A stretch of DNA of 64,000 nucleotides from Vitrella brassicaformis CCMP3155 (taxonomy: Eukaryota; Protista; Chromerida), in the NCBI GenBank assembly GCA_001179505.1, contig CDMY01000376.1, positions 62,001-126,000 on the forward strand. Direction: 5' to 3'. The notes under the pieces are model-generated. The model saw only the letters and a program-made list of their open reading frames with translations. It did no database searches and was not told the origin of the DNA. Numbering within the stretch: the stretch's first letter is position 1; each line of letters begins with the position of its first letter. The translations under genes and the position numbers were made by a program. Below are positions 1 through 64,000 of the stretch, one piece after another.

Positions 1-831
1 AGCGCGACCTGCAGCGCAGAGAGGTAGGTGCCCCCGCGTATCTAACGACACATATATGCTCAGGCAGTGGGTGAGTGATCTTACTCTTTTTGTCTTCCCA
101 ACGAGCTCTGATGCAGGAAGTGCAGCGTCTCAGGAGGTCAGACAGACGGGACGGTCCGTCTGTGGACACTTGACAGACAGACATTGATGCGCGTGTGTGT
201 GTGTGTGTTTACGTATGTTGTTATGAGTGCAGGGCTTTAGAGGCAGAGAGGCGGGCCAACGCGGGTCTGCAGCGCCAGCTCAACAACTTCCTCGCCTCAC
301 GCTCAGAGTGCGAAATACTTCTCAGAGGCGCACTCGACGACGTCAAGCACGAGGTCCGAGGATGGATACAAGAGACACACGTCTTTGCGGCGTTGGGTGC
401 GCGTGTGTTTATGTGGGTAATGCAGATCCGTCGTCGTCGTGCGGCAGCAGCGCAGGAGGGCGACCGGCGGACCCCCGTGCCGCCGACGGAGGAGGTGCCA
501 GTGCAGGAATTCTCAGTCGCAGACAGAGAACGGGTCAGTCAGGCAGGGATGGAGGGACACAGACTGTTGGGAAGAGAAACTATGTTTGTGTATGTGCGAG
601 TCAGGTCATCGAGTTGCTCTTATCGCAAGAGAGGTCAGCAAGCAGCCTCACACCAAGGGGACACACGACGGAGACACACATGATCACATGATGAACGCAC
701 ACACAGCGATTTGGTGTTCTCGTGTTTTGTGTGTGTCATCACCGTGTGTTCTGTATGGCTGCAGGGTGGTGCAGTGTCTGTACGAGCGCACCTTCCCCGA
801 CGTCCAGCAGACGACGCCGCCGGCAGACTGA
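1..831 (+). CDS. 3' part of a multi-exon coiled-coil protein, possibly BBOF1/CCDC176-like; 5' end outside the window
   Basis: GT-AG exons splice to ...ALEAERRANAGLQRQLNNFLASRSECEILLRGALDDVKHE|IRRRR...DRER|VIELLLSQER|VVQCLYERTFPDVQQTTPPAD*. Family resemblance is from memory only. Confidence 0.5.
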
Positions 832-1406
832 CAGACCTGTCTGTCTACATGTACGTGTGCCCGTCTGGTCTGTCCCCGGGAGGACAATGGATGTCTGCTA
901 ACGTGTGTGTGTGGTGTGTTTTTCCTTTCTGCTCGGTCGGAGTCCGGAGTTGGTGCGTCTCTCGAGAACGGAACGCCTCTTCCGTCTGAGCGTATCAATC
1001 CATTCAATGGACGGCGGCGAGCACACACGAATCACAGGCCTCTTCGATCGACAAACATCCATCCATCCGTCCATCCATGCATCCAGCAGACATGCAGGCG
1101 CTCACTGACTGATAAGTACCCAGACAAATCACCCCACCGACCCCACCCACCATTTGGTCGTTGGTTCGCTTCTAGAGTATCTACATCAACCAATCAATGA
1201 GTCCATGTGTGGATGCACAACCAACCCACAATTGAGGCAACGAATGGGGCCCGGCTAACCAACCAGTCAACACACACGTCACGGACGGCTTCTCACCCTA
1301 GTGCGTATGACAGGCAGACAGACAGGCAGACAGACAGACAGGCAGACAGGCAATGCATCGTGTGTATCCACACCCGCCATCCATCCATGTGGTTGTGCTG
1401 CGCCAG

Positions 1407-3044
1407 TCAAAAATTGGGCACGAGTCCCCTGTCGCTCCCCGCCTTCTTGATGCCCGCCGACGCCTTCCCATCTCCCGCCTTGGCCTTGGCCGGCGGCTCC
1501 TGGTGCACCACACCCACGTTGTGGTGACCGCCTGAACCATCACCTCCCTCACCACCTACACCACCACCACCACCACTCTCCTCTGACGCACCCCCGCCAC
1601 CCTTGCCCAGGTGGATCCCCGCTACGTGTCCAGCAGCTGCCGGCTCCTGCTGCTGCGCCTCGAGCGCACTCAGCCCCTTGCTGACTCGGTGGTGTGGGTG
1701 CGTCAGGTTGGATGGGGACACAACTCCCGCCTCTGCTGCTGCTGCTGCTGCCTGGGAAAGGGGCGTCAATGTCTGGTTGGTCGCCGTCACGGGTGGTGCG
1801 GCAGCTGGACCACCAGAGAGGTCGGTGCCACCCGTACCAGCCCTGGACGCCTCTGCCGCCTTCTGAGATTGGACCAGCTCCCTCAAGAGCGCCTCATGCT
1901 GCAGGATCTTGTGTTCGAGCGACGCGACGGTGTCCTTGAGCCCCTGCAGTTGGATCTGCAGGGGGCGGTCCAGCGGGCCACCCTGCACCACCATGTGCTG
2001 CGGCGCCACAGGTTGTGGCACCGGGCCCGTGGCTGCCGGCTTGCCCTTCCACCTCCACCTCCCGCCCGGCCGTCTCGGGTACTTCAACACACCCAGGTAG
2101 AGAAATGTGAAGACAGCCAACAGCACTATCACCACCAGCCCGCATGGAGGCATCGATCGGCCGTTGCCAGATGAGGAGGAACCTGCTGACGCGTTCTTGC
2201 CGGCGGTGGCGGGTGGGGGGAGGCCGCGGAAGGGGGAGAGGACGGCGCGGGTGGCCCGAGAGGCCAATCGCCACGCCAGAGAGCTCGAGGGCGACCCTTG
2301 GCCTTCTTTGGCACCGGAAGCAGCGGCGGACCGGCCGTTGGAGGCATCCAGATGGTTGTGGGGGGATTTGTCTGGTGGAGGGGGCTTCTTGACATAGCCG
2401 CCAAACAGCTGGTTCAGGTGCCTGCCTAGCACGGTCCGCACGCCGTCAGTCCTCGGCGAGGCCCCAGAACCACTGTCGCTCCTGGACGATGACGACGACG
2501 CCCCTCCCGCCGGCCCGCTGCCCATCGTGCCCTCATCCCTGGCGCCATAGCGATAGCCATTGCCCGACATGACGGCCAGCGCCGCCCTCGTCTCGAGAAA
2601 CCGCGACATCCCTCCGCCACCCATCGGATCCTTCGAGCCGCTCGGGGATAGACGCGACCGTGGCGGCGAGAGTGCTCCGGTGCGTGCCGTCAAGCCCGAT
2701 CCATTGTGTGTGGTGTTGTTGGCCGACACGGCGGTTGGCTCGACAGGCGGGGAGTCGATGCCCGATCTGGTGCTCTGGGAGGACGAGTCGGTGCGGCCGC
2801 CTGGCATCCCTCCGGGCACCACCAAGTGGCCGCTATCAGTGGCTGATCCGCCCTGTGAGGTGCGCCTCTCCCTCTCGATGACCATCTGCGACTGCTTGAT
2901 GATGACGTGCAGCTTGTTGTGCGCCGGCCAGTTCTTGGCGAAGCACTCCTGGGAGCAGAAGAACGATGTCCTGCCGAGTGCGGTGCACTTGGGGCAGCAC
3001 AGCCGCGTGTCGGTCTCCTTGCCGCATCCCTGACAACTCACCAT
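1407..3044 (-). CDS. Single-exon protein: N-terminal MetAP1-type C6H2 zinc finger, low-complexity region, one TM helix, luminal coiled coil
   Basis: Long ORF; first in-frame ATG at 3044. CQGCGKETDTRLCCPKCTALGRTSFFCSQECFAKNWPAHNKLH matches the zf-C6H2 pattern. TM GLVVIVLLAVFTFLYLGVL. Heptads LQIQLQGLKDTVASLEHKILQHEALLREL. Confidence 0.75.
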   Translation of the reverse strand: MVSCQGCGKETDTRLCCPKCTALGRTSFFCSQECFAKNWPAHNKLHVIIKQSQMVIERERRTSQGGSATDSGHLVVPGGMPGGRTDSSSQSTRSGIDSPPVEPTAVSANNTTHNGSGLTARTGALSPPRSRLSPSGSKDPMGGGGMSRFLETRAALAVMSGNGYRYGARDEGTMGSGPAGGASSSSSRSDSGSGASPRTDGVRTVLGRHLNQLFGGYVKKPPPPDKSPHNHLDASNGRSAAASGAKEGQGSPSSSLAWRLASRATRAVLSPFRGLPPPATAGKNASAGSSSSGNGRSMPPCGLVVIVLLAVFTFLYLGVLKYPRRPGGRWRWKGKPAATGPVPQPVAPQHMVVQGGPLDRPLQIQLQGLKDTVASLEHKILQHEALLRELVQSQKAAEASRAGTGGTDLSGGPAAAPPVTATNQTLTPLSQAAAAAAEAGVVSPSNLTHPHHRVSKGLSALEAQQQEPAAAGHVAGIHLGKGGGGASEESGGGGGVGGEGGDGSGGHHNVGVVHQEPPAKAKAGDGKASAGIKKAGSDRGLVPNF

Positions 3045-3230
3045 CTCGCCGCCGAGATCGCCACTACTCGATTCAGCTTGCTGTCCTGCTGTCACCGCTG
3101 CTGCTCATCTTCGCGTGCGATCGGCAATCACTTGCGAGCTTAGGGGTATGAGCTGTGAGACGGAATGCAGCCAGCTGCACAGCACTGTATGCGCATGGTG
3201 TTGAGGTAGCCGTAGATCTGCCTGCCGAAG

Positions 3231-6200
3231 ATGGCCGTCGGGGTGTGGGTGTGTTCGGTGGTGCTGGCCCTCTTTCGGACCATTGGAGGCATCAGACCGC
3301 CCTCACAAAGGAGATGGGACAATGGCAGAGGTGCGTAGAGTAGATAGATCACATCCTCAAACGCATCCATCTCAGCTGTGTCTTACGTGCCTCTGTTCTG
3401 TGTGTCTGTCTGTCTGTGTGTCTGTCTGTGTCACGTCAGGTGTGTCAGTGTCGTTGGATGCGGGCGAAGCATTTGTGCCATCATCGCATACCAGCATTCC
3501 CTCTGCACCATCGCAATGGAGGAGGAGAAGTCACATTCACAGGCGGCCGTCGCATTACCTTTCGTCATCGCGACTCAGGCGAAGGCCACTCATCCCTCCT
3601 GCTGCTGCACCGGTAACCATGTCAGCCAGACGGCCACACGGCGATGTGAATACACATCCACTTTTGTCTTTCTGTGCGCGTGTGTGTGGTTGCGTCATCG
3701 ATCAGTCGTCCGATTTATTGGTCAAGGAGCGCGAGACGGTCAGCACTGTCGAGGAGCAGCCCTCCCCCTCTTCCTCCCCCTCTCCCTCCCCCTCCCCCCC
3801 TGACGAGGGCCACACACACGCCGATGCCAACCATTTCCACAGGCAGCATCAGGCAACCGCCACCAAGGACCGACCCCTGGTGGAGCTGCCGTCCCTCTCC
3901 GACATCCCAGAGCCGTCTCTCAACAACTATGACGCATACATCGGCGAGAGGGCACCATCAGCAGCAGTGGCCCCGCGGGAGCCGCCGGCGCGTGTGGAGG
4001 AGTTTGCGCATGATGGAGAGATCAGCCCGTCATCGGGGGATCGGATCGTTGTCACGCGGCGAGCTGACGAGGAACCGGCGCAAGAACTCGCTCAGGCTGA
4101 AGAAGCTGCAGCAAGACCTTCCCCACCCATCAACGAGACTGCCTCCTTCCCACCCTCCCCGTCCCCCTCCCTCTCCCCATCACCATCTCTCATCCAACAG
4201 CCGGCAGCAGAGGCCCCCGCCGCCCCCCCAGTAGCCGTCCAGCCTCCAGCAGCCGAGGCACTGCCAACCAAGACAGGCCGCTACATCGCCCCCACCCCTC
4301 TAGGCACCACACTTGAAGCAGTGGAGGTGCCACAGCCGGTCAAGCGGCCGTCGGAGACGCGGCGGCGCGTTCGTGCGTGGCGGCGGGCTCTGTGGCGGTT
4401 GTTTGGCGTGAAGATGAGGGACGGTGTGCGTGAGGTCCACTCGCTGCTGGACTTGCCGTCCAAGAAGGCGAGCAGGATGGAGACGAGCTGGGAGAGGAAG
4501 GGCACCGGGACGTCGTTCTTTGCGACCCTGGCGAGGACGGCGGAGATCTGGGGGTTCCTCGTCAAGTGTGCTGTGCGGGAGCTCAAGATACGGCAGATTC
4601 GCGACAAACAGCTTGCAAGCGCCACACGTACGACAAAGACGGAGAGCTGAGGGGAAGGGAGAGGAGAGATGCTCGTTGCTGTGTGTGTATGTTGGCTGCA
4701 GGCACCGAGTTTGGTCGCGAGTTGACGGAGGGTCTGCTGAGGCTGGGCCCCACATTTATCAAGCTGGGGCAGCTGCTCTCCACCAGGACAGACGTCGTGC
4801 CTAGAGAATACATCAGAGGCAAAGACAATCTGAAAGAGACCACCACCACACACACACACGCACACATATAAACCTTTCCTCTCCTGCCTGGGTATGTGTC
4901 GTGTGTGTGTCATTCATCAGAGCTGCAGCAGCTGCAGGACGACGTCCCGGGGTTCGGCGGCAAGAAAGCCATCGAGATCGTGGAGAAAGAGCTCGGCCGG
5001 CCCGTTGCTGACCTCTTCGAGTCGTTCAACGCCACGCCAGTCGCGGCAGCTTCGCTCGCCCAAGTCCATAGAGCCACCTACCAGGTAAGACGCCTCCCCC
5101 CCTCAGCCCCCCCCCNNNNNNNNNNNNNNNNNNNNNNNNNNNNNNNNNNNNNNNNNNNNNNNNNNNNNNNNNNNNNNNNNNNNNNNNNNNNNNNNNNNNN
5201 NNNNNNNNNNNNNNNNNNNNNNNNNNNNNNNNNNNNNNNNNNNNNNNNNNNNNNNNNNNNNNNNNNNNNNNNNNNNNNNNNNNNNNNNNNNNNNNNNNNN
5301 NNNNNNNNNNNNNNNNNNNNNNNNNNNNNNNNNNNNNNNNNNNNNNNNNNNNNNNNNNNNNNNNNNNNNNNNNNNNNNNNNNNNNNNNNNNNNNNNNNNN
5401 NNNNNNNNNNNNNNNCCCCCCCCCCCCCCCTCTCACCCTGTGTGTGATGCTGATACGACATAGGGTCGTGATGTGGCGGTGAAGGTGCAGCGGTCTGGCC
5501 TGAGGCGTCTGTTTGACGTCGACCTGCGTAACCTGAAGCTGGCGGTTAAGATGCTCGACTGGGGCATCCTGGATAAGCTCGACCCGCAGCAGCCGGAGAC
5601 CACGGGCGTCATCCGCGACTGGACGGCCATATACGAGGAGAGCAAGAGGCTCCTCTATGAGGTAGGTATGGAGAGAGATGGCGGGAGGTCAGGGAGGCAT
5701 AAGAAGGCTGTGTGTTGTGTGTGTGTGTTCAGGAGATTGATTTCATGAACGAGGGTCAGCAGGCTGAGCGCTTCGCAGACCAATTCAGAAAGACACCGTG
5801 GATTCGGGTGGGTCAGGCCTGACAGCCCCCGTCCACCCACACGTGCCTGCCTGCCTGTGTGGATGTCGATCAGTCGCCGGCTGTGTTTTGGAACGTGACG
5901 ACGCCTCGCGTCTTGACGATGGAGTACATCGCGGGCTCAAAAATATCCAACGTCGAGCGACTCGAGGAATGGGGACTCGACAGGTCAGCCGCACCTCACA
6001 CACTCATGATGCCATCTCTATGTGTGTGTGTGTGTGTGTCAACAGGAAGTTGATAGCGAAGCGCAGCGCCCAGTCGTTTCTGATGCAGCTGCTGAGGTAT
6101 GGCTTCTTCCACTGCGACCCGCATCCCGGTACGGTACGCCGTGACGCGATCACGTACACCATTAATGAATGGTGCACATGAAGGCCACACACATTACATT

Positions 6201-7168
6201 TGCACACGCACACCGTCTGTTTCGCGCTTCCCCGTGTGTGTGTAGGCAACTTGGCTGTGGATGAGCAGGGCAATTTGGTGTACTATGACTTCGGCATGAT
6301 GGACGAACTCTCAAAAGACATCAAAGTAACACACGCCCTCCCCAAGCCCCCCCCCCCCCCCCCCCCNNNNNNNNNNNNNNNNNNNNNNNNNNNNNNNNNN
6401 NNNNNNNNNNNNNNNNNNNNNNNNNNNNNNNNNNNNNNNNNNNNNNNNNNNNNNNNNNNNNNNNNNNNNNNNNNNNNNNNNNNNNNNNNNNNNNNNNNNN
6501 NNNNNNNNNNNNNNNNNNNNNNNNNNNNNNNNNNNNNNNNNNNNNNNNNNNNNNNNNNNNNNNNNNNNNNNNNNNNNNNNNNNNNNNNNNNNNNNNNNNN
6601 NNNNNNNNNNNNNNNNNNNNNNNNNNNNNNNNNNNNNNNNNNNNNNNNNNNNNNNNNNNNNNNNNNCCTCTCTCTCTCTCTCTCTGTCTCTGTGTGTGTG
6701 TGTGTGTGGGGGGGGGGGGCGTATGTGTGTTTAGGACGGTTTGGTGGACGTCTTGTTCAGCGTGTTTGAGAACGACCCCAAGAAGCTCTGCGACTCGCTC
6801 GAGGCCATCGGCGTCCTCAAGCCGGGCGTCGATAGGGTGTCCATCGAGAAAATCGCGCGCTTCTTCCTGCAGGGGTACTCGGACCAGCAGGTGGGCAAGG
6901 CCAAGGCGCTCCGAAAGATGACCCGAGAGGTGAGCTGAGACGGCCGGCCGGCGACAGACAAGGGAAGGGAGTGGACACGGCAGACCTGCAGAGGGGAGGG
7001 GCGGATGTGAGTGATGTGTGGATCTGTCTGTGCGTTTAGGAGCGTGTGAGGCAGCAGATAGAGTATCGCAAGAAGCTGGGGGCCGACCTGATATCCGTCG
7101 GGGGCGACGTCCCATTCAGATTCCCGTCGACTTTCACTTTCGTCTTCAGGTACACACGAGGGGGACAA

Positions 7169-7204
<36 letters not shown>

Positions 7205-7808
7205 GGAGAGGGGCATATGAGCATGCCCACAACAGGTGCACACAGCGCAAAACGCTTCCTTTTCTTCAGGGCGTTTGTGACGTTGGAGGGCATTGGAAAG
7301 GACCTCGATGAGGACTATGACCTCGTCAAAATCTCACAGGTCTTTTACACACACGACTATGCACGCCTGCAGGCACAAAGAAGAGGACACACACACACAC
7401 ACCGTTAAGGCATATATATATATATGTGTGTGTGTGTGTGTATGCCCCCACACATGCAGCCGTACATCGACGAGCTAATCACGTCCCGTGACGGATCCAA
7501 GTTCATCAGCGTCCTCAAATCCATACAAAAGAAATTCAGACTCAGGTAAGTAAAGTACACACCCTTGCTTACCCGTCAGCCCCCCCTCTCCCCCCCTCTC
7601 CTCCCACACCACACCCGACTGATGGATGCCCCTGTGCAGGCCGGAAGACCTGGCCACGGTTGCGCAGACGCCCCGCAAGGTCAACTACATCGAGAACACA
7701 CTCAGGCGCATGGAGGAGGGCGACCTTAAGGTGCGGGTGAGGGTGCTCGAGGCAGAGCGGTCCTTCAAAAAGACCGAAATCGTCCTCGGCAGCCTCAGCA
7801 AGGGACTG
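3231..7808 (+). CDS. ABC1/UbiB atypical kinase (ABC1K7/ABC1K8-like) with a bipartite plastid leader; C-terminus lost in the 7844-8143 gap
   Basis: Signal [20 protein letters not shown], phase-1 intron at 3331, then EAFVP. Motifs [85 protein letters not shown]. Confidence 0.92.
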
Positions 7809-8841
7809 GTACAGCCCCCCCCCCCCCCCCCCCCCCCCCCCCCNNNNNNNNNNNNNNNNNNNNNNNNNNNNNNNNNNNNNNNNNNNNNNNNNNNNNNNNN
7901 NNNNNNNNNNNNNNNNNNNNNNNNNNNNNNNNNNNNNNNNNNNNNNNNNNNNNNNNNNNNNNNNNNNNNNNNNNNNNNNNNNNNNNNNNNNNNNNNNNNN
8001 NNNNNNNNNNNNNNNNNNNNNNNNNNNNNNNNNNNNNNNNNNNNNNNNNNNNNNNNNNNNNNNNNNNNNNNNNNNNNNNNNNNNNNNNNNNNNNNNNNNN
8101 NNNNNNNNNNNNNNNNNNNNNNNNNNNNNNNNNNNNNNNNNNNGGGAGAGGTGGGTGGGGGTGTGTCTGCCAAACGCAGTCAGTCGGTGTGTATAGAGGC
8201 CTTTTGATGGGCAGCCAGCCAGGGAGGGAGGGAGGGAGGAGAGGACGAGCTAAGGAGAGAAAGAGATTTTTCGCCTCTTCCTTGTAAGTGAGTGATCTCT
8301 CAATGTCTATCGCTGAGTGCGGTGCGGTGTGGTGCGTGGCGTCCATGACGTGGTGGGTGGCGGGCGGGCTGGTTGGCGGAGAGCCGCCGTGCAGACGGGA
8401 CGGGACGGGACGGGCGTCTGTCTTGACATTTTTGCGCTCTCTCTCTCTCTCTCTCGGCTGTGTGATCGAGTGTATGTGTATTTGTGATGACTGTCTGTTG
8501 TGTGTGCAGTGAGAGGACTGTCGATGATCGACTGACTGATTGACTGATGGCAGTGAAGTAAGTCCATGCAGCTTCCCTTCGTATGTAGGCTAGGCTACCG
8601 AACGACAGAAAGACAGACAGACAGACACATTTGTGTACGTGTATACCGAATGAATGCATGATCGATGGATGCAGCTCGCTCTCCTTCTCGCTCACATCGC
8701 TCGCACACCAACACACACCAAGAGAGAGGGGGAAAATGCCACCACACACAACACACACGCGCTCACACCATGCCACCACTGCACGCGCACACGGAGTCTC
8801 CCCCCCCCATCCATCCATCCATCCATCAGCTTGCTACTTCG

Positions 8842-10922
8842 CTATACCAGACTCGCGAGTGGGGGCGACGTGGCGCCGCCCTCACTCTGCTGGCCCCCTG
8901 CTGGTCTCGTGGCCACGACTACGGCCGCATCCGACTCACCATCGCCCCTGCCCCCGGCCTCTTGTGTGTTGGTGTGTTGTTCGGGGGCCGGTGAGAACTC
9001 GCGCAGATAGCTGCGGGCACCCGCTAGCAGAGTGGACCACCTGCACACACGCAGCCAGCCGAGCAGTGCAGAGCAGACGCACCCACACCCACACACATGC
9101 ACTGCACTATACTCCTTCCTCACCTGTGTGTGGAGTGGTCAATCTGTGCGATAGACTGGGGCGTCAGGAGAGAGTTGGCGAGGCTGGTGGGGGCCCACTG
9201 TGGGTACGCTGTGGCGATGGGGATGTTGACTGGTATGTGGTGTGGAAGCTGCACACCCCCCCCACCACCCCCGGCTGCCCCCTGCTGCTGTGTGGCTCTG
9301 ACGTCGTTGAGAATCTCGGTTGCCTCGTCCAGCGCGTGGGAGAGGACGTACACCTGATTCAACGCATATGCCAGGTGGTACTGCAACGACTGATAGGACT
9401 GACAGACAGACAGACAGACAGATACACACACCACACCCATAGAGAGAGGGAGGGAGAGAGAGAGAGAGACCTGACATCGATCATGTGCCCGTCTGTCTCT
9501 ATGGCATGAAGCCCCGTGCGCCGCGTTCGGTCCATCTCACCTCTACTGTCTGTGTCTGGTGCTGTTTGTCCGCCAATGGTAGTGGCGGGAGCTTGTTGGG
9601 GGCAATAATCTCGGCTACCCCATCGGCAGCTAGCTCATCGCCCGTCTGGCTACTCCCATCCCGCACACGCGGCTCCACACCCCCCTCTCCCTCCCCCTCC
9701 CCCTCGCCCCCATCCGTCATGCTCATCATCCGCAGCTCAGGACTCTCCGGCACGCTCTCCAGCCTCGTTGACGCAACCACCCCCACCACCCTTTTGGCCT
9801 TCACACGACCACCATTACCACCAATGGCCCCCCTGATCTTTCCCTTCCCCAATGGTGTGTGCGGCGGTGACGATGGGAACTCTGGAGGGAGCGGCAGGGG
9901 CGGCACCGTCAGGTGTGGCGCGTGGATGGGTTTGGGGCTCGGCGGCTCCGGCAGCCCGCAGACTAGGTCGCGGTTGTCACGGTGTGAGAGGGGCGGGGCG
10001 TCCTCAATCTCGTTCTCGGAGTCGGATATGTCGAACTCGGAGAGGGACGAGGCTATCGACGACATGCTGGCACAGAGGGGGTGGCTGCGGCGGGGGCGTG
10101 TGGGTGAGGGGTGGTACTGCTGCTGCTGCTGGTGGAGCTGCTGGAGCTGCTGGCCTGGCACAGAACCTCCGACGGTGCGGCGCAGCACGGCTAACATGCG
10201 ATGGGTCTCCTCCAGCTGCCAGACACAGACAGACAGACAGACAGAGGTGCATCAGGACGGTTCGTGTGCCCCACCCTTCGCCCGCCCGCTCACCTTCTTC
10301 TTGATGCTCTTAGCGTCCGACATGGTCTCCGCCCCGACCAAACTAGTGTTCTTCAACCCTGCACATACACACACACACACACACACACGTGTGAATCCAT
10401 CCATCCATCCCCTCGTTTATGGGCTGGCTGACCAACCGACCGACCGGCGAGGCCCCACAGTGGCGATGCATTAGATGTTGACGGTGTGAGGCGGAATGTG
10501 GACGACAAACCCGACAACAACGACTGCCCGCCCGGCGAGGCGCTCAAACCTTCCTCCCTCTTCAGGCTCTCCCCCTCCCTCTCCCTCTCTCTCCCACCCA
10601 CGTGGCGCCCCGCCACCCACTTGCGCTTGACGGGCGACGGGGTGCGGGGCTCCTCTGCTACCATGCTGCACCCATCCCCATCTATATGATGCTCGTCAGC
10701 CGCAGCAGATGCCGCCGCTGCCGCCGCTGCCGCCGCCGACGCAGCACCATTATCATGATTGGCCGCTAGGTCCAGCACCACCTCGCCGTTCACATCACCA
10801 CCATTGCTGTCGCCCGTCGGCTCCACACATGGCTTGACGGGTGGCAGCGATGGATGGCCAACACCTCTCACTGCAAAGGCCTTGCAGGCCGCTGCTGCTG
10901 CTGCTGCCGAAACACTGTTCAT
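8842..10922 (-). CDS. Multi-exon low-complexity protein of unknown function
   Basis: Phase-consistent exons: MNSVSAAA...PVKRK|REEGL...WGLA|GLKNTS...SIKKK|LEETHRMLAVLRR...QTVE|SYQSLQYHLAYALNQ...|RWSTLLAGARSYLREF...ASLV*. No domain recognised. Confidence 0.6.
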
Positions 10923-11361
10923 CGTCACGGGCCGCCGAAAAGAGGCGACCGATCAAAGGGGAAGCGAGGCGGCAGATCTGGGGTTGATGTGTGCCACATC
11001 TATCTGACGACGGGAGCACACAGAAGAGGTCAGGCTAGGCGTGGTGTGTATGGTGGTATGCAAACAGATCTATATACCCCCCCGTGGAGTCACCCACCTG
11101 TTTGCAAACGCTTTCATTGGCACCCGCTGTGCATCAGAGTAGTGATGCGATCGACTTGCGGGGCGTGGTTTGTGGCTGTACAGCGGCAGTCAGGCAACCA
11201 TGGGAAAGGAGGACCGCCGCGATATTTACAAATTCCGGTACACGGGGACCCGAAATCACGAGATGCATGGGCCTCAAACTACTCGTCACCGTGACGCCGA
11301 ATGCGATCCGACGGCATAGACTTGTCACAGGGCGTAGAGAGGGGGATCTGATGGCTGCTTG

Positions 11362-12169
11362 ATGCAGGTAGACGAGTGTGGTGTGACTAGTTGTCCCGAT
11401 CGGAAGCGGCCCTACCACCAGATGGACCACAATGGCGGTGACCTCAGCCACAACCAGCAGGGAGGAGGAGGAGGACCCTTCGCCAAGCGCCACTCCGCCA
11501 ACACACACAGCCACAATGGCACCAACACCAACAGCAGCAACAGCAACGCCTTCTTCCAGCGCGGTCCACCATCCAGATGCCTCCTGCCTCCGGACTCTGT
11601 CGGTAAGCACACGCGCCTCTCTCTCTCTCCTTCTCTCTCTTTCTGTGTGAGAGAGAGAGATCCACTGACACGGCTGTTGTGTGTTGCTTGGATGGTTTGT
11701 GTGTGACCAGGCTACATAGTGGGCAAGTCGGGTCAGCACATTCGTCAGATCACGGACGATTCGGGCGCGTCCATCGATGTGTCGCGGGACGCCGAGGCGC
11801 CGCCCGACCTCTCAGACAAAATCGTCACCATCAACGGGTCGGTGGGCGGGGGCGCACACACACACACTCACACGAGTGCTTGTGGATGGATGGATGGATG
11901 TGTGTGTGTGTGTGTGTGTGTGTGTGGTTTTCTGCAGGACGCCTCACGCGAAGGAGTCTGCTGTTGGTGCGTTGCTGCGTCGGCTGCGTCAGATCAACAA
12001 GCAGACGATGCAGGAGAGGGGCGTGTTCGTCATCATCATACCCGACAAAAGCGCCCCCGCCATCATCGGCCAGAGGGGGAACACCATCAACGAGCTATGG
12101 TACGTCTTATGCGCCCAGAGAAAGGGAGATGCGCCCACATCCATCCATCCAACCATCTGTGTGTGTTGA

Positions 12170-12201
<32 letters not shown>

Positions 12202-15200
12202 GGTGTTGTTGGTGCAGCAAGAGCACCGAGTGCGAGATTCACATCAGCAAGGACTCGATCAGCGGCATGATCGAGCGGCCGGTGACCCTCAGCGGGTCCG
12301 TCAACGCCATCATGAACGCCATCAGCTCCATCAACGAAATCATCGCCGACATGGTCAACAACGGCAAACTCGGACGTACGCAACGGAATGCGCCAGCTGA
12401 ACACCCCCCCAACACAACACCCATACCATATACACATACATATCCTTTGTATGGTTATTGCTCTCCCCATCTGTGGCTATGCAGCGGGCGACTTTCAGCT
12501 GCCCTCTTCCCAGCAGCAGCAGCAGCCACAGCAGCAGCCACAGCGGCGCAACAACAACAACGGCAGCCACGCTCGGCAGTCGCCATCGTACGACCGCAGC
12601 CCTGCCAACAGCAACCACAGCTCATCACCAGCAGGCACACTGTATGCGGGCACGTCGACCACGGCATATGGTAGGCCGGGGGGCAGCGATATGGGGGCAA
12701 CTAGCAGCGTCGGGGCGGGGGGTGGGGGCGGTGGGGGTAGTGGTGGCTCGTCCGATGCGCCGTCGAAGGTGACGCTCAAGCTCATCACCACCACACAACT
12801 AGGTGCGTACCAACACACACACTGCAGTGTGTGGTGTGGATGGAGAGAGAGAGAGGAAAGAGACAAAGACAGAGGGCGGGGGAATCCATGGATCTCTGTT
12901 GTGTGTTGTGTACCTACCTTAGCTGGTTGGATAGTTGGCAGGGGCGGCGTGCACGTCAAGGAGCTGCAGAGCAAGACGGGCGCCACGGTGTACATCGACA
13001 ACGACACCGCCGGGCACCACCCACTGCTTGCCGGGCAGGAGCGCCTGATCATCATTCAAGGTGCAGTACAGCCAGCGGATGCCCTTACGTGGGCTGTGGA
13101 CTTGGGGGATGGCTGGTCGGCTCACGTGTTGGTGTGTTGGGTGGTGTACTGGGCGTGTGTAGGGTCGATCATGTCGAAGCGCAATGCCCTGCGGATCCTC
13201 ATCACGCAGCTGGAGACCAGGGCAGAGGTAGATCACAATCCTGTGCACTGCACTGCACGTGTGTAAATCTGTGGCTGTGGTGTGTTGGACAGGGTAGTGT
13301 GTGTCGGATGGTGATCCCTGCCAGCACAGTGAAGGAGCTCATCGGCAGACAGGGGCAAAGGGTGAGGAGTGAGTGAGTGACCCGATAGCTAGGATGGGCG
13401 TGGGGGCGGATGGGATGTGTGTGTCTTCATTCATCATCTCACTCAGATTGACGGCATGGTGCGCCAGTCGGGCTGCCAGATCCACGTGCAGAAGGAGGTG
13501 CCCAACGGGTGCGAAGAGCGGCCCGTCAATATCACGGGTACGTCTAGTCTAGTCTCTGCACGCCCCTCCCTCCCTCCCTGTCTATGTGCCCCTCCCTGTG
13601 TGTGTGTGTGTGTGTGTGTTTGCGCGTGTGAAAGGTGCGTTTGAGAATAAGCTGCACGCGGCTCAGCTGCTGCACCACAGACTAGAGGAGATCGACGACC
13701 CTGAGGTAGGTGCAGAGCAGACCCCCCCCCCCCCCCCNNNNNNNNNNNNNNNNNNNNNNNNNNNNNNNNNNNNNNNNNNNNNNNNNNNNNNNNNNNNNNN
13801 NNNNNNNNNNNNNNNNNNNNNNNNNNNNNNNNNNNNNNNNNNNNNNNNNNNNNNNNNNNNNNNNNNNNNNNNNNNNNNNNNNNNNNNNNNNNNNNNNNNN
13901 NNNNNNNNNNNNNNNNNNNNNNNNNNNNNNNNNNNNNNNNNNNNNNNNNNNNNNNNNNNNNNNNNNNNNNNNNNNNNNNNNNNNNNNNNNNNNNNNNNNN
14001 NNNNNNNNNNNNNNNNNNNNNNNNNNNNNNNNNNNNNCCCCCCCCCCCCCCCCCCCCTCTGACACGCACACACACAGACGTGCTGTCCATCCCATCACAC
14101 ACACAGGGTGCGGCGCGTGTGCCCCTCGCCCCTCTGTATGGTGGCGGCGCCAACATCCGTGTAAGATGGCCGAATGAACACCGAATCAGTTAACCCTATC
14201 TATGTGTGTGCGATTGCATGTGTGTGTGTGTGTATGTGTGTGCAGTCTGCGAGCGACCAGGTCATGGACGATGGCTTCGACTACCGCGCGGCAAACAACA
14301 TGTCCACGTAAGATAAGAAACCAACCAGACAGACACAACACCGTACGTGGATCCATCCATCCAGCCAGCCAGCCAGCCAGCCAGATGATGTGGGTGTCTA
14401 TGTGTGATTGTACATCAGCAGCAGTGGTGGGGGCCAGGGAGGGGGTGTGGTGCTGGAGCCTGCACCGCGCTCCACTTATCAGCAGCAGCAGCATCACGAC
14501 GGCCCATCGGGGGCCGGGGGCAAGGGAGGGGCCCACATCACACCCGTCAAAACTTACGAAGGAAGTAAGCCAAGCCACTTGATCTTCACCAGCGCCAGCA
14601 CCAGCACCATGACACAGGCGCAAATCAATCAATGCCGCCCTGTGTGTGTGTGTGTGCATGGCATGTGATCTGCAGGTGTGGGTGTGGGTGTAGGAGTCGG
14701 TGTGGGTGGGGCCGTGGGTGGCCCGCCGACCAACGGCGGTCACTGCAACGGCAGCGGCAGCGCTGCCACCAGCACTAGCGAACAGAGCCAAACAAGCGAG
14801 GGCCGCTTCTTCACCAACATGATGGCTCACACGTAGGCAAGGGACGCGCGCAGACAGACAGACAGACAGACAGACAGAAGGTACCAGTCAAACGCATTGC
14901 ACGTTCCTTCATGTGTGTGGTGCAGTAGCATGCGTGTGTTGACGACGCCCCAGACGTTCAACGTGGAGATCAGCCTGCCCAAGAGCCAAGTCGACTTCCT
15001 CTGCTGTGTGTACTCACATAACATAACACACACTCATCCACCAGCCTAACCGTGTGTGTGTGTGTGTGTGTATGAAGCTGGTCGCGGCTATGCGATGAAC
15101 AACATCTCCGACCGTTCTGGGTGCGTCATAGCTGTGGGCTACGACGTCCCCAACCAGCAAAACCGCACAGTCACTCTTACAGGTACACACACCCACACAC

Positions 15201-15355
15201 ACACACACACAGAAGGCGCTTCCTTTATCCTATACATCTTCCTGCCCCTGCCTGTGTCTGTGTCTGTGTCTGTGTGGTGTTGTGTGTCAGGTACCCCACT
15301 GGCCAACGCCACGGCGTTGCTGTTGATACAGGAGAAGCTCATGGAACTCAGATAG
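11362..15355 (+). CDS. Multi-KH-domain RNA-binding protein (PCBP/HEN4/Nova-like; four GxxG KH domains plus a degenerate C-terminal KH)
   Basis: YIVGKSGQHIRQITDDSGASIDV, IIGQRGNTINELCKSTECEIHI, WIVGRGGVHVKELQSKTGATVYI, LIGRQGQRIDGMVRQSGCQIHV. Last exons ...NNISDRSGCVIAVG...RTVTLTGTPLANATALLLIQEKLMELR*. Start uncertain; one gap inside the gene. Confidence 0.88.
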
Positions 15356-16492
15356 ATAAGTAGACTGACTTATAGACAGACACAGAGAGGGAGGGGGGCA
15401 GGCTAGTTAGCTCGGCGTGTCGTATGCTAGAAGGGTGGGCGGGTGGGCGGCCCGGCGTCTCTGTCTGTCTGTCTGTCTGTCCGTAGGATTTGGCCTTTTC
15501 TCTCTTGTTTCTCTTCTTTACCTCCTCCCTCTTGCTTTGGCGTGTGTGTGTCTGTGTGTATGTGTGTGCGGTGTGTCGACTGACACGCACCTCGGGGGTT
15601 GGGGGGGGGGTTGCTTAGTGGTCGCCTTGCCAGCGGTTAGACCGAGGAGGGCCCAGCCATCTGGCGGACAGGACAGAGATGCATGGCTGCCTTCGTGCGT
15701 GCCTCTTCGTTCGTCTGTCTCTCTCTGTCTGTCTGTCTGTCTGTCTGTCTCGTGTGTATATCGAGCGCACCGAATGATTTCCCCCCTCTTTCTCCCCCTG
15801 TCTGTCTGCCTTCCTGCCTCCCCCGCCTACAGAGCCGCCCCTTCCCCTCCCGCCACTCCCTGTGATGAATGTGTGGCTTTCTTTCATTCAGCAGCTGGCA
15901 GGGAGGCCGGGAAGTGTGCCTGCATTTGGCGCCTCCCTCCCGAGTGCAGGCATTAGTGCCATGCGTATGGGTATGTATTTTTGCGTGGGGGGCTGGAGGC
16001 GACCAGCGACTGACTTGTGTAGCTATCTATGGGTTTGTATGCCATGCATCTCTCTGACTGTCTTTCTCTCTCCTCTGTGGCGACTGACTAACTGCATTGA
16101 TCGATCTGTATGTGTCAGTGCATCTGGCAGGGCCGTGCCGTGCGTGAGTGAGTGAGTGAGTGAATGGCGAGGGGCGGGTAGGTGGTGGGCTGACTGGCCG
16201 CTGTGTGTACCTTCATGTGAGCCCGAGTGTAAGGGACTTGACGCGCATGCGCCTTGGTAGAATAAACGTCACTTGCAAGTGGGTGTGTGTGGGTGTATAT
16301 CTGCCGTCTGCTGCTGCACACGCACACGCACAATACGCAAACCCCACGCTTAATCAGGCCTCAATGAGCACGCCAGCCGGCCCTCCAGCGCCTGCAATGG
16401 GAAAGAGCCTTTCGAAGCGATCGCCTGTGCGAGCTTAGAGGCGCAAGAGAGGAAGCGGAGAGACCAAACGCACAGATCAGCAGCAGAGAGGG

Positions 16493-18331
16493 ATGAAGGA
16501 AGACGACTCGCGGCAGGGCCCTGCTCCCACTTTTCTGTTTGCAGTGGTCGCAGCGCTCTTCGCCTCCATCTTCCTCGCCCTTCTCCTCCTCGACGTGGCT
16601 TGGCCCTTCGAGCTGCCGCCACTCATGCGGTCCGCCACATCTCCGCCATGCACACGTGTGAGGACCGCCGCAGCCTCGACGCCCGTGCTGCCGATAGTTG
16701 GGCCGGGCCATGTGCTGCGGCGACCAGCAAACACCACTTGGGTGCCGGTTGTGGTTGCCCCAACATCCGAGCAGCTGAGTGATTACAGGACCAAGGTGGC
16801 GCTTGTGTGGAGTTTTATGGAGTCGACGGGCAGCCGGGAGGCGTTCCCTTTGCTCATGAACTACCTCGGGCTGCAGAACACAGGTACGCACTCATGGGAA
16901 TCCATCCATCCATCCATTCAGTGGACCATTACGTCACGTCACGGTGCGTATGTGCCCCTCCCTTGTTTGCAAGGGTCTGGCGGTGAGGTGGGAGTGGGCG
17001 ACTTTTCATACAGCGACAGAATGCTCAGGCTATGGTGGGTGGGTATCCAAGGACAGACAGTATGGCCGATGTGCGCTGTACTCTCTCTCTCTCTGTGTCT
17101 GTGTGTGTGTGTTCAAGGAAGCCCAACTACTGGACGGCTGTGGACATCCTTAAGCCTGCAGTATATATGAAGCGAGCCGAGTCGTTTGTGCGCCACCAGT
17201 TCAAGTAGCTACCTACACAAGAGACAGCAGGCTCCACTAGTTATATTGACACAGATGGAAGGATTGACGGGCGTCATTCTTGTGTCGGTGTGCCATCCAT
17301 CAGTGTATCGCTCACACTGCACCAGGGCAAAAGCTGGAAAGGTGAGGTGGGGCTGAATGGCATGGGCCCATTCACAGACAGGGCACACGTGAGACCTTCG
17401 CTTGTCGCTCTCTCTTTTGTCGCCACCAGTCGCTGGCAAGCTGGGGGAGGGGAGCTTTGACTTCCTGTACATCGACGGTGGGAAGGAATGGCAAGAAAGG
17501 ATGGATGGATGGATGGATGTGCATGCCGCGTCTTCACAACTCGTTCAGCGAGCCATCAGTACAAGTCCGTCAAGAAGGACCTCAAGGTAAGGTAGGTAGG
17601 CTCAGCTGTCTCATAAGCTCATGAATCCCCCGCTGCACGCATCAGTTGCGCTGCATTGCCTGCCCCCTGACTGACCGGCTGCAATGTGTCACGTCGTGTG
17701 TGACCGCACTGCAGGCGTACTTTCCCAAGATCAAGCCAGGGGGCATCCTTGCTGGACACGACTTCTGTGGCACGTGAGGTTTCAGACATGTCCAGACAGA
17801 CACTCCTACAAGACATGCTGACGGATGCGTCTTTTGCAGGAAGAAAAAGAGGTCGCTGCACATGAGTGGCGAGCAGATCGACGTGCCGTGGTGCGGCAGA
17901 TACAGCATCAAATCACACTCGAAACGGTGGGAGGGAGGGTTGGTGAGGCGAGCCATCCATCCGTCCACCTACCCACATGCAGAGACATCAACAATCGCCG
18001 GTTGATGTGTGGATTGTGATGGTTTGTGTGTTTCGTGTGTGTGTGCGTCTGACATACCCAGGTGGAGCAAGATGGGCAAGGAGGTCCACAACCAGATCGG
18101 AGTCGTCCGCGCCATTCTGGAGTTTGCAAGAGGTGGGTGTGGGGAGTTTCCGTGTTTTGCTCTTTCTACATACTGTCGTGACTTTGTTTCCCTCTAATGT
18201 TGTCGTTGACAGCGGAGGGCATCAGTGTTGACTTCACGCGAGAGGACCAGCGGCCGAACGACCTGTACAGCGACCATGGTGGCCCCGCGCCACACCTCAA
18301 CCCGTCATGGTATCTGTTGAAGCCATGGTGA
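16493..18331 (+). CDS. Type-II membrane class-I SAM-dependent methyltransferase (Methyltransf_24-like)
   Basis: N-terminal TM (FLFAVVAALFASIFLALLLL). GGEVGVGDFSYS, SFDFLYID|ASHQYKSVKKDLK|AYFPKIKPGGILAGHDFC, GVVRAILEFAR, NPSWYLLKPW*. One middle exon is unresolved. Confidence 0.8.
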
Positions 18332-18632
18332 GTTGATATCAACTGCCTGTCTGTCTCGGGTGCTTGGGTGCATGTGTGTGACCTTCCGTCCGTGTGTGAA
18401 TGAGTGTGTGCATACAGTCCATTCGCTCAGCGACGCAACCAGCAGTATCCATCCACTTTTCATGCCAGCCAGATGGCCATCACTCACTCACCGTGGCCCA
18501 CGCATCCGTCCATTGGAGAATGAAGGCACACCCACCCACTCACGCACGAAAGCACATTTGGGTGTCTGTCTATACAGCAGCAGCCGTCACGCTCAACACA
18601 TTATCACATTCACGCAGCTCAGCTCGCCTCAC

Positions 18633-20799
18633 TCATCCAGGTGCCCGTACAGGCGGCAGAGTAAAGTCCGTCATGCTGACGACCTTGATGGCGCTCAGCT
18701 CTCGGACGGTCTTGTCCCTCTCGCCCAGCGGCATGTCCACCCGATACACGGCCTCGTACGACTCGTCCAGAGAGCCCTCGTGCAGACTGTACAACAGAAT
18801 GTTCTGACGGGGGTGCCACCTACACACACACACACACACACGCAAATGCGCGAATGCGGGCGTGTTGTGTTCTGCGTTTAGTCCCTCACTTGCATTTGGT
18901 GATGTGCGTGTGTTCCTTGCCGGGGGCCCAGCTGTGGACGAGCACGTCCGTGTCGACGCCCCAGATGAAGACCATCTGGTCGTACGGACCCCCCAGTGCC
19001 AGCAGACTGCCGTCATGATTCACCGACAAAGTGCCGATGCTCTACACACACACATACACACATAGAGGGAGGGAGAAAAGACGATGTGCGGCTCTCTCTC
19101 CGTCCTTGTGTCAGCCCCACCCCTCCACCCACCCCAGTGGAGCATGCGATTGTCTTGGGGCAAGTCATTGTCTGCAGGTCCCACAGCTCCACCAGCCCAT
19201 CGTCATAGCCGCAGGCCATCCACTCGCCTCCGGGGTCGGCCGCCAGCGTCGTGACGGCGCTCGTCTCGTCCGTCTGACGCAGAATGGCGCCGCCCTTGGA
19301 CAGGTGCACGCGCTGCTCGCCAGGGAGGGGCTGACCGCGGTAGACCTCCAGGTAGCTCTGGGAGGCCACAAACAGATACTCGCCAAGAGAGTCGTAGGCA
19401 AGGGCCTCAATCTATGCAGAGAAAAGACAAAGGGGAGCCTGCGTTGCATCCATTGGGGTGCGTGTGTGTGTGTATGTATGTGTGTGTATGTCCTGACTGA
19501 GTTGTTGCCGTATTTCTTGTCTGATGCTGGGATGGGCCGCGAGGCCAGCCGGATGTCGTAGATCTGCACACACAGCAACGATCCAACCACACCTACCTAC
19601 CTTTGCCGTCGTCCCATCCTCCCCCGTACCGTACCGTCAGTTTGTCCCTGCTGTCTGCGATTGCCAGGACGGTTCCATCTGGCCGCCATGCCAGCCGCTG
19701 AGGCCAATCGTCACGCATCTCAGCCTGCAGTGGACACACGACATACGGGTGTTCCCTTGTCTCCATAATTGCGTTGTGCCTGATTACCCTGCCGAGCTCC
19801 TTGGCCTTTGCCACGGCCGGTGTTCTGATGGGCTGGGTGGTGCGGGCGGGGCTGCCGGTGGCCGACGGGCCGCTCCTCGGATCAACACGAATGTCCTGAA
19901 AATGACAAGCAACACACACAGAGAGAGAGAGAGAGAGAGAGGGAGGGAGCGCATTGGGCTGTCGTGATTTGGCGTGTGCGTGTGCGTGTGCGTGTGGGTG
20001 ACGTATGTACATACATAAATGGCGAGTTTTCTGTTGCTTCTGTGTCCGAGCGCGAATATGTGGTCCTGCTTGGGGTTGGCAGCCGCACACTCGTACTTGT
20101 CGTCGTCGGACGACACCTCACACGCCACTTCAAAGTCGTGAGTCGACTGACACACACACACACACACACACACATAAAAGGCAAGCGATGTGAGAGCCTA
20201 AAGCACATCTGTGAGTGGGTGCATGAGTGAGGGTGTCCCACCCCACCCACCTCACCTGCTGCGGTGCTGTTTTGCAAACCCAGACCTTCTCACGACAACA
20301 CACAATGAAATAATCACCTGCACGTGAGATGCATAGGGAGCGCACACCGCCGACACACAACAAGGAAGGACACACAGGCATACAAATCAGATCTGATGTG
20401 TGCGCCTCTCTCTCGGCGGCTCACCCGATGAGCTCCAATCGAGGCTCCGCACGCCCAGACCCTTCCGAGTCTGAATGACCACACACAGACACACAGATAC
20501 GTGCGATCGATGGTGATGTCACATCAATCACATCGCCACGGCAGGCAGTCATCACCTCTGCCGCTCGCCTCGGCGGCGTCCATCTGGTATCTCTGAGGCC
20601 GAACTCTTGGAACTCCTGCTTCTGCTGTAGCTCAAAGGTGCGGCGCTGCGACAGATACGCCGCCAGCACGGCAGGGTCGGACGGCACTGAAGCGGACAAA
20701 CAAACAGAGCATCAGGGATATCCCTCTGAGTCATGGACGCTCACCTTGATACCGCTTTGTGACCAGCTGTGTGATGTCTGAGCCCGTCACTGACGACAT
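18633..20799 (-). CDS. WD40-repeat protein, THO complex subunit 3 (THOC3/Tex1)-like
   Basis: TTLAADPGGEWMACGYDDGLVELWDLQTMTCPKTI, IGTLSVNHDGSLLALGG and WHPRQNILLYS follow the THOC3 C-terminal blades. Start MSSVTGSDITQLVTKRYQ|VPSDPAVL. Confidence 0.68.
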
Positions 20800-20966
20800 C
20801 TCAGCGACGCAGAGCTCAGGGAAGGCTGTCAGTCAGTCAGACCAGCATCTGACCGACCTGCGGGAAGATCGCTGACAGATCTGCTGTCGTGTGTGGCGAA
20901 ATGAGCAGACGGGGGTGATGGAAAGGGCCACAAACACACGAGGGAGCCTTCCGCGCAGCGGATTTC

Positions 20967-20970
20967 AAAA
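20967..20970 (-). terminator. Pol III oligo-T terminator of tRNA-Tyr
   Basis: TTTT begins 2 nt after the discriminator base on the minus strand. Confidence 0.7.
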
Positions 20971-20971
20971 G

Positions 20972-21054
20972 TCCGGTGAGACTGAATCGAACAGCCGACC
21001 ATCTGATATCCCCGCAGCTACAGTCAGACGCTCTACCAACTGAGCTATCACCGG
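20972..21054 (-). tRNA. tRNA-Tyr(GUA) with a 10-nt intron after position 37
   Basis: CCGGTGA/TCACCGG acceptor stem, TAGCTCAGTTGGTAGAGC D arm, TCTGA-CTGTAG-[CTGCGGGGAT]-A-TCAGA anticodon arm, GGCTG-TTCGATT-CAGTC T arm. 83 nt = 73 + 10. Confidence 0.95.
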
Positions 21055-21262
21055 ATTGTGAGATGCAGGGGTCATGAAGGTATGTAGGCAGCACAGCACA
21101 TCCCCTGCACCTTTAGAGCCCTGTTTCTCAAGTTCTGGGACGAGTGGAGGAGCGATGACTCACTGAGACGCCCAAGTCTCACTAAACACGGAGATCTAAG
21201 CTTCCCCCTGTCAGGCCGCCTAGGGTGCTCCCTGAAACTGCTGCAGGCCTTCAAGTGCAGAA

Positions 21263-23489
21263 ATGGACGACCTATTGCTTCACGTGTTTGTGATAGCGCC
21301 AGCCATCCGGTGGCTCATCTCACCGCAGAGACCATGGGACAAACGATTAGGTCACAGACACAGATCATCAGCAACCAGGAGGCCTGAAGATGAGATGCAT
21401 GACTAACTGTCTGCCTGCCGTGTGTTCAGGTGTGATCATGGCCATCACTGCCTTGGGCGCCATCGCCGTCTATCAGGTTCGTTCGCTCGCTGATCTTTCC
21501 GCGCACATGACACATCAAGCACTGCTCACTGTGTGTGTGCTTTCTGCTCTCCTGGTTGATTGGTCAGTGTCAGCGGGAGGAGTCGAATCACTATGATGTG
21601 TTGGGCGTGTCGCCATTCGCCACCAAGGCCGAGATACAGACCGCTTACAGGCGGCTCTCACTCCAGTACCACCCTGTACGGCTGCAGCACACGCACCACC
21701 ACATGGACCATCGATGTGTGCGCGTGTGTGTGTGTGTGTGTGTGGACAGGACAAGCACTCCGACCCGAAGGACAAGGACAAGGCCGTCAAGACATTCAAC
21801 AAAATCAGAGACGTACGTCGAACAAGCAGCAAGGCACACAGGCATGGTGCACCCGGCGATGGACGGCTGTGTGTGTGCGTGCAGGCTCAGGAGGTGTTGA
21901 AGGATGACAAGAAGAGGCGGACGTACGGCCGGTTCGGTGACTTCAACAGTAAGACCGCATGTACGCAAACACGCAGCCAGCCAGCCGTGGACACACACAC
22001 GTCACGTGGGGATGATTACACAATGTCGACGGCCGAACGTCCAAATGCATACACACACACGTGCAGTGCAGTGGAGTGCAGCGGACGCTGACTGACATCT
22101 ACGCATGCTAGCTACTAGACATGACCACTACACAGACAGACAGACAGCAGACAGACAGAGGTGCATCAGGTGTGTGTGTGTGTGTGTGCGTGCAGCTGAG
22201 ATTGACGACCGTCACTTCTTCGACGTGGTTGTGGTTGCGCTCCTCCACGGCCTCATCTCGTTCCTCTTCGGCTTCCTGTACACCTTCTCCAAAGAGACTC
22301 AAGTGGCCAGACAAGTATGTAGGCAAGTCACTTTGACACACCACAGGGCGGCAGACACAGCACATCAGTCAGCTGAGGAGGGACATCTCATCTGCCGGCG
22401 ATTTGTTTGTCTGTCTGTCTGTTCGTGACGTCAGGTGTTCCTGAGCTACCTGTTGGTGGCCTTTTGTCTGGACCTGCAGCTGCGGTTCGGCGGGCCTAAG
22501 AGTGACGAGTTCCTCTGGTGGATCCCCGCATTCGGAAGATACCTCGTATTCGAGAAGATCAAAGTAAGCATGCCGGCCCCTCACACACAGTCTCATGGTT
22601 CGTCCCTGTCATCTCTTTCTCTCTCTCTCTGTTTTTGTTTGTCTCTTTGCGTGTTGCCTGCAGGTGTTGCAGAAGCTGTCTCCCATCGTGTTGAATGGCT
22701 CCATCCTGATAGCGTCTGCCATGCACACTGACAAGGAGAGCGGCCTCGAGTTCCTCGGACGCACACTCCTGCACACAAACCTGGAAATCGTCAACAGGTT
22801 CATCCTAAACACACACAGTCATTGATTCCCTTCCTTCACTCACCTGTCTGTGTGCGTCCATCAGGATGGAGGCGACGATGGAGCGGTGTGGTGTGGCAGC
22901 GCTGCAGGACAACCCCCACGCCCTCAATGGACAGGCAGACACGGACAACGGATCACGACCGCCCGCCGAAACCGACATGCCATCAGCCACAAACGGATCA
23001 CCAACAGAAGGCTTGCGTGACCGGAGGAGAGGGTCGCAGCAGCATCAACAACAGCAACACACACAAGAAGACACGTGTCCAGCACCAGCAGCAGCATCAG
23101 CCTCAGCCTCTGAGGGCAGGAGGGAGAGGGGGAGGGGCGGCAGCGACGCCTCTCATGCGATGACTGCCATGCTTGACACGCCGCCGCCCGGAATGGGTGT
23201 GTCGGCGACGGAGCTGTGTCAGTGGAGTGCGGATCAGGCCAGGGATCTGCAGGAATTCGTCAAGACAAGGGTCAGTCAGTCAGCACTGCACTGCACGACA
23301 CACACAGAGCAGACAGATTGCAAGTGATGTATGTGCGAAAGGACAGACAGACTTGTGTGTGGGTGGGGTCTGTGTGTGTGTGTCTGTATGTGTGTGGCAT
23401 AGGCTGAGCAGTCGAAGAGGGGCGGCATGTGGAGCATCGGCACCTTCATCTTCCTTGGCATACTCTTCTTCAAACTATTCCTCTCATGA
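21263..23489 (+). CDS. Membrane-anchored J-domain (DnaJ/Hsp40 type III) protein with several TM helices
   Basis: NHYDVLGVSPFATKAEIQTAYRRLSLQYHP|DK (HPD split by an intron), AQEVLKDDKKRRTYGRFGD. Hydrophobic segments before and after the J domain. Ends GMWSIGTFIFLGILFFKLFLS*. Confidence 0.85.
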
Positions 23490-23958
23490 CAGACATGACC
23501 GAGTGAGTGCGTGTGGATGTGTGTGCTGACTGACTGACTGACTGATTTTTATCCATGACCTTTGTGTGTGTGTCTGTGTGTCTGACGTGCCTCCTCCACT
23601 TGACAATGTGTGGAGCCCAGCCACATGTCTATCAAGCGAACAGCCCCTTGCTCCATGTCATGAAAAGCCATTGAGAGAGCCATGATTGTCGCCCACAGTG
23701 CACACACAGCCATGGCATGTAGCGGCACATAAGCACCCACACACACTCATATATCAACACACCACACCCCTTTCCCCAGTGTCAGTCAGTCAGCAAGCCT
23801 GTCGTTCCACCCCACCCCACCCCACCCCATCTAAGCACTACACACGCCCAACGCCCCTCCCCTGTACACACCACACCCTCTATCGCCCTCATCCATCCAT
23901 CCATCCATCCTACGGCCATGACAGCAGGCCAGGCCATCAATACCATCACTCGCTCCGA

Positions 23959-24204
23959 TCAGACCGTCCGCTCCTTGTGCTGCTGCTGTCCTGCCGGCCC
24001 CCGCTCCTTGGCCGCCTTGAGGGCCGCCGCCTCCCTCCGCAGCTCCAGGACAATCCGAGCGAGTGCCTCCGGGTTGACGCCCTGCTCGCACAGGCACACC
24101 AGGATGGTCAGCTCGTCCCGGCTCAGCCCAGTGTTGAGCAGAGTCGCCATCTCGTGCAGAATGTCCATCACCTCGTCCGTATCACGGCTGGCCGAATCTG
24201 ACAT
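23959..24204 (-). CDS. MZT1: Mitotic-spindle organizing protein 1 (MOZART1), gamma-tubulin complex
   Basis: EVMDILHEMATLLNTGLSRDELTILVCLCEQGVNPEALARIVLELRRE is the MZT1 signature; 81 aa, single exon. Confidence 0.93.
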   Translation of the reverse strand: MSDSASRDTDEVMDILHEMATLLNTGLSRDELTILVCLCEQGVNPEALARIVLELRREAAALKAAKERGPAGQQQHKERTV

Positions 24205-24446
24205 GATCTTTCCGCCGGAGTTGGATGGGTAAACACGGAACACTCGTGCTGGTGAGGGGTGTAGGAGGATCCAATGCTCTCCACCACAAAACAGCGGCGG
24301 AGGGATCGCTCTTGAGCTTGCAATCCCATTCGTTCTCTCCCCTCCGAGAGAACGAACGCGACACCGGCGATCTAAAACCGATACCGGTGTAGACAGATCT
24401 GTGTGTTGATCTTCGCCTTTGAGCAGTTGCAGCTGATCTATCAGCG

Positions 24447-27400
24447 ATGGAGCCGTCTTCACTGCGCTTGTGGATGATGGCGCTGCTGGGCGCTGCTGCC
24501 CTCCTCAGCACAGCCTACGCGAGCCTCGAGGATCCCCACCCCTTCCCACACAAGGGCCCCTTCTTCGAGGTGACGTGACACAACACACAGCAGACAACAA
24601 GCTATCCATGTATGTCATTGATTGGTGCGCATCTGATCTGTGGTCTGATTCGATGCCTGCAGGGCTGGTACTTTCGCATCACCGTCCCTTCCCTCAACCA
24701 GTCGTTTGCGGCAGCCTTCGGCAATGTGCTGCCGGAGGGCGCCACCAAACACCCCGGTGCGACCTTTTCCCCATATACCAAAGACGGTGACCCGCCCGCG
24801 TACCTGGCGCTTCTGCACCAGCCCTCCCACCCCTCCCTCGCGGAGCCGCTGCAGCTGTATGACGCCTTCCCACCGATAGAGGGCGTGGCCATCACCCCAC
24901 AGGCATCTGTCGACCCGCCGCTCACCACACCGTCTTCAATGAGGTGGTGCGGCAATGTGGGGTGCTTCTGGACCAAGGCAGATGGCGGCACGGGGCTGGT
25001 CAACTCGACCACTCATTTCTCCTTCTCTGCGGGTGAGGTGTCGTTGGAAGGCGACCTTGGTCAGCCGGTGCCTTGGAGCAGCAGCGGCAAGGGGCCGATG
25101 GGCTGGGCTGTCGGCTTGCCCGTGCCGATTAAGTGGTTTGTTTATAGCGTCGCGTCGCCTGTGCATCGGCTGAGGTGGACGGACTCGCGCGGCACTCAGG
25201 AGCTGACGGACGGATTTGTGCACTTGGAGAAGAACTGGGGCAAAGGTGAGGTGCAGTCCGCACGCACACGCGGACACGACACGACAGCTGAGATACTTAC
25301 TTGGTGGTCTACGTGTGAAGCAATGGAATGTATCGCATCATCTGTATGTGACGTGACTGTATCAGGGTTCCCCACGCGGTACGTATGGGCGCAGTGCTAC
25401 GACCCGTCCACTGAGGCCTACTTTGCCCTCTCCTTCGGCGGCCTCGGGCAAGACGACTCGGTGCCGTCACAATCGCCATCCAATGAATCTCTGTCCGATC
25501 CAGCGGTGCCTGTATTCCTTGTGGGCTTTCGAAATCCGAAAGAGGCCGTCGCGGTCGACTTCAGGCGCGACACGGCCGTCGTGACGGCCAGCCAAGTGGC
25601 GCCGGAAGCGGGATTCTTCACACGTAAGGACACCGCGGTTTAGGGTCGCATGTCTGTGAGTGCGTTGTTTGACTGGTGTGTGCATGGCTTGCAGTGAGTT
25701 TGCGAGGCATTAGTTTGGCGAGCAGTCTGCAGGTGACAGTTCGAGCTGAGCCGAGGAGCTTCAGCAAATGGCTCAGAGGACCGGTGCCCACCGGTCAGCC
25801 GCTGCAACCAACCACACAGACACACACATGCAGATGCGTTTATGTTGGCTCGTGTCTTGCTTCCAGGTTTCCGAAAGGAGAGCTTCCAGTCGTTCTCTGC
25901 AGATGCTCGCGTCGTCTACACGTAAAGACAGCACACACGAGTGCTCGTACTCCTGTCACGTCTGTCTGTATGTGTGTGTCAGGTCTGTCGGCCGTCGGAT
26001 CCGCCCCCGGCGTCGTGGCAAGGTGGTCAGCCTCATGAGCGGCTGTGCCTTGGAGTTCGGCGGCACTTTCGCAGAGGCTCTCGCACCTCTCCCCCACGGG
26101 GGGGTGCCAGCCGCCATTGACTGCAAGGGCGTGTGGGGCGCATGGTCCGTGTGCGACAAAAACTGTGTCCGGCGGCGGACGTACCAGGTGCTCACGGAAG
26201 CACAGGGAGGGGGCAAGAAGTGCCTCCACGACGACGGCGACAGGGAGGCACAGCTGTGCACAGAGGAACAAGACTCTTCATGTGGAGAGGCAGGTGCGAA
26301 CGAGGGAGGGATGGATCAATGCCAAGGCGACACACCTGAAGGGATTCCCGTCTGTCTGTCTGTCTGTCTGCGTGTCTGTCTGCAGCTGAGTGTGAGGGCC
26401 GATGGGGCGAGTGGGGCGAGTGCGACAGCCAATGCAGGAGGACCCGCAGGTTCACGTAAGCGCAGCGATACACACACATGCCATTGGCCTCCCTCGCCCG
26501 CCCGCACGTCCGTGCGTTCTCTCTGCAGAGTGGAGGGGAACTGCCCTTCCAAGCAGCAGACTGACCAAATGCAGGTGGCCACCTGCCCGCCAGACATGTG
26601 TCAAAGCACCAAGCCGTCAGGGGGTGACCAGTTCCTCCCCAAGAGCAGCCAGGAGGGCTCTGTCACTGTCGACCTCACACTCAACGTCCAATACGGAGAG
26701 GTCGGTGAAGACACTCCATCGACCCGCCCACCCACCCACCAATCCACCCGCACTTCTCTCTTCCCCCTTCTCTCTCTGTTTGTTCAGGTGGCCGATGTGG
26801 CCACTGTGTTCACAGACACCCTGTCGAATTGCCTCAGTCAACTGACAGAGGTGCCGCGGGAGCGTCTGTCCGTCGACATGGCCACCCCGCCCCTCTCTGA
26901 GGACAACGAGGAGGACAACGTGACTGTCGAGGTGGTCATTGCCAAGGGAGACCAGCCCTCTGCAGCCGATGTGCTGGCCAAGCTGCGGGAGAGGTACGCC
27001 GAGCGGCTGAGGATGGGCCGCTTTGGCAACGACGTGCGCATCATCGGGCTGGATGGGAAGGTGCAGGCCGCCCCTGCTGCAGGTGAGCAGAGATTGGGTT
27101 GGGAGAGGGCTGGATGTGATGTGGCCTGCCCGAAACGTGCTGATGTCTTCTGTCAGCATCAGTGGGGGAACCCGTCCCTGGCGATGGCGATTCGCCCGTG
27201 CTGCCGATCGGCCTGCCAGTGATATTCGGTAGGGCCAGCGGAGCACAGCTAGGCGACCAACACCCACAATGTTCTCTGTGTGTCCATGCAGGTGTTCTTT
27301 CAGCTTTCATCATCATGGTCGCCCTAGTCTGCGGGGGCTGGTGCATGTGCCGCCGGTGCAGAGGCAAGGAGCGCCTGCTGCAGTCCGCCGATGACTCATC

Positions 27401-27747
27401 TCCCGAGGCCTCACACAGCAGCGCCACTGGATCGACAGCGAGAAAGGTCAGAAATGCGTCATTATTAGAGATGTGGTGGAATGATCCGTGTGTCTCCCAG
27501 GCTGACATGAAGTCTTGCGGGGCGCCCCAGACTGGCCAGGGGTTTGGCTATGATGGAATGAAGGTGAGCAGGACATCCCTTACACGCACAGCCAGACGAG
27601 AGACACTGTGTGTCCATGAATGCTAGGACGAAGCTGAGGATATGGGTGGCGACATATCGCTGGGCGTGGCGCCCACCCCGACGAGCCAGACGCCCAGCAG
27701 CAGGTCGGTGGTGCCCGAGGACCTCACGGCCAACCACTGTAAGTGAA
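24447..27747 (+). CDS. Type-I membrane protein: signal peptide + tocopherol-cyclase-like domain + 2 TSP1/TSR + SEA-like domain + TM + cytoplasmic tail
   Basis: PFFE|GWYFRI, WFVYSVASPV, VHLEKNWGK|GFPTRYVWAQ and CALEFGG are followed in the same exon by DCKGVWGAWSVCDKNCVRRR, then ECEGRWGEWGECDSQCRRTRR. TM VIFGVLSAFIIMVALVCGGWCMC. Exon phases are consistent up to the tail; the last codons are uncertain. Confidence 0.8.
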
Positions 27748-28278
27748 GCAATCCATCAGGCTTTCCACACACGGGACTTGTCCGTTCACATCGTGTTTGG
27801 TTTGCAGGAGCGTCGTAGGGATAATGTGATTGAGGGAGGCGTCGGGTCGGTCGCCCACTGCTGTCTGGTCTCTGTCGTTTTCTCTGTGTGTCCGAGCGTT
27901 TTGCGTTTTGCGGTGTGGTGCAAGTGTGTGTAGATCTATCTGTGGTGCTCGATACTTGTAGAGTAGACAGATGGGAAGGAAGGCGGCTGTGTGCGACTGC
28001 ATGCCATTGTGTGTGTGTGTGTGTGCACATAATGTGTATGTCTGTTTGCAATACGCGAACTAATTGACTACGTACATCGCATCACGCCTCAGGCGGGATG
28101 TAACAGTGCAGATCACTTCAGCATTCCTGCAGCATTATTCTGCTGCATACGATACGTGCCTCTGTATAGTTGAGAAACCGCTTCTGGGTCAAAGGGTTTG
28201 TTACCCTATAGCCCCACGAGAGGCCAAAGTGGCGTTTGTGGGCCTTGTCGGACAGCTGTGCGTTGACCTCAGAGCCAA

Positions 28279-29937
28279 ATGGAGCAGCCGATGCCAGTAT
28301 CACCAGACACAATAAAGGAGCCCAGCAAGGCACCAGCAGCCGACATGTCAGCCTTCCTGCCATCAGCGGGCAGGCGCCTCTTCCTCGGGTGCGTCATCCT
28401 CTTTGCCCATCTGGTGCCGCTCTACTTCGCAAAATGGGACGTGCCGTTCCTGGACAGGCTGACAGATGGGCTGCCGAGTCCGCCGGGGCAGCCGGAGGTG
28501 CGGTTGGGGTGGCATTCGGTGCTGGGTCGGTTCAGCAAGTGGCAGATAGCCTTCTTTGGCAGCGTGTTGGTGCACCAGGTGGTGTACTTTGTGCACTGCC
28601 TGCCGGGGTTCTTGTACCAGTTCGTGCCGGTCATTCAGGACGGGTGGAAAATACAGGTCTGTGTGGTGTGCACATGTGGAGAGTTAGTGTTGTGTGAGTG
28701 AGTGTGTGTGTGTGTGTGTTGGGTGATGGCAGGGTGAGAAGAAGGAGACGTTTGCTTTGCAGTGGAAGTGCTTCAAGGTGCTCATGTTCAACCAGGTACT
28801 TACTCGGTCAGTGCACGTCTCAGATCTTGTCTGTCTGTCTGTCTGTCTGTTGGGTGTGCAGTTCATCATCCAGACGCCGTTGATTGCAGGCACCTACTTC
28901 TTCACCGAAATGTTCGGAATCCCATACGAATACGAAAGACTGCCAAAATGGTACGTGTGCTGATGAACTCGTGCCACACGTACTCGTGCCATCCTCTCTC
29001 CCTGTGTGTGTGTCTGTGTGCGCATTGCAGGTACCAGTTGGTTGCGCAGGTGTTGGGTTGTGCGGTAATCGAGGACACCTGGCACTACTTTTTGCACTCG
29101 TGGCTGCACAGCAAGGGCATGTACAAACTCATCCACAAAATGCACCACGAGTTCCAGGCACCTTTCGGCATGCAGGCAAGACAAGACAAGACAAGACCAC
29201 CCACCACACACACACACACACACGTGTCTGTGTCGATGGGCGATGGATGGGGGGATGCGTGTGTGTTCGGCAGGCCGAGTATGCGCATCCTTTGGAGACT
29301 TTGATATTGGGCGGCGGGTTCTTCTTCGGCATATTGGTGTATTGCAACCACCTGGTGCTGCTCTGGGTCTGGGTCTTCTTCAGGCTGCAGGAAACTATCG
29401 AGGTAACACAGACAGACAGGGAGACAGACAGGCGGCCATGCAGACGGGAAACACGCAGGCGGCCATGATGTGCCTGTGTGTGTGTTAGGTGCACAGCGGC
29501 TATGATTTGCCGCTGTACGTCAACCCTTTTCACCTCATCCCATTCTACGGTACAGACACACACACACGCACACACGCGCACAGACACACAGACACACAGA
29601 CACGCCAATCTTGCGTGTTTGTGGAGGAATGCGTGTGTGTATGGGTGCAGGTGGAGCCCGCTTCCACGACTTCCACCACATGAACTTCACCGGCAACTAT
29701 GCCAGCACATTCACATGGTGAGTGACCACACGCCCGACACACACACTCACACACACACACACACACAGAGGGAGAGAGAGAGAGGGGGAGAGACCGACTT
29801 GGTTGTGCGTGTGGCCACTCAATATGCGTCTGTGTGTCTGTGTCTGAGTGTGTAGGTGGGATGAGCTCCTCGGCACTGACGTCCAGTACAAGAAGTACTA
29901 CGCCACCCTACAAGACAAGAGGAAGAAAGCCGAATAG
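28279..29937 (+). CDS. Sterol C4-methyl oxidase (ERG25/MSMO1/SMO; fatty acid hydroxylase superfamily)
   Basis: [71 protein letters not shown]: three His boxes and a close match to MSMO1. Confidence 0.93.
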
Positions 29938-30657
29938 ATAAAGCACTTGAAGTTTTGCCCCTCTCTCTAGCCGCCCGCCTGCCTGCCCGCTGTCCTGCAG
30001 TGAAGTCAACGCCCCATGCACGTCACGTCACGTTTTGTTCTGTATAGACCTCCCAGACAGTGAGTATTATTCCTGGTGGCCTGTTGTGCTGTGCTGTTCA
30101 GCACACACAGATACGCATCCTCATTCATGTGTTTCTCTGTTTCGTTTCTTCGTCGGTCTTTTGAGTTGCTTTGTCGTCGGACGTGGACGGATACACGAGT
30201 GTGTGGGTGTGGGTGTGGGTGTGCCTGCGTGTGTGTGCATGGGGCGCTTCGCAGAAGTGTGCACTCACCGCCATGCCATGCACACCCACACGCTCACCTC
30301 ACACACCCCTCTATTCTATCGAATGCTGTCTGTGATCAGTTTTGCCCTCTGCACTGGTTCTTGTTCGTGGGGGATTCTCTGCTGGTTGACTGCTGTGTGC
30401 GACAAGACAGAGAAAGCTCTCTGCGGCTGCATGCATTTAGGAGGCGAACGGACAACGGCCACTCATGAGTCATCCCAGATTGGTGAGCAAAACACACGCA
30501 TCGAAGGGTTTGTAGGGTATAGGGTTGCAAACCCCAGCACTATACCCTGCAAACCCCAAGCAAGATCTGCGGCCTTCCCTTCTTTTCTGGGTTGTTCGTT
30601 GTTCGTTCGTGCGGCTTCCCAGCTTCATCCTTGCTGCGGGAGCGCACCATCATCAGC

Positions 30658-31323
30658 ATGCTGTCCATCGTTAAGAACAGGGTGGTCACCGATGTGTCCA
30701 AGCAGACAGTCGAAATCCGCAAGATGGAGCTGGACTGGTACGTCACCAACTTCGGCACCCTCGCCACACAGGCAACCGTCGTCGCGGGATTCTCATTCGG
30801 CCAGCTCACCATATCCATCCCCGAGAACGTCTCCCTGCCCGCTGAGATGATCTACATCATCCTCACCTCCATGGCCATGGCGCTGGAGCTGTATGTCACC
30901 ACTGTCTGCACATTCGCCACCATCTGGGCGCCGGGCATTGCGCTGAGGGGCCCGTCGGGCTTCCGATCCGTTGCAAAGGCGATTGATGTACAAAGGCGAT
31001 TGGGAGGGAGGGAGGCAGGGAGGGAGGGCTGATGTGCGGTTGTGTTTGGTATGGCGTCTGTGGTTGGCTGAATGCAGGTGCTTCGTCGTCAGCAGAACAC
31101 GCTGCTGACGTGCTTCATGGCGGGGCTGGTGTGTTTCGTCTTGTCGAGCTTCATGGTGGTGCACATCTACGACACCAGCAGGCGGACGGCATGGGGCGCC
31201 ACATGGCTCATATTCGGATTCCTCGCGATCATACTGTACTTCGCCGCCAGGCTCACAGCACGATTCTGGCACGACCGGTGAGTGCGCATGACCCCAACCC
31301 CCTCAACACACACATGATCGGTA

Positions 31324-31357
<34 letters not shown>

Positions 31358-31617
31358 CGTGTGTGTGTGTGTTGTGCAGGGCGGCGGACAGTTCGATTCA
31401 CCCCGTGGAACACTATTACGGCGAGGTTGGTGATCTCGACAGCACGACAGTGGTGCCAAAACCGCCAGGGAGGCGCCAGACGGTCGAGAGGGGTCAGGGG
31501 CCGCTGCAGGTGGAGATGGCGGCAGGGGGACTCGAGAGAATGGGTGTGGGTGTGGGTGTGGGGGGCCGGATGGACACGGTGCCTGAAGATGTGCCCATGT
31601 CTGGGTGGCAGGGGTAG
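30658..31617 (+). CDS. Four-TM protein of the Orai-like/uncharacterised algal family
   Basis: Three exons. ELDWYVTNFGTLATQATVVAGFSF, WAPGIALRGP; four hydrophobic helices in Orai-like spacing. Confidence 0.6.
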
Positions 31618-32080
31618 GTAATTGAATTAGTGAGCTTTATCGAGGAGTGGTGTCTGTTTGTTGGTCAGTGCAGTGTGTGTACAGTTGAGGAGTGCCTTCC
31701 TTCTTCTGCATTGCATGCCATGTACACGTGAGTGAGTGAGTGAGTGCGTGGTTCGGTTCCATTTATATTACATGGTGGGTGGGTGGACCTTTCTTCTTTC
31801 TGCTTATCGACAGCTGTCTGTAAGGTAGCTAGACTTTTATGATACACATGTAACGCATAAATGTCCATCCATCCCTCGATCTGACGCCAGAAACACAGAC
31901 AAGACATCAGTCGCCTTCCTCTCTGCGTCTATATGATCTGCCTTCACTAGAGCGGCAGGTCCTCAAACTCATGTTTCTCCGCCGACTTGGTGCTGCACAC
32001 AAACAGACAGACAGACACACAGACAAACAAAATGGTTCATTCCTGTCGGTCTGCCGTCGTGCGGTGCGCGTGTGGCGTCA

Positions 32081-33310
32081 TTACTGTGGTTCAAGGAAGG
32101 TCTCGCAGAGGACATGACCCATCGCACTCGCCACGTCCATTGCGGTCTCGCCTTGCTGCACACCCACACCCACACACACACACAAGCAGCCAACAAGACG
32201 TGTGCTCATGTTGTATGAATGGCCTGCCTGTCGCTTACGAAGTTGGTCAGGTTTGCGTCAGTGCCCTTGTCAATCAATACCTTCAGGCAGTCCAGCTCTC
32301 CATTCCTTGCTGCCTCATGCAAGGCCGTGTCGCCCCACTGCACACGTCCATCCATCCATCCATCCATCCATCCACCGCTGCGCTCTCTCTGTCACCTTGT
32401 CTTTGATGTTGAGTGAGGCCCCCCTGTCTGCGAGCAGCTGAAGGGTCTCGTCGTACCCACGACGCGCCGCAAGGATCGCCGCAGTGCTTCCTGACTGCAC
32501 ACATGCCATACGCAGACGGCCAGAAACACCTAGAGAAAGCTCTCTCTCTCTCTCTCTCTCTCTCTGTCAGCTTACATCGTTGACGAGGTCCATACTGGCC
32601 CCCCTGTCGAGCAGCAGCCTCACAGCGTCAATATTGCCACCCATCACGGCACATATCAGCGCAGTCGCCCCCCACCAGTCCTTGGTCTTGTCAATGTCCA
32701 CCACATCCCTCTCCAAATAATCCTCAAGCGCCGCGACGTTGCCCTCCGTGGCCGCAAACAGATAGTTGAACGCGAAATCCTCTGGCACCTCCCCCTCTGC
32801 CCCAGGAGTCGATGCCCTTATCTCCGCCCGCCTGCGTGCATCCTCCTCAGCCACGACCGCGGCTCTCCTCCTCTGTATGAGAGCCAGAGTCTTGTCAAGC
32901 TGCAGCAGCTCTGCCTTGAGAGTCCGCCGCCTCTCCTCGGTCGCGTCTTCCTCTGACGCCAGCCTGTCCTGGTCGGTGCAATCCATGATATCCTTCTCAC
33001 TCATGAAATCGGCAAGCCTCGTCGATGGCGGCTTGGGCTGTGCGCGGCGCGACTCACGTGGGAGCCAAAGCTGCCTGACGTGTGGTGCTGGTTGCAGAGA
33101 GGGCACGAATGCGGCTCTCCGGAGTCGCATTGCAGTGCCTGAAGGGAAACGAAGATCCATCTCTCATCAGATTTGCACATCTGGTGTCAATTCGTGCAGC
33201 CATCTTTTTCGTTCCGGCGGACCTGTGGCGACGAGTACGAGTGCCATTACCAGCACCATAATCGTCACGCGGCCGTGCAGTGGCAGGGACAATGCCAGAG
33301 TGGACATCAT
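32081..33310 (-). CDS. Ankyrin-repeat protein (about 4 repeats) with a bipartite plastid-type leader
   Basis: Signal MMSTLALSLPLHGRVTIMVLVMALVLVAT, phase-1 intron, then AAFVP. WGATALICAVMGGNIDAVRLLL, GSTAAILAARRG, WGDTALHEAARNG, QGETAMDVA. Confidence 0.82.
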
Positions 33311-33500
33311 TTGGCAGCGGTTTTGCGTGATTCATTCATCGCTCGAGAAGATCCACAGATCTCGTAGCTGCTGGGGCCACCGCGTGTGCCTTTCTCTCGT
33401 AGTCGCGAGATAAGCTCGCAGATCTCCCGTCGATCGCCTTCTTGAAGAGGAAGCACGACAAGTTGAGGCCTTTCAGCAGCTTCCTGATGCTCTCATTGTG

Positions 33501-34641
33501 ATGGCGAGGCGTTTCCGTGACTTTGGAATCGCTCCTTGGCTCGTGAGTGCGTGTGAGAGCCTCAACCTCACCACTCCCACGCCCATCCAGCAGAAAGCCA
33601 TCCCTCTGATCCTCAAGGGCAACGACCTGATCGGGACGGCACCCACCGGCAGCGGCAAGACTGCTGCGTACTGCTTGCCCATCCTCCACCACCTCTCGGC
33701 TGACCCCTATGGCGTCTATTGCCTCGTCCTGGTGCCAGCAAGGGAGCTGGCCTTCCAAATAGCGGACCATTTCTCGGCCCTTGGGGCGCCCATGCGTGCT
33801 GTGGTCAAGGTGGTGGTGGGCGGGATGGACATGCTCACACAGAGCACTGCGCTCGCTAACAGGCCACATGTGGTACGGTGGCTGAGTGGATGGGAGGGGA
33901 GGGTGATAGTGGCGTGTATGTGTGTGTGTGTGTCAGGTTGTTGCGACGCCTGGTCGTCTGGCTGACCACCTGAAGAACCCAGAAGGGTCAGCAAAGCAGG
34001 TCTTCAAGCAACTCAAAGTGAGCCGCACACACACACACACACGTGCCTTCACCAACACACTGTATATTTCTCTGTGTGTGGATGCAGGTGTTGGTATTGG
34101 ATGAGGCAGATCGGCTGCTGGCCAAGTGCTTCGAGCCAGACCTCAGTGTGGTAACCACATCACCACGAACACTGATGCGTTTGTTGCGAGTGCCCTCACG
34201 CCTGCCAGTCTGTCTGGCGTCATGGCATGTATGTCAGATCTTGGAGGCCATTTGTCCGCGCAGCCAGGGCCGGCAGACCCTCCTCTTCTCAGCCACGGTG
34301 ACCGAGAGCATCAAGCAGATGCGCCACCTATTCTCAGAGGACAAAATGCCACTCGTCAACGCACACGGGGCAGATGGGGCGGACGGTGAGGGTGATGACG
34401 ATGCGGCCGGGGAGGTGCCGGTGAAGCATCTGCAGCAGCGGTATGTGTTTCTGCCGTCGACCTTCTCGGTGCGGCTGGCGTACCTGCGGCACATAGTGGA
34501 TGAGCAGCTGGGGGCGATGGAGAGGGAGGGCCACCCGCACGGACAGGGGATCGTGTTTGTCGCCACTTGCGAGTGAGTCAGAGAGATAGATGCAGGGAAG
34601 AGGCAGGGATAGATGGAGCGATGGATGGCTCATTTCTGCAT

Positions 34642-34683
<42 letters not shown>

Positions 34684-35388
34684 TGTCTGTCTGTGTGTGT
34701 GCTTGATTGATGCATTCATTCAATGCTCTGCAGGACATGTCAGCTCTTGACGACCACTCTTGAGCATTTGGGTGTGTCGGTGACGGCGCTCCACTCACTC
34801 CAGAACCAAAGACGGCGAGTCGCCTCACTCGGTCAGCCAGCCACCCACCCCACCCAGCCCAGCCATCATGGCATGTGTATGTGTATGTGTGTGTGTATGT
34901 GCGCCTCAGGCAAGTTCCGCAGCGGCGTGTCACGGATTCTGATATCGACCGACGTCGGCAGCCGCGGCCTGGACCTTCCCAAAGTTGGCTTCATCGTCAA
35001 CTTCGACCTCCCCCACCTGACCGACGCTGCCGCCACCTACCTGCACCGAGTGGGCCGCACAGCACGCGCAGGCCGCCAGGGGCTCGCCGTATCCTTCGTC
35101 ACGGAGCGGCCGAGAGACGTGGCTGCCGTCCACGCCATCGAGGCCAAGATTGGGAAGCAGCTGCATGCGCATGAGACTAACGAAGATGAGGTGCTGAAGG
35201 GCCTTGGGAAGGTGTCCAAGGCGGTCAACAAGGCGCAGCTGCTGCTGAGTGAGGTGGGGTTCGATCAGAAGGTGGAGGAGAGAAAGAAGAAGCGCAAGAG
35301 AGGAGAGGGGCAGGGGCAGACGGCCAACGGTGACGACGCCGACAAGGCGAGAAGGGTGGGTAGGCAGGGAGGGGAGACGGCCTCTTGA
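33501..35388 (+). CDS. DBP8: DEAD-box RNA helicase DBP8/DDX49 (18S rRNA biogenesis)
   Basis: Q motif [67 protein letters not shown]. Confidence 0.9.
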
Positions 35389-35462
35389 AGATGCCGATGG
35401 ATGCTTAGGCTCTCTGCATATTGTGTGTGTGAGTAATGGACTTACTGTGGATACTTCCATGA

Positions 35463-36503
35463 ATGCTGTCCAGAGAGCCAATGACTCCTTTCCATTGCCG
35501 ATCGGCGGCCGCTCGTTTGGCGGTGGTGGACTGCCGATCGGCGGCCCTCATTGCCAACCGGCGACCCCGCCGAATTTACGATGCACTTTTTGTCCCTTTG
35601 GCGGTAGCATTATGCCCCGATTCAAACAATCGGATGAGTATTAGGGCATCGAGCGTAGCAAAGGCAAGAAGGATTTCCTGATGAACAAGGACCTCCGCGT
35701 ACCCAACCGCACACCACCACACCCACCCCCCTCACTCACACACGTCTGTGCGTTTGTGTGTGCGTGTATGCCTTCCTTCCTTCCTTCTTTCTTTTCCCCC
35801 TCCCCCTGTGTGTGCGTGCAGTTCTCCGTCAAATTCCGCAGCGACGACATCGATGGGGGCAGATGGCAGCGCGGCCGGAAGCGATGGCTGTTTTTCGAGC
35901 GGCACGGCAACGCCACTAGGGGGTATGGGACGCTGCAGAGCGAGTCGGGCATCGCCAAGAACAAAGTGATCCGGTACGAAAGCCACACGGGTGCATGCAT
36001 TCCAATAGTACACCAACGCACCCTGCATTTCACGCGTTTGCAGGTTCTCATGGAAGTGGAAGGAGGTATGCACGCCATGGATGGAATGGTGGCATGCCAT
36101 GTGCCGACCGACAGGTGCTGTTGGTGATGGTTGCGTTGTTTGTGTGGGTCACTGCAGGATTGGAAGAACTGCATCGTGTTCAAAGGGCGCCACGTACGAA
36201 TGTCCATTTATCCATGCAAGGAAGGACCCAGGCGTATGTGTGCAGGTTGAGGGCAAGATGTGGGTTGAGAGCAATCAGACCGGCCGCATCTTCCGCCGTA
36301 TGGGCGACTGGACCGTCACCAGAAAGGGGGAAGAGGAAGAGGTCACACACACCCACCCACTCTCTCTCTCACACGCACACGCACACTCACACACTCACAG
36401 AGACACGAACCCATGACGCATGCATGTGTGGATGTGTGCAGGTGGTGACGAAGGGCGATGACCTGATCGCGAAGGACAACGACCTCGGCTTCATCGTACG
36501 ATA
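35463..36503 (+). CDS. Small multi-exon protein of unknown function; Arg-rich N-terminus may be an organellar presequence
   Basis: Phase-consistent exons FSVKFRSDDIDGGRWQRG...KVIR|FSWKWKE|DWKNCIVFKGRH|VEGKMWVE...EEEE|VVTKGDD...GFIVR*. First exon uncertain. Confidence 0.55.
35496..35546. repeat. Direct repeat TGCCGATCGGCGGCC x2 (35496-35510, 35532-35546) containing the palindrome GCCGATCGGC
   Basis: Read directly from the sequence. Confidence 0.8.
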
Positions 36504-37640
36504 GAGATAGATGGCGGACAGACAGACCGATGGAAAGAAAAGTCAGGCAGGTGAGCGAGTAGGTGGGTGCGGTGCATCATCCACATATCCGCTCAGGAAG
36601 CACCGCCTGCCTGCGTTCATGTGTGTGTGTGTAGCTGGCTGTGTGTGTGTGGTGGCTGGCTGGCTGGCTGGCTGGCTGCAGCGGTCTCACAGATCGCTTA
36701 GCTAGTGCTGGAGCTCAGCAACACACACATGGAATGGAACCGACATAGAAACGGACGCACGGACGGACGGACAGAGGGATGAGGTGAAGGTGAGGGTCAT
36801 GTCATGTGCAGACAGAGCATGTGCGTGTGGTGGGTGGTGCTGGGTGGGATGGGCGAGTGGATGGTGCCGACCGACCGATGCCCCTGTACGTTTGTACTTC
36901 TACACCTGCTTGTGTGGGTGGGTGTATGAGTGTATGTGTGAAAGGCAGCTGAGCCGCATTCATTCAATCATCATCGCACGATCAGCACGTTGGTGCGGTG
37001 CGTATGAACATCTGAGCGACAATCGCTCACGTATCAACATCATGAACCTGCACACACGTACCCTCTTCACTCACTCCCCCCCTCCCGCTAAGAAAAGACC
37101 GTTGCAGCAAAAACTTACTAAGAAACTGCACAGTGAGTATCGACAGGTGGGAAGACAGAGAGGAGGAAGCACACTTATTACAGACAGACCATACAGACCA
37201 CTTTCCTCTCTCTATAAGCATGCTTCTCCTCACAGCCGACCGGACCAGTGGTCCTACCTAAAACCTGGCGTTTCTCTGCCCCGGCGGGTTGCCGCACGAC
37301 ATCCATCCATCCATCCATCCATCCATACCCGTTGCCGGCCGGAAAAAACAGCTCTACCACATACCCACCCACCCCACGGATAAACCCCCCCCCTACACGC
37401 AGCGTGCACCATGCATCCACCGATCAAAACATGTACCCGTGTGCGCACCGCACACGTCACATGTACTCGCGTGTTTTTCACGCCATGCAAATGCTCACAG
37501 ACGACCGACTCGACAAGGCGACACGACGCCAAGACGCAAACCCACCCACCCGACCACCGACGGGCAGACAGCTGCCCAATACTTACAAATACACACATAT
37601 ACGGTACGCAGAGAGTGAGGGCGGGGAGGCATTTACACGC

Positions 37641-38317
37641 TCACACGGGGTTCTCCTGGGCCGCCTCCTGCGGCTCACTGAGGGCATCCGCCCTTGTGCT
37701 GCACTCACTGCCGTCATCTCTCGCCTCAGCATCGCCAGGGACGGTAGACTTGGCAGTGGACTTGGTGGGCACGGTCCGCGCATCCTCGCTCCCAGCCCCT
37801 CGCTGCACACACCCAAGAAAACACACACCACGAAAAGAAAGATGCGTTGGTTCTCTCTCCAATGGACGGATGAAGGCATCGTGCCTACCCGGAGGTTTCG
37901 CTTGAGCGTTCGGATGATGACCATCCTAGCGATGAGGGTGCTGACAAACATTGTGACGAGCAGGAGGATCGCACACAGGCTGACCAGCGGCACCGTGGCG
38001 GCTCGGTGCTCCTGCTCCTCTTCTGGAGTGCCGCTGGCGGGCAGGATGGAAGAGGCCTGCCGGAGGGACCGCCGCTTGTAGCATCCCTCCGGCGGCGACG
38101 ACCTGTACGAGAGACAATCGTCGACGTCAGGCTGCACACAGCACACAACACACAGGACGGATGGATTGATGGATGGATGGCATGTGTTGCTCCCTCTCCC
38201 TCCTGACCAACGTACCGAGACAGTGTAAATAAAGTAGTAGTAGGCCACGAGCAAGACAGCTATGAAAAGGGTCGCGACGCCGAGGCATCCACACACAGTC
38301 CTCTTGCACAAGCACAT
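37641..38317 (-). CDS. Small two-TM protein with a Cys-rich N-terminus
   Basis: Three exons; TMs VATLFIAVLLVAYYYFIYT and LVSLCAILLLVTMFVSTLIA; acidic tail. Confidence 0.55.
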
Positions 38318-38866
38318 GGTATGGTAATGATGACAACTTAATCAAGGGAGTTGTAGTCAATAGCAATCAGGCGGGCGTCGTGGCGGTAGTACAATATATC
38401 GCGGATGGGAGGGGTAGAGTACCGGGTGATTGCCATGCACGACACCAACACGACAGCACCCTCCGCTCTCCCCTCGACGACGAGTATCTGCCGCTCTCCG
38501 TGCGCTCTCGACAGCTCTCTCCATAGATCCAGCGCAGCAACTCGGCCTTTTCTCGTCGTCGAGTGCACAGCTGGCCCCTGCACACACAGAGGAGTAGAAG
38601 CAGAGAGGGAAATTGCGTGAGCAGCCAGTTGCGAGCTTGGATTGCGAGCTGGGATCGCGATGTGCCACTGGTCGAGGAGCGGCGAAGGAGAAGCAAAGGA
38701 GACGAACGTGTGAGCGAGCGGGCCTGACGTGCTCGAGGTGCTCGTGCCGTTGGTGGTGCGCTTGCCTCGGTCCATCGCGACAGGAGAGAGAGAGATCGTC
38801 AAGTGTTTGCTGCTGCCTGCCTGCCTGCCTGACACGAGAGTAGCTACTAGATAGAGTGTAGTATAT

Positions 38867-39852
38867 ATGATCAAGATGACCTACCCGAGCTGGGATATCG
38901 AGCAGGCCATCGAGCACTTCCCCGCCATCTGCGGCATGAAACTCTCACTCAGTCAGAGCCACACACACACTCACACTCACACTCACACACAAGCAGAGAG
39001 AGGGAGAGAGGGGGAGCCCACGGCACGTGTGTAACACTTGTGTTGTGCTGTGTGTGTGCTGGCAGCCGTGGCGGATCCCACTCTCCCCGACTGTCCTCTC
39101 ATCGGCTGCTCCTCGGGATTCACAAAGCTCACGGGGTACGTCAGACACACATACGCACAGCCGTCTCCACCTGTGCCACGCATTTATCTCTCCTGCCTGC
39201 GTGTGTGGGGTTGGCTGGTTGGTGTGTCCCTCCTTCTCTCAGCTTTGACGAGTACAAGGTCATCGGCCAGAACTGCCGCTTCCTGAATGAGGGGTGTCAC
39301 GTGGATGAGGTGGTTCGGAGAGAGCTGCGGAAGGCCATACACTCCAGAGGCTCGCTCTTCTGCCTCGTCCAAAACAAGAAAGCCAGTACGCAAACACACA
39401 CAGGACAGTAGAGGAAGCTGCCAAAAGAGAGAAAGAAACCGCGCGTCTGTCCCTGTGTGTCTGTCCCTGTGTGTGTCTGATTGTAGATGGGTCGCGGTTC
39501 ACCAACATGCTGTATCTGTCATCCTTCCACATCCCCAGCAGGGCGCAGACGTTCATGATCGGCGTGCAGAGCGACGCCACAAAGGTCGATCTGGTCGGCA
39601 ACGAAAACCTCCGACTGTTCACCGAGGAAAAGGTAGGAATGCACACACCTCACCTGGGCAGGGCAGACAGACAAGAGCCGATGGATGGACACGACACACG
39701 GAATGAAGGGCTTGTGCGGTGTGGTCTACTCGTCAGATATGCGAGCTGTTCAACACGGTCGATTTGACCAACTGGGTGCTCATGAAGGCGCGGTCATTCG
39801 AAGGTACCTAAGCCATGGGCACACAGCACACACGTCATATGGCATACCGACG

Positions 39853-39891
<39 letters not shown>

Positions 39892-40494
39892 GCGCGCGCG
39901 CGCGCGCGTGTGTGTGTGTGCAGCCATCGAGCGGATGAAGAAGACGTCTCCCGCGCTACCCCTCCGATGGCGACCGCCGCAGCCAGCGGACGACGACGAG
40001 GGCAGAAGACCACCTCCCGTAAGACAACGCAACACACATACAATACATTCTATGTGTCTCTCACACGGATCTCTGTATGTATCGTGTATCGATGCCTCCT
40101 TCAGACTCCCCGTTGGTTGGCCGAGGAGCACATCTGGCCCCTTTTCCCCGCCGCCCTCTCTCTCGACGACCCCCAGCCCCAGGCCGTCACAGCCACCGAC
40201 CAAGACGAGCAGGAGCATGCCCGCGACCGCGGCCTCTCATCTGGCAGCACGGCGTCCTCCAACACCCAAAGCCACACGCAGCCGCACGACCACCGCGGTG
40301 AGGGCGGCCGGCTGCCCAGCAGCCCCGGGACCTGCACGACGTACGCCACAGCGGGCAACGGCGAGAGGGACGACGATACGCCCCCTGCCAATGGTGTGCT
40401 GCACCCCAAGGACGAGGAGGCGGCCGTGGGGACGCCCGAGATGGACGGGGTGGTGCAGCAGATGGCACAGATTAGACTACCGCCCACCGACTAG
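38867..40494 (+). CDS. Single-LOV (PAS) blue-light sensor protein with a disordered C-terminus
   Basis: Spliced LSLTVADPTLPDCPLIGCSSGFTKLTG|FDEYKVIGQNCRFLNEG...VQNKKA|NGSRFTNMLYL...FMIGVQSDAT. Photoactive Cys (NCRFL) and the signalling Gln (IGVQ) are present. Confidence 0.88.
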
Positions 40495-42719
40495 GGTGGG
40501 TGCGGTACATGTGCGGTGCATGGCACGGGGTGGGGTGGGGTGACATTTTTCCATCCCAGCCAGGTGAGGTGGGTCAGACAGACAGACAGACAGATGAGAG
40601 AGAAAACCGTATGTGAGAAATGAGAGATGAGATGAGGTGAGGGCATCGCCGCTTTTTTTCGTCAAGTGGCTGCGTTGCGTTGCGTTGCGTGATGGGATGT
40701 GATGGGATGTGCTGTGATCCGAGAGGGAGATGCAGAGGTTGCGTGTGTGGCAGTGCTTTCGCTTCCTTCCTTCCTTCCTTATTCTCTTGCCAATGAATGC
40801 CGTCCGTCATGGATTTGTTTTCCTCGCCCTTGTTTCTCGTCTCGTGTGATGGGAGTTTCCTCTGTGTGTTCGCGTGTGTGTGTGTGAGTGTATATGTACC
40901 TAACTGAGTGCGCGAATGTGACGCAGAGAGGGGGCGGGGCGGGGCGGGGCGGGCTGAGGGAGAGGCTCTGGGCTGGATGGGGTAATCGTGCAGCAACGCC
41001 GCTTCGTGTGGCGTGTGGTGTCCGATAGAGAGGAAGAGATAGGCGTGTCCGCAGATGGGATGGATGGATCGGTAAGGGAATTTTTCGTCTGTCGACCGCA
41101 TTGCTATGACATAGACAGGCACAGAGAGAGAGGGAGGGCGGACGTGAGGGCGATTGTTTCACTGCCATCCGTGTGTGAGGGACAGAAGAGTCGACTTTCA
41201 ACTCGCTTATTGCCTGCCTGCCTGCCTGTTGGGGCATTTCTTTCCTCGCTGATGTGATGTGGCGGGGTGGAAGAGAGTGAGTGAGCGGATGAGAGCGACG
41301 TGACTGGAGTAACTAACGACACATCGATGCATTGCAATGACCGAGTGTGATTGATGCGACCGACTTTCTCGTTTCAATTCATCATTCAGACGACACGAAC
41401 GATGCAGCGCAGCCGATGCATTGCATCCTTCCACTGTCGGTGGGGTGACCTTTTCTGAATCGCTCACTCACTCACTCACTCAGTCACCTGATGCTGGCTG
41501 ACAGCTGCTGTTGTGTATAAGAAGAGAGCCGGAGGGAGAGACCTGCTGCTGTATCTCTGTGTCTGTCTTCCTCCACCTCCTACCTACCTACCTACCTCTT
41601 CACGTCTTTCCCTCCCTCCGGCCGTAGGCACCTGCTGCTGCTGCTTCTTGCTTGGTGCTGCCTGCGTGGCGTGGTGTATGAATGTATGTCTGTATGTATG
41701 TCTGTGTGTGTGTCCGTCCGCATGTGCGAGTGTGAGTGTGGGTGAGCTTATGTGGTGTGAGAGCGAGTGCATGAGTGAGGTCCCGAAGGGAGAAAGGGAA
41801 GTGACAGTGGGTGATGGTGATGGTGATGTGACATACATCTGCAGCCCGCCCAGCCATCCATCCATCCATCCAGTCAGCCCCTCCACCGTGCGTGTGTGTG
41901 GTTTGGGTTCTCCATCCATCCATCCATCTATCCATCTGTAGCATCCGTCACATTTTTTGTTCCTTGCCCTTCATTGAGCCAGCTACTCCCCCACCTCACC
42001 ATGGTGCGTGTGTGTGTGCGTGCAGTGTGATCGCTCTCTGAAGCGCACCCATCGTATGAATGGAGAGGCAGGCCTCTCAGGCATACCACCACCACCACCA
42101 CCAAAACCACACGGACACACACACACACACACACACGCACCCAATTGGATGCGGGAGTGAGTGAGTGGTTGAGTGCTGGTGGGAGGGGCGAGTGTTATGT
42201 CCAGCCATCGCACCACATTGTTTGAACGAATGGGTTGCGTGGCGTGGCGTGGCGTGGGGTGCTATGGGGGAGGGTGGGGTGGGTGGGGCGGGCAGAGAAA
42301 TAAGATGCGATGTCGTGTGCCATGTGTGCGTGTGTGTTGGGGAGAGAGAGCTATTTGTTTGTTCGCATGCAGTCTGTCTGTCTGTTGACTGACTGAGGGG
42401 ATAGAGAGTATTCGGCAGCGGCTCAGCGTGGGGGCGAGAGCGTGAGTGTGTGAGAGTGAGCTGAGATGTGAGAGTGAGCTTCCAGTAGATGAGTGATGAC
42501 CACAAAGGCCCTGCTGCCGCCCCCGGTCTTTTCTCACCACCGTAAGTTTTGCTCCAACGCTGGATGGGCCCTTCACACACGTGCATCTGTCTGTGTGTGT
42601 GTTTTGGGTACATGTGAGAGCTGCCTTGGGGGGGTGACAACGAGAGGCTGCTGTGTGGTGTGCAAGTGGACCGACTGGACAGTGATAATGCTCGCGATGG
42701 ACCTTGATTGAAGCAGACG

Positions 42720-45700
42720 TCATGTGGTGCGAGAATCTATCCTTTGTTCGTTCGCATCATCATCATCATCACTCTGGACATAACACTCATTCATGTAGCC
42801 AATCCCACTAGCAATGCCGTGTGTCCCTTTCCCCCTCCCTCCCCCTCCCTCCCCCTCTCCCTCCCTCCCTTTCCCTCCCTCCCTCTCTCTCTCTGTCTAT
42901 CGACAGCAGACATGCGCTGTGACCATCCTCTGACACTTGTCTATCTGGCCCTTCAAAGCCCGCAGCAGCTCACCCCCAGCGACCCTCTGGGAAGAACAGG
43001 GGCCCGCGTCACTACCGCTACTACCACCACTGCCACTGCCACTGCCCATCGCACTGCTGCTGCTGCCCCTGCTATACGACTTGCCGGGCCCATAGAGTTT
43101 GTCGAGGTTGGCCTGCAGGAATGCGTACGACTCCTCGAGACACTCCATCACTGCCGGCACACTGCTCGCGTCAGACAGCATATCCAGCAACACCAGCAGC
43201 TGGTCTTTCGCCGCCGACATCTCCTCCCGACCCCCACCCTCATCCTCATCTCGCGTGTCGTTTGGCAGCGGCTCCGGCTCGTCCTCATCTGGTGACCCTC
43301 CAGCTCCATTGGTGCTGCCGTTGGTCCCCACCACGCCCGCCGCCCCTCCATTGCTGCTGCTGGCAGGCAGCGCTTCGTCGTTCATGCTGTGTGAGCGTGA
43401 TGCGTGTGCGCTGGCGATGTCGCTCATCTGCAGGGCAAACGGGATGGGGACCGCAGAGGGCGACGGGGCCGATGGGTGCACAGCAGCAGCAGCAGCACTG
43501 GCTGCAGAGGCGGATGGCTGTGAGGCTGGAGAGGGTGTGTTGGTGTCATCCTCCTCCTCTGTGCGGGGAGGGGCCGATGGCCTCACTGGCGCATTGGTCG
43601 GCGTGTGGAAGTCCGGCTCGTCGAGAGAGAGGGGGAGGAAAGGTGCCTGGCCGCTGTTCATGTCGCGAGTCATGATGCGGTCCTCCTCCCGCCCCTGTGG
43701 CCGCTGCACCGTGCGCGATGGAACGGGCCGCCTGTCGTTGCGGTGGGCGGGGGCCTTGGGTGAGGGGGGCGATCGTGGGCGATTGGGGGTCAGCTGGGGG
43801 TACCGGCCGCTATAGGGCATGTGGGGTATGAAAGTCGTTGAGAAGAAGGTCCCAGGGCCGGGGGTGCCCTCCTGCAGACAGACACCACACAGACAGACAG
43901 ACAGACGTGAATGCATGGATAGCTGTGTGGCATAGATAGGCTCACTGTACTGGACTGACCATCATAGGCCGGTCAAGCCTTGCATGTGGGTGTGGCGGCC
44001 GCCACATCTGCTCCCCCGTTGCGGCGGCGTTAGCGTTGGCATGGGGGCGAGGGCGGGTTGGCGGGGGAGGGGGGGCCGCGGGAGGGGGGGACCTCATGCG
44101 CATGCGTGCCTCTGCCCTGCTGCGCGCCTCTGGGTCGATGATGGCCGGCTGCTGGCGTGTACGCTGGCCCACCAGGAGAGAGAGCATGGTGCGGCGGTCC
44201 TGCTGACGGGCGGCCATGTCGATGAGGCCGCCCTCCTGGTGAATGGACACCGAGAAACCCACATGTGTGCTGTTGTGATCTCCCTCCCTCTCTCTCTCTC
44301 TGTGTGTCTGTGAGGGTGGCGGACTCACCGATGGGTCGGCCTCTCTGACGTCTTTGCGGCACAGTGGGCATGAGAGGGAGCGCTCGAACCACTTGTCGAG
44401 GCATTGTTGGTGGAATTTGTGCTTGCAGAGGGTGATGCGCCGAATGAGATCGAAATGCAGGAACGGCTCAAAGCAAATCGAACACACCTGCATTGCATTG
44501 CATCAATGACCACAAATACACAACAGACACAACAGCCAGGTGAACACACGACACGCTAGAGAGCCTGGCCGCGTCACGTGACTTACCTGGTCCTGGTCTG
44601 TCTTTTTGTCGTTGCCAATGGTGCTGCTCGCCTGCTGGTCGCTCCGTCCCTCGTCGCTCGAGTCCCTGCCCCTCTTGCTGCTGCTGCTGCTGTCGCCATC
44701 CGCCCCCGCCCGTCGCCTCTCTATCTCCTCCCTCCCATATACCTCCACCACTGTGAACTTCCGGAGCATTCTATGAGACACACAAAAACACACGAACACA
44801 CACACACACACACGCATCCATCCATCCATCCATCCACATGTGTGTGTTGGTGGGAGGTGTGTCAAGTCGGTGCTGACTTAAGGAGGGCGGATCCGTGTGT
44901 GTCGAAGTCATCGATGAGAGAGGCGCGAAACCGCTCGTGCCTCTGCCTGCGTCTGCGAGCCGGCCCCAACACACGCTCGGCTTCGATTATCGCCTCACCT
45001 GACCACCACACCATGCCGACAGACAGGCAGGCAGGCACACATGGCGAGGTGGCAGGTGGCGTGGCGAATGTGTGTCGAGTGTACATACCGCGGCTGGAGG
45101 GGTCGCCGACCCACCGCACGGCCACGCGCATGCCGTCGGGGGTCAGGATGCTGCTGTCGTCATTGTGGTTGGTGCCACCCGCACGGCCCTCACGATCTAT
45201 CTCCTGCACGACAGACAGACACGACATTTGTGTGTGGTATGGAGAGATGGATCGGCTGTTGTGCTTTGCCATGCCACCGACTGACTCACCAGGAGGACCA
45301 TGAGCGGCTCCGTCCTCCCACTCTCCCGGTGCTCCAGCCATCTGTCCAGGCTGCCACTATGCCCCGCACGATCACCATCACCCTCCTGAAGCACCGCCTG
45401 GGCCCAATCCTGCGAAGCGGAAACAGCACACAGCACACAACAAATACGTGGCGGCTACAATCACTCCCACCATGCGCTAATGGCACCCACCTGCAGCGAA
45501 TGTCCCTGAGAATGCCACCATGTTATCTGTTCCGAGTTGTATCGGTGCAGCAGCGTCTCGATGGCCCAATCGGGGGACCTCTCGTGATTAGGATCGCTCC
45601 TCGAGAGCAGCGACCGCAGGACCGTCAGATGTCTGTCTGCCGGCTGGTCGGTGCCGCCACCGAGTGCACTATGCCGCTGAAGAGATATACAAAGGAAAAC

Positions 45701-46294
45701 ACACAGACGATCGAGTGCGTGTCCGTGTCCGTATGTCTGTCCATCCGCCCAGGCCTGTGTGTGCGTGGCATGTGTGCATTCATTCGGACGTACCCCCGTC
45801 ACAAACTGAGGAAGAAGCTCGTTGAAGGGCAGCATCGACAGAAACCGCTGGCCAAGCCCACCACCACCACCACCACCACCAGTACCACCAGTAACCGGCA
45901 CGGGCTCGTCAATGGCCCTCCGCCGGGCGGCCCTCGGCCCCTGCCCCCCCACCTCCCTCTCCTCCCTCCCGCCTCCTCCTTCAGCCATCCGTGCGAAAGA
46001 GGGGGCGAAGGCAGGCAGCAGCGCATATACCTCGTCCAGTTCCTCATCCACTGGCGGGCTCGAGGGACGCCCACCATTCTCTGAGGGATGACTGCCGCGG
46101 GGTGCGTTGGTGGAGCCGCCAAATGCGTCCCAGAACCATCGGGTGCGGCGCTCGGGTGAGGTGCGACTGGCCGTGTGTGTGGCCCCCGATGGCTGTGGTC
46201 GGTCTGCGTAAGAGGACGAAAGGCGGGGCGGCTCGTGTGATGAGGACGAGGGCTGAGGGCCGTTCAGTGACAGGTCATGCGGTCTGCCCGCCAT
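42720..46294 (-). CDS. RING-H2 E3 ubiquitin ligase with long disordered flanks
   Basis: CSICFEPFLHFDLIRRITLCKHKFHQQCLDKWFERSLSCPLC (C3H2C3) in the exon at about 44330-44490. Flanking exons join in phase; the last exon SDDDDDANEQRIDSRTT* is inferred. Confidence 0.82.
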
Positions 46295-46699
46295 CAGCCA
46301 GAGCCCGGGAAGAGATCTTCGTCTCTATTTGGCCTGGTCGTGTGTCGGTTGGCAGATGAATGGTCGTCCTACTGCTCGTGGCGACGGTAATAGGGGAGGC
46401 CGCCCGTCGATGTGGCCCGTGCTGTCCTCTTCAGAATGATGAAATGAATTCGGTTGAAGCTCCACTTATCGCTCCACTCATAGAGGAAGAGTGGTGTGTT
46501 GTTGAGTAGAGGGCTCCAGTGCGATGGGTAGGTGAGTGGGAGGGATCCGAGTCCTGACGCGATCCTTACTCAGGCTCGCGTTTCCCTTCCTGCGAAAAAA
46601 GACCCAAGCGCAAGGCCCTGTCGACCAGGGCATCCCTGTGAGAGATCCTTCTGCCCGCTTCGATTTGAGCGAAGAAACAAGCATCAACACGACACGACG

Positions 46700-47482
46700 A
46701 TGGAACCTGCACCCATCCTCTGGCTGACGTTCTCGCTGGTGTTGACGCTGCTCTGGGAGGCTGGCTGCATCCTTCTCATCATCCTTTGGTTCCTGGCCGC
46801 CGAACTCATCACCCTGCTCGCCACCATCTCCCTGGCGCTCTCCGTCCATGTCGGCCAGGTCGGCGCGGCTGCGGTCCCTCTGGCCTGGTGGCTGGTAGCC
46901 GAGACCGCCAGTCAGCTCTGGGGCATTGCTGCAAGTGCGGCAGGGGGGATATCGGCTTTGCCACCCGTGGCAAGGGATGTGGCCACCGTCAGCATCGCCA
47001 TGAGCGGCGCCCTGGCTGTCGGCTGGGTGGTGCAACACTTCATGGATTGCGAGCAGCAGCAGGCCCTGTCCGCCACACAAGCAGGCTTTGCAGACACGGG
47101 AGGAGAGGAGGAGTACTGTAAGCCAAGCCCACCGACACAGACACAGACACAGACACAGACGCAGACACGGAAAGGGGGGAAGCTCATCGATCTCCTCAAC
47201 ATCATGATGTTGTGTGTTGTTGTGCATTGACCACATGAATGTCGGTGTAGGCCGGATATGTGCCACGCCTCTCGAGGAGAGGCGCCGCCAGGGAGGAGGC
47301 TTGGTGCAGTACCCATGCTGCGTGACGACAGTGTGCCGCCCCTGCTACAAGGCTGGCCACCTCCACCTCTTGTCCTCCGCAACGTCGACCTGGAGGAGGT
47401 GGACAAGAAGGCCCACATCATGGAGCGCATGGCCACTTTTGGCCACCAAATCCGCTGTGCTCGCCGCACATGCACCTACTGA
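46700..47482 (+). CDS. Multi-TM hypothetical protein
   Basis: Strongly hydrophobic N-terminal ~110 aa; intron gtaagc...tag at about 47118-47250; ends ...RCARRTCTY*. Confidence 0.5.
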
Positions 47483-48097
47483 CTGCGANNNNNNNNNNNN
47501 NNNNNNNNNNNNNNNNNNNNNNNNNNNNNNNNNNNNNNNNNNNNNNNNNNNNNNNNNNNNNNNNNNNNNNNNNNNNNNNNNNNNNNNNNNNNNNNNNNNN
47601 NNNNNNNNNNNNNNNNNNNNNNNNNNNNNNNNNNNNNNNNNNNNNNNNNNNNNNNNNNNNNNNNNNNNNNNNNNNNNNNNNNNNNNNNNNNNNNNNNNNN
47701 NNNNNNNNNNNNNNNNNNNNNNNNNNNNNNNNNNNNNNNNNNNNNNNNNNNNNNNNNNNNNNNNNNNNNNNNNNNNNNNNNNNNNNNNGGGGGGGGGGGG
47801 GGGGGGGGGGGGGCATGGATGGATTCTATGGTACTCTTACATGGCGGTTTGAGCGACGCAATATCATGCGGTGAATCGATGATGCGAACGTTGATGAGAT
47901 ATTACACGAACGCACACACCTGTCCAAATAAAACAAATCAACCATAAGACCACAGCAACATTGACAGCATCAACACGCCCGTCCACACACAAATGCACAC
48001 ACAGAAATACAGAAACGCCCCACACGCACACACAAGCAAGCTTCTAGTCTATTCTGGTATGCGTGTCTGTCTGTCTGTCTGTCTGCACAGGCATCAA

Positions 48098-48934
48098 TCA
48101 ACGTATCGTTGGGAAGAGCGCAAATCTGAGCAGCCGCCACATCGGCTGCCGCTCCGTTCTCTGGTGGAAGAGCATTGAGTACGGGTGAGTCACCATCTCC
48201 AGCAACATGTCACGGGCATCAGATGGCAGACGGGAGAAGCTGATGGGGCTCTCCTTCTGCTGCTGCTGCTGCTTTGGGGGTGCGGGGATGGGCGAGGGTG
48301 GCGGGATGGAGAGCACATTGTCGAAGGACGTGTTGGCGTCCAGAGGGGGGGCGAGTGAGAGAGGCGGGGAGGCGGGCGTGATGGTTGGCTGGCTCCTCAC
48401 GATGGCGTCGAGAGAAGACTGCGCAGCATGATAGCTCTCAACACTGTCCCACCTGACACACCACACCACAACACATGCCATCCATCCATCCATCCATCCA
48501 TCCATCCCGGTGTCTGTCTGTCTGTCTGCCCCTCACCTGTCAACGAGCAGGACCTTCAGATCTCCCTCCTCCTTCCCCCCCCCGCTCCTGTACACCCTTG
48601 ACGAGTAGAATCCCTTTTGCCCCATGTTGAAGAGGTTCCACAGCAGCAGCCGCGTCCCCAGCGTCGCATAAAGCGACTCGTCCTCGCGCTTGGACACATC
48701 GAACTGGCGCACGATGGCGATGTGGTCCGAGGTCAGCCGGGTGGACTTCTCGCGCGTCATGCTGTAGATCAGGGCAGCCACGCCCGCACCCATGGCCATC
48801 TTGGCGACGTCAGATGGAATGTGCTGCATAGCTGGCTGGTAGGTGGAGGGGTGGATGGGTGAGTGCGTTGGATCAAGCGTTGGTCAGGAGGGGCCTATGT
48901 GTCGGTCGGCGACATACACCTGGCGAGTGCTCAT
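48098..48934 (-). CDS. Protein with an N-terminal hydrophobic anchor and an ABM-like (dimeric alpha-beta barrel) domain
   Basis: GFYSSRVYRS...LLVDR|WDSVESYHAA resembles the ABM 'GF...R.....W.S.E.Y.AA' pattern. Start may be 48829 or 48934. Confidence 0.5.
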
Positions 48935-49327
48935 CAGATCTCTCGCTTGTATATCTCTTCCGCACACGTAGATCTGCCATCTGATGCACCTGCTGCTCAC
49001 ACCGTCATCCTTTTTCTGGGACTTCTCACTGCGAGCTTTTTTGCGAGCCTGGCTGAAAGGACGCACGCAAAAGCCAGCGCCTCCCGGTTGTGTTTGCGGG
49101 GCTCATCGTGTGTAATCGCCTCTCGCTGCAGTCCCCTTTTGCAGTGCGCGTCTCCCACTGATCGACAGCGTCTATCAGATCATCTATCAGCTGAGCCATG
49201 TGAACCTCACTGGCTGGCTGCCCATCCATCGTGACTGACGCTGTGCTCATCTATCCCATCTACCTCCCCATCGTCCGTGATGGCATCGGCACGCTGGGAG
49301 AAGACCCCGCCCTCCCCTTTGTCAGGC

Positions 49328-50079
49328 ATGGCACCTCAGTCACCAGACAAGTCACTCATCGCCGGCGAACAGAACGGCACGTCTGGCTCGCCCAAGCTGT
49401 CGCAGCGTCGGAAGCGCGCCGCACCCCGGCTGCCCGCTAAGGAGAATGAGATATTCGTCACGAGAAAGCAGCCACTCATCGTCTTCTACAGGCGAGCCGA
49501 CGACCTGCTTCGCAGCGGCAAGTAAGTCAAGTGAAGGGAAGTTAGACCAGTGCACTGCACTCACTGCAGTGCAGCTAGCATGGATGCGATGCGGCTGTTG
49601 CTGTTGTGTGCTGTGTGTTGTGTTGTTTGTGTGCCTGGAGGCACGGGGAGATCGTGTTGCGTGGTTTGGGGGCTGCGATGAAGGGCGCGGTGTGGCTGGC
49701 TCAGGACCTCCTCACGAACTGGAAGGGCGGACTGCGCATGAGCGTCAACACGACCACCGTCAGCGTCGTCGACGACAAACTCATCGCTGACGATGACGAG
49801 GTCAACCAATCAAGGACAGACAGGCAATCTCAATCAATGGGTGGGTGAGGGTGTGTATGTCGCTGGGTGCAGATCAGCCTGGAATTCACTGGCCGCAACG
49901 TGTCGGGCCTCATCATCCGCGTGTACAAAACGACTCCTGCACAGGCAGCGCTGCCTGTCGGCCCAACCGTCCCTCCACTGCCGTCTCTCGGTACCGGCCC
50001 CGCAGCAGCTGCAGCTGCTGCAGCTGCCCCACCTGTTCCTGTTGCTGCCGCAGCGGCAGCGGCAGCACAGCCGCCATGA
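49328..50079 (+). CDS. POP7: RNase P/MRP subunit POP7/Rpp20 (Alba-like fold)
   Basis: RKRAAPRLPAKENEIFV, EIVLRGLGAAM, VNTTTVSVVDD and RNVSGLIIRVYK parallel Rpp20 (RKRLPSRLP..NDIYV, EIYIHGLGLAI, ANTSTVELVD, RNNSAIHIRVFR). Confidence 0.85.
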
Positions 50080-50501
50080 GTGAGTGAGTGCTGGCCGAAG
50101 CAAGCGACAGCTGGGGGATAGAGGGAAAGACGTGATGGACGCGCTAGGGAGACAGAGAGGGAGGGAGGGAGGGAGGAAGGACAGCTAAGGACCATAAGTC
50201 AATTCGTGTGGGCGTGCCTGTGTGGAGGGGTGGTTGATGGACGGATGAGTGGATGGATGGATGGATGGAGGGAGGGAGGGAGGGAGGAGTGGGTGAGGTG
50301 AGTGGGTGGAAGGATGGCGCGCATGCACAGACGACCCATTGTCCCCCTGGCTGGCGCTGGTGTTGTGTTGTGTTGATCGATCGACCGACCTGTCTGTCTG
50401 TAAGCCTGTCTGTCTGTCTGTACGTCTGCCAAACGCTATAAATAGACACATGACCCTCTCTCTCTCTGTGTGTGTGTGCCCTCTGTTGATTGTGTTGTAC
50501 T

Positions 50502-50532
<31 letters not shown>

Positions 50533-51196
50533 CCATACACTTCATTCATTCATTCAACAATGTCCACGCGAAAGCAAAGCAAAGCAAACCATCGCTCAGT
50601 CTGTCGACTGTACAAAAGCCACGAGAGTCTTTACCCCGCTCTCTCTATGTTTGTATGCATCTGTTGAAACGCACCAGAAACGNNNNNNNNNNNNNNNNNN
50701 NNNNNNNNNNNNNNNNNNNNNNNNNNNNNNNNNNNNNNNNNNNNNNNNNNNNNNNNNNNNNNNNNNNNNNNNNNNNNNNNNNNNNNNNNNNNNNNNNNNN
50801 NNNNNNNNNNNNNNNNNNNNNNNNNNNNNNNNNNNNNNNNNNNNNNNNNNNNNNNNNNNNNNNNNNNNNNNNNNNNNNNNNNNNNNNNNNNNNNNNNNNN
50901 NNNNNNNNNNNNNNNNNNNNNNNNNNNNNNNNNNNNNNNNNNNNNNNNNNNNNNNNNNNNNNNNNNNNNNNNNNNNNNNNNNCCCCCCCCCCCCCCCCCA
51001 CACACAGACACGCTCACACACATGAAAGATAGGTACAAAAAATGGTCAGCAGGCAGAGCCCCCAACCATTCTCGTCTTGTCTACCCATTGAGGCTTCACC
51101 CCATCAACCACTCATCCATCCACCCATCATGCATCCGCCGATCCACCGATCTGTGTGTGTATGCAGCCGTGTATGTATTCATTGCCAGGCTATTCT

Positions 51197-51402
51197 TCAT
51201 TCCTTGAAGCTTTCCGCGACGCTCTTGCGGATGTCCTCCCTGACCTCGAGTTCCCTCAGGTTGTACCCGATGGACAGCTGCCACATGCACAGCTGAGCCA
51301 TGGCGCTGCCCGTCTGCTGAGTTATCACGTCACCCTGACCCATCGGAGCCGGCGAACCACCACCCAGACCCTCTACCACCACATGCGTCAGCTGCACACA
51401 TG

Positions 51403-51437
<35 letters not shown>

Positions 51438-52540
51438 GTACATCTGTCTGTTACGTGTGCGCGTGTGCGCATGTGTGCAAACCGCTGTGCTGACCTTCTT
51501 CATAGCGTCGAGGACCTCCTCGTTGATATTCTCGGTGAGCGACCGCATCTGCGCCTCGGGGAGCGACTTGATGTAGTTGAGCAGGTCGTCCTGCCGCTTC
51601 GGCTGCGCCTCCTTGGCCTTGCGGGCCAGCTCCTCCTCCAGCTCACGCACCTCGCTCCGCAGCTCAGCCAGGTACTCGGACGCTGCCACCTCTATCGCCT
51701 CGCCGTTGGCCAAATGGAGCTGGATGTGACCCGACACAGCCGGTGCAGCGAGAGAGGCGGGGGAGGCAGTGGGAGCGGCGGCGGCTGCTGCTGCTAGTTC
51801 GCCCTCCTTGATGCCTGTTGGGACGGTGGCTGGGACGTTCTTGAGCGACTCGGCAAGCGACAGCCTGTACTCGGCGTTCTTGAGCATGTAGCCAGTCATC
51901 TGCAGCTGGAACATCAGGTTGGCCAGCTTCTCGCCTGTCGTCAGGATGGTCGTCTCCAGGGCGTACTTCGGGATGGACCCCAGCAGACCCAACACAGTGG
52001 TCCTCGCCGCGTCCTGCACGCGCTTCGGCGCCGTCTGCACGAAGCGTGCCACCAGCTCATTAGGCGAGAGCCGCGAGACGACGTCGAAGTAGGGATTGCC
52101 CGAGGGCTCTTGCTTGAGGCCCCTGCCCTTCTTGCTGGAGGGCCGTGGGGCGGAGAGGGGGAGGTCGAACTGCAGTGGGGTGGGTTGGCTCTCGTCGAAC
52201 TTGTCACTGTTGTTCTCATTCTCCTTGTCTTTGTCGTCTTCTGGATCGGGCACATAGGGGTCGCCTGGCAGCGACACACTCATCTGCAGGGAGCTCCGCG
52301 GCTGAGAGAGAGAAGACCAACACAACACAGAAAGGTTCGCTGACTGAAGGCAAGGCAGGACGTGCTGTCATCGTCTGTGTCGTGTTGTTGATCTGTCTGC
52401 TGATATATCTGTGCATACCATACCCGGCTTCTGAGTGCCATCCGCTGCCCGTATCCTCTCGCCCTCAACCCGCTCCTCATCCCATAGTCGATTCGAAAGG
52501 CTTCGTTCGCAGATAGACACAGAACGGCCATCACTGCCAT
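51197..52540 (-). CDS. DUF760-family plastid protein (tandem DUF760)
   Basis: NPYFDVVSRLSP, LGLLGSIP, LANLMFQLQMTGYMLKNAEYRLSL, LLNYIKSLPE, WQLSIGYNLRELEVRE. Leader MAVMAVLCLSANEAF; the start could be further upstream. Confidence 0.85.
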
Positions 52541-52898
52541 CAACACTGATGATAGATCCGCCAGCCGCCGCGGTTGCTGCCGTCGATGGTGTCTGTCTGC
52601 CACAGATAAATGCGGCGATGGTGCTCCTGACGGCTCACTGAAAGGTCGAACAGCATCACGCGGATGGAAGACAGTTCCTCTCATCTTGGAATCTAGTGTC
52701 ACGACGACACAGCACCACAATGCCCAGGAGGCCACGTCGTCTTTTGCGAGCCGCACACCTTTGAGATTAGCTCGCAAAACCCCTCTTCAAAACAGCGCAC
52801 ACCCAACACACAAGGGCCATGACGTGGTCTGTGTTGTTCGAGGCAGTGATCCTAGCCTCGAGGAAAGACGAAGCGGATCTCATTGTGATCATGGCCTT

Positions 52899-55800
52899 AT
52901 GACGCTGCTTGCTGTCACATTCACTCTTCTGGGCTTTGTTGTTTTCGCCGATGCGTTCGTTCCGCACTCTTCGTCTTTGGTGCTGCGCTTCCACAGCAAA
53001 CGGCCGGCCAGCCCGCGGCCACTACTGCAGCAACAGCAGCACCAGCAACAGCAGCAGCAGCGGCAGCACTCAGCCGAAGATGCTGCCCGGCTGTGGGAGT
53101 TTGACGACCGGGCGAGCGAGAAAGCGGAGGAGTGGACGCGGGATGAGGTGAAGGAGGCGTCGATCCTGGTCGATGAGATACAGCACAAGCAGGGAGAGGC
53201 CGACGGGCAAGGGCAAGGTGTGGCTGATGGCGGTGAGGTCGAGGATGCGGACGCTTCAGTGGGCTACATACGTGACCTCGATGAGATCCTCATGGAGCGC
53301 GCCATTCGGTACTATGACCCGCGGGAGAGCCACATCAAGCGGAGGGAGAAATGCTTCCTTGTCGGGCTGGAGGTATGTATGGACACACACCATACCTACC
53401 CACGACACACCTAGAGCTCGGAACACGGCCATGGCACTAGTGTGTCCTCTCTATCTCCCCTCTCGCACATCCATCCGCAGATGAAGAGGCAGCCCGGCTC
53501 CCGCAGCAGCGACGGATCATCGCAGGAGGACGAGTTTACGCTCGAGGAGTCGCTGGGCGAGCTGAGTGAGCTGGCCGGCACGGCCGGGCTGGAGGTGGTC
53601 GGCTCCACTTACCAACGCGTCGCAAAGCCTAACGCAAAGACATTCATTGGGCCGGGCAAGGTGAGAGAGATGCCTACGTGTTTGTGCGGATTGGCGGCAT
53701 GGCATATGTGTCCTTCCCCTCTCTCTGTTGGTATGTGTGTCAGGTGAATGAGATTCGGCGGTCGATGCAGGCGTTGGGCTGCAAGACCGCCATCATCGAT
53801 GCAGAGCTGACGCCTGCACAGCAGAAGGTCCAAACACACACCCACACAACACAACCACACTGAGGTCTATACACACATGTCTGTCTGCCTGCTCCACAGA
53901 ACCTGGAAGAGGCCTTTGGCGGCATCCCGGGCGGCATCAAGGTTCTCGACCGTACAGCACTGATCCTGGACATCTTCGCGCAGCACGCCCGAACCCGAGA
54001 AGGCAAGCTGCAGGTGGAGCTGGCCTTGGCGCAATACAGGCTGCCTCGCCTGACTCGGCTATGGACGCATTTGGAGCGTCAGGTGGGCGGCAAGGGGGGT
54101 GAGGGCAGCGTGGGGCTGCGGGGGCCTGGCGAGAGTCAGATTGAGACGGATCGACGGCTGCTGTATGACCAAATCCTCACTCTGCAGAAGCGGCTCGACA
54201 AGGTGGGTGGGATGATGGGCATGTGTGTGCATGAGGCAAGCAAGACATTTGTGTGTGTGTGTTCGGGTGGGTGTGTTGTGCTGTTGATCGATGTAGGTGA
54301 AGCAGCACCGGGAGATGCATCGCAAGCGTCGGAAGAAGCTGGGCATGCCCGTCATTGCCCTCGTGGGCTACACCAACACGGGCAAATCCACCATACTCAA
54401 CGCTCTCACTCGCGCGGGAGTCCTCGCCGGTGTGGTGTGGCACGCGCACAACATATGGTGCACAGACCCAGCTCACATGCTCCATGTCGTGTTGTTTGTG
54501 TGTTATTAGAGCCGATGCTGTTCGCCACACTTGACCCGACCACACGCAAGATTCGATTGCCGGGGAGCAGCATACACCCAGAGGTGCTCGTGACAGACAC
54601 CGTCGGCTTCATACAGGTGCCTTCCAACCACACACACCACACACACATGTCGCCTGAGTGCGTGTCATTCCAACGGTTCAGAAGCTGCCCACGACCTTGG
54701 TGGCATCGTTCCGCGCGACGCTCGAGGAGGTGCGTGAGGCGGATGTGATAGTGCACATGGTGGACAAGAGCAACCCCCTCAACGACAAGCAGCAGCGGGC
54801 CGTCCTGGGGGTGCTGCACGAGCTAGAGTGTGACGACAAGCCCATCGTCACCGTGTGGAACAAAATCGACCTGCTGGACGACCCAGGTCTGTTGGTGCTC
54901 GTGAGAGAGTGTTGTCTGTACTCGTGCATTGACTGACGTTTGTGTGATTGTGTGTGTATCAGGTCAAGTGCAGATCGACGCTGCGCTTGCAGGTTGCGTG
55001 GCGGTGTCAGCCAAGACGGCCATGGGCATGGAGGATGTCACTGCCGCACTGGGGGATGCACTCGAGAAGCTCCTGCAACCGATAGAGGTGCTCACGCAAA
55101 CATATTCAGTGAAGATCCATCCATCCATGTGGATGTGTGTGTCGGTATGTTCTGTGTGTCACAGGTTGACATTCCCTACGCTGAGGGCCAGCTGGTGTCA
55201 AAGGTGTTCGAACTGGGCACAGGTATGCAACGACACACACACACACACACATGCAGCTACCTCCACACCACACACACACCGACCGTCGCGTCGTCTTGCT
55301 TGTGCCCTCTTGCTGCACCTCAGTTGATTTTGTCGAGTACCGAGAGGGCTCGACCTACCTGTCGGCCAAGGTGCCGGTGGACCTGCTGGGCAGGCTGGAG
55401 CCCTACCTGGTCCAAGAGGACGACACGCAACAGCAGCAGGAGGATGGTGCTGGCGAGCCCACCAAACCTGAGAGTCGGGAGAGAGAGGTGGACTGGAATG
55501 CCATCGCCAAGAGAAGGTGGGCCAGGCGGACGGGAAACGGCATGATGATGCACATGTACACATTATTCCGCAATCCATGTGGGCGTGCAACAGACACAGG
55601 GTCCGCGATCGCACCCACGAGCTCATCTGGGGGGAAAACTCACAACACCAGGAGCAGCAGCAGGAGGAGCAGCCAACACCCAAGACCCCCGTCGCAGCCC
55701 CAGCAGCTGTCCAAGCCTCTTCAAACAGCCGCCCACATGTGAAGCCGCACGTGCCACCATCACCGTCCCCAGCAGCATTACAACCGCCAGCAGTGACCAT

Positions 55801-55957
55801 GTCGACCACCCCCATGCAGCCTCAGCTGCTGCACGGTGGTCACCTGTCCCTGTCCCCCCCGGCCGAGGCCGAGGACCTCCATTACCACCAGCTCAAGGAG
55901 CAGATGGAGCACGACGCGCTGCAGCTGTGGCTGGAAATGACACACACGGGGTCATGA
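52899..55957 (+). CDS. hflX: Plastid-targeted HflX GTPase
   Basis: Leader [58 protein letters not shown]1 [30 protein letters not shown]. The final exon is uncertain (55742 or 55957). Confidence 0.93.
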
Positions 55958-56661
55958 ACCACACATGGACACTTGACATGACAGACAGGGAGGGGGGAGG
56001 AGGGCGGGTGGTGTTGGCTGATTTTCGCTCACTGCCTTGGTGGGCAGTAGACAGATAGACAGGTATGGTTTTTTCTTGCCTGTCAGTCAGTCAGTCGAGT
56101 CGGTTGTATCGTGACAGTTTGTGTTTTGGGGTGTCGGCGGCCGTCTGCGTGGATGAAGTTGTGACAATATCGAGGCGCAGAGTTTTTGGCGTGTGAGCGA
56201 GCTGACGTGATGCGATTGATGCATATGTGTTTAAGTCAGAGAGCGAGGGGAGTCTGGGGGAGGGAGGAAGGGTCACCACTTTTCACCTAGTAGAGGGAGG
56301 GTATCCGTGTGTGTGTGTGGTTGGTGCATCCCTGTGTTTGTGACCGTACACGTAGAAGCCCATCGACCGACCGACGGACAGGCAGCCATTGTGGGCGGCC
56401 CCTGCGGTTGGTCTGACACATGGGGAGAGTTTTCGGCGTGCCAACGCAGCCCTTCTACGGTCTATAACATACATAGATGTGATGTGTGTAGACAAATTAT
56501 ATGTTTGCATCATTCACTGCCTGATGGATGGACGAGTGCTCGAGTGTGTCCTGTCCTCACAAGACCTTATGTGTGAGGACAACTGGACTGACCGAGGGCA
56601 GGCCCACACAAGTGTCTATCGTCTTGATTCGCACCCTGCAGACACACGACAGAAACAACCT

Positions 56662-57138
56662 TCACAAGACACATGGCTGGGGACCCTGCTTACGCAGGAT
56701 GGCGCTGTATGGCGGCCCGGGGATCTGCAGCTGCGCCACCGTCCCGTTGGCATCCCTCGCACGCACCCGCATCACAATCGGCCCAAAGGCTATCGCTTCA
56801 GGCGTGCCCACCTTGCACCTGTACTTCCACTTATTCTTGGCCACATCAACCGCCAGCTCTGTCGGGAAGGGGTCCGTCACGAAGTGCTCGATGTCGATGT
56901 GCACCGATGGGTCGGATGACGGGCTGCCGTCGGTACCGGTGTCCATGGTTAGTTGTACGAGACTGTTGCGCGACGAGGTGGCGTTGGCTCTGAGCAGGTG
57001 GCCGCTGACGCCGTGGTTGTAGAAGGCAGTGAACTTGGGGGGCGGGTAGATGCAGCCGAGAGAGAGGCAAAGGGAGGGAGGCGGGAGACGAAGGATGGCC
57101 AAAGCAGCGCCAACAGCACACAAATGAGCCCGTTTCAT
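56662..57138 (-). CDS. Putative secreted beta-rich protein; 3' exons unresolved
   Basis: 158-aa ORF with a hydrophobic N-terminus and non-repetitive composition. A strong gtaagc donor near 56694 suggests further exons down to about 56200. Confidence 0.4.
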   Translation of the reverse strand: MKRAHLCAVGAALAILRLPPPSLCLSLGCIYPPPKFTAFYNHGVSGHLLRANATSSRNSLVQLTMDTGTDGSPSSDPSVHIDIEHFVTDPFPTELAVDVAKNKWKYRCKVGTPEAIAFGPIVMRVRARDANGTVAQLQIPGPPYSAILRKQGPQPCVL

Positions 57139-57223
57139 GCTTTTTTTTATCGAGCCTCGTGCACTATTTCGCTCTGTTTCCTTCGGGTGAGATGGGTTTT
57201 TAGGAAGGAAGAAAGCGACGGAA

Positions 57224-57914
57224 ATGTTTGAGGTGAGGCGAGCAACGCAGGCACATGCATCACGTACGCCATGAGAGATGTCTTGTTTCCTTTTTTGCCA
57301 GGATTATCAACAGGAGTTTGAGACGCTCGCCAAGTTTGTCGAGGAGCAGCTGAGCAGCGATGCATCCGCCTCGGCTGCAGCCGTCGGCTCCAAACTGAGG
57401 GAAATGGAACGTACGCGCAGCAAAACACCACACACTTAGAGCGAGGCTGCTTCCACCCCACCTGCCCTCTCTTCTTCTCTCACATGCAGGCACTCTCGAG
57501 CGTATGGAGATGGAGTGCCGCGGCCTGCAGCCGCCGAGGCGCACCGCATCCCAGAAGAAACTCACCTCCCTCCGCGCCACCCTCGACGACCTCCGACACA
57601 GATCCCTCCTCGCATCACTCGACTCGTCCACCTCCGACACAGCACGACAACGCCCGCCCATCGACTCCTCCGCAGAGAGGGAGAAGTGGCGTCAGCAGAT
57701 TGACAAGATGGCCGAGGGCAGCAGGCGGCTGGAGGAGGCGAGGAGGATGGCGGCGGAGAGCGAGGGGGTTGGCGAGATGACGGTGGGTGAGCTGCGGCGG
57801 CAGCGGGAGCAGATCCAGGGGATCAAGGCCAACGTGGGGAGGGTGCAGGCCAACGTGGACGAGAGCGAGGGGATGCTCAAACGCATGTCGCGCTGGTGGA
57901 ACAGACTCATATAG
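57224..57914 (+). CDS. Vti1-like Qb-SNARE apparently lacking a C-terminal TM anchor
   Basis: MFE|DYQQEF (Vti1-type start), Habc helices, SNARE motif SRRLEEARRMAAESEGVGEMTVGELRRQREQI...MLKRMSRWWNRLI*. Confidence 0.8.
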
Positions 57915-59786
57915 AGAGGGGAGGGGGCAAGGGGGAGGGGGGTGAGAGAGTTTCTTTTCTTGTTTTCGCCTGCCTGCCTGCCTGGCTGCCTGCCTGCCTG
58001 CCGGCCAGTGTTGCTGTTGATAGCTGGTGTACATGAATCATCCATGCCATGGAGGGCAGGCTGGGCTGCCCCCTGGTTGGGTTGTGATGCTGTCTTCTTT
58101 GTTTGTTACTCCCGACCCACATTCGCTTGCTCACGCGCATACATGTATCCCCGTCGGTTCCCGTGGCTCAAGCTTGTGGTGTCACTGCAAGCTGGAGCTG
58201 CGTCAACCGATAGGGATGTGTGTGCTCGGACTTGCCGATGTGGCTACGCTATGGCAAGAGTGTTCTGTTGCATTCTGATGCTGTATCGTCTCGTGCCGTC
58301 ACCGAGTCCCCTTTGCTGGCTCGGCCACATCCGTCGACACCAGGGAACTCCGCTCCCACTTGCCTTGTCAGTGCGAGTTGGGGCTGGGTGACCTGGTGGG
58401 GACTTGTGTGGTGGAGCTATGCTATGGCAAGGACATGTTGTTGTGCTCAGAGGTCGATCGACGAACCTTTTCTGTGTTCAACCATGTACATTTCAGTCGA
58501 ACGAACATGCGAGGAAGGGTCCAGAAAATGTACGTAACGTCCATTAGGCATGCAAATCAGCGCATCCATCCCATCATATGCACGATGCTTGATAAAGTTA
58601 CGTAGTAGTAACGCCTCCCTCCCTCCCCCTTAGTATGACCACAAGCAGAGCATAGTGGCACCCACATGAATGACACCATTCAAGATACATGCTCCTCAGA
58701 AAACAGTGGGGACGGGACGGGTGGTACATGTGACGTTGAAAAAGACACTAGGACGCCACAACACAGTCAGTGATCGATTCAATCCTCCTCTGTCTCTGGT
58801 ACGTGATGCCCTGTACGTACGTCACTGACAAAACCATCCATCTCTCTGTGGGGCGTCCCTCCCTCCTCTCTTGGTGGTCGCAGGAGTGTACAGACAGACA
58901 GACAAGGGAGTGAGTGACGCACGGATTGATGGATGGAAGAGCCTGCCTGCCTGCAGCGTGGCTAGTGTACAGGGCTGCTGATGGTGTGTGTGGGGGACAC
59001 ATACAGTTGACAAAGAGCGAGTTGGCAGTAGGTATTCTGGGCGGATGTACTAGCTGAGCTGACGAACTCCCCCCCCCCCCCCCNNNNNNNNNNNNNNNNN
59101 NNNNNNNNNNNNNNNNNNNNNNNNNNNNNNNNNNNNNNNNNNNNNNNNNNNNNNNNNNNNNNNNNNNNNNNNNNNNNNNNNNNNNNNNNNNNNNNNNNNN
59201 NNNNNNNNNNNNNNNNNNNNNNNNNNNNNNNNNNNNNNNNNNNNNNNNNNNNNNNNNNNNNNNNNNNNNNNNNNNNNNNNNNNNNNNNNNNNNNNNNNNN
59301 NNNNNNNNNNNNNNNNNNNNNNNNNNNNNNNNNNNNNNNNNNNNNNNNNNNNNNNNNNNNNNNNNNNNNNNNNNNNNNNNNNNCCCCCCCCCCCCCCCTC
59401 CCCTCTCCTCCCCTTCCCTCCTCTCTTCTGCATATACACACACAGACACGCAGATCAGCGATTGGGTATAGACGGACGGCTGACACGCACTCATTCATGC
59501 AGCGAATGCCGACTAATCAATCATGTCACGTACGTTGATTGACAAAACGGACAAACGGGCAGACAACATTCGTCGATCGGTATTCATACACGCACAACGT
59601 ATGTATGGAACTATATAAGTATGCATGTAATAAACACACACATGCACACACACAGACAGACAGACAGAAGACCAGCATGCAAGCGACATGCACGAATCCC
59701 TCCCTCCCTTTCTCCCTCCCACCCCCACCCCCACCCCCACCCCCTGTGTGTCTGTGTGTGCACATTCAATTCAATCTACTCACTAC

Positions 59787-62700
59787 TCACCCACCCCCTT
59801 GTGGTATACGATGGCCATACCCCGCCGGTTGCCGTCTGGCCAAGAGTATGGCCTGAATGGTCTGCATATTGCGGTGGCTCTGCTGGTGCAGGGCCTGCAC
59901 GCTGCGATAGAGGGCACCCAACGCGTCGTCAGGCAAAGACTGCAACGCGCTAGGGTTCAACCTGCACACATCCATCCAATCCACACAGACGGACACAAGG
60001 CATGCACTCCTGCTTTGCTGTGCTGTGTTTGTCGGCGTGCGGGAGGGTGTGGGGCTCACTCGCTTTGTATCTGCCTCAGTTCGTTGTCCTTGGCGGCCAG
60101 CAGGGCCTCGGCGTGACGAAGCTGAGCATCGTGATCAACTCTGACACACGGACAGAAGGGACACGTGTGTCGATGCCCCGTCGGTAAGTGCATCCCTTTT
60201 CCCGTCGCTCTCGCTCACACACATTGTCCGTCTGAGTGTTTCGATTTCCTCTGTCGAGCGCACCAGCACGCGGCGGAGGCCCTCACTCTCCTCCCTGTGC
60301 ACCAACGCACAGACACGCAGACAGAGGAATCAGACACACGGATGGATGGATGGACGGACGGCTGCTTGGTTTGCTCACTCGTGCTGCTGCCTCTGATGTA
60401 CGTGCGCCGCCCTCTCCTGGGCTAGCTCCGATGACAGCACCCGACTGACACAGAGAAAATGGGTACAGAAAGATATTCGTCTGCGGGCCTGTGTGTGTGT
60501 GTGTGCGTGTATCACTTACTTGTGTTGCTGGACGGCCTGCAGCCGCGCCACGTCCGATCGGTGCCGCTTGTCACGAGATGTAACGACCTCACTGCAGTGC
60601 ACGGAGGCCATTGACCTCATGTGGTTTGTTTCCATTCCTTCCATTTCTTACACGTATGCCTCGACTTGCTCGACAGCCTTGTGCAGCTTGGCCACCCCCT
60701 CCCGCAGCACACCCTCAATCCTCGACCGCTCCTCCCGCACCTCCTTGGCACCGGGCGTCACCACACCACCGCCACCATGATGCGCACTGCCGTCTGCCGC
60801 CCGTCGATGGTGATGATGCTGCTGTTTGCCCTGCTGCAGCGGGGGGAACGCCGTCTCGCTGTCAAGGTCGATGCGCGGTGTGGTGTAGACTGTCTCGGCG
60901 CGTGAAGATGTGTACAGACCACCCCCAGCGCCCCCTCCAGCCCCTCCCCCCTTGGCCCGCATCTGCGTCTGCATCTGTTGTTCAGCGGTTTCCTCCTCAG
61001 GAATGGGTGAGGGCGGTGAGCGGTTGGGCGGCGTGAACGCGTCGAGATGCAGCCGCAGATAGGCCTGCAGGTCAGTGAGGGCCCGGAGTGGTGGTGAGCG
61101 GGGCGTGTCGTCCCCCTCTCCCCCTCCCCGTCCCCCTCCCTCTCCCTCCTGCTGCTGCTGATGGTGCTGGTGTTGGTGGTCCTGTATCGGCAGCTGGAAT
61201 GGGCCGACAACGGTTGGCGTGGGGTCGTTCTCGGCGGTAGGTGATGTCTGCGACAGTGCTGGTGGGTCGGCAGGGACTGCCAGCGGTGTGTCGTGGTCCT
61301 GGTCTCCCTCACGGTGGCCATCGTCATCATCATCGTGACGCAACATGTCCAAACGAAGCTCCTCTGACGCCTGATGATACCCGACACACACACGCCGACA
61401 GTGCACACCTCCATCCATCCAGCCAGCCATCCATCCATCCATCTAGCCACCCTTCTTTGCTCTTACATGTCCGAAGATCTCGGCCAGCAGGGCATCCTCC
61501 TCACCCACACCCACACCGGCCCCATTCCTGGACCCACGCGAGCCGGGCCGAGCAGGCGCCATACCACCAACCGCAGGCGGCAGCGGCAGCCGCACCCCAG
61601 CGTCGGGAATCGACGCACTCGATGACGCATGCTCATGCTCGCCTGTCCGCGCGCCCCCCTCCTGTTTTGCTTCCTCTGCGTTGGTCTGGTGCGATGGGTC
61701 TCTGCCGTTGACGGGCAGCGGACTGAGCAGGAAGGGCCAGGCGTGACGCGAGTCACCCGTGCAGAAGCCGGAGAACGACGCGGAAGGGGTGGACGCTTGC
61801 GGCTGTTGGTTGCTGCCGTTCCCATCCGTCCACTGGTGCGGGTGGTCCAGACCCACCTCCACCTCCACCTCTCCCTCCCCCTCTGCCTCGCCGTCGCCGT
61901 CAATGTCATCATCCCACCCATCGGCATCCTTGTCGTGTTCGTCCTCATCGAGCTGGTCGTCATCGATGGAGGGCTGGTGTCGTGAGTCGGCCGCACTGGA
62001 TGAGGACACCGGCAGGCGGCCCAGCACGGGGGTGTTGCGACGCCTCGCCTGGCGTGCGCCCTCGGCCGGGGTCAGGTTGGGCTCGCCCTGACCAAGAAGG
62101 GCAGACAAAAGCAAAGCGGTATGTGTGGTGGATGGGGTGAGTGTTCCGTCATTTGGTCGCGTACCTCGTCCCAGAGGTGTAGCTGTCTGCGCCACAGTCG
62201 CACACGGCTGTCAAAATGACGCTTGGGACAGCACTGCAGTGCACATGAGAAAGGGCGGACACACGCAGGAGAGAGTGTGGTGTGGTGTGGTGTGTCCACA
62301 GACATACGTACTTATCCATCCATCCATCCATCCATGTATGTATCTCTCTCTGTATACCTCGTGTATGTTGGGTGTTTGTGGGTGCAGACTGTCGCTCCAG
62401 TGGGGCTTGCGGCGGTCCTTAGGCACATGGGCACTGTACTGACGATACCCCTCCGTGTCCTGCAGGACAGACACACACACACACACACACACACACCGAC
62501 ACGAGCACACGAATGAGTGCCGCACCCACCGCATACGTGCAGTGAAGTGCAGGAAAGCCATACAATCCTGATGGCCCGTGGTTGTGTATTGATTGAGTCT
62601 TGGCTCGCTCACCTTCCCAATCTCAATCTGCCGGCCGCGCTGTAACAGACGATGCTCATCCAACTCTGAAATGACCATAAATGCACGCACGTCAATCACA

Positions 62701-63349
62701 CACTCATGATCCATGCCGACCTCCCTCCCTCCCTCCCTCCCTCCCTCCCTCTCTCCCTCTCTCTCCTTCTCCCTGACCTTTTGGCTGGGCCCCGCCAGAA
62801 AATCTCCGCCCGCGAAACCTCCTAGGGCTCGTATACCCCCCTCCAGCTCCCCCTCCCCCTCTCCGCCCGACCAATCCATATCCAGACCGGCGCGTGGCCG
62901 CATGATGATGATGGTGGGTGAACCCGCCGCCCCCTCGTCGATATGGCGTACCGTTGCCGTCGTCAGGCGACCCGCCGCCATAGGATGACCGCTTGGCGGG
63001 GGAGCGGTGGTGCTCTGACGAGTCGTCGGTGCGGCGCCGGCTGTCGCCCTCTGTCCTGCGCGTGGTGGGTGCAACAGGAGTGTGATCAACCTGTGTGTGA
63101 CGTGACACACACAAAACATCAATCAGACATAAAAGACATATCAAGCATACGTACGTCAGACTGCCTATCTCGACCACTCACTCGTGCAGGCCAGCCAGGC
63201 ACATGCAATGCAGTCAGTGCAGGTCTTTAACCCACCTAACCCACCTGGTGCTTGCTACTAGTGTTGGCAGGCTGCAGCCGGGGCCACGTATCATCCTCCT
63301 CCTTCTGATCATCGCCGCCAGCGCTCCGCCCGAGTGCGCCCCCGGACAT
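59787..63349 (-). CDS. SLBP RNA-binding-domain protein with an RG-rich N-terminus, acidic middle and C-terminal coiled coil
   Basis: Exons 62613-62665, 62358-62459 and 62165-62233 give ELDEHRLLQRGRQIEIGK|DTEGYRQYSAHVPKDRRKPHWSDSLHPQTPNIHE|CCPKRHFDSRVRLWRRQLHLWDE, matching the SLBP RBD. Downstream exons join in phase; one junction near 60150-60230 is ambiguous. Confidence 0.85.
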
Positions 63350-64000
63350 AATGATCACGAAGCCGCAGACCTCGCTATTCAACCGCCGGGCACACCAAGG
63401 CCGATAATACCGCCATCAGAACGCATCAGGACGAAATGGGACGGGCAGATGATGCTGAATGCACTCGAATCCGGCTGTCTGCTCTTGGCGGTCGGCTTGT
63501 CAGTCGAGTGTTGGGGCAGCTGTGGCGACAATCTGTGGTTGCGATGGTGACAAACGCTTCGTGGATGCGCGGGATGCACACCGATAATGCTGAAGGGTGC
63601 TCTCGACGGGCGGGCTTCACGAGTACTTGCCCTGCACGTCCTCCAGCAGCGCTCCGTGCCACCGCCAAGGTCCAACGAGCGCTGCCCTCGGATCGAAGCG
63701 GGCTCGAAGCTCGCAACCAAGAAGGGAGAAAAGGAGGGAGAAAGAGGAGAAGAAAGCGAGCGTGTTCTCTTTATCTTCGCTTGTGATCTGTCAATCCCGT
63801 CGTCTTCACTTCCGGTCGGCACTTGCTGATGCATCACAGATGACCCGTCGGCAGCGCACGACAGCAGCAACTAGTATCGTCCCGTTTTGACCATTTTGAA
63901 TTCATCCTATCATCTTACTTATTCGTTCTCCCTTCTGAATCACGTGACCGACGTCAATTGCGTCTAGCCATCTGGTTTGATGGGGCTGTCCTTCTGCCAA

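Follow-up and report, generated by a model that had tools for sequence, protein, structure and literature searches.

A tocopherol-cyclase-like barrel fused to thrombospondin repeats and a predicted membrane anchor in one expressed gene of Vitrella brassicaformis

Within the window, a stretch of 64,000 nucleotides from Vitrella brassicaformis CCMP3155, a plus-strand gene with its ATG at 24447 encodes a protein in which a signal peptide, a PF14249 domain, two thrombospondin repeats (TSRs), a juxtamembrane domain, one transmembrane helix with a Cys cluster, and a tail follow one another. The gene and the fusion are real, being one gene and one transcript, and the combination of barrel, TSRs, and membrane anchor was found nowhere else, although each part is already known. 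The reading that we favor, with a probability of roughly 60%, is that the product would be a type I single-pass protein tethering an extracytoplasmic module that acts on, or binds, isoprenoids or lipids. The features of the gene are as follows.

24358..24446, plus strand: 5' UTR (RNA contig starts at 24358 and 24402), without an upstream ATG
24447..24521, plus strand: signal peptide, residues 1-25 (...STAYA, then SLEDPH), a hydrophobic N-terminus followed by the DPH start of the family
24522..26070, plus strand: PF14249 (AttH-like) barrel, residues about 26-402, exons 1-6 (profile and fold matches)
24570-24662, 25246-25365, 25624-25694, 25794-25866, and 25922-25982, plus strand: RNA-supported GT..AG introns of the N-terminal half
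25983..26293, plus strand: exon 6, the fusion exon (RNA joint 25921->25983; contigs rec13 and rec18 continue to 26197)
26119..26286, plus strand: TSR1, residues 419-474, six Cys, WGAW (Pfam TSP1_spondin, Cys pattern)
26388..26601, plus strand: TSR2, with WGEW and six Cys, residues 478-524, interrupted by intron 26456-26528 (RNA joint 26455->26529)
26456-26528, 26701-26787, 27083-27156, 27229-27291, 27447-27500, 27564-27626, and 27739-27807, plus strand: RNA-supported GT..AG introns of the C-terminal half
26656..27066, plus strand: predicted juxtamembrane beta-alpha-beta-beta-alpha-beta domain, residues about 543-650 (AF2 single-sequence model)
27198..27350, plus strand: single transmembrane helix, residues about 670-699 (hydropathy), split by intron 27229-27291
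27330..27359, plus strand: Cys cluster CGGWCMCRRC where the helix ends on the cytosolic side, identical in the related contig L001
27351..27738, plus strand: cytoplasmic tail, about 90 aa, with GFGYDGMK, an acidic DEAEDM stretch, and no Trp
27739..27807, plus strand: last intron (joint 27738->27808 in 4/4 runs)
27808..28150 at least, plus strand: 3' UTR (RNA contigs 27808-28150)

The earlier note, made from the letters alone, had proposed one phase-consistent gene, and this is borne out by a model of 13 coding exons, in phase throughout, whose spliced product is 789 aa long. Of the 13 coding introns, 12 are backed by spliced RNA contigs of four public runs, and the RNA-listed joints are each present in three to four runs, drawn from three studies. 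Two contigs, X6 rec13 (1378 nt, 24402 to 26197) and X7 rec18 (1422 nt, 24358 to 26197), align with zero mismatches, and because they reach from the 5' UTR to 26197, the barrel domain and TSR1 lie on one spliced RNA. Exon 6 carries the basic loop RRIRPRRRGK, CALEFGG, a linker of 20 aa, and the whole of TSR1, in agreement with the claim that ALEFGG and the first TSR share this exon. The joint between exons 6 and 7 (26293->26386) is absent from the RNA joint list of the four runs, in which one joint was dropped at repeats, and the intron adjoins a masked (GTCT)n repeat at 26343-26384; its GT/AG sites are conserved in L001, and its removal is required for exon 8 to be in frame. All of the motifs that the note had quoted were found (FEGWY, HLEKNWGKGFP, CALEFGG, the TSRs with WGAW and WGEW, VTVDLTLNV...VTVEVVI, CGGWCMCRRC, and YDGM). 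The gene end that it had placed at a TGA at 27745-27747 had to be revised, since RNA shows that the intron 27739-27807 splits the stop codon into T (27738) and GA (27808-27809), and the protein ends in ...LTANH. A second expressed allele or paralog, with variants at 26951-27186, is present among the RNA contigs and complicates them.

The assignment of the N-terminal domain to the VTE1/AttH-like barrels, also made from the letters, is supported by both profile and fold. The spliced N-terminal 400 aa match a local HMM of 78 relatives far beyond chance (283 bits, E 1.9e-88), and the match spans residues 14-402 and HMM positions 13-367 of 395, i.e. end to end. The Pfam profile PF14249, scored on unspliced pieces only, reached 20.6 bits (E 2.6e-4; GA 26.6) in the ORF 24612-25640 over profile positions 3-34, the part to which the FEGWY region aligns. 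The same profile is matched by all 41 aligned relatives (E<=0.001); scored at full length, eight of nine relatives lie above GA at 33-59 bits with alignments to the profile C-terminus, and the ninth, P0034, lies just below it at 24.8 bits. FEGWY, EKNWG..FP, and ALEFGG, the motifs of the family, are all in the spliced model, and most of the family-invariant residues are retained, among them E41, W43, Y44, R46, W179, P186, W199, H228, E230, K231, N232, W233, F237, P238, W243, E397, and G399. The barrel deviates from the family at several conserved positions, with the changes F134M, W241Y, and E362Q, and the Cys that the family conserves in D.C.G and in C.ES is lost; given these altered positions and the Cys loss, its role may be that of a binder or a modified enzyme instead of an active enzyme. 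We considered E362Q as an alignment artefact, an ESF triplet lying 3 residues upstream, but the gap-free alignment with Alphamonas (GF....ESFSA vs GF....QSFSA) favors a real substitution.

The comparison with VTE1 by AlphaFold and Foldseek that the note had called for came out in favor of the barrel. An AF2 model made without exons 1 and 4-6 and including one read-through intron (pTM 0.75) had VTE1 of Arabidopsis, maize, and rice as its top three matches in Swiss-Prot (E 3.6e-8 to 1.7e-7), with penF, CrtC, Diels-Alderases, and SVF1 next, and matched Fsa2, Phm7, CghA, AttH (2ich), kievitone hydratase (7a0t), and 25-phosphosteroid lyase in the PDB. The Foldseek probability is 1.0 to VTE1, CrtC, Fsa2, Phm7, CghA, 2ich, and 7a0t, and TM-scores to individual structures are only 0.4-0.5 because of the missing exons and the read-through intron. 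The best match in the ESM Atlas is a mollusc-rich PF14249 cluster (TM-score 0.66/0.61), and the family alignment, run as a profile against PDB sequences, gave zero matches.

Downstream of the barrel, the two TSRs that had been read from the sequence both show the pattern C-x3-W-x2-W-x2-C-x3-C followed by three further Cys, with WxxW and six Cys in each, and both have a profile match. TSR1 matches Pfam TSP1_spondin with an E of 6e-6 (26.9 bits, below the GA of 41), and its ten best named language-model feature clusters are all TSP_1; TSR2 matches the same profile with its 22-aa first half only (E 0.019) and aligns gap-free to L001. The SEA-like stalk, on the other hand, is partly supported. The AF2 single-sequence model of the juxtamembrane domain is of low confidence (pLDDT 57); the top three VIA-align matches to this model are all SEA (Gpr126 residues 368-527, Z 9.1; MUC16 SEA 1ivz, 8.8; 7sa9, 8.6), and the order of secondary structure fits SEA, but ribosomal protein S6 and other ferredoxin-like folds come a narrow margin below (Z 7-8), the best Foldseek E-value is 0.02, and Pfam SEA (PF01390) had no match at E<=1 in exons 8 and 9. 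The EGSVTV stretch at the start of the stalk, with its G-S-V, was considered as an SEA autoproteolysis site and rejected, as it sits in beta1 and not at the beta2/beta3 junction.

A transmembrane helix followed by a Cys cluster was recovered as claimed, the helix being the sole 19-aa window with a Kyte-Doolittle value above 1.6 besides the signal peptide. The RRCRGK after the helix agrees with the positive-inside rule, and the four N-glycosylation sequons all lie N-terminal of it. The Cys cluster offers candidate palmitoylation sites, and the tail (13 acidic and 10 basic residues, zero Trp) contains the YxxPhi motif that the earlier note had noticed (YDGM, 27549-27560); its length is about 90 aa, where ~95 aa had first been given. 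YxxPhi motifs are frequent by chance. The helix, the Cys cluster, YDGM, and the acidic tail are all kept in L001, which starts at the end of exon 6; over the C-terminal half, including the juxtamembrane domain, to which this comparison is confined, exons are more conserved than introns, and dN/dS is 0.42.

The barrel is most closely related to secreted stand-alone proteins, about 370-470 aa long, from Chromera, Alphamonas, molluscs, Rhizaria, and bacteria. These open with a signal peptide and have DPH directly after it, and the tree groups the Vitrella barrel with Chromera Cvel_22795, Alphamonas edax, and P0065 (SH-aLRT 95). The description of the family in the earlier note as normally soluble or plastoglobular thus applies to VTE1 but not to these closest relatives, whereas its statement that no protein of the same architecture had been described agrees with our protein, metagenome, and literature searches. 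All 76 detectable relatives are too short, and none is of fusion length. In word-based protein searches, the N-terminal ORF had no matches, and the C-terminal ORF 25768-27219 had the sole match P0001, which is a read-through ORF in the genomic sequence of a metagenomic relative. A word-based search with an alignment of 23 sequences, headed by a 473-aa member, in which fusions up to 828 aa would qualify and at most 8000 candidates were considered, had no fusion among the matches listed, which were three query members only, and is weak as evidence of absence. Scans of JGI metagenomes with exon 6 and with exon 9 gave no relatives, and the literature search gave no account of a tocopherol cyclase with thrombospondin repeats, nor of VTE1 active-site residues; to our knowledge, the catalytic residues of VTE1 have not been defined.

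Characterized members of the superfamily hold hydrophobic isoprenoid, polyketide, or lipid ligands between two lobes, and in many of them protonation of an isoprenoid C=C leads to the addition of water or a phenolic OH, which makes a tethered module that converts isoprenoids or lipids, or captures lipids, the most likely role. The signal peptide would direct the protein into the secretory pathway as a type I single-pass glycoprotein, with the N-terminal 380 aa forming a two-lobed beta-barrel that would face the cell exterior or the secretory/endolysosomal lumen. This barrel would descend from the chrompodellid clade of stand-alone secreted proteins and would have been joined, within one exon, to the two TSRs, the SEA-like domain, the transmembrane helix with its palmitoylatable Cys cluster, and the 90-aa tail. 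The TSRs and the SEA-like spacer would keep the barrel away from the membrane, and the tail with its conserved YxxPhi motif may govern trafficking, probably by endocytic sorting. We infer the extracytoplasmic display and the ligand class, and the barrel may be either an enzyme or a binder. Less probably, the protein would be a surface enzyme-receptor, i.e. an active isoprenoid or prenyl-phenol cyclase or hydratase on a TSR/SEA stalk that would convert or capture an external lipophile and be internalized via YxxPhi. Candidate lipophiles would then be a quinone, a carotenoid, a sterol, or a terpenoid signal.

Other readings of the same features account for the protein less well. Residence in an internal compartment (endolysosomal, vacuolar, or a secretory organelle), where the luminal barrel would act on isoprenoid lipids, whether endogenous or ingested, and YxxPhi would serve as a sorting signal, is unlikely; the conserved GYDGM of the tail and the juxtamembrane Cys cluster would suit it, as would the action of SVF1 and the hydratases of the superfamily on cellular lipids, but TSRs and SEA-like domains typify cell-surface or secreted proteins, and the closest relatives carry a signal peptide only and appear secreted. 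We are more doubtful still of a TRAP/MIC2-like adhesin, in which the TSRs, and perhaps a barrel head replacing the vWA domain, would bind substrate or host and the acidic tail would link to the cytoskeleton in zoospore attachment or gliding. The order of TSR, transmembrane helix, and acidic tail is that of TRAP/MIC2, and micronemal-type TSP1/vWA proteins are present in chromerids (PMC4501334), but TRAP orthologues were not found there (Woo et al., PMC4501334), and Pfam gave no vWA match (E<=1) in any Vitrella gene piece. The tail of about 90 aa has zero Trp and, as its conserved motif, YxxPhi rather than an aldolase/connector-type acidic-Trp end, and by eye the outer half of the helix has no AGG-type or small-residue helix-breaking motif. 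The earlier note had likewise seen no vWA, no Trp in the tail, and no AGG-type motif and had called the protein not a canonical TRAP; judged by its sequence, it would indeed lie outside the TRAP/MIC2 family.

A true tocopherol cyclase (VTE1) of the alga, making chromanols for the plastid, is very improbable. The PF14249 family and the fold fit such an enzyme, and the VTE1 row is blank in both chromerids, with HPT present, in Figure 2-source data 1 of Woo et al. (2015), which leaves the cyclase unassigned there. Plastid targeting in chromerids takes a signal peptide plus a transit peptide, but the DPH start lies within about 4 residues of the signal peptide and leaves no room for a transit peptide; moreover, the TSRs, transmembrane helix, and tail are typical of secretory or surface proteins, identity to plant VTE1 is only 14-15%, and the clade takes in non-photosynthetic Alphamonas, molluscs, and bacteria. 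As far as can be read from its primary structure, the protein is thus not expected to be a canonical VTE1. Hardly credible at all is an artefact, with two adjacent genes or an assembly join taken as one, for which the exon 6-7 joint absent from the RNA list and the contigs complicated by the second allele or paralog could be cited: the fusion point lies inside exon 6, under mismatch-free spliced contigs that start in the 5' UTR, all other joints are in three to four runs from three studies, L001 conserves both the splice sites and exon 7, and there is neither a stop codon nor an alternative start between the parts.

A tethered extracytoplasmic module for isoprenoids or lipids therefore remains our preferred reading. 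PF14249 is not solely a plastid enzyme family but has a secreted branch in chrompodellids, molluscs, Rhizaria, and bacteria, all of it uncharacterized, and one Vitrella copy of it would be tethered to the membrane via TSR and SEA-like modules typical of the surface proteins of apicomplexan relatives. The gene is another documented case in the known chromerid expansion of novel extracellular architectures (PMC4501334). If the barrel were active, it would exemplify isoprenoid chemistry carried out outside the cell, at the surface of a protist, and the protein, being anchored, expressed in culture, and taggable, would be a handy entry to the substrate of the whole secreted branch. If it were indeed a surface enzyme-receptor, it would provide the first functional handle on the secreted tocopherol-cyclase branch of molluscs, Rhizaria, and bacteria. 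Only if adhesion were demonstrated would the protein bear on TRAP-based gliding.

Among known systems, VTE1 (Q94FY7 and relatives, plant and cyanobacterial) is the best Swiss-Prot structural match of the Vitrella barrel (E 3.6e-8, probability 1.0) and belongs to the same Pfam family as the relatives of the barrel, but identity is 14-15% and the TM-score is 0.42-0.45 on the partial model. VTE1 is plastid-targeted and either soluble or plastoglobule-associated, whereas the Vitrella protein has a signal peptide and a membrane anchor and no transit peptide. The same double-barrel fold, at 8-12% identity, occurs in kievitone hydratase (7a0t), CrtC carotenoid 1,2-hydratase, AttH (2ich), and archaeal hydroxy-GDGT synthase, and none of them is fused to TSRs or to a transmembrane anchor. 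Kievitone hydratase is an extracellular glycoprotein acting on a prenylated phenolic (PMC5805349), and AttH-like hydratases act on isoprenoid lipid tails, adding water to isoprenoid double bonds (bioRxiv 10.1101/2025.10.20.683597). TRAP and MIC2 are, as the Vitrella protein would be, type I membrane proteins with an acidic tail in the cytoplasm and TSR(s) adjacent to the membrane-proximal region; the Vitrella protein differs in having no vWA/I domain, no sub-terminal Trp, and no recognizable rhomboid-type transmembrane motif, in its tail, which is about twice as long, and in the SEA-like domain between TSRs and helix. The SEA modules of MUC16, Gpr126/ADGRG6, and EpCAM/TROP2 (C-domain) place a beta-alpha-beta-beta-alpha-beta unit directly before the transmembrane helix, as is predicted for the Vitrella protein; in the Vitrella domain, a G/SVVV-type autoproteolysis motif between beta2 and beta3 was not found. 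The closest comparison is with the stand-alone relatives, i.e. Chromera velia Cvel_22795 (A0A0G4GPL4, "AttH domain-containing protein") and the secreted Alphamonas edax EP00386_P008389, both PF14249 proteins of the same clade, and the uncharacterized secreted PF14249 proteins of Ostrea edulis, Littorina saxatilis, and Elysia. These are 30-40% identical to the Vitrella barrel over its whole length and have in common with it the signal peptide and the motifs DPH..FEGWY.R, H.EKNWG..FP..W.W.Q, and ALEFGG, to which the chrompodellid members of the clade add the Cys pair WC....GCF. The relatives keep the Cys of D.C.G and C.ES, which the Vitrella protein has lost, in addition to its E362Q, W241Y, and F134M changes, and they stop about 10-50 aa past ALEFGG, without TSR, stalk, transmembrane helix, or tail. 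Because these relatives are already secreted, the novelty of the Vitrella protein would lie in the tethering of a secreted module and not in the relocation of a plastid enzyme.

The interval 24447-27747 on the + strand splices into a single open frame through canonical GT..AG introns of 54-120 nt (GC content 57%, introns short), and the RNA data confirm it as the one phase-consistent gene described in the earlier note, apart from a minor revision of its 3' end. Among Logan contigs from four public runs in three studies (2013-2015), mapped to 24200-28150, spliced joints were present at 12 of the 13 introns touching coding sequence, each in three to four runs and at positions identical to those of the by-eye model. 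Two assembled RNA contigs, X6 rec13 (1378 nt) and X7 rec18 (1422 nt), extend without a mismatch from the 5'UTR (24402 and 24358, respectively) through exons 1-5 to 26197 in exon 6, beyond the WGAWSVCDKNC core of the first repeat (TSR1). A single mature RNA therefore carries both the barrel domain and TSR1, and their junction falls, as had been claimed, within the exon 25983-26293. The earliest ATG in the transcripts is that at 24447. Two simple repeats, (GTCT)n at 26343-26384 in intron 6 and (GT)n at 28000-28037 in the 3'UTR, are masked and interrupt the RNA contigs. The sole joint of the 13 absent from the RNA listing, 26293->26386, adjoins the former, one joint having been dropped at repeats by the repeat-masked read mapping; its splicing is supported because retention, together with the RNA-seen splicing of intron 7, puts exon 8 out of frame, and its donor and acceptor are kept in the related contig L001, where exon 7 is gap-free. 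The last intron, placed by RNA at 27739-27807, falls within the stop codon (T|GA, at 27738 and 27808-27809), so that the protein ends in ...LTANH after 789 aa, two residues short of the end previously placed at 27747. An RNA with this intron unspliced would encode two extra residues (CK) before an in-frame TGA. The modules of the spliced product are as follows.

Modules of the 789-aa product (all + strand)
Residues ~26-402: barrel domain, PF14249 (Tocopherol_cycl), exons 1-6
Residues 419-474: TSR1; TSP1_spondin E 6e-6, 26.9 bits, under GA 41
Residues 478-524: TSR2, interrupted by an intron seen spliced in RNA; the first half (22 aa) matches TSP1_spondin, E 0.019
Residues ~543-650: stalk, beta-alpha-beta-beta-alpha-beta in a single-sequence model (read-through intron as a loop, pLDDT 57)
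Residues 670-699: TM helix, the only strongly hydrophobic segment apart from the signal peptide
C-terminal ~90 aa: cytoplasmic tail, without Trp

All four RNA runs also contain, at ~40% of depth, a second version of the C-terminal region that is expressed, either an allele or a paralog, and differs at 26578 and 26951-27186: six bases are substituted between 26951 and 27082, and a 35-nt block past the joint at 27082 is replaced. The N-terminal RNA contigs carry no variants. The divergent upstream neighbor, on the - strand at 23962-24204, encodes the 81-aa MOZART1 of the gamma-tubulin ring complex (PF12554, E 1.1e-21); its ATG lies ~240 bp from that of the gene studied, and a bidirectional promoter region is probably common to both genes.

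On unspliced pieces, Pfam Tocopherol_cycl gave 20.6 bits against a GA of 26.6, over profile positions 3-34 only. An exhaustive phmmer search with the ORF 24612-25640 against 1.84 billion representatives found 76 relatives (best E 9.5e-24, 30-40% identity, 49-473 aa), and all 41 that were aligned match PF14249. Scored at full length, eight of nine exceeded the cut-off (33-59 bits), their alignments extending to profile position 335 at the ALEFGG end; P0034 was slightly under it at 24.8 bits. A local HMM of 78 relatives, built with the window sequence left out, matched residues 14-402 of the spliced model (283 bits, E 1.9e-88), which places exons 1-6 in register. An AlphaFold2 model of the barrel ORF with the relatives' alignment reached pTM 0.75, low confidence being confined to the read-through intron and loops, and its best three Foldseek matches in Swiss-Prot were the tocopherol cyclases of Arabidopsis, maize, and rice (E 3.6e-8 to 1.7e-7), followed by penF, CrtC, Fsa2-type Diels-Alderases, and the ceramide-binding SVF1. 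Matches in the PDB were Fsa2, Phm7, CghA, AttH (2ich), kievitone hydratase (7a0t), and a 25-phosphosteroid lyase, and the best in the ESM Atlas was a PF14249 cluster in which Mollusca is the most frequent known phylum (TM 0.66/0.61). The proposed VTE1/AttH-like barrel is thus correct at the level of family and fold. Most near-invariant residues are kept (E41, G42, W43, Y44, R46, W179, P186, W199, H228, E230, K231, N232, W233, F237, P238, W243, E397, and G399), alongside the departures F134M, W241Y, and E362Q and the loss of the Cys that is conserved in the D.C.G and C.ES motifs. The variable segment directly before ALEFGG contains a strongly basic loop, RRIRPRRRGK (25992-26021, residues ~377-386), at a position where ten aligned relatives carry unrelated sequence; the loop might serve in dibasic processing or in the binding of glycosaminoglycans.

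In all the relatives that were read, the N-terminus is a hydrophobic signal sequence, DPH..P..GP.FEGWY comes no more than a few residues later, and the chain ends 10-50 aa beyond ALEFGG, which points to a secreted, stand-alone branch of PF14249. Among the named relatives are the chrompodellid proteins of Chromera velia (Cvel_22795, "AttH domain-containing protein," 452 aa) and Alphamonas edax (473 aa), as well as proteins of Ostrea edulis, Littorina saxatilis, Elysia marginata, the rhizarian Lapot gusevi, and a deltaproteobacterial MAG. As a set (P0002-P0077), this signal peptide-bearing branch of molluscs, chrompodellids, a rhizarian, and bacteria is uncharacterized, and some mollusc entries carry unrelated automatic names, e.g. 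"Apextrin C-terminal domain-containing." In a quick maximum-likelihood tree, the window barrel grouped with Chromera, Alphamonas, and the relative P0065 (SH-aLRT 95), a clade sharing the Cys pair WC....GCF; its exact position is less certain because the window branch is long. This chrompodellid placement, the GC content with the short introns, and the dates of the RNA runs all fit Vitrella brassicaformis as the source.

Both TSRs show the pattern C-x3-W-x2-W-x2-C-x3-C followed by three further Cys, and the ten best named language-model clusters for TSR1 were all TSP_1; with the TSP1_spondin matches, that of TSR1 being under GA, the two repeats stand. For the stalk, the best Foldseek match was the Gpr126 ectodomain (E 0.02) amid generic ferredoxin-like folds, and VIA-align, using the pLDDT 57 model, ranked Gpr126 residues 368-527 (Z 9.1) and two MUC16 SEA domains (Z 8.8 and 8.6) above EpCAM/TROP2 C-domains, with ribosomal protein S6 and similar folds following at Z 7-8. 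Pfam SEA had no match in the stalk, and the G|SVVV motif is absent between beta2 and beta3; "SEA-like" is a fair label, membership of SEA not being established. RRCRGK follows the TM helix, which by the positive-inside rule puts the N-terminal part outside the cytosol; all four N-glycosylation sequons are N-terminal of the helix.

The only relative found for the C-terminal half is L001 (ENA ERZ893784, contig k147_3610605, 2587 nt, positions 1-1509; P0001 is its read-through ORF), an environmental metagenome contig starting at the end of exon 6. It is 82% identical in DNA to 26292-27728 with identical intron positions, suggesting a related Vitrella-like organism in that sample, and the similarity ends in the 3'UTR. 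In exons 7-10 and 12-13 the identity is 81-94%, and any gaps preserve the frame; in exon 11 it is 73%, with indels that are likewise in frame, and in the introns it is 39-81%, with indels. dN/dS is 0.42 over 178 codons. TSR2, the stalk, the TM helix, CGGWCMCRRC, GFGYDGMK, and the acidic DEAEDM...VAPTPTSQTPSSRSVVP tail are all kept.

In characterized members of the superfamily, hydrophobic ligands are bound between the two lobes of the barrel: VTE1 closes the chromanol ring on a prenyl double bond, and SVF1 binds ceramide. Hydration of isoprenoid double bonds is carried out by CrtC, kievitone hydratase, and the archaeal hydroxy-GDGT synthase (PMC5805349; bioRxiv 10.1101/2025.10.20.683597), and kievitone hydratase is an extracellular glycoprotein (PMC5805349). 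By analogy with these proteins, we favor, with a probability of about 0.6, a membrane-tethered version of a secreted module that converts isoprenoids or lipids or captures lipids. In such a protein, the TSRs and the SEA-like domain would serve as spacer, palmitoylation would be likely at the Cys cluster, and the tail with its conserved YxxPhi motif would direct trafficking. The barrel may be an enzyme or a binder, and the odds between the plasma membrane and an internal compartment are roughly even. That the gene might instead encode the true VTE1 of this alga is very improbable, since the gene leaves no space for a plastid transit peptide and carries surface-type modules. We know of no defined catalytic residues in VTE1, and none were found in a literature search. 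In the metabolic map of Woo et al. 2015 (PMC4501334, Figure 2-source data 1, row 996), VTE1 is blank for Chromera and Vitrella, HPT and gamma-TMT being entered; closure of the chromanol ring in chromerids appears to have no assignment in that map.

None of the 76 detectable relatives is of fusion length (the longest has 473 aa), and no protein combining PF14249 with a TSR was found among the matches listed in word-based searches, in metagenome scans, where eukaryotic genes are fragmented, or in the literature; the collections searched apparently lack the proteome of the alga itself. The earlier statement that no described protein is known to have this architecture holds to this extent, absence being moderate rather than strong evidence that the combination occurs nowhere else. 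The earlier interpretation as a whole is partly supported. A TRAP-type adhesin is an unlikely reading: unlike TRAP/MIC2 adhesins, which are defined by a vWA domain and a tail Trp, the window protein has neither, in agreement with its earlier description as no canonical TRAP. The protein combines known modules in a new way, and its lineage has an established record of inventive extracellular architectures.

What the first reader, a model, noticed from the sequence alone, without database searches (positions are those of the whole stretch)
59787..63349. Histone stem-loop binding protein (SLBP) domain hidden in three micro-exons, on an unusually extended protein
Seen: the spliced RBD (QRGRQIEIGKDTEGYRQY...HPQTPN...KRHFDSRVRLWRRQLHLWD) matches human SLBP (RRQKQINYGKNTIAYDRY...HPKTPN...RRSWDQQIKLWKVALHFWD), including the TPN phospho-Thr site. 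It is preceded by an RG/RGG-rich segment and followed by several hundred residues: an acidic tract, Pro/Gln linkers and a coiled coil ending LNPSALQSLPDDALGALY. Known: metazoan SLBP is ~270 aa with a short post-RBD tail and serves non-polyadenylated histone mRNAs; protist homologs have been reported bioinformatically but are little studied. Inference: stem-loop-based histone mRNA control in chromerids, with a novel oligomerisation/scaffold C-terminus.
Basis: partly seen in the sequence, partly recalled or inferred. Interest (0 to 1): 0.72.

Follow-up and report, generated by a model that had tools for sequence, protein, structure and literature searches.

The report
Long, dimer-forming SLBP homologue in Vitrella
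This is a real, expressed gene of the alga Vitrella brassicaformis for a histone-mRNA stem-loop binding protein (SLBP) about three times longer than the animal one; the domain is already in public annotation, so the new points are modest: a predicted self-pairing helical tail and a matching, unusual stem-loop behind the core histone genes.

Summary
Observation confirmed. On the minus strand, 63349-59787 holds a 12-exon gene (all GT..AG) for an 815-aa protein. Three small exons (53, 102 and 69 nt) encode a complete SLBP RNA-binding domain. Pfam PF15247 scores 38 and 29 bits on the exon pieces and 85.8 bits on the public 757-aa protein. Human SLBP (4L8R) matches at E 2.5e-12, with the Arg181 equivalent and Thr-Pro-Asn kept. 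One spliced contig joins all exons, so the coiled-coil exons belong to this gene.

The gene is already annotated in Vitrella brassicaformis CCMP3155 as an SLBP-domain protein. That model skips the 58-aa RGG segment, which the RNA contig retains.

The C-terminal extension has no relatives outside Vitrella. It is predicted to be a 115-residue helix forming a parallel homodimer (ipSAE 0.52; best control 0.00).

The inference is partly supported. RF00032 and U7 searches find nothing. A divergent hairpin (UGGUGCC-ACUG-GGCRCCA) lies 323-346 nt behind H2A, H3 and H4 genes and behind an H2B gene. An earlier scan note on other DNA of this genome gave this lead.

The genome has a second clear SLBP paralogue (contig C310) and two weak ones, so which one serves histone mRNAs is open. 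New member of a known kind; moderate interest.

The parts
63245..63349 (-). Exon 1, with the start codon at 63349 (aa 1-35)
   Evidence: In-frame TGA upstream at 63418-63416. Junction 63088/63243 seen in a spliced contig.
62778..63090 (-). Exon 2 (aa 36-139). Its 3' part, 62952-62779, encodes the 58-aa RG/RGG- and His-rich segment.
   Evidence: Contig X5 record 6 is continuous over 62779-63088. The public model P0001 splices this segment out. No Pfam family matches.
62613..62665 (-). Exon 3 (53 nt): start of the SLBP RNA-binding domain
   Evidence: PF15247 match in the frame window:62358-62681. The contig record spacing of 55 nt fits this exon.
62358..62459 (-). Exon 4 (102 nt): middle of the RNA-binding domain, ending with the H-P-Q-T-P-N motif
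   Evidence: PF15247 profile positions 18-46. Contig piece 62358-62458. Alignment to human SLBP with T171-P-N kept.
62165..62233 (-). Exon 5 (69 nt): last helix of the RNA-binding domain, with the equivalents of Arg181, Trp190, His195 and Trp197
   Evidence: PF15247 positions 49-70, 29.4 bits. PDB alignments. Junction 62086/62164.
61467..62087 (-). Exon 6 (aa 215-421): a basic linker, the acidic tract (61842-61967; 22 D+E in 42 aa), then a Gly/Pro-rich low-complexity region
   Evidence: No Pfam family over threshold. Contig piece 61466-62086.
60652..61370 (-). Exon 7 (aa 422-660): acidic and His/Gln-rich low-complexity region. It includes a module at 60813-61136 shared with a second Vitrella protein. 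The long helix starts at about 60704.
   Evidence: Junctions 61369/61466 and 60591/60652.
60060..60591 (-). Exons 8-11 (60591-60520, 60444-60379, 60294-60223, 60140-60060): the rest of the ~115-residue helix predicted to form a parallel dimeric coiled coil
   Evidence: Junctions in runs X6, X5 and X1. AlphaFold2 helix with pLDDT above 90. Homodimer ipSAE 0.52 against a best control of 0.00.
59787..59961 (-). Exon 12: helix break (N-P-S-A-L...), a second helix, a short Gly-rich tail and the stop codon ending at 59787
   Evidence: Contig piece 59783-59959. No Pfam family.

Best explanation
The gene encodes a genuine, expressed member of the SLBP family. Its parts are an RGG-rich N-terminal segment, a complete three-helix SLBP RNA-binding domain, an acidic tract, about 400 residues of low-complexity linker, and a C-terminal helix of about 115 residues that pairs in parallel with a second copy. 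Shown here: the domain, the single spliced transcript, and the absence of relatives for the extension. Inferred: the domain binds the 5' arm of the Vitrella-type histone hairpin (7-bp stem UGGUGCC/GGCRCCA, loop ACUG, 3' flank ACCAY). That hairpin keeps a G at the second position of the 6-bp GGUGCC core (third of the 7-bp stem), the only base that human SLBP reads specifically through Arg181, and Arg181 is kept here. The hairpin lies about 330 nt behind an H2A, an H3 and an H4 gene, and about 500 nt behind an H2B gene. As a coiled-coil dimer the protein would carry two RNA-binding domains. It would act in 3'-end formation, stability or translation of these mRNAs, apparently without a recognisable U7 snRNA. 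The Thr-Pro-Asn motif suggests regulation by phosphorylation, as in animals.
For: The gene model and one spliced contig cover all 12 exons. PF15247 is over its cut-off on the exon pieces and reaches 85.8 bits on the public protein. The alignment to human and fly SLBP structures keeps the equivalents of K146, Y151, Y154, T171-P-N, R181, W190, H195 and W197. The role of Arg181 with G7, and of Thr171, is taken from PMC10388802. The hairpin has 16 genomic copies at up to 2 mismatches, against 0-3 matches (at up to 3 mismatches) for the reversed pattern. Copies lie behind H2A and H2B (C531), H3 (C599) and H4 (C47). It is in the lowest-energy or centroid fold in all four cases, shortened to 5 bp at H4. 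Its only variable stem position switches between U.G and U-A. The variant histone genes I located (H2A.Z, the H2A.X-like family, other H3 copies, a second H2B) carry no copy. This echoes the animal split between stem-loop and polyadenylated histone genes. The C-terminus is predicted as a long helix. The predicted homodimer scores 0.52 against 0.00 for the best of 3 controls, with 100% contact agreement between runs and partner pLDDT 82. That mark was reached by 21 of 30 proteins solved as pairs of one chain and by 0 of 23 solved as single chains; on eukaryotes by 17 of 29 solved as pairs, but by only 1 of the 7 with no older solved relative.
Against: No binding was measured. A second paralogue (C310) has an RNA-binding domain closer to the Pfam profile and about 61% identical to this one, with the same key residues. 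It could be the histone SLBP instead, or in addition. The hairpin differs from the canonical one: the loop is ACUG rather than UYUN, the 5' flank is pyrimidine-rich, and it is far from the stop codon. RF00032 does not score it. The Tyr144 and Arg137 equivalents are changed to Ile and Gln. An earlier scan note reports H2A mRNA polyadenylated well past the hairpin (s1-233271, not retested). Coiled-coil dimer predictions can pass easily, and the test was calibrated mainly on microbes.
Confidence: 0.55

Rival explanations
1. Division of labour between paralogues. The C310 gene is the histone SLBP. This long protein is a specialised copy that binds other hairpin-bearing RNAs, such as transcripts of the ~10-copy dispersed repeat that ends in the same hairpin. 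Alternatively it acts at another step, such as storage or translation in RNP granules, using its RGG segment, disordered linker and dimeric coiled coil as a scaffold.
For: The C310 domain is closer to the family profile (56.4 + 33.3 bits against 38 + 29.4). Ten hairpin copies sit at the 3' end of a ~500-nt repeat that does not look coding, mostly with the U-A variant of the stem. RGG segments, low-complexity regions and coiled coils are typical of RNP scaffold proteins (general knowledge). Animals with two SLBPs also divide roles, as in zebrafish slbp2 (PMC6239174, abstract).
Against: The two domains share every residue I could score as important, so nothing in the sequence separates their RNA specificity. 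The C310 protein's full architecture and expression were not obtained. It is not shown that the repeat family is transcribed.
Confidence: 0.3
2. The SLBP-like domain no longer binds RNA hairpins. The protein is a structural or scaffold protein unrelated to histone mRNA.
For: The Tyr144 and Arg137 equivalents are replaced, there is a 4-residue insertion in the loop before the T-P-N motif, and Lys174 of TPNK is Ile.
Against: The whole domain scores 85.8 bits, with Arg181, His195 and the Trp residues kept. The same substitutions and insertion occur in the paralogue, so they are lineage features and not decay. A cognate-looking hairpin is conserved in the genome.
Confidence: 0.07
3. Gene-model artefact: two adjacent genes (an SLBP gene and a coiled-coil gene) merged by assembly of overlapping transcripts.
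For: Logan contigs can run across two genes. The same contig does continue 3.4 kb past the 5' end, most likely into the divergent 7TM-RGS neighbour.
Against: The exon 7 to exon 8 junction (60652/60591, GT..AG) is seen in three runs and keeps the frame open with no stop. If unspliced, exon 7 would end two codons later, with no room for a separate promoter or start codon. The independent public model also joins both parts.
Confidence: 0.03

Closest known systems
Metazoan SLBP (human SLBP, PDB 4L8R/4QOZ; Drosophila SLBP, 4TUW/4TUX)
   Same: It has the ~70-residue three-helix RNA-binding domain (E 2.5e-12 to human). The equivalents of Arg181, the Thr-Pro-Asn motif, His195, Trp190 and Trp197 are kept. 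Acidic residues follow the domain.
   Different: It is 815 aa, against about 270 in animals. It has an RGG-rich segment in front and a long disordered linker behind. It has a predicted dimeric coiled coil at the C-terminus. Tyr144 becomes Ile and Lys174 becomes Ile, and there is a 4-residue loop insertion. No U7 snRNA was detectable in the genome. According to 10.64898/2026.10.14.759114, no SLIP1-binding motif is expected outside animals; I did not test this here.
Protist SLBP homologues and their histone stem-loops (Davila Lopez and Samuelsson 2008, cited from memory and through PMC7854901; Perkinsus in PMC6723414; survey in 10.64898/2026.10.14.759114)
   Same: An SLBP domain co-occurs with a hairpin behind the core histone genes in an alveolate. 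The hairpin is divergent in sequence and lies further from the stop codon than in animals.
   Different: The Vitrella hairpin lies 323-346 nt downstream and is not scored by RF00032. A survey of the first 300 nt with that model would therefore miss it. No relative of the coiled-coil extension was found in any other organism.
Second Vitrella SLBP paralogue (contig C310:78925-79250)
   Same: The RNA-binding domain is about 61% identical. It has the same loop insertion, the same intron position after I-H-E, and an Arg-rich region upstream.
   Different: It lacks the intron after I-G-K, has T-P-S in place of T-P-N, and its downstream sequence is different. No relative of this gene's exon 7 lies at C310.
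SLIP1 homodimer bridging SLBP to other factors (PMC3763545)
   Same: It presents two SLBP-linked binding sites in one twofold-symmetric assembly.
   Different: In animals the dimer is a separate MIF4G-like protein bound to an N-terminal SLBP motif. Here the dimerisation would be built into SLBP itself through a coiled coil. This is an analogy only; there is no sequence relation.

Membership tests
SLBP family (Pfam PF15247, SLBP_RNA_bind) | The ~70-residue RNA-binding domain matches the family profile above the curated cut-off | tested here: met
   38 and 29.4 bits on the exon pieces, and 85.8 bits (E 2.1e-24, profile positions 2-70 of 70) on the public protein, against a cut-off of 27.
SLBP family (Pfam PF15247, SLBP_RNA_bind) | The arginine equivalent to human Arg181, the only base-specific contact (to G7 of the stem) | tested here: met
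   K-R aligns to R180-R181. The role of Arg181 is taken from PMC10388802.
SLBP family (Pfam PF15247, SLBP_RNA_bind) | The TPNK motif with the phospho-acceptor Thr171 | tested here: met
   T-P-N is kept and Lys174 is Ile. Phosphorylation itself cannot be tested with these tools.
SLBP family (Pfam PF15247, SLBP_RNA_bind) | A cognate stem-loop behind replication-type histone genes | tested here: inconclusive
   The canonical RF00032 element is absent. A divergent 7-bp/4-nt hairpin with a 3' ACC flank lies behind H2A, H2B, H3 and H4 genes. Whether the mRNAs end there was not tested.
SLBP family (Pfam PF15247, SLBP_RNA_bind) | High-affinity binding to the histone hairpin | not testable with these tools
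   This needs a gel-shift or fluorescence-polarisation assay with recombinant domain.
Metazoan-type U7-dependent histone 3'-end processing | U7 snRNA present in the genome | tested here: not met
   RF00066 gives no match at E <= 10 in the 72.7-Mb assembly. Only 65 of about 4200 first-look candidates were scored, so a divergent U7 is not excluded.
Metazoan-type U7-dependent histone 3'-end processing | Lsm10, Lsm11 and FLASH present; SLIP1-binding motif in the SLBP N-terminus | not tested
   No specific profile was at hand. The generic LSM family would not tell Lsm10/11 from other Sm proteins.
Parallel dimeric coiled coil | A long uninterrupted helix with in-register a/d-type contacts between two copies | tested here: met
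   The helix covers residues 586-700 of P0001 with pLDDT above 90. The homodimer model scores ipSAE 0.52 against 0.00 for the best control. Contacts recur every 3-4 residues and pair equal positions such as 634 with 634 and 669 with 669. This is a prediction only.

The most novel reading that the evidence does not exclude
Vitrella uses a constitutively dimeric SLBP. The built-in coiled coil holds two RNA-binding domains together and, with the RGG segment, replaces the separate adaptor dimer (SLIP1) and perhaps part of the U7 machinery of animals. The protein would clamp two hairpin-bearing RNAs, or couple the distant 3' hairpin to other mRNP factors. It would serve both histone mRNAs and a family of non-histone transcripts that end in the same hairpin.
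Probability: 0.2. Interest if true: 0.55.

Novelty: new member of a known kind. Interest (0 to 1): 0.35.

Why it matters
Chromerids are the free-living photosynthetic relatives of malaria and Toxoplasma parasites, and how alveolates end and control their histone mRNAs is little studied. This locus, with the hairpin behind the H2A, H2B, H3 and H4 genes, gives a concrete protein-RNA pair to test in a lineage without a recognisable U7 snRNA. It also shows that surveys limited to 300 nt downstream and to the Rfam model would miss the hairpin. The predicted dimeric tail, if real, would be a lineage-specific way of making SLBP bivalent. None of this overturns current views: SLBP and histone stem-loops outside animals are already documented, and this protein is already annotated by its domain.

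Tried and rejected
1. RF00032 over the whole genome gave a best score of 18.1 bits. None of the 7 matches lies behind a histone gene, and one perfect 16-nt canonical core on C559 has no histone ORF upstream.
2. All Rfam families over 17 histone loci, and then over the 4 hairpin loci, gave no Histone3 match.
3. My first hairpin scan required U at loop positions 1 and 3. It was flooded by (TG)n repeats and missed the real element. The earlier scan note s1-233271 made me look again.
4. A 27-nt element behind H2A.X-like genes was considered as the SLBP target. I set it aside because it folds weakly (z -0.6 to -1.6) and is absent from the H3, H4 and H2B genes.
5. H4 could not be found with PF15511 or PF00125. 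It was found through the hairpin.
6. Word searches with the RNA-binding domain and with the C-terminal region of P0001 returned only P0001 itself. These searches see only proteins of 416-1325 aa that share 5-residue words.
7. A search with a post-RBD ORF of the C310 paralogue found nothing, so its full architecture stays unknown.
8. The ESM Atlas look-alikes of the C-terminus are generic helical proteins.
9. phmmer of exons 3+4 against PDB, with the translated intron in place, gave only a spurious Cys/Val-repeat match.
10. Davila Lopez and Samuelsson 2008 and Tan et al. 2013 are not held in the library. The role of Tyr144 is therefore left unassessed.
11. Joined step left out: the 815-aa spliced model was built only inside scripts, for translation and for comparison with P0001. 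It was never sent to a search or folding tool. Exons were searched by reference, and full-length work used the public protein P0001.
Full report
**Identity of the sequence**

The window is G000:C376:62001-126000 of a 72.7-Mb assembly in 1064 contigs. The protein of this gene is on record as Vitrella brassicaformis CCMP3155.

**Gene model**

Reading the minus strand and joining candidate exons in a script gives 12 exons. All have GT..AG borders and the frame stays open throughout:
- 63349-63245
- 63090-62778
- 62665-62613
- 62459-62358
- 62233-62165
- 62087-61467
- 61370-60652
- 60591-60520
- 60444-60379
- 60294-60223
- 60140-60060
- 59961-59787

The product has 815 aa. An in-frame TGA at 63418-63416 lies upstream of the ATG.

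**Transcript evidence**

No run is on record as RNA, but runs X5, X6 and X1 hold spliced contigs while X7 holds unspliced DNA.
- Seven junctions are listed directly. The rest follow from the spacing of pieces within contig X5 record 6 (6466 nt), which covers 59783 to beyond 63950.
- The exon 7 to exon 8 junction (60652/60591) links the long middle exon to the coiled-coil micro-exons. It is seen in three runs.
- The contig runs 3.4 kb further at the 5' end. The DNA there holds a divergent plus-strand membrane-protein gene that starts at about 63977. Another scan note calls it a 7TM-RGS protein. I read the extension as a merge of overlapping, unstranded transcripts. That is an inference.

**The domain**

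- PF15247 (SLBP_RNA_bind) matches the exon 3 + exon 4 frame at 38 bits and exon 5 at 29.4 bits, against a cut-off of 27.
- A phmmer search of exon 7 against 1.84 billion representative proteins returned the public protein of this gene, P0001 (757 aa).
- P0001 scores 85.8 bits (E 2.1e-24) over the whole profile. UniRef names it as a histone RNA hairpin-binding domain protein.
- P0001 equals my model minus 58 residues. The annotators used an internal donor after D-D-G-N and so removed the RG/RGG- and His-rich segment. The RNA contig is continuous through that segment.

**Alignment to solved SLBP structures**

Against solved structures the domain aligns to human SLBP (4L8R_C/4QOZ, E 2.5e-12) and to fly SLBP. 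In human numbering:
- Kept: K146, Y151, Y154, T171-P172-N173, R181, W190, H195, W197.
- Changed: R137 to Q, Y144 to I, K174 to I, R180 to K.
- Four residues are inserted before the H-P-x-T-P motif.

Arg181 makes the only base-specific contacts, to G7 of the stem. Thr171 phosphorylation raises affinity 7- to 11-fold (PMC10388802).

**The rest of the protein**

- Composition by segment: the RGG segment has 12 K+R, 18 G and no acidic residue. The tract at 255-296 has 22 D+E in 42 residues. The middle region is rich in Gly, Pro, Gln and His.
- No Pfam family matches outside the RNA-binding domain.
- The exon 7 search found only one other protein, P0002 (955 aa, no Pfam family, gene on contig C507). 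It shares a module of about 104 aa at 77% identity.
- The C-terminal 173 residues found only P0001 itself in the word search. The extension is therefore lineage-specific as far as these searches reach.
- AlphaFold2 without an alignment predicts one helix over residues 586-700 of P0001 (pLDDT mostly above 90), a break at N-P-S-A-L, and a second helix at 711-742.
- Two copies of residues 585-757 were folded together. The score was 0.52 against a best control of 0.00, with 100% contact agreement between runs and partner pLDDT 82.
- That mark was reached by 21 of 30 proteins solved as pairs of one chain and by 0 of 23 solved as single chains.
- On eukaryotes it was reached by 17 of 29 solved as pairs, but by only 1 of the 7 with no older solved relative. 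The contacts are in register and recur every 3-4 residues.
- This supports a parallel dimeric coiled coil but does not show it.

**Paralogues**

A six-frame PF15247 search of the genome finds a second clear gene at C310:78925-79250.
- It scores 56.4 and 33.3 bits on its two exons.
- It is about 61% identical in the domain and has the same loop insertion and the same intron after I-H-E.
- Two weak candidates lie on C281 and C113.

**The RNA side**

- RF00032 finds nothing above 18 bits in the genome and nothing behind histone genes. RF00066 (U7) finds nothing.
- All histone genes I located contain introns.
- The earlier scan note s1-233271, on other DNA of this genome, reported a divergent hairpin behind H2A and H2B.
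- Re-reading the 3' flanks, I found the same element behind H3 (C599) and H2A (C531).
- A genome-wide pattern search gave 16 copies at up to 2 mismatches. The reversed control pattern gave 0 and 3 matches at up to 3 mismatches.
- Copies lie 346 nt after the H2A stop codon, 323 nt after H3 and 335 nt after H4 (C47). One lies behind the H2B gene that is divergently paired with H2A on C531.
- The element is U-GGUGCC, loop ACUG, GGC(G/A)CC-A, followed by ACCAY-GUGA. It is invariant across copies except for the G/A position, which switches a U.G pair to U-A. It is the lowest-energy or centroid fold in all four cases, shortened to 5 bp at H4.
- It keeps G at the second position of the 6-bp GGUGCC core (third of the 7-bp stem) and the ACC flank of the animal element. 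It is still not scored by RF00032.
- The variant genes carry no copy: H2A.Z, the H2A.X-like family, two other H3 genes and a second H2B.
- The recent survey 10.64898/2026.10.14.759114 scanned 300 nt downstream of histone genes, starting from RF00032. It would probably miss these sites.
- In related alveolates, Perkinsus has histone stem-loops (PMC6723414). Toxoplasma canonical histone mRNAs behave as non-polyadenylated (PMC7854901).

**Reading**

The protein is an SLBP family member beyond reasonable doubt, and a cognate-looking hairpin exists. Two things remain inferences: that this paralogue, and not the C310 one, serves histone mRNAs, and that those mRNAs end at the hairpin. I put the histone-hairpin-binding dimer reading at 0.55 and a specialised-paralogue reading at 0.30.

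**Limits**

- The joined 815-aa model was used only inside scripts.
- Read laying was given 4501 letters.
- Lsm10, Lsm11 and FLASH were not searched.
- Chromera was not examined.

Noticed in passing
L049-L060 (for example G000:C602:25078-25098 and C302:28487-28507): Ten copies of a dispersed, roughly 500-nt conserved unit end in the histone-type hairpin, mostly with the U-A stem variant. Each is followed by a shared G-T-G-A-C-C-T-C-T-G-C-C-A-T-G-C-C flank. No consistent reading frame is visible. It could be a non-coding RNA or a mobile-element family that uses a histone-like 3' end.
   Followed up: partly
G000:C370:4978-5004 and 11624-11650, C497:25394-25420, C530:27115-27141, C723:21421-21447, C1063:4115-4141; also C217, C243, C336: A 27-nt element (GGCGTAGCGGCGATTTTGCTGACAGCC) occurs 9 times in the genome, against 0 for the reversed control. 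Six copies lie 50-260 nt behind the stop codons of H2A.X-like and H2A-variant paralogues. Three lie in a shared repeat context elsewhere. It folds only weakly.
   Followed up: partly
window 60813-61136 and L067 (G000:C507:20296-20628): About 104 aa of exon 7 recur at 77-78% identity inside an unrelated 955-aa Vitrella protein (P0002, no Pfam family) on another contig. This is a two-copy module or a segmental exon duplication.
   Followed up: partly
window 62779-62952: The public gene model (757 aa) splices out the 58-aa RGG/His-rich segment at an internal donor. The spliced RNA contig retains it. This is either an alternative isoform or an annotation error.
   Followed up: partly
window 59088-59382: An assembly gap (a run of N) flanked by poly-G on both sides lies about 400 nt beyond the gene's stop codon. 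The 3' UTR and the downstream neighbour cannot be read through it.
   Followed up: no
window 60909-60994 and 60931: Run X6 (a different sample, 2013) carries 8 substitutions and a 12-nt deletion in the Gly-rich part of exon 7, at 96% identity. This fits strain or allelic variation in a low-complexity stretch.
   Followed up: no
L047 (G000:C876:12429-12449) and L057 (G000:C405:88899-88919): Two more hairpin copies were found. One lies in a partial duplicate of the H2A last exon and 3' region, placed behind an unrelated ORF. The other lies behind a Lys/Arg/Glu-rich ORF that is not an obvious histone.
   Followed up: no
window 63977-64000 and L034:977-2419 (plus strand): A divergently transcribed membrane-protein gene starts about 630 nt upstream of the SLBP start codon. 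Another scan note calls it 7TM-RGS. The transcript contig of the SLBP gene runs on into it.
   Followed up: partly
L005 (G000:C281:130570-130936) and L006 (G000:C113:84787-84873): Two further weak SLBP-like domain fragments are present (21.9 + 14.3 bits and 19.3 bits, each below the cut-off). They contain a G-Y-Q-N-Y-R stretch, and the C281 one also has H-T-P-K. They may be divergent third and fourth family members.
   Followed up: no
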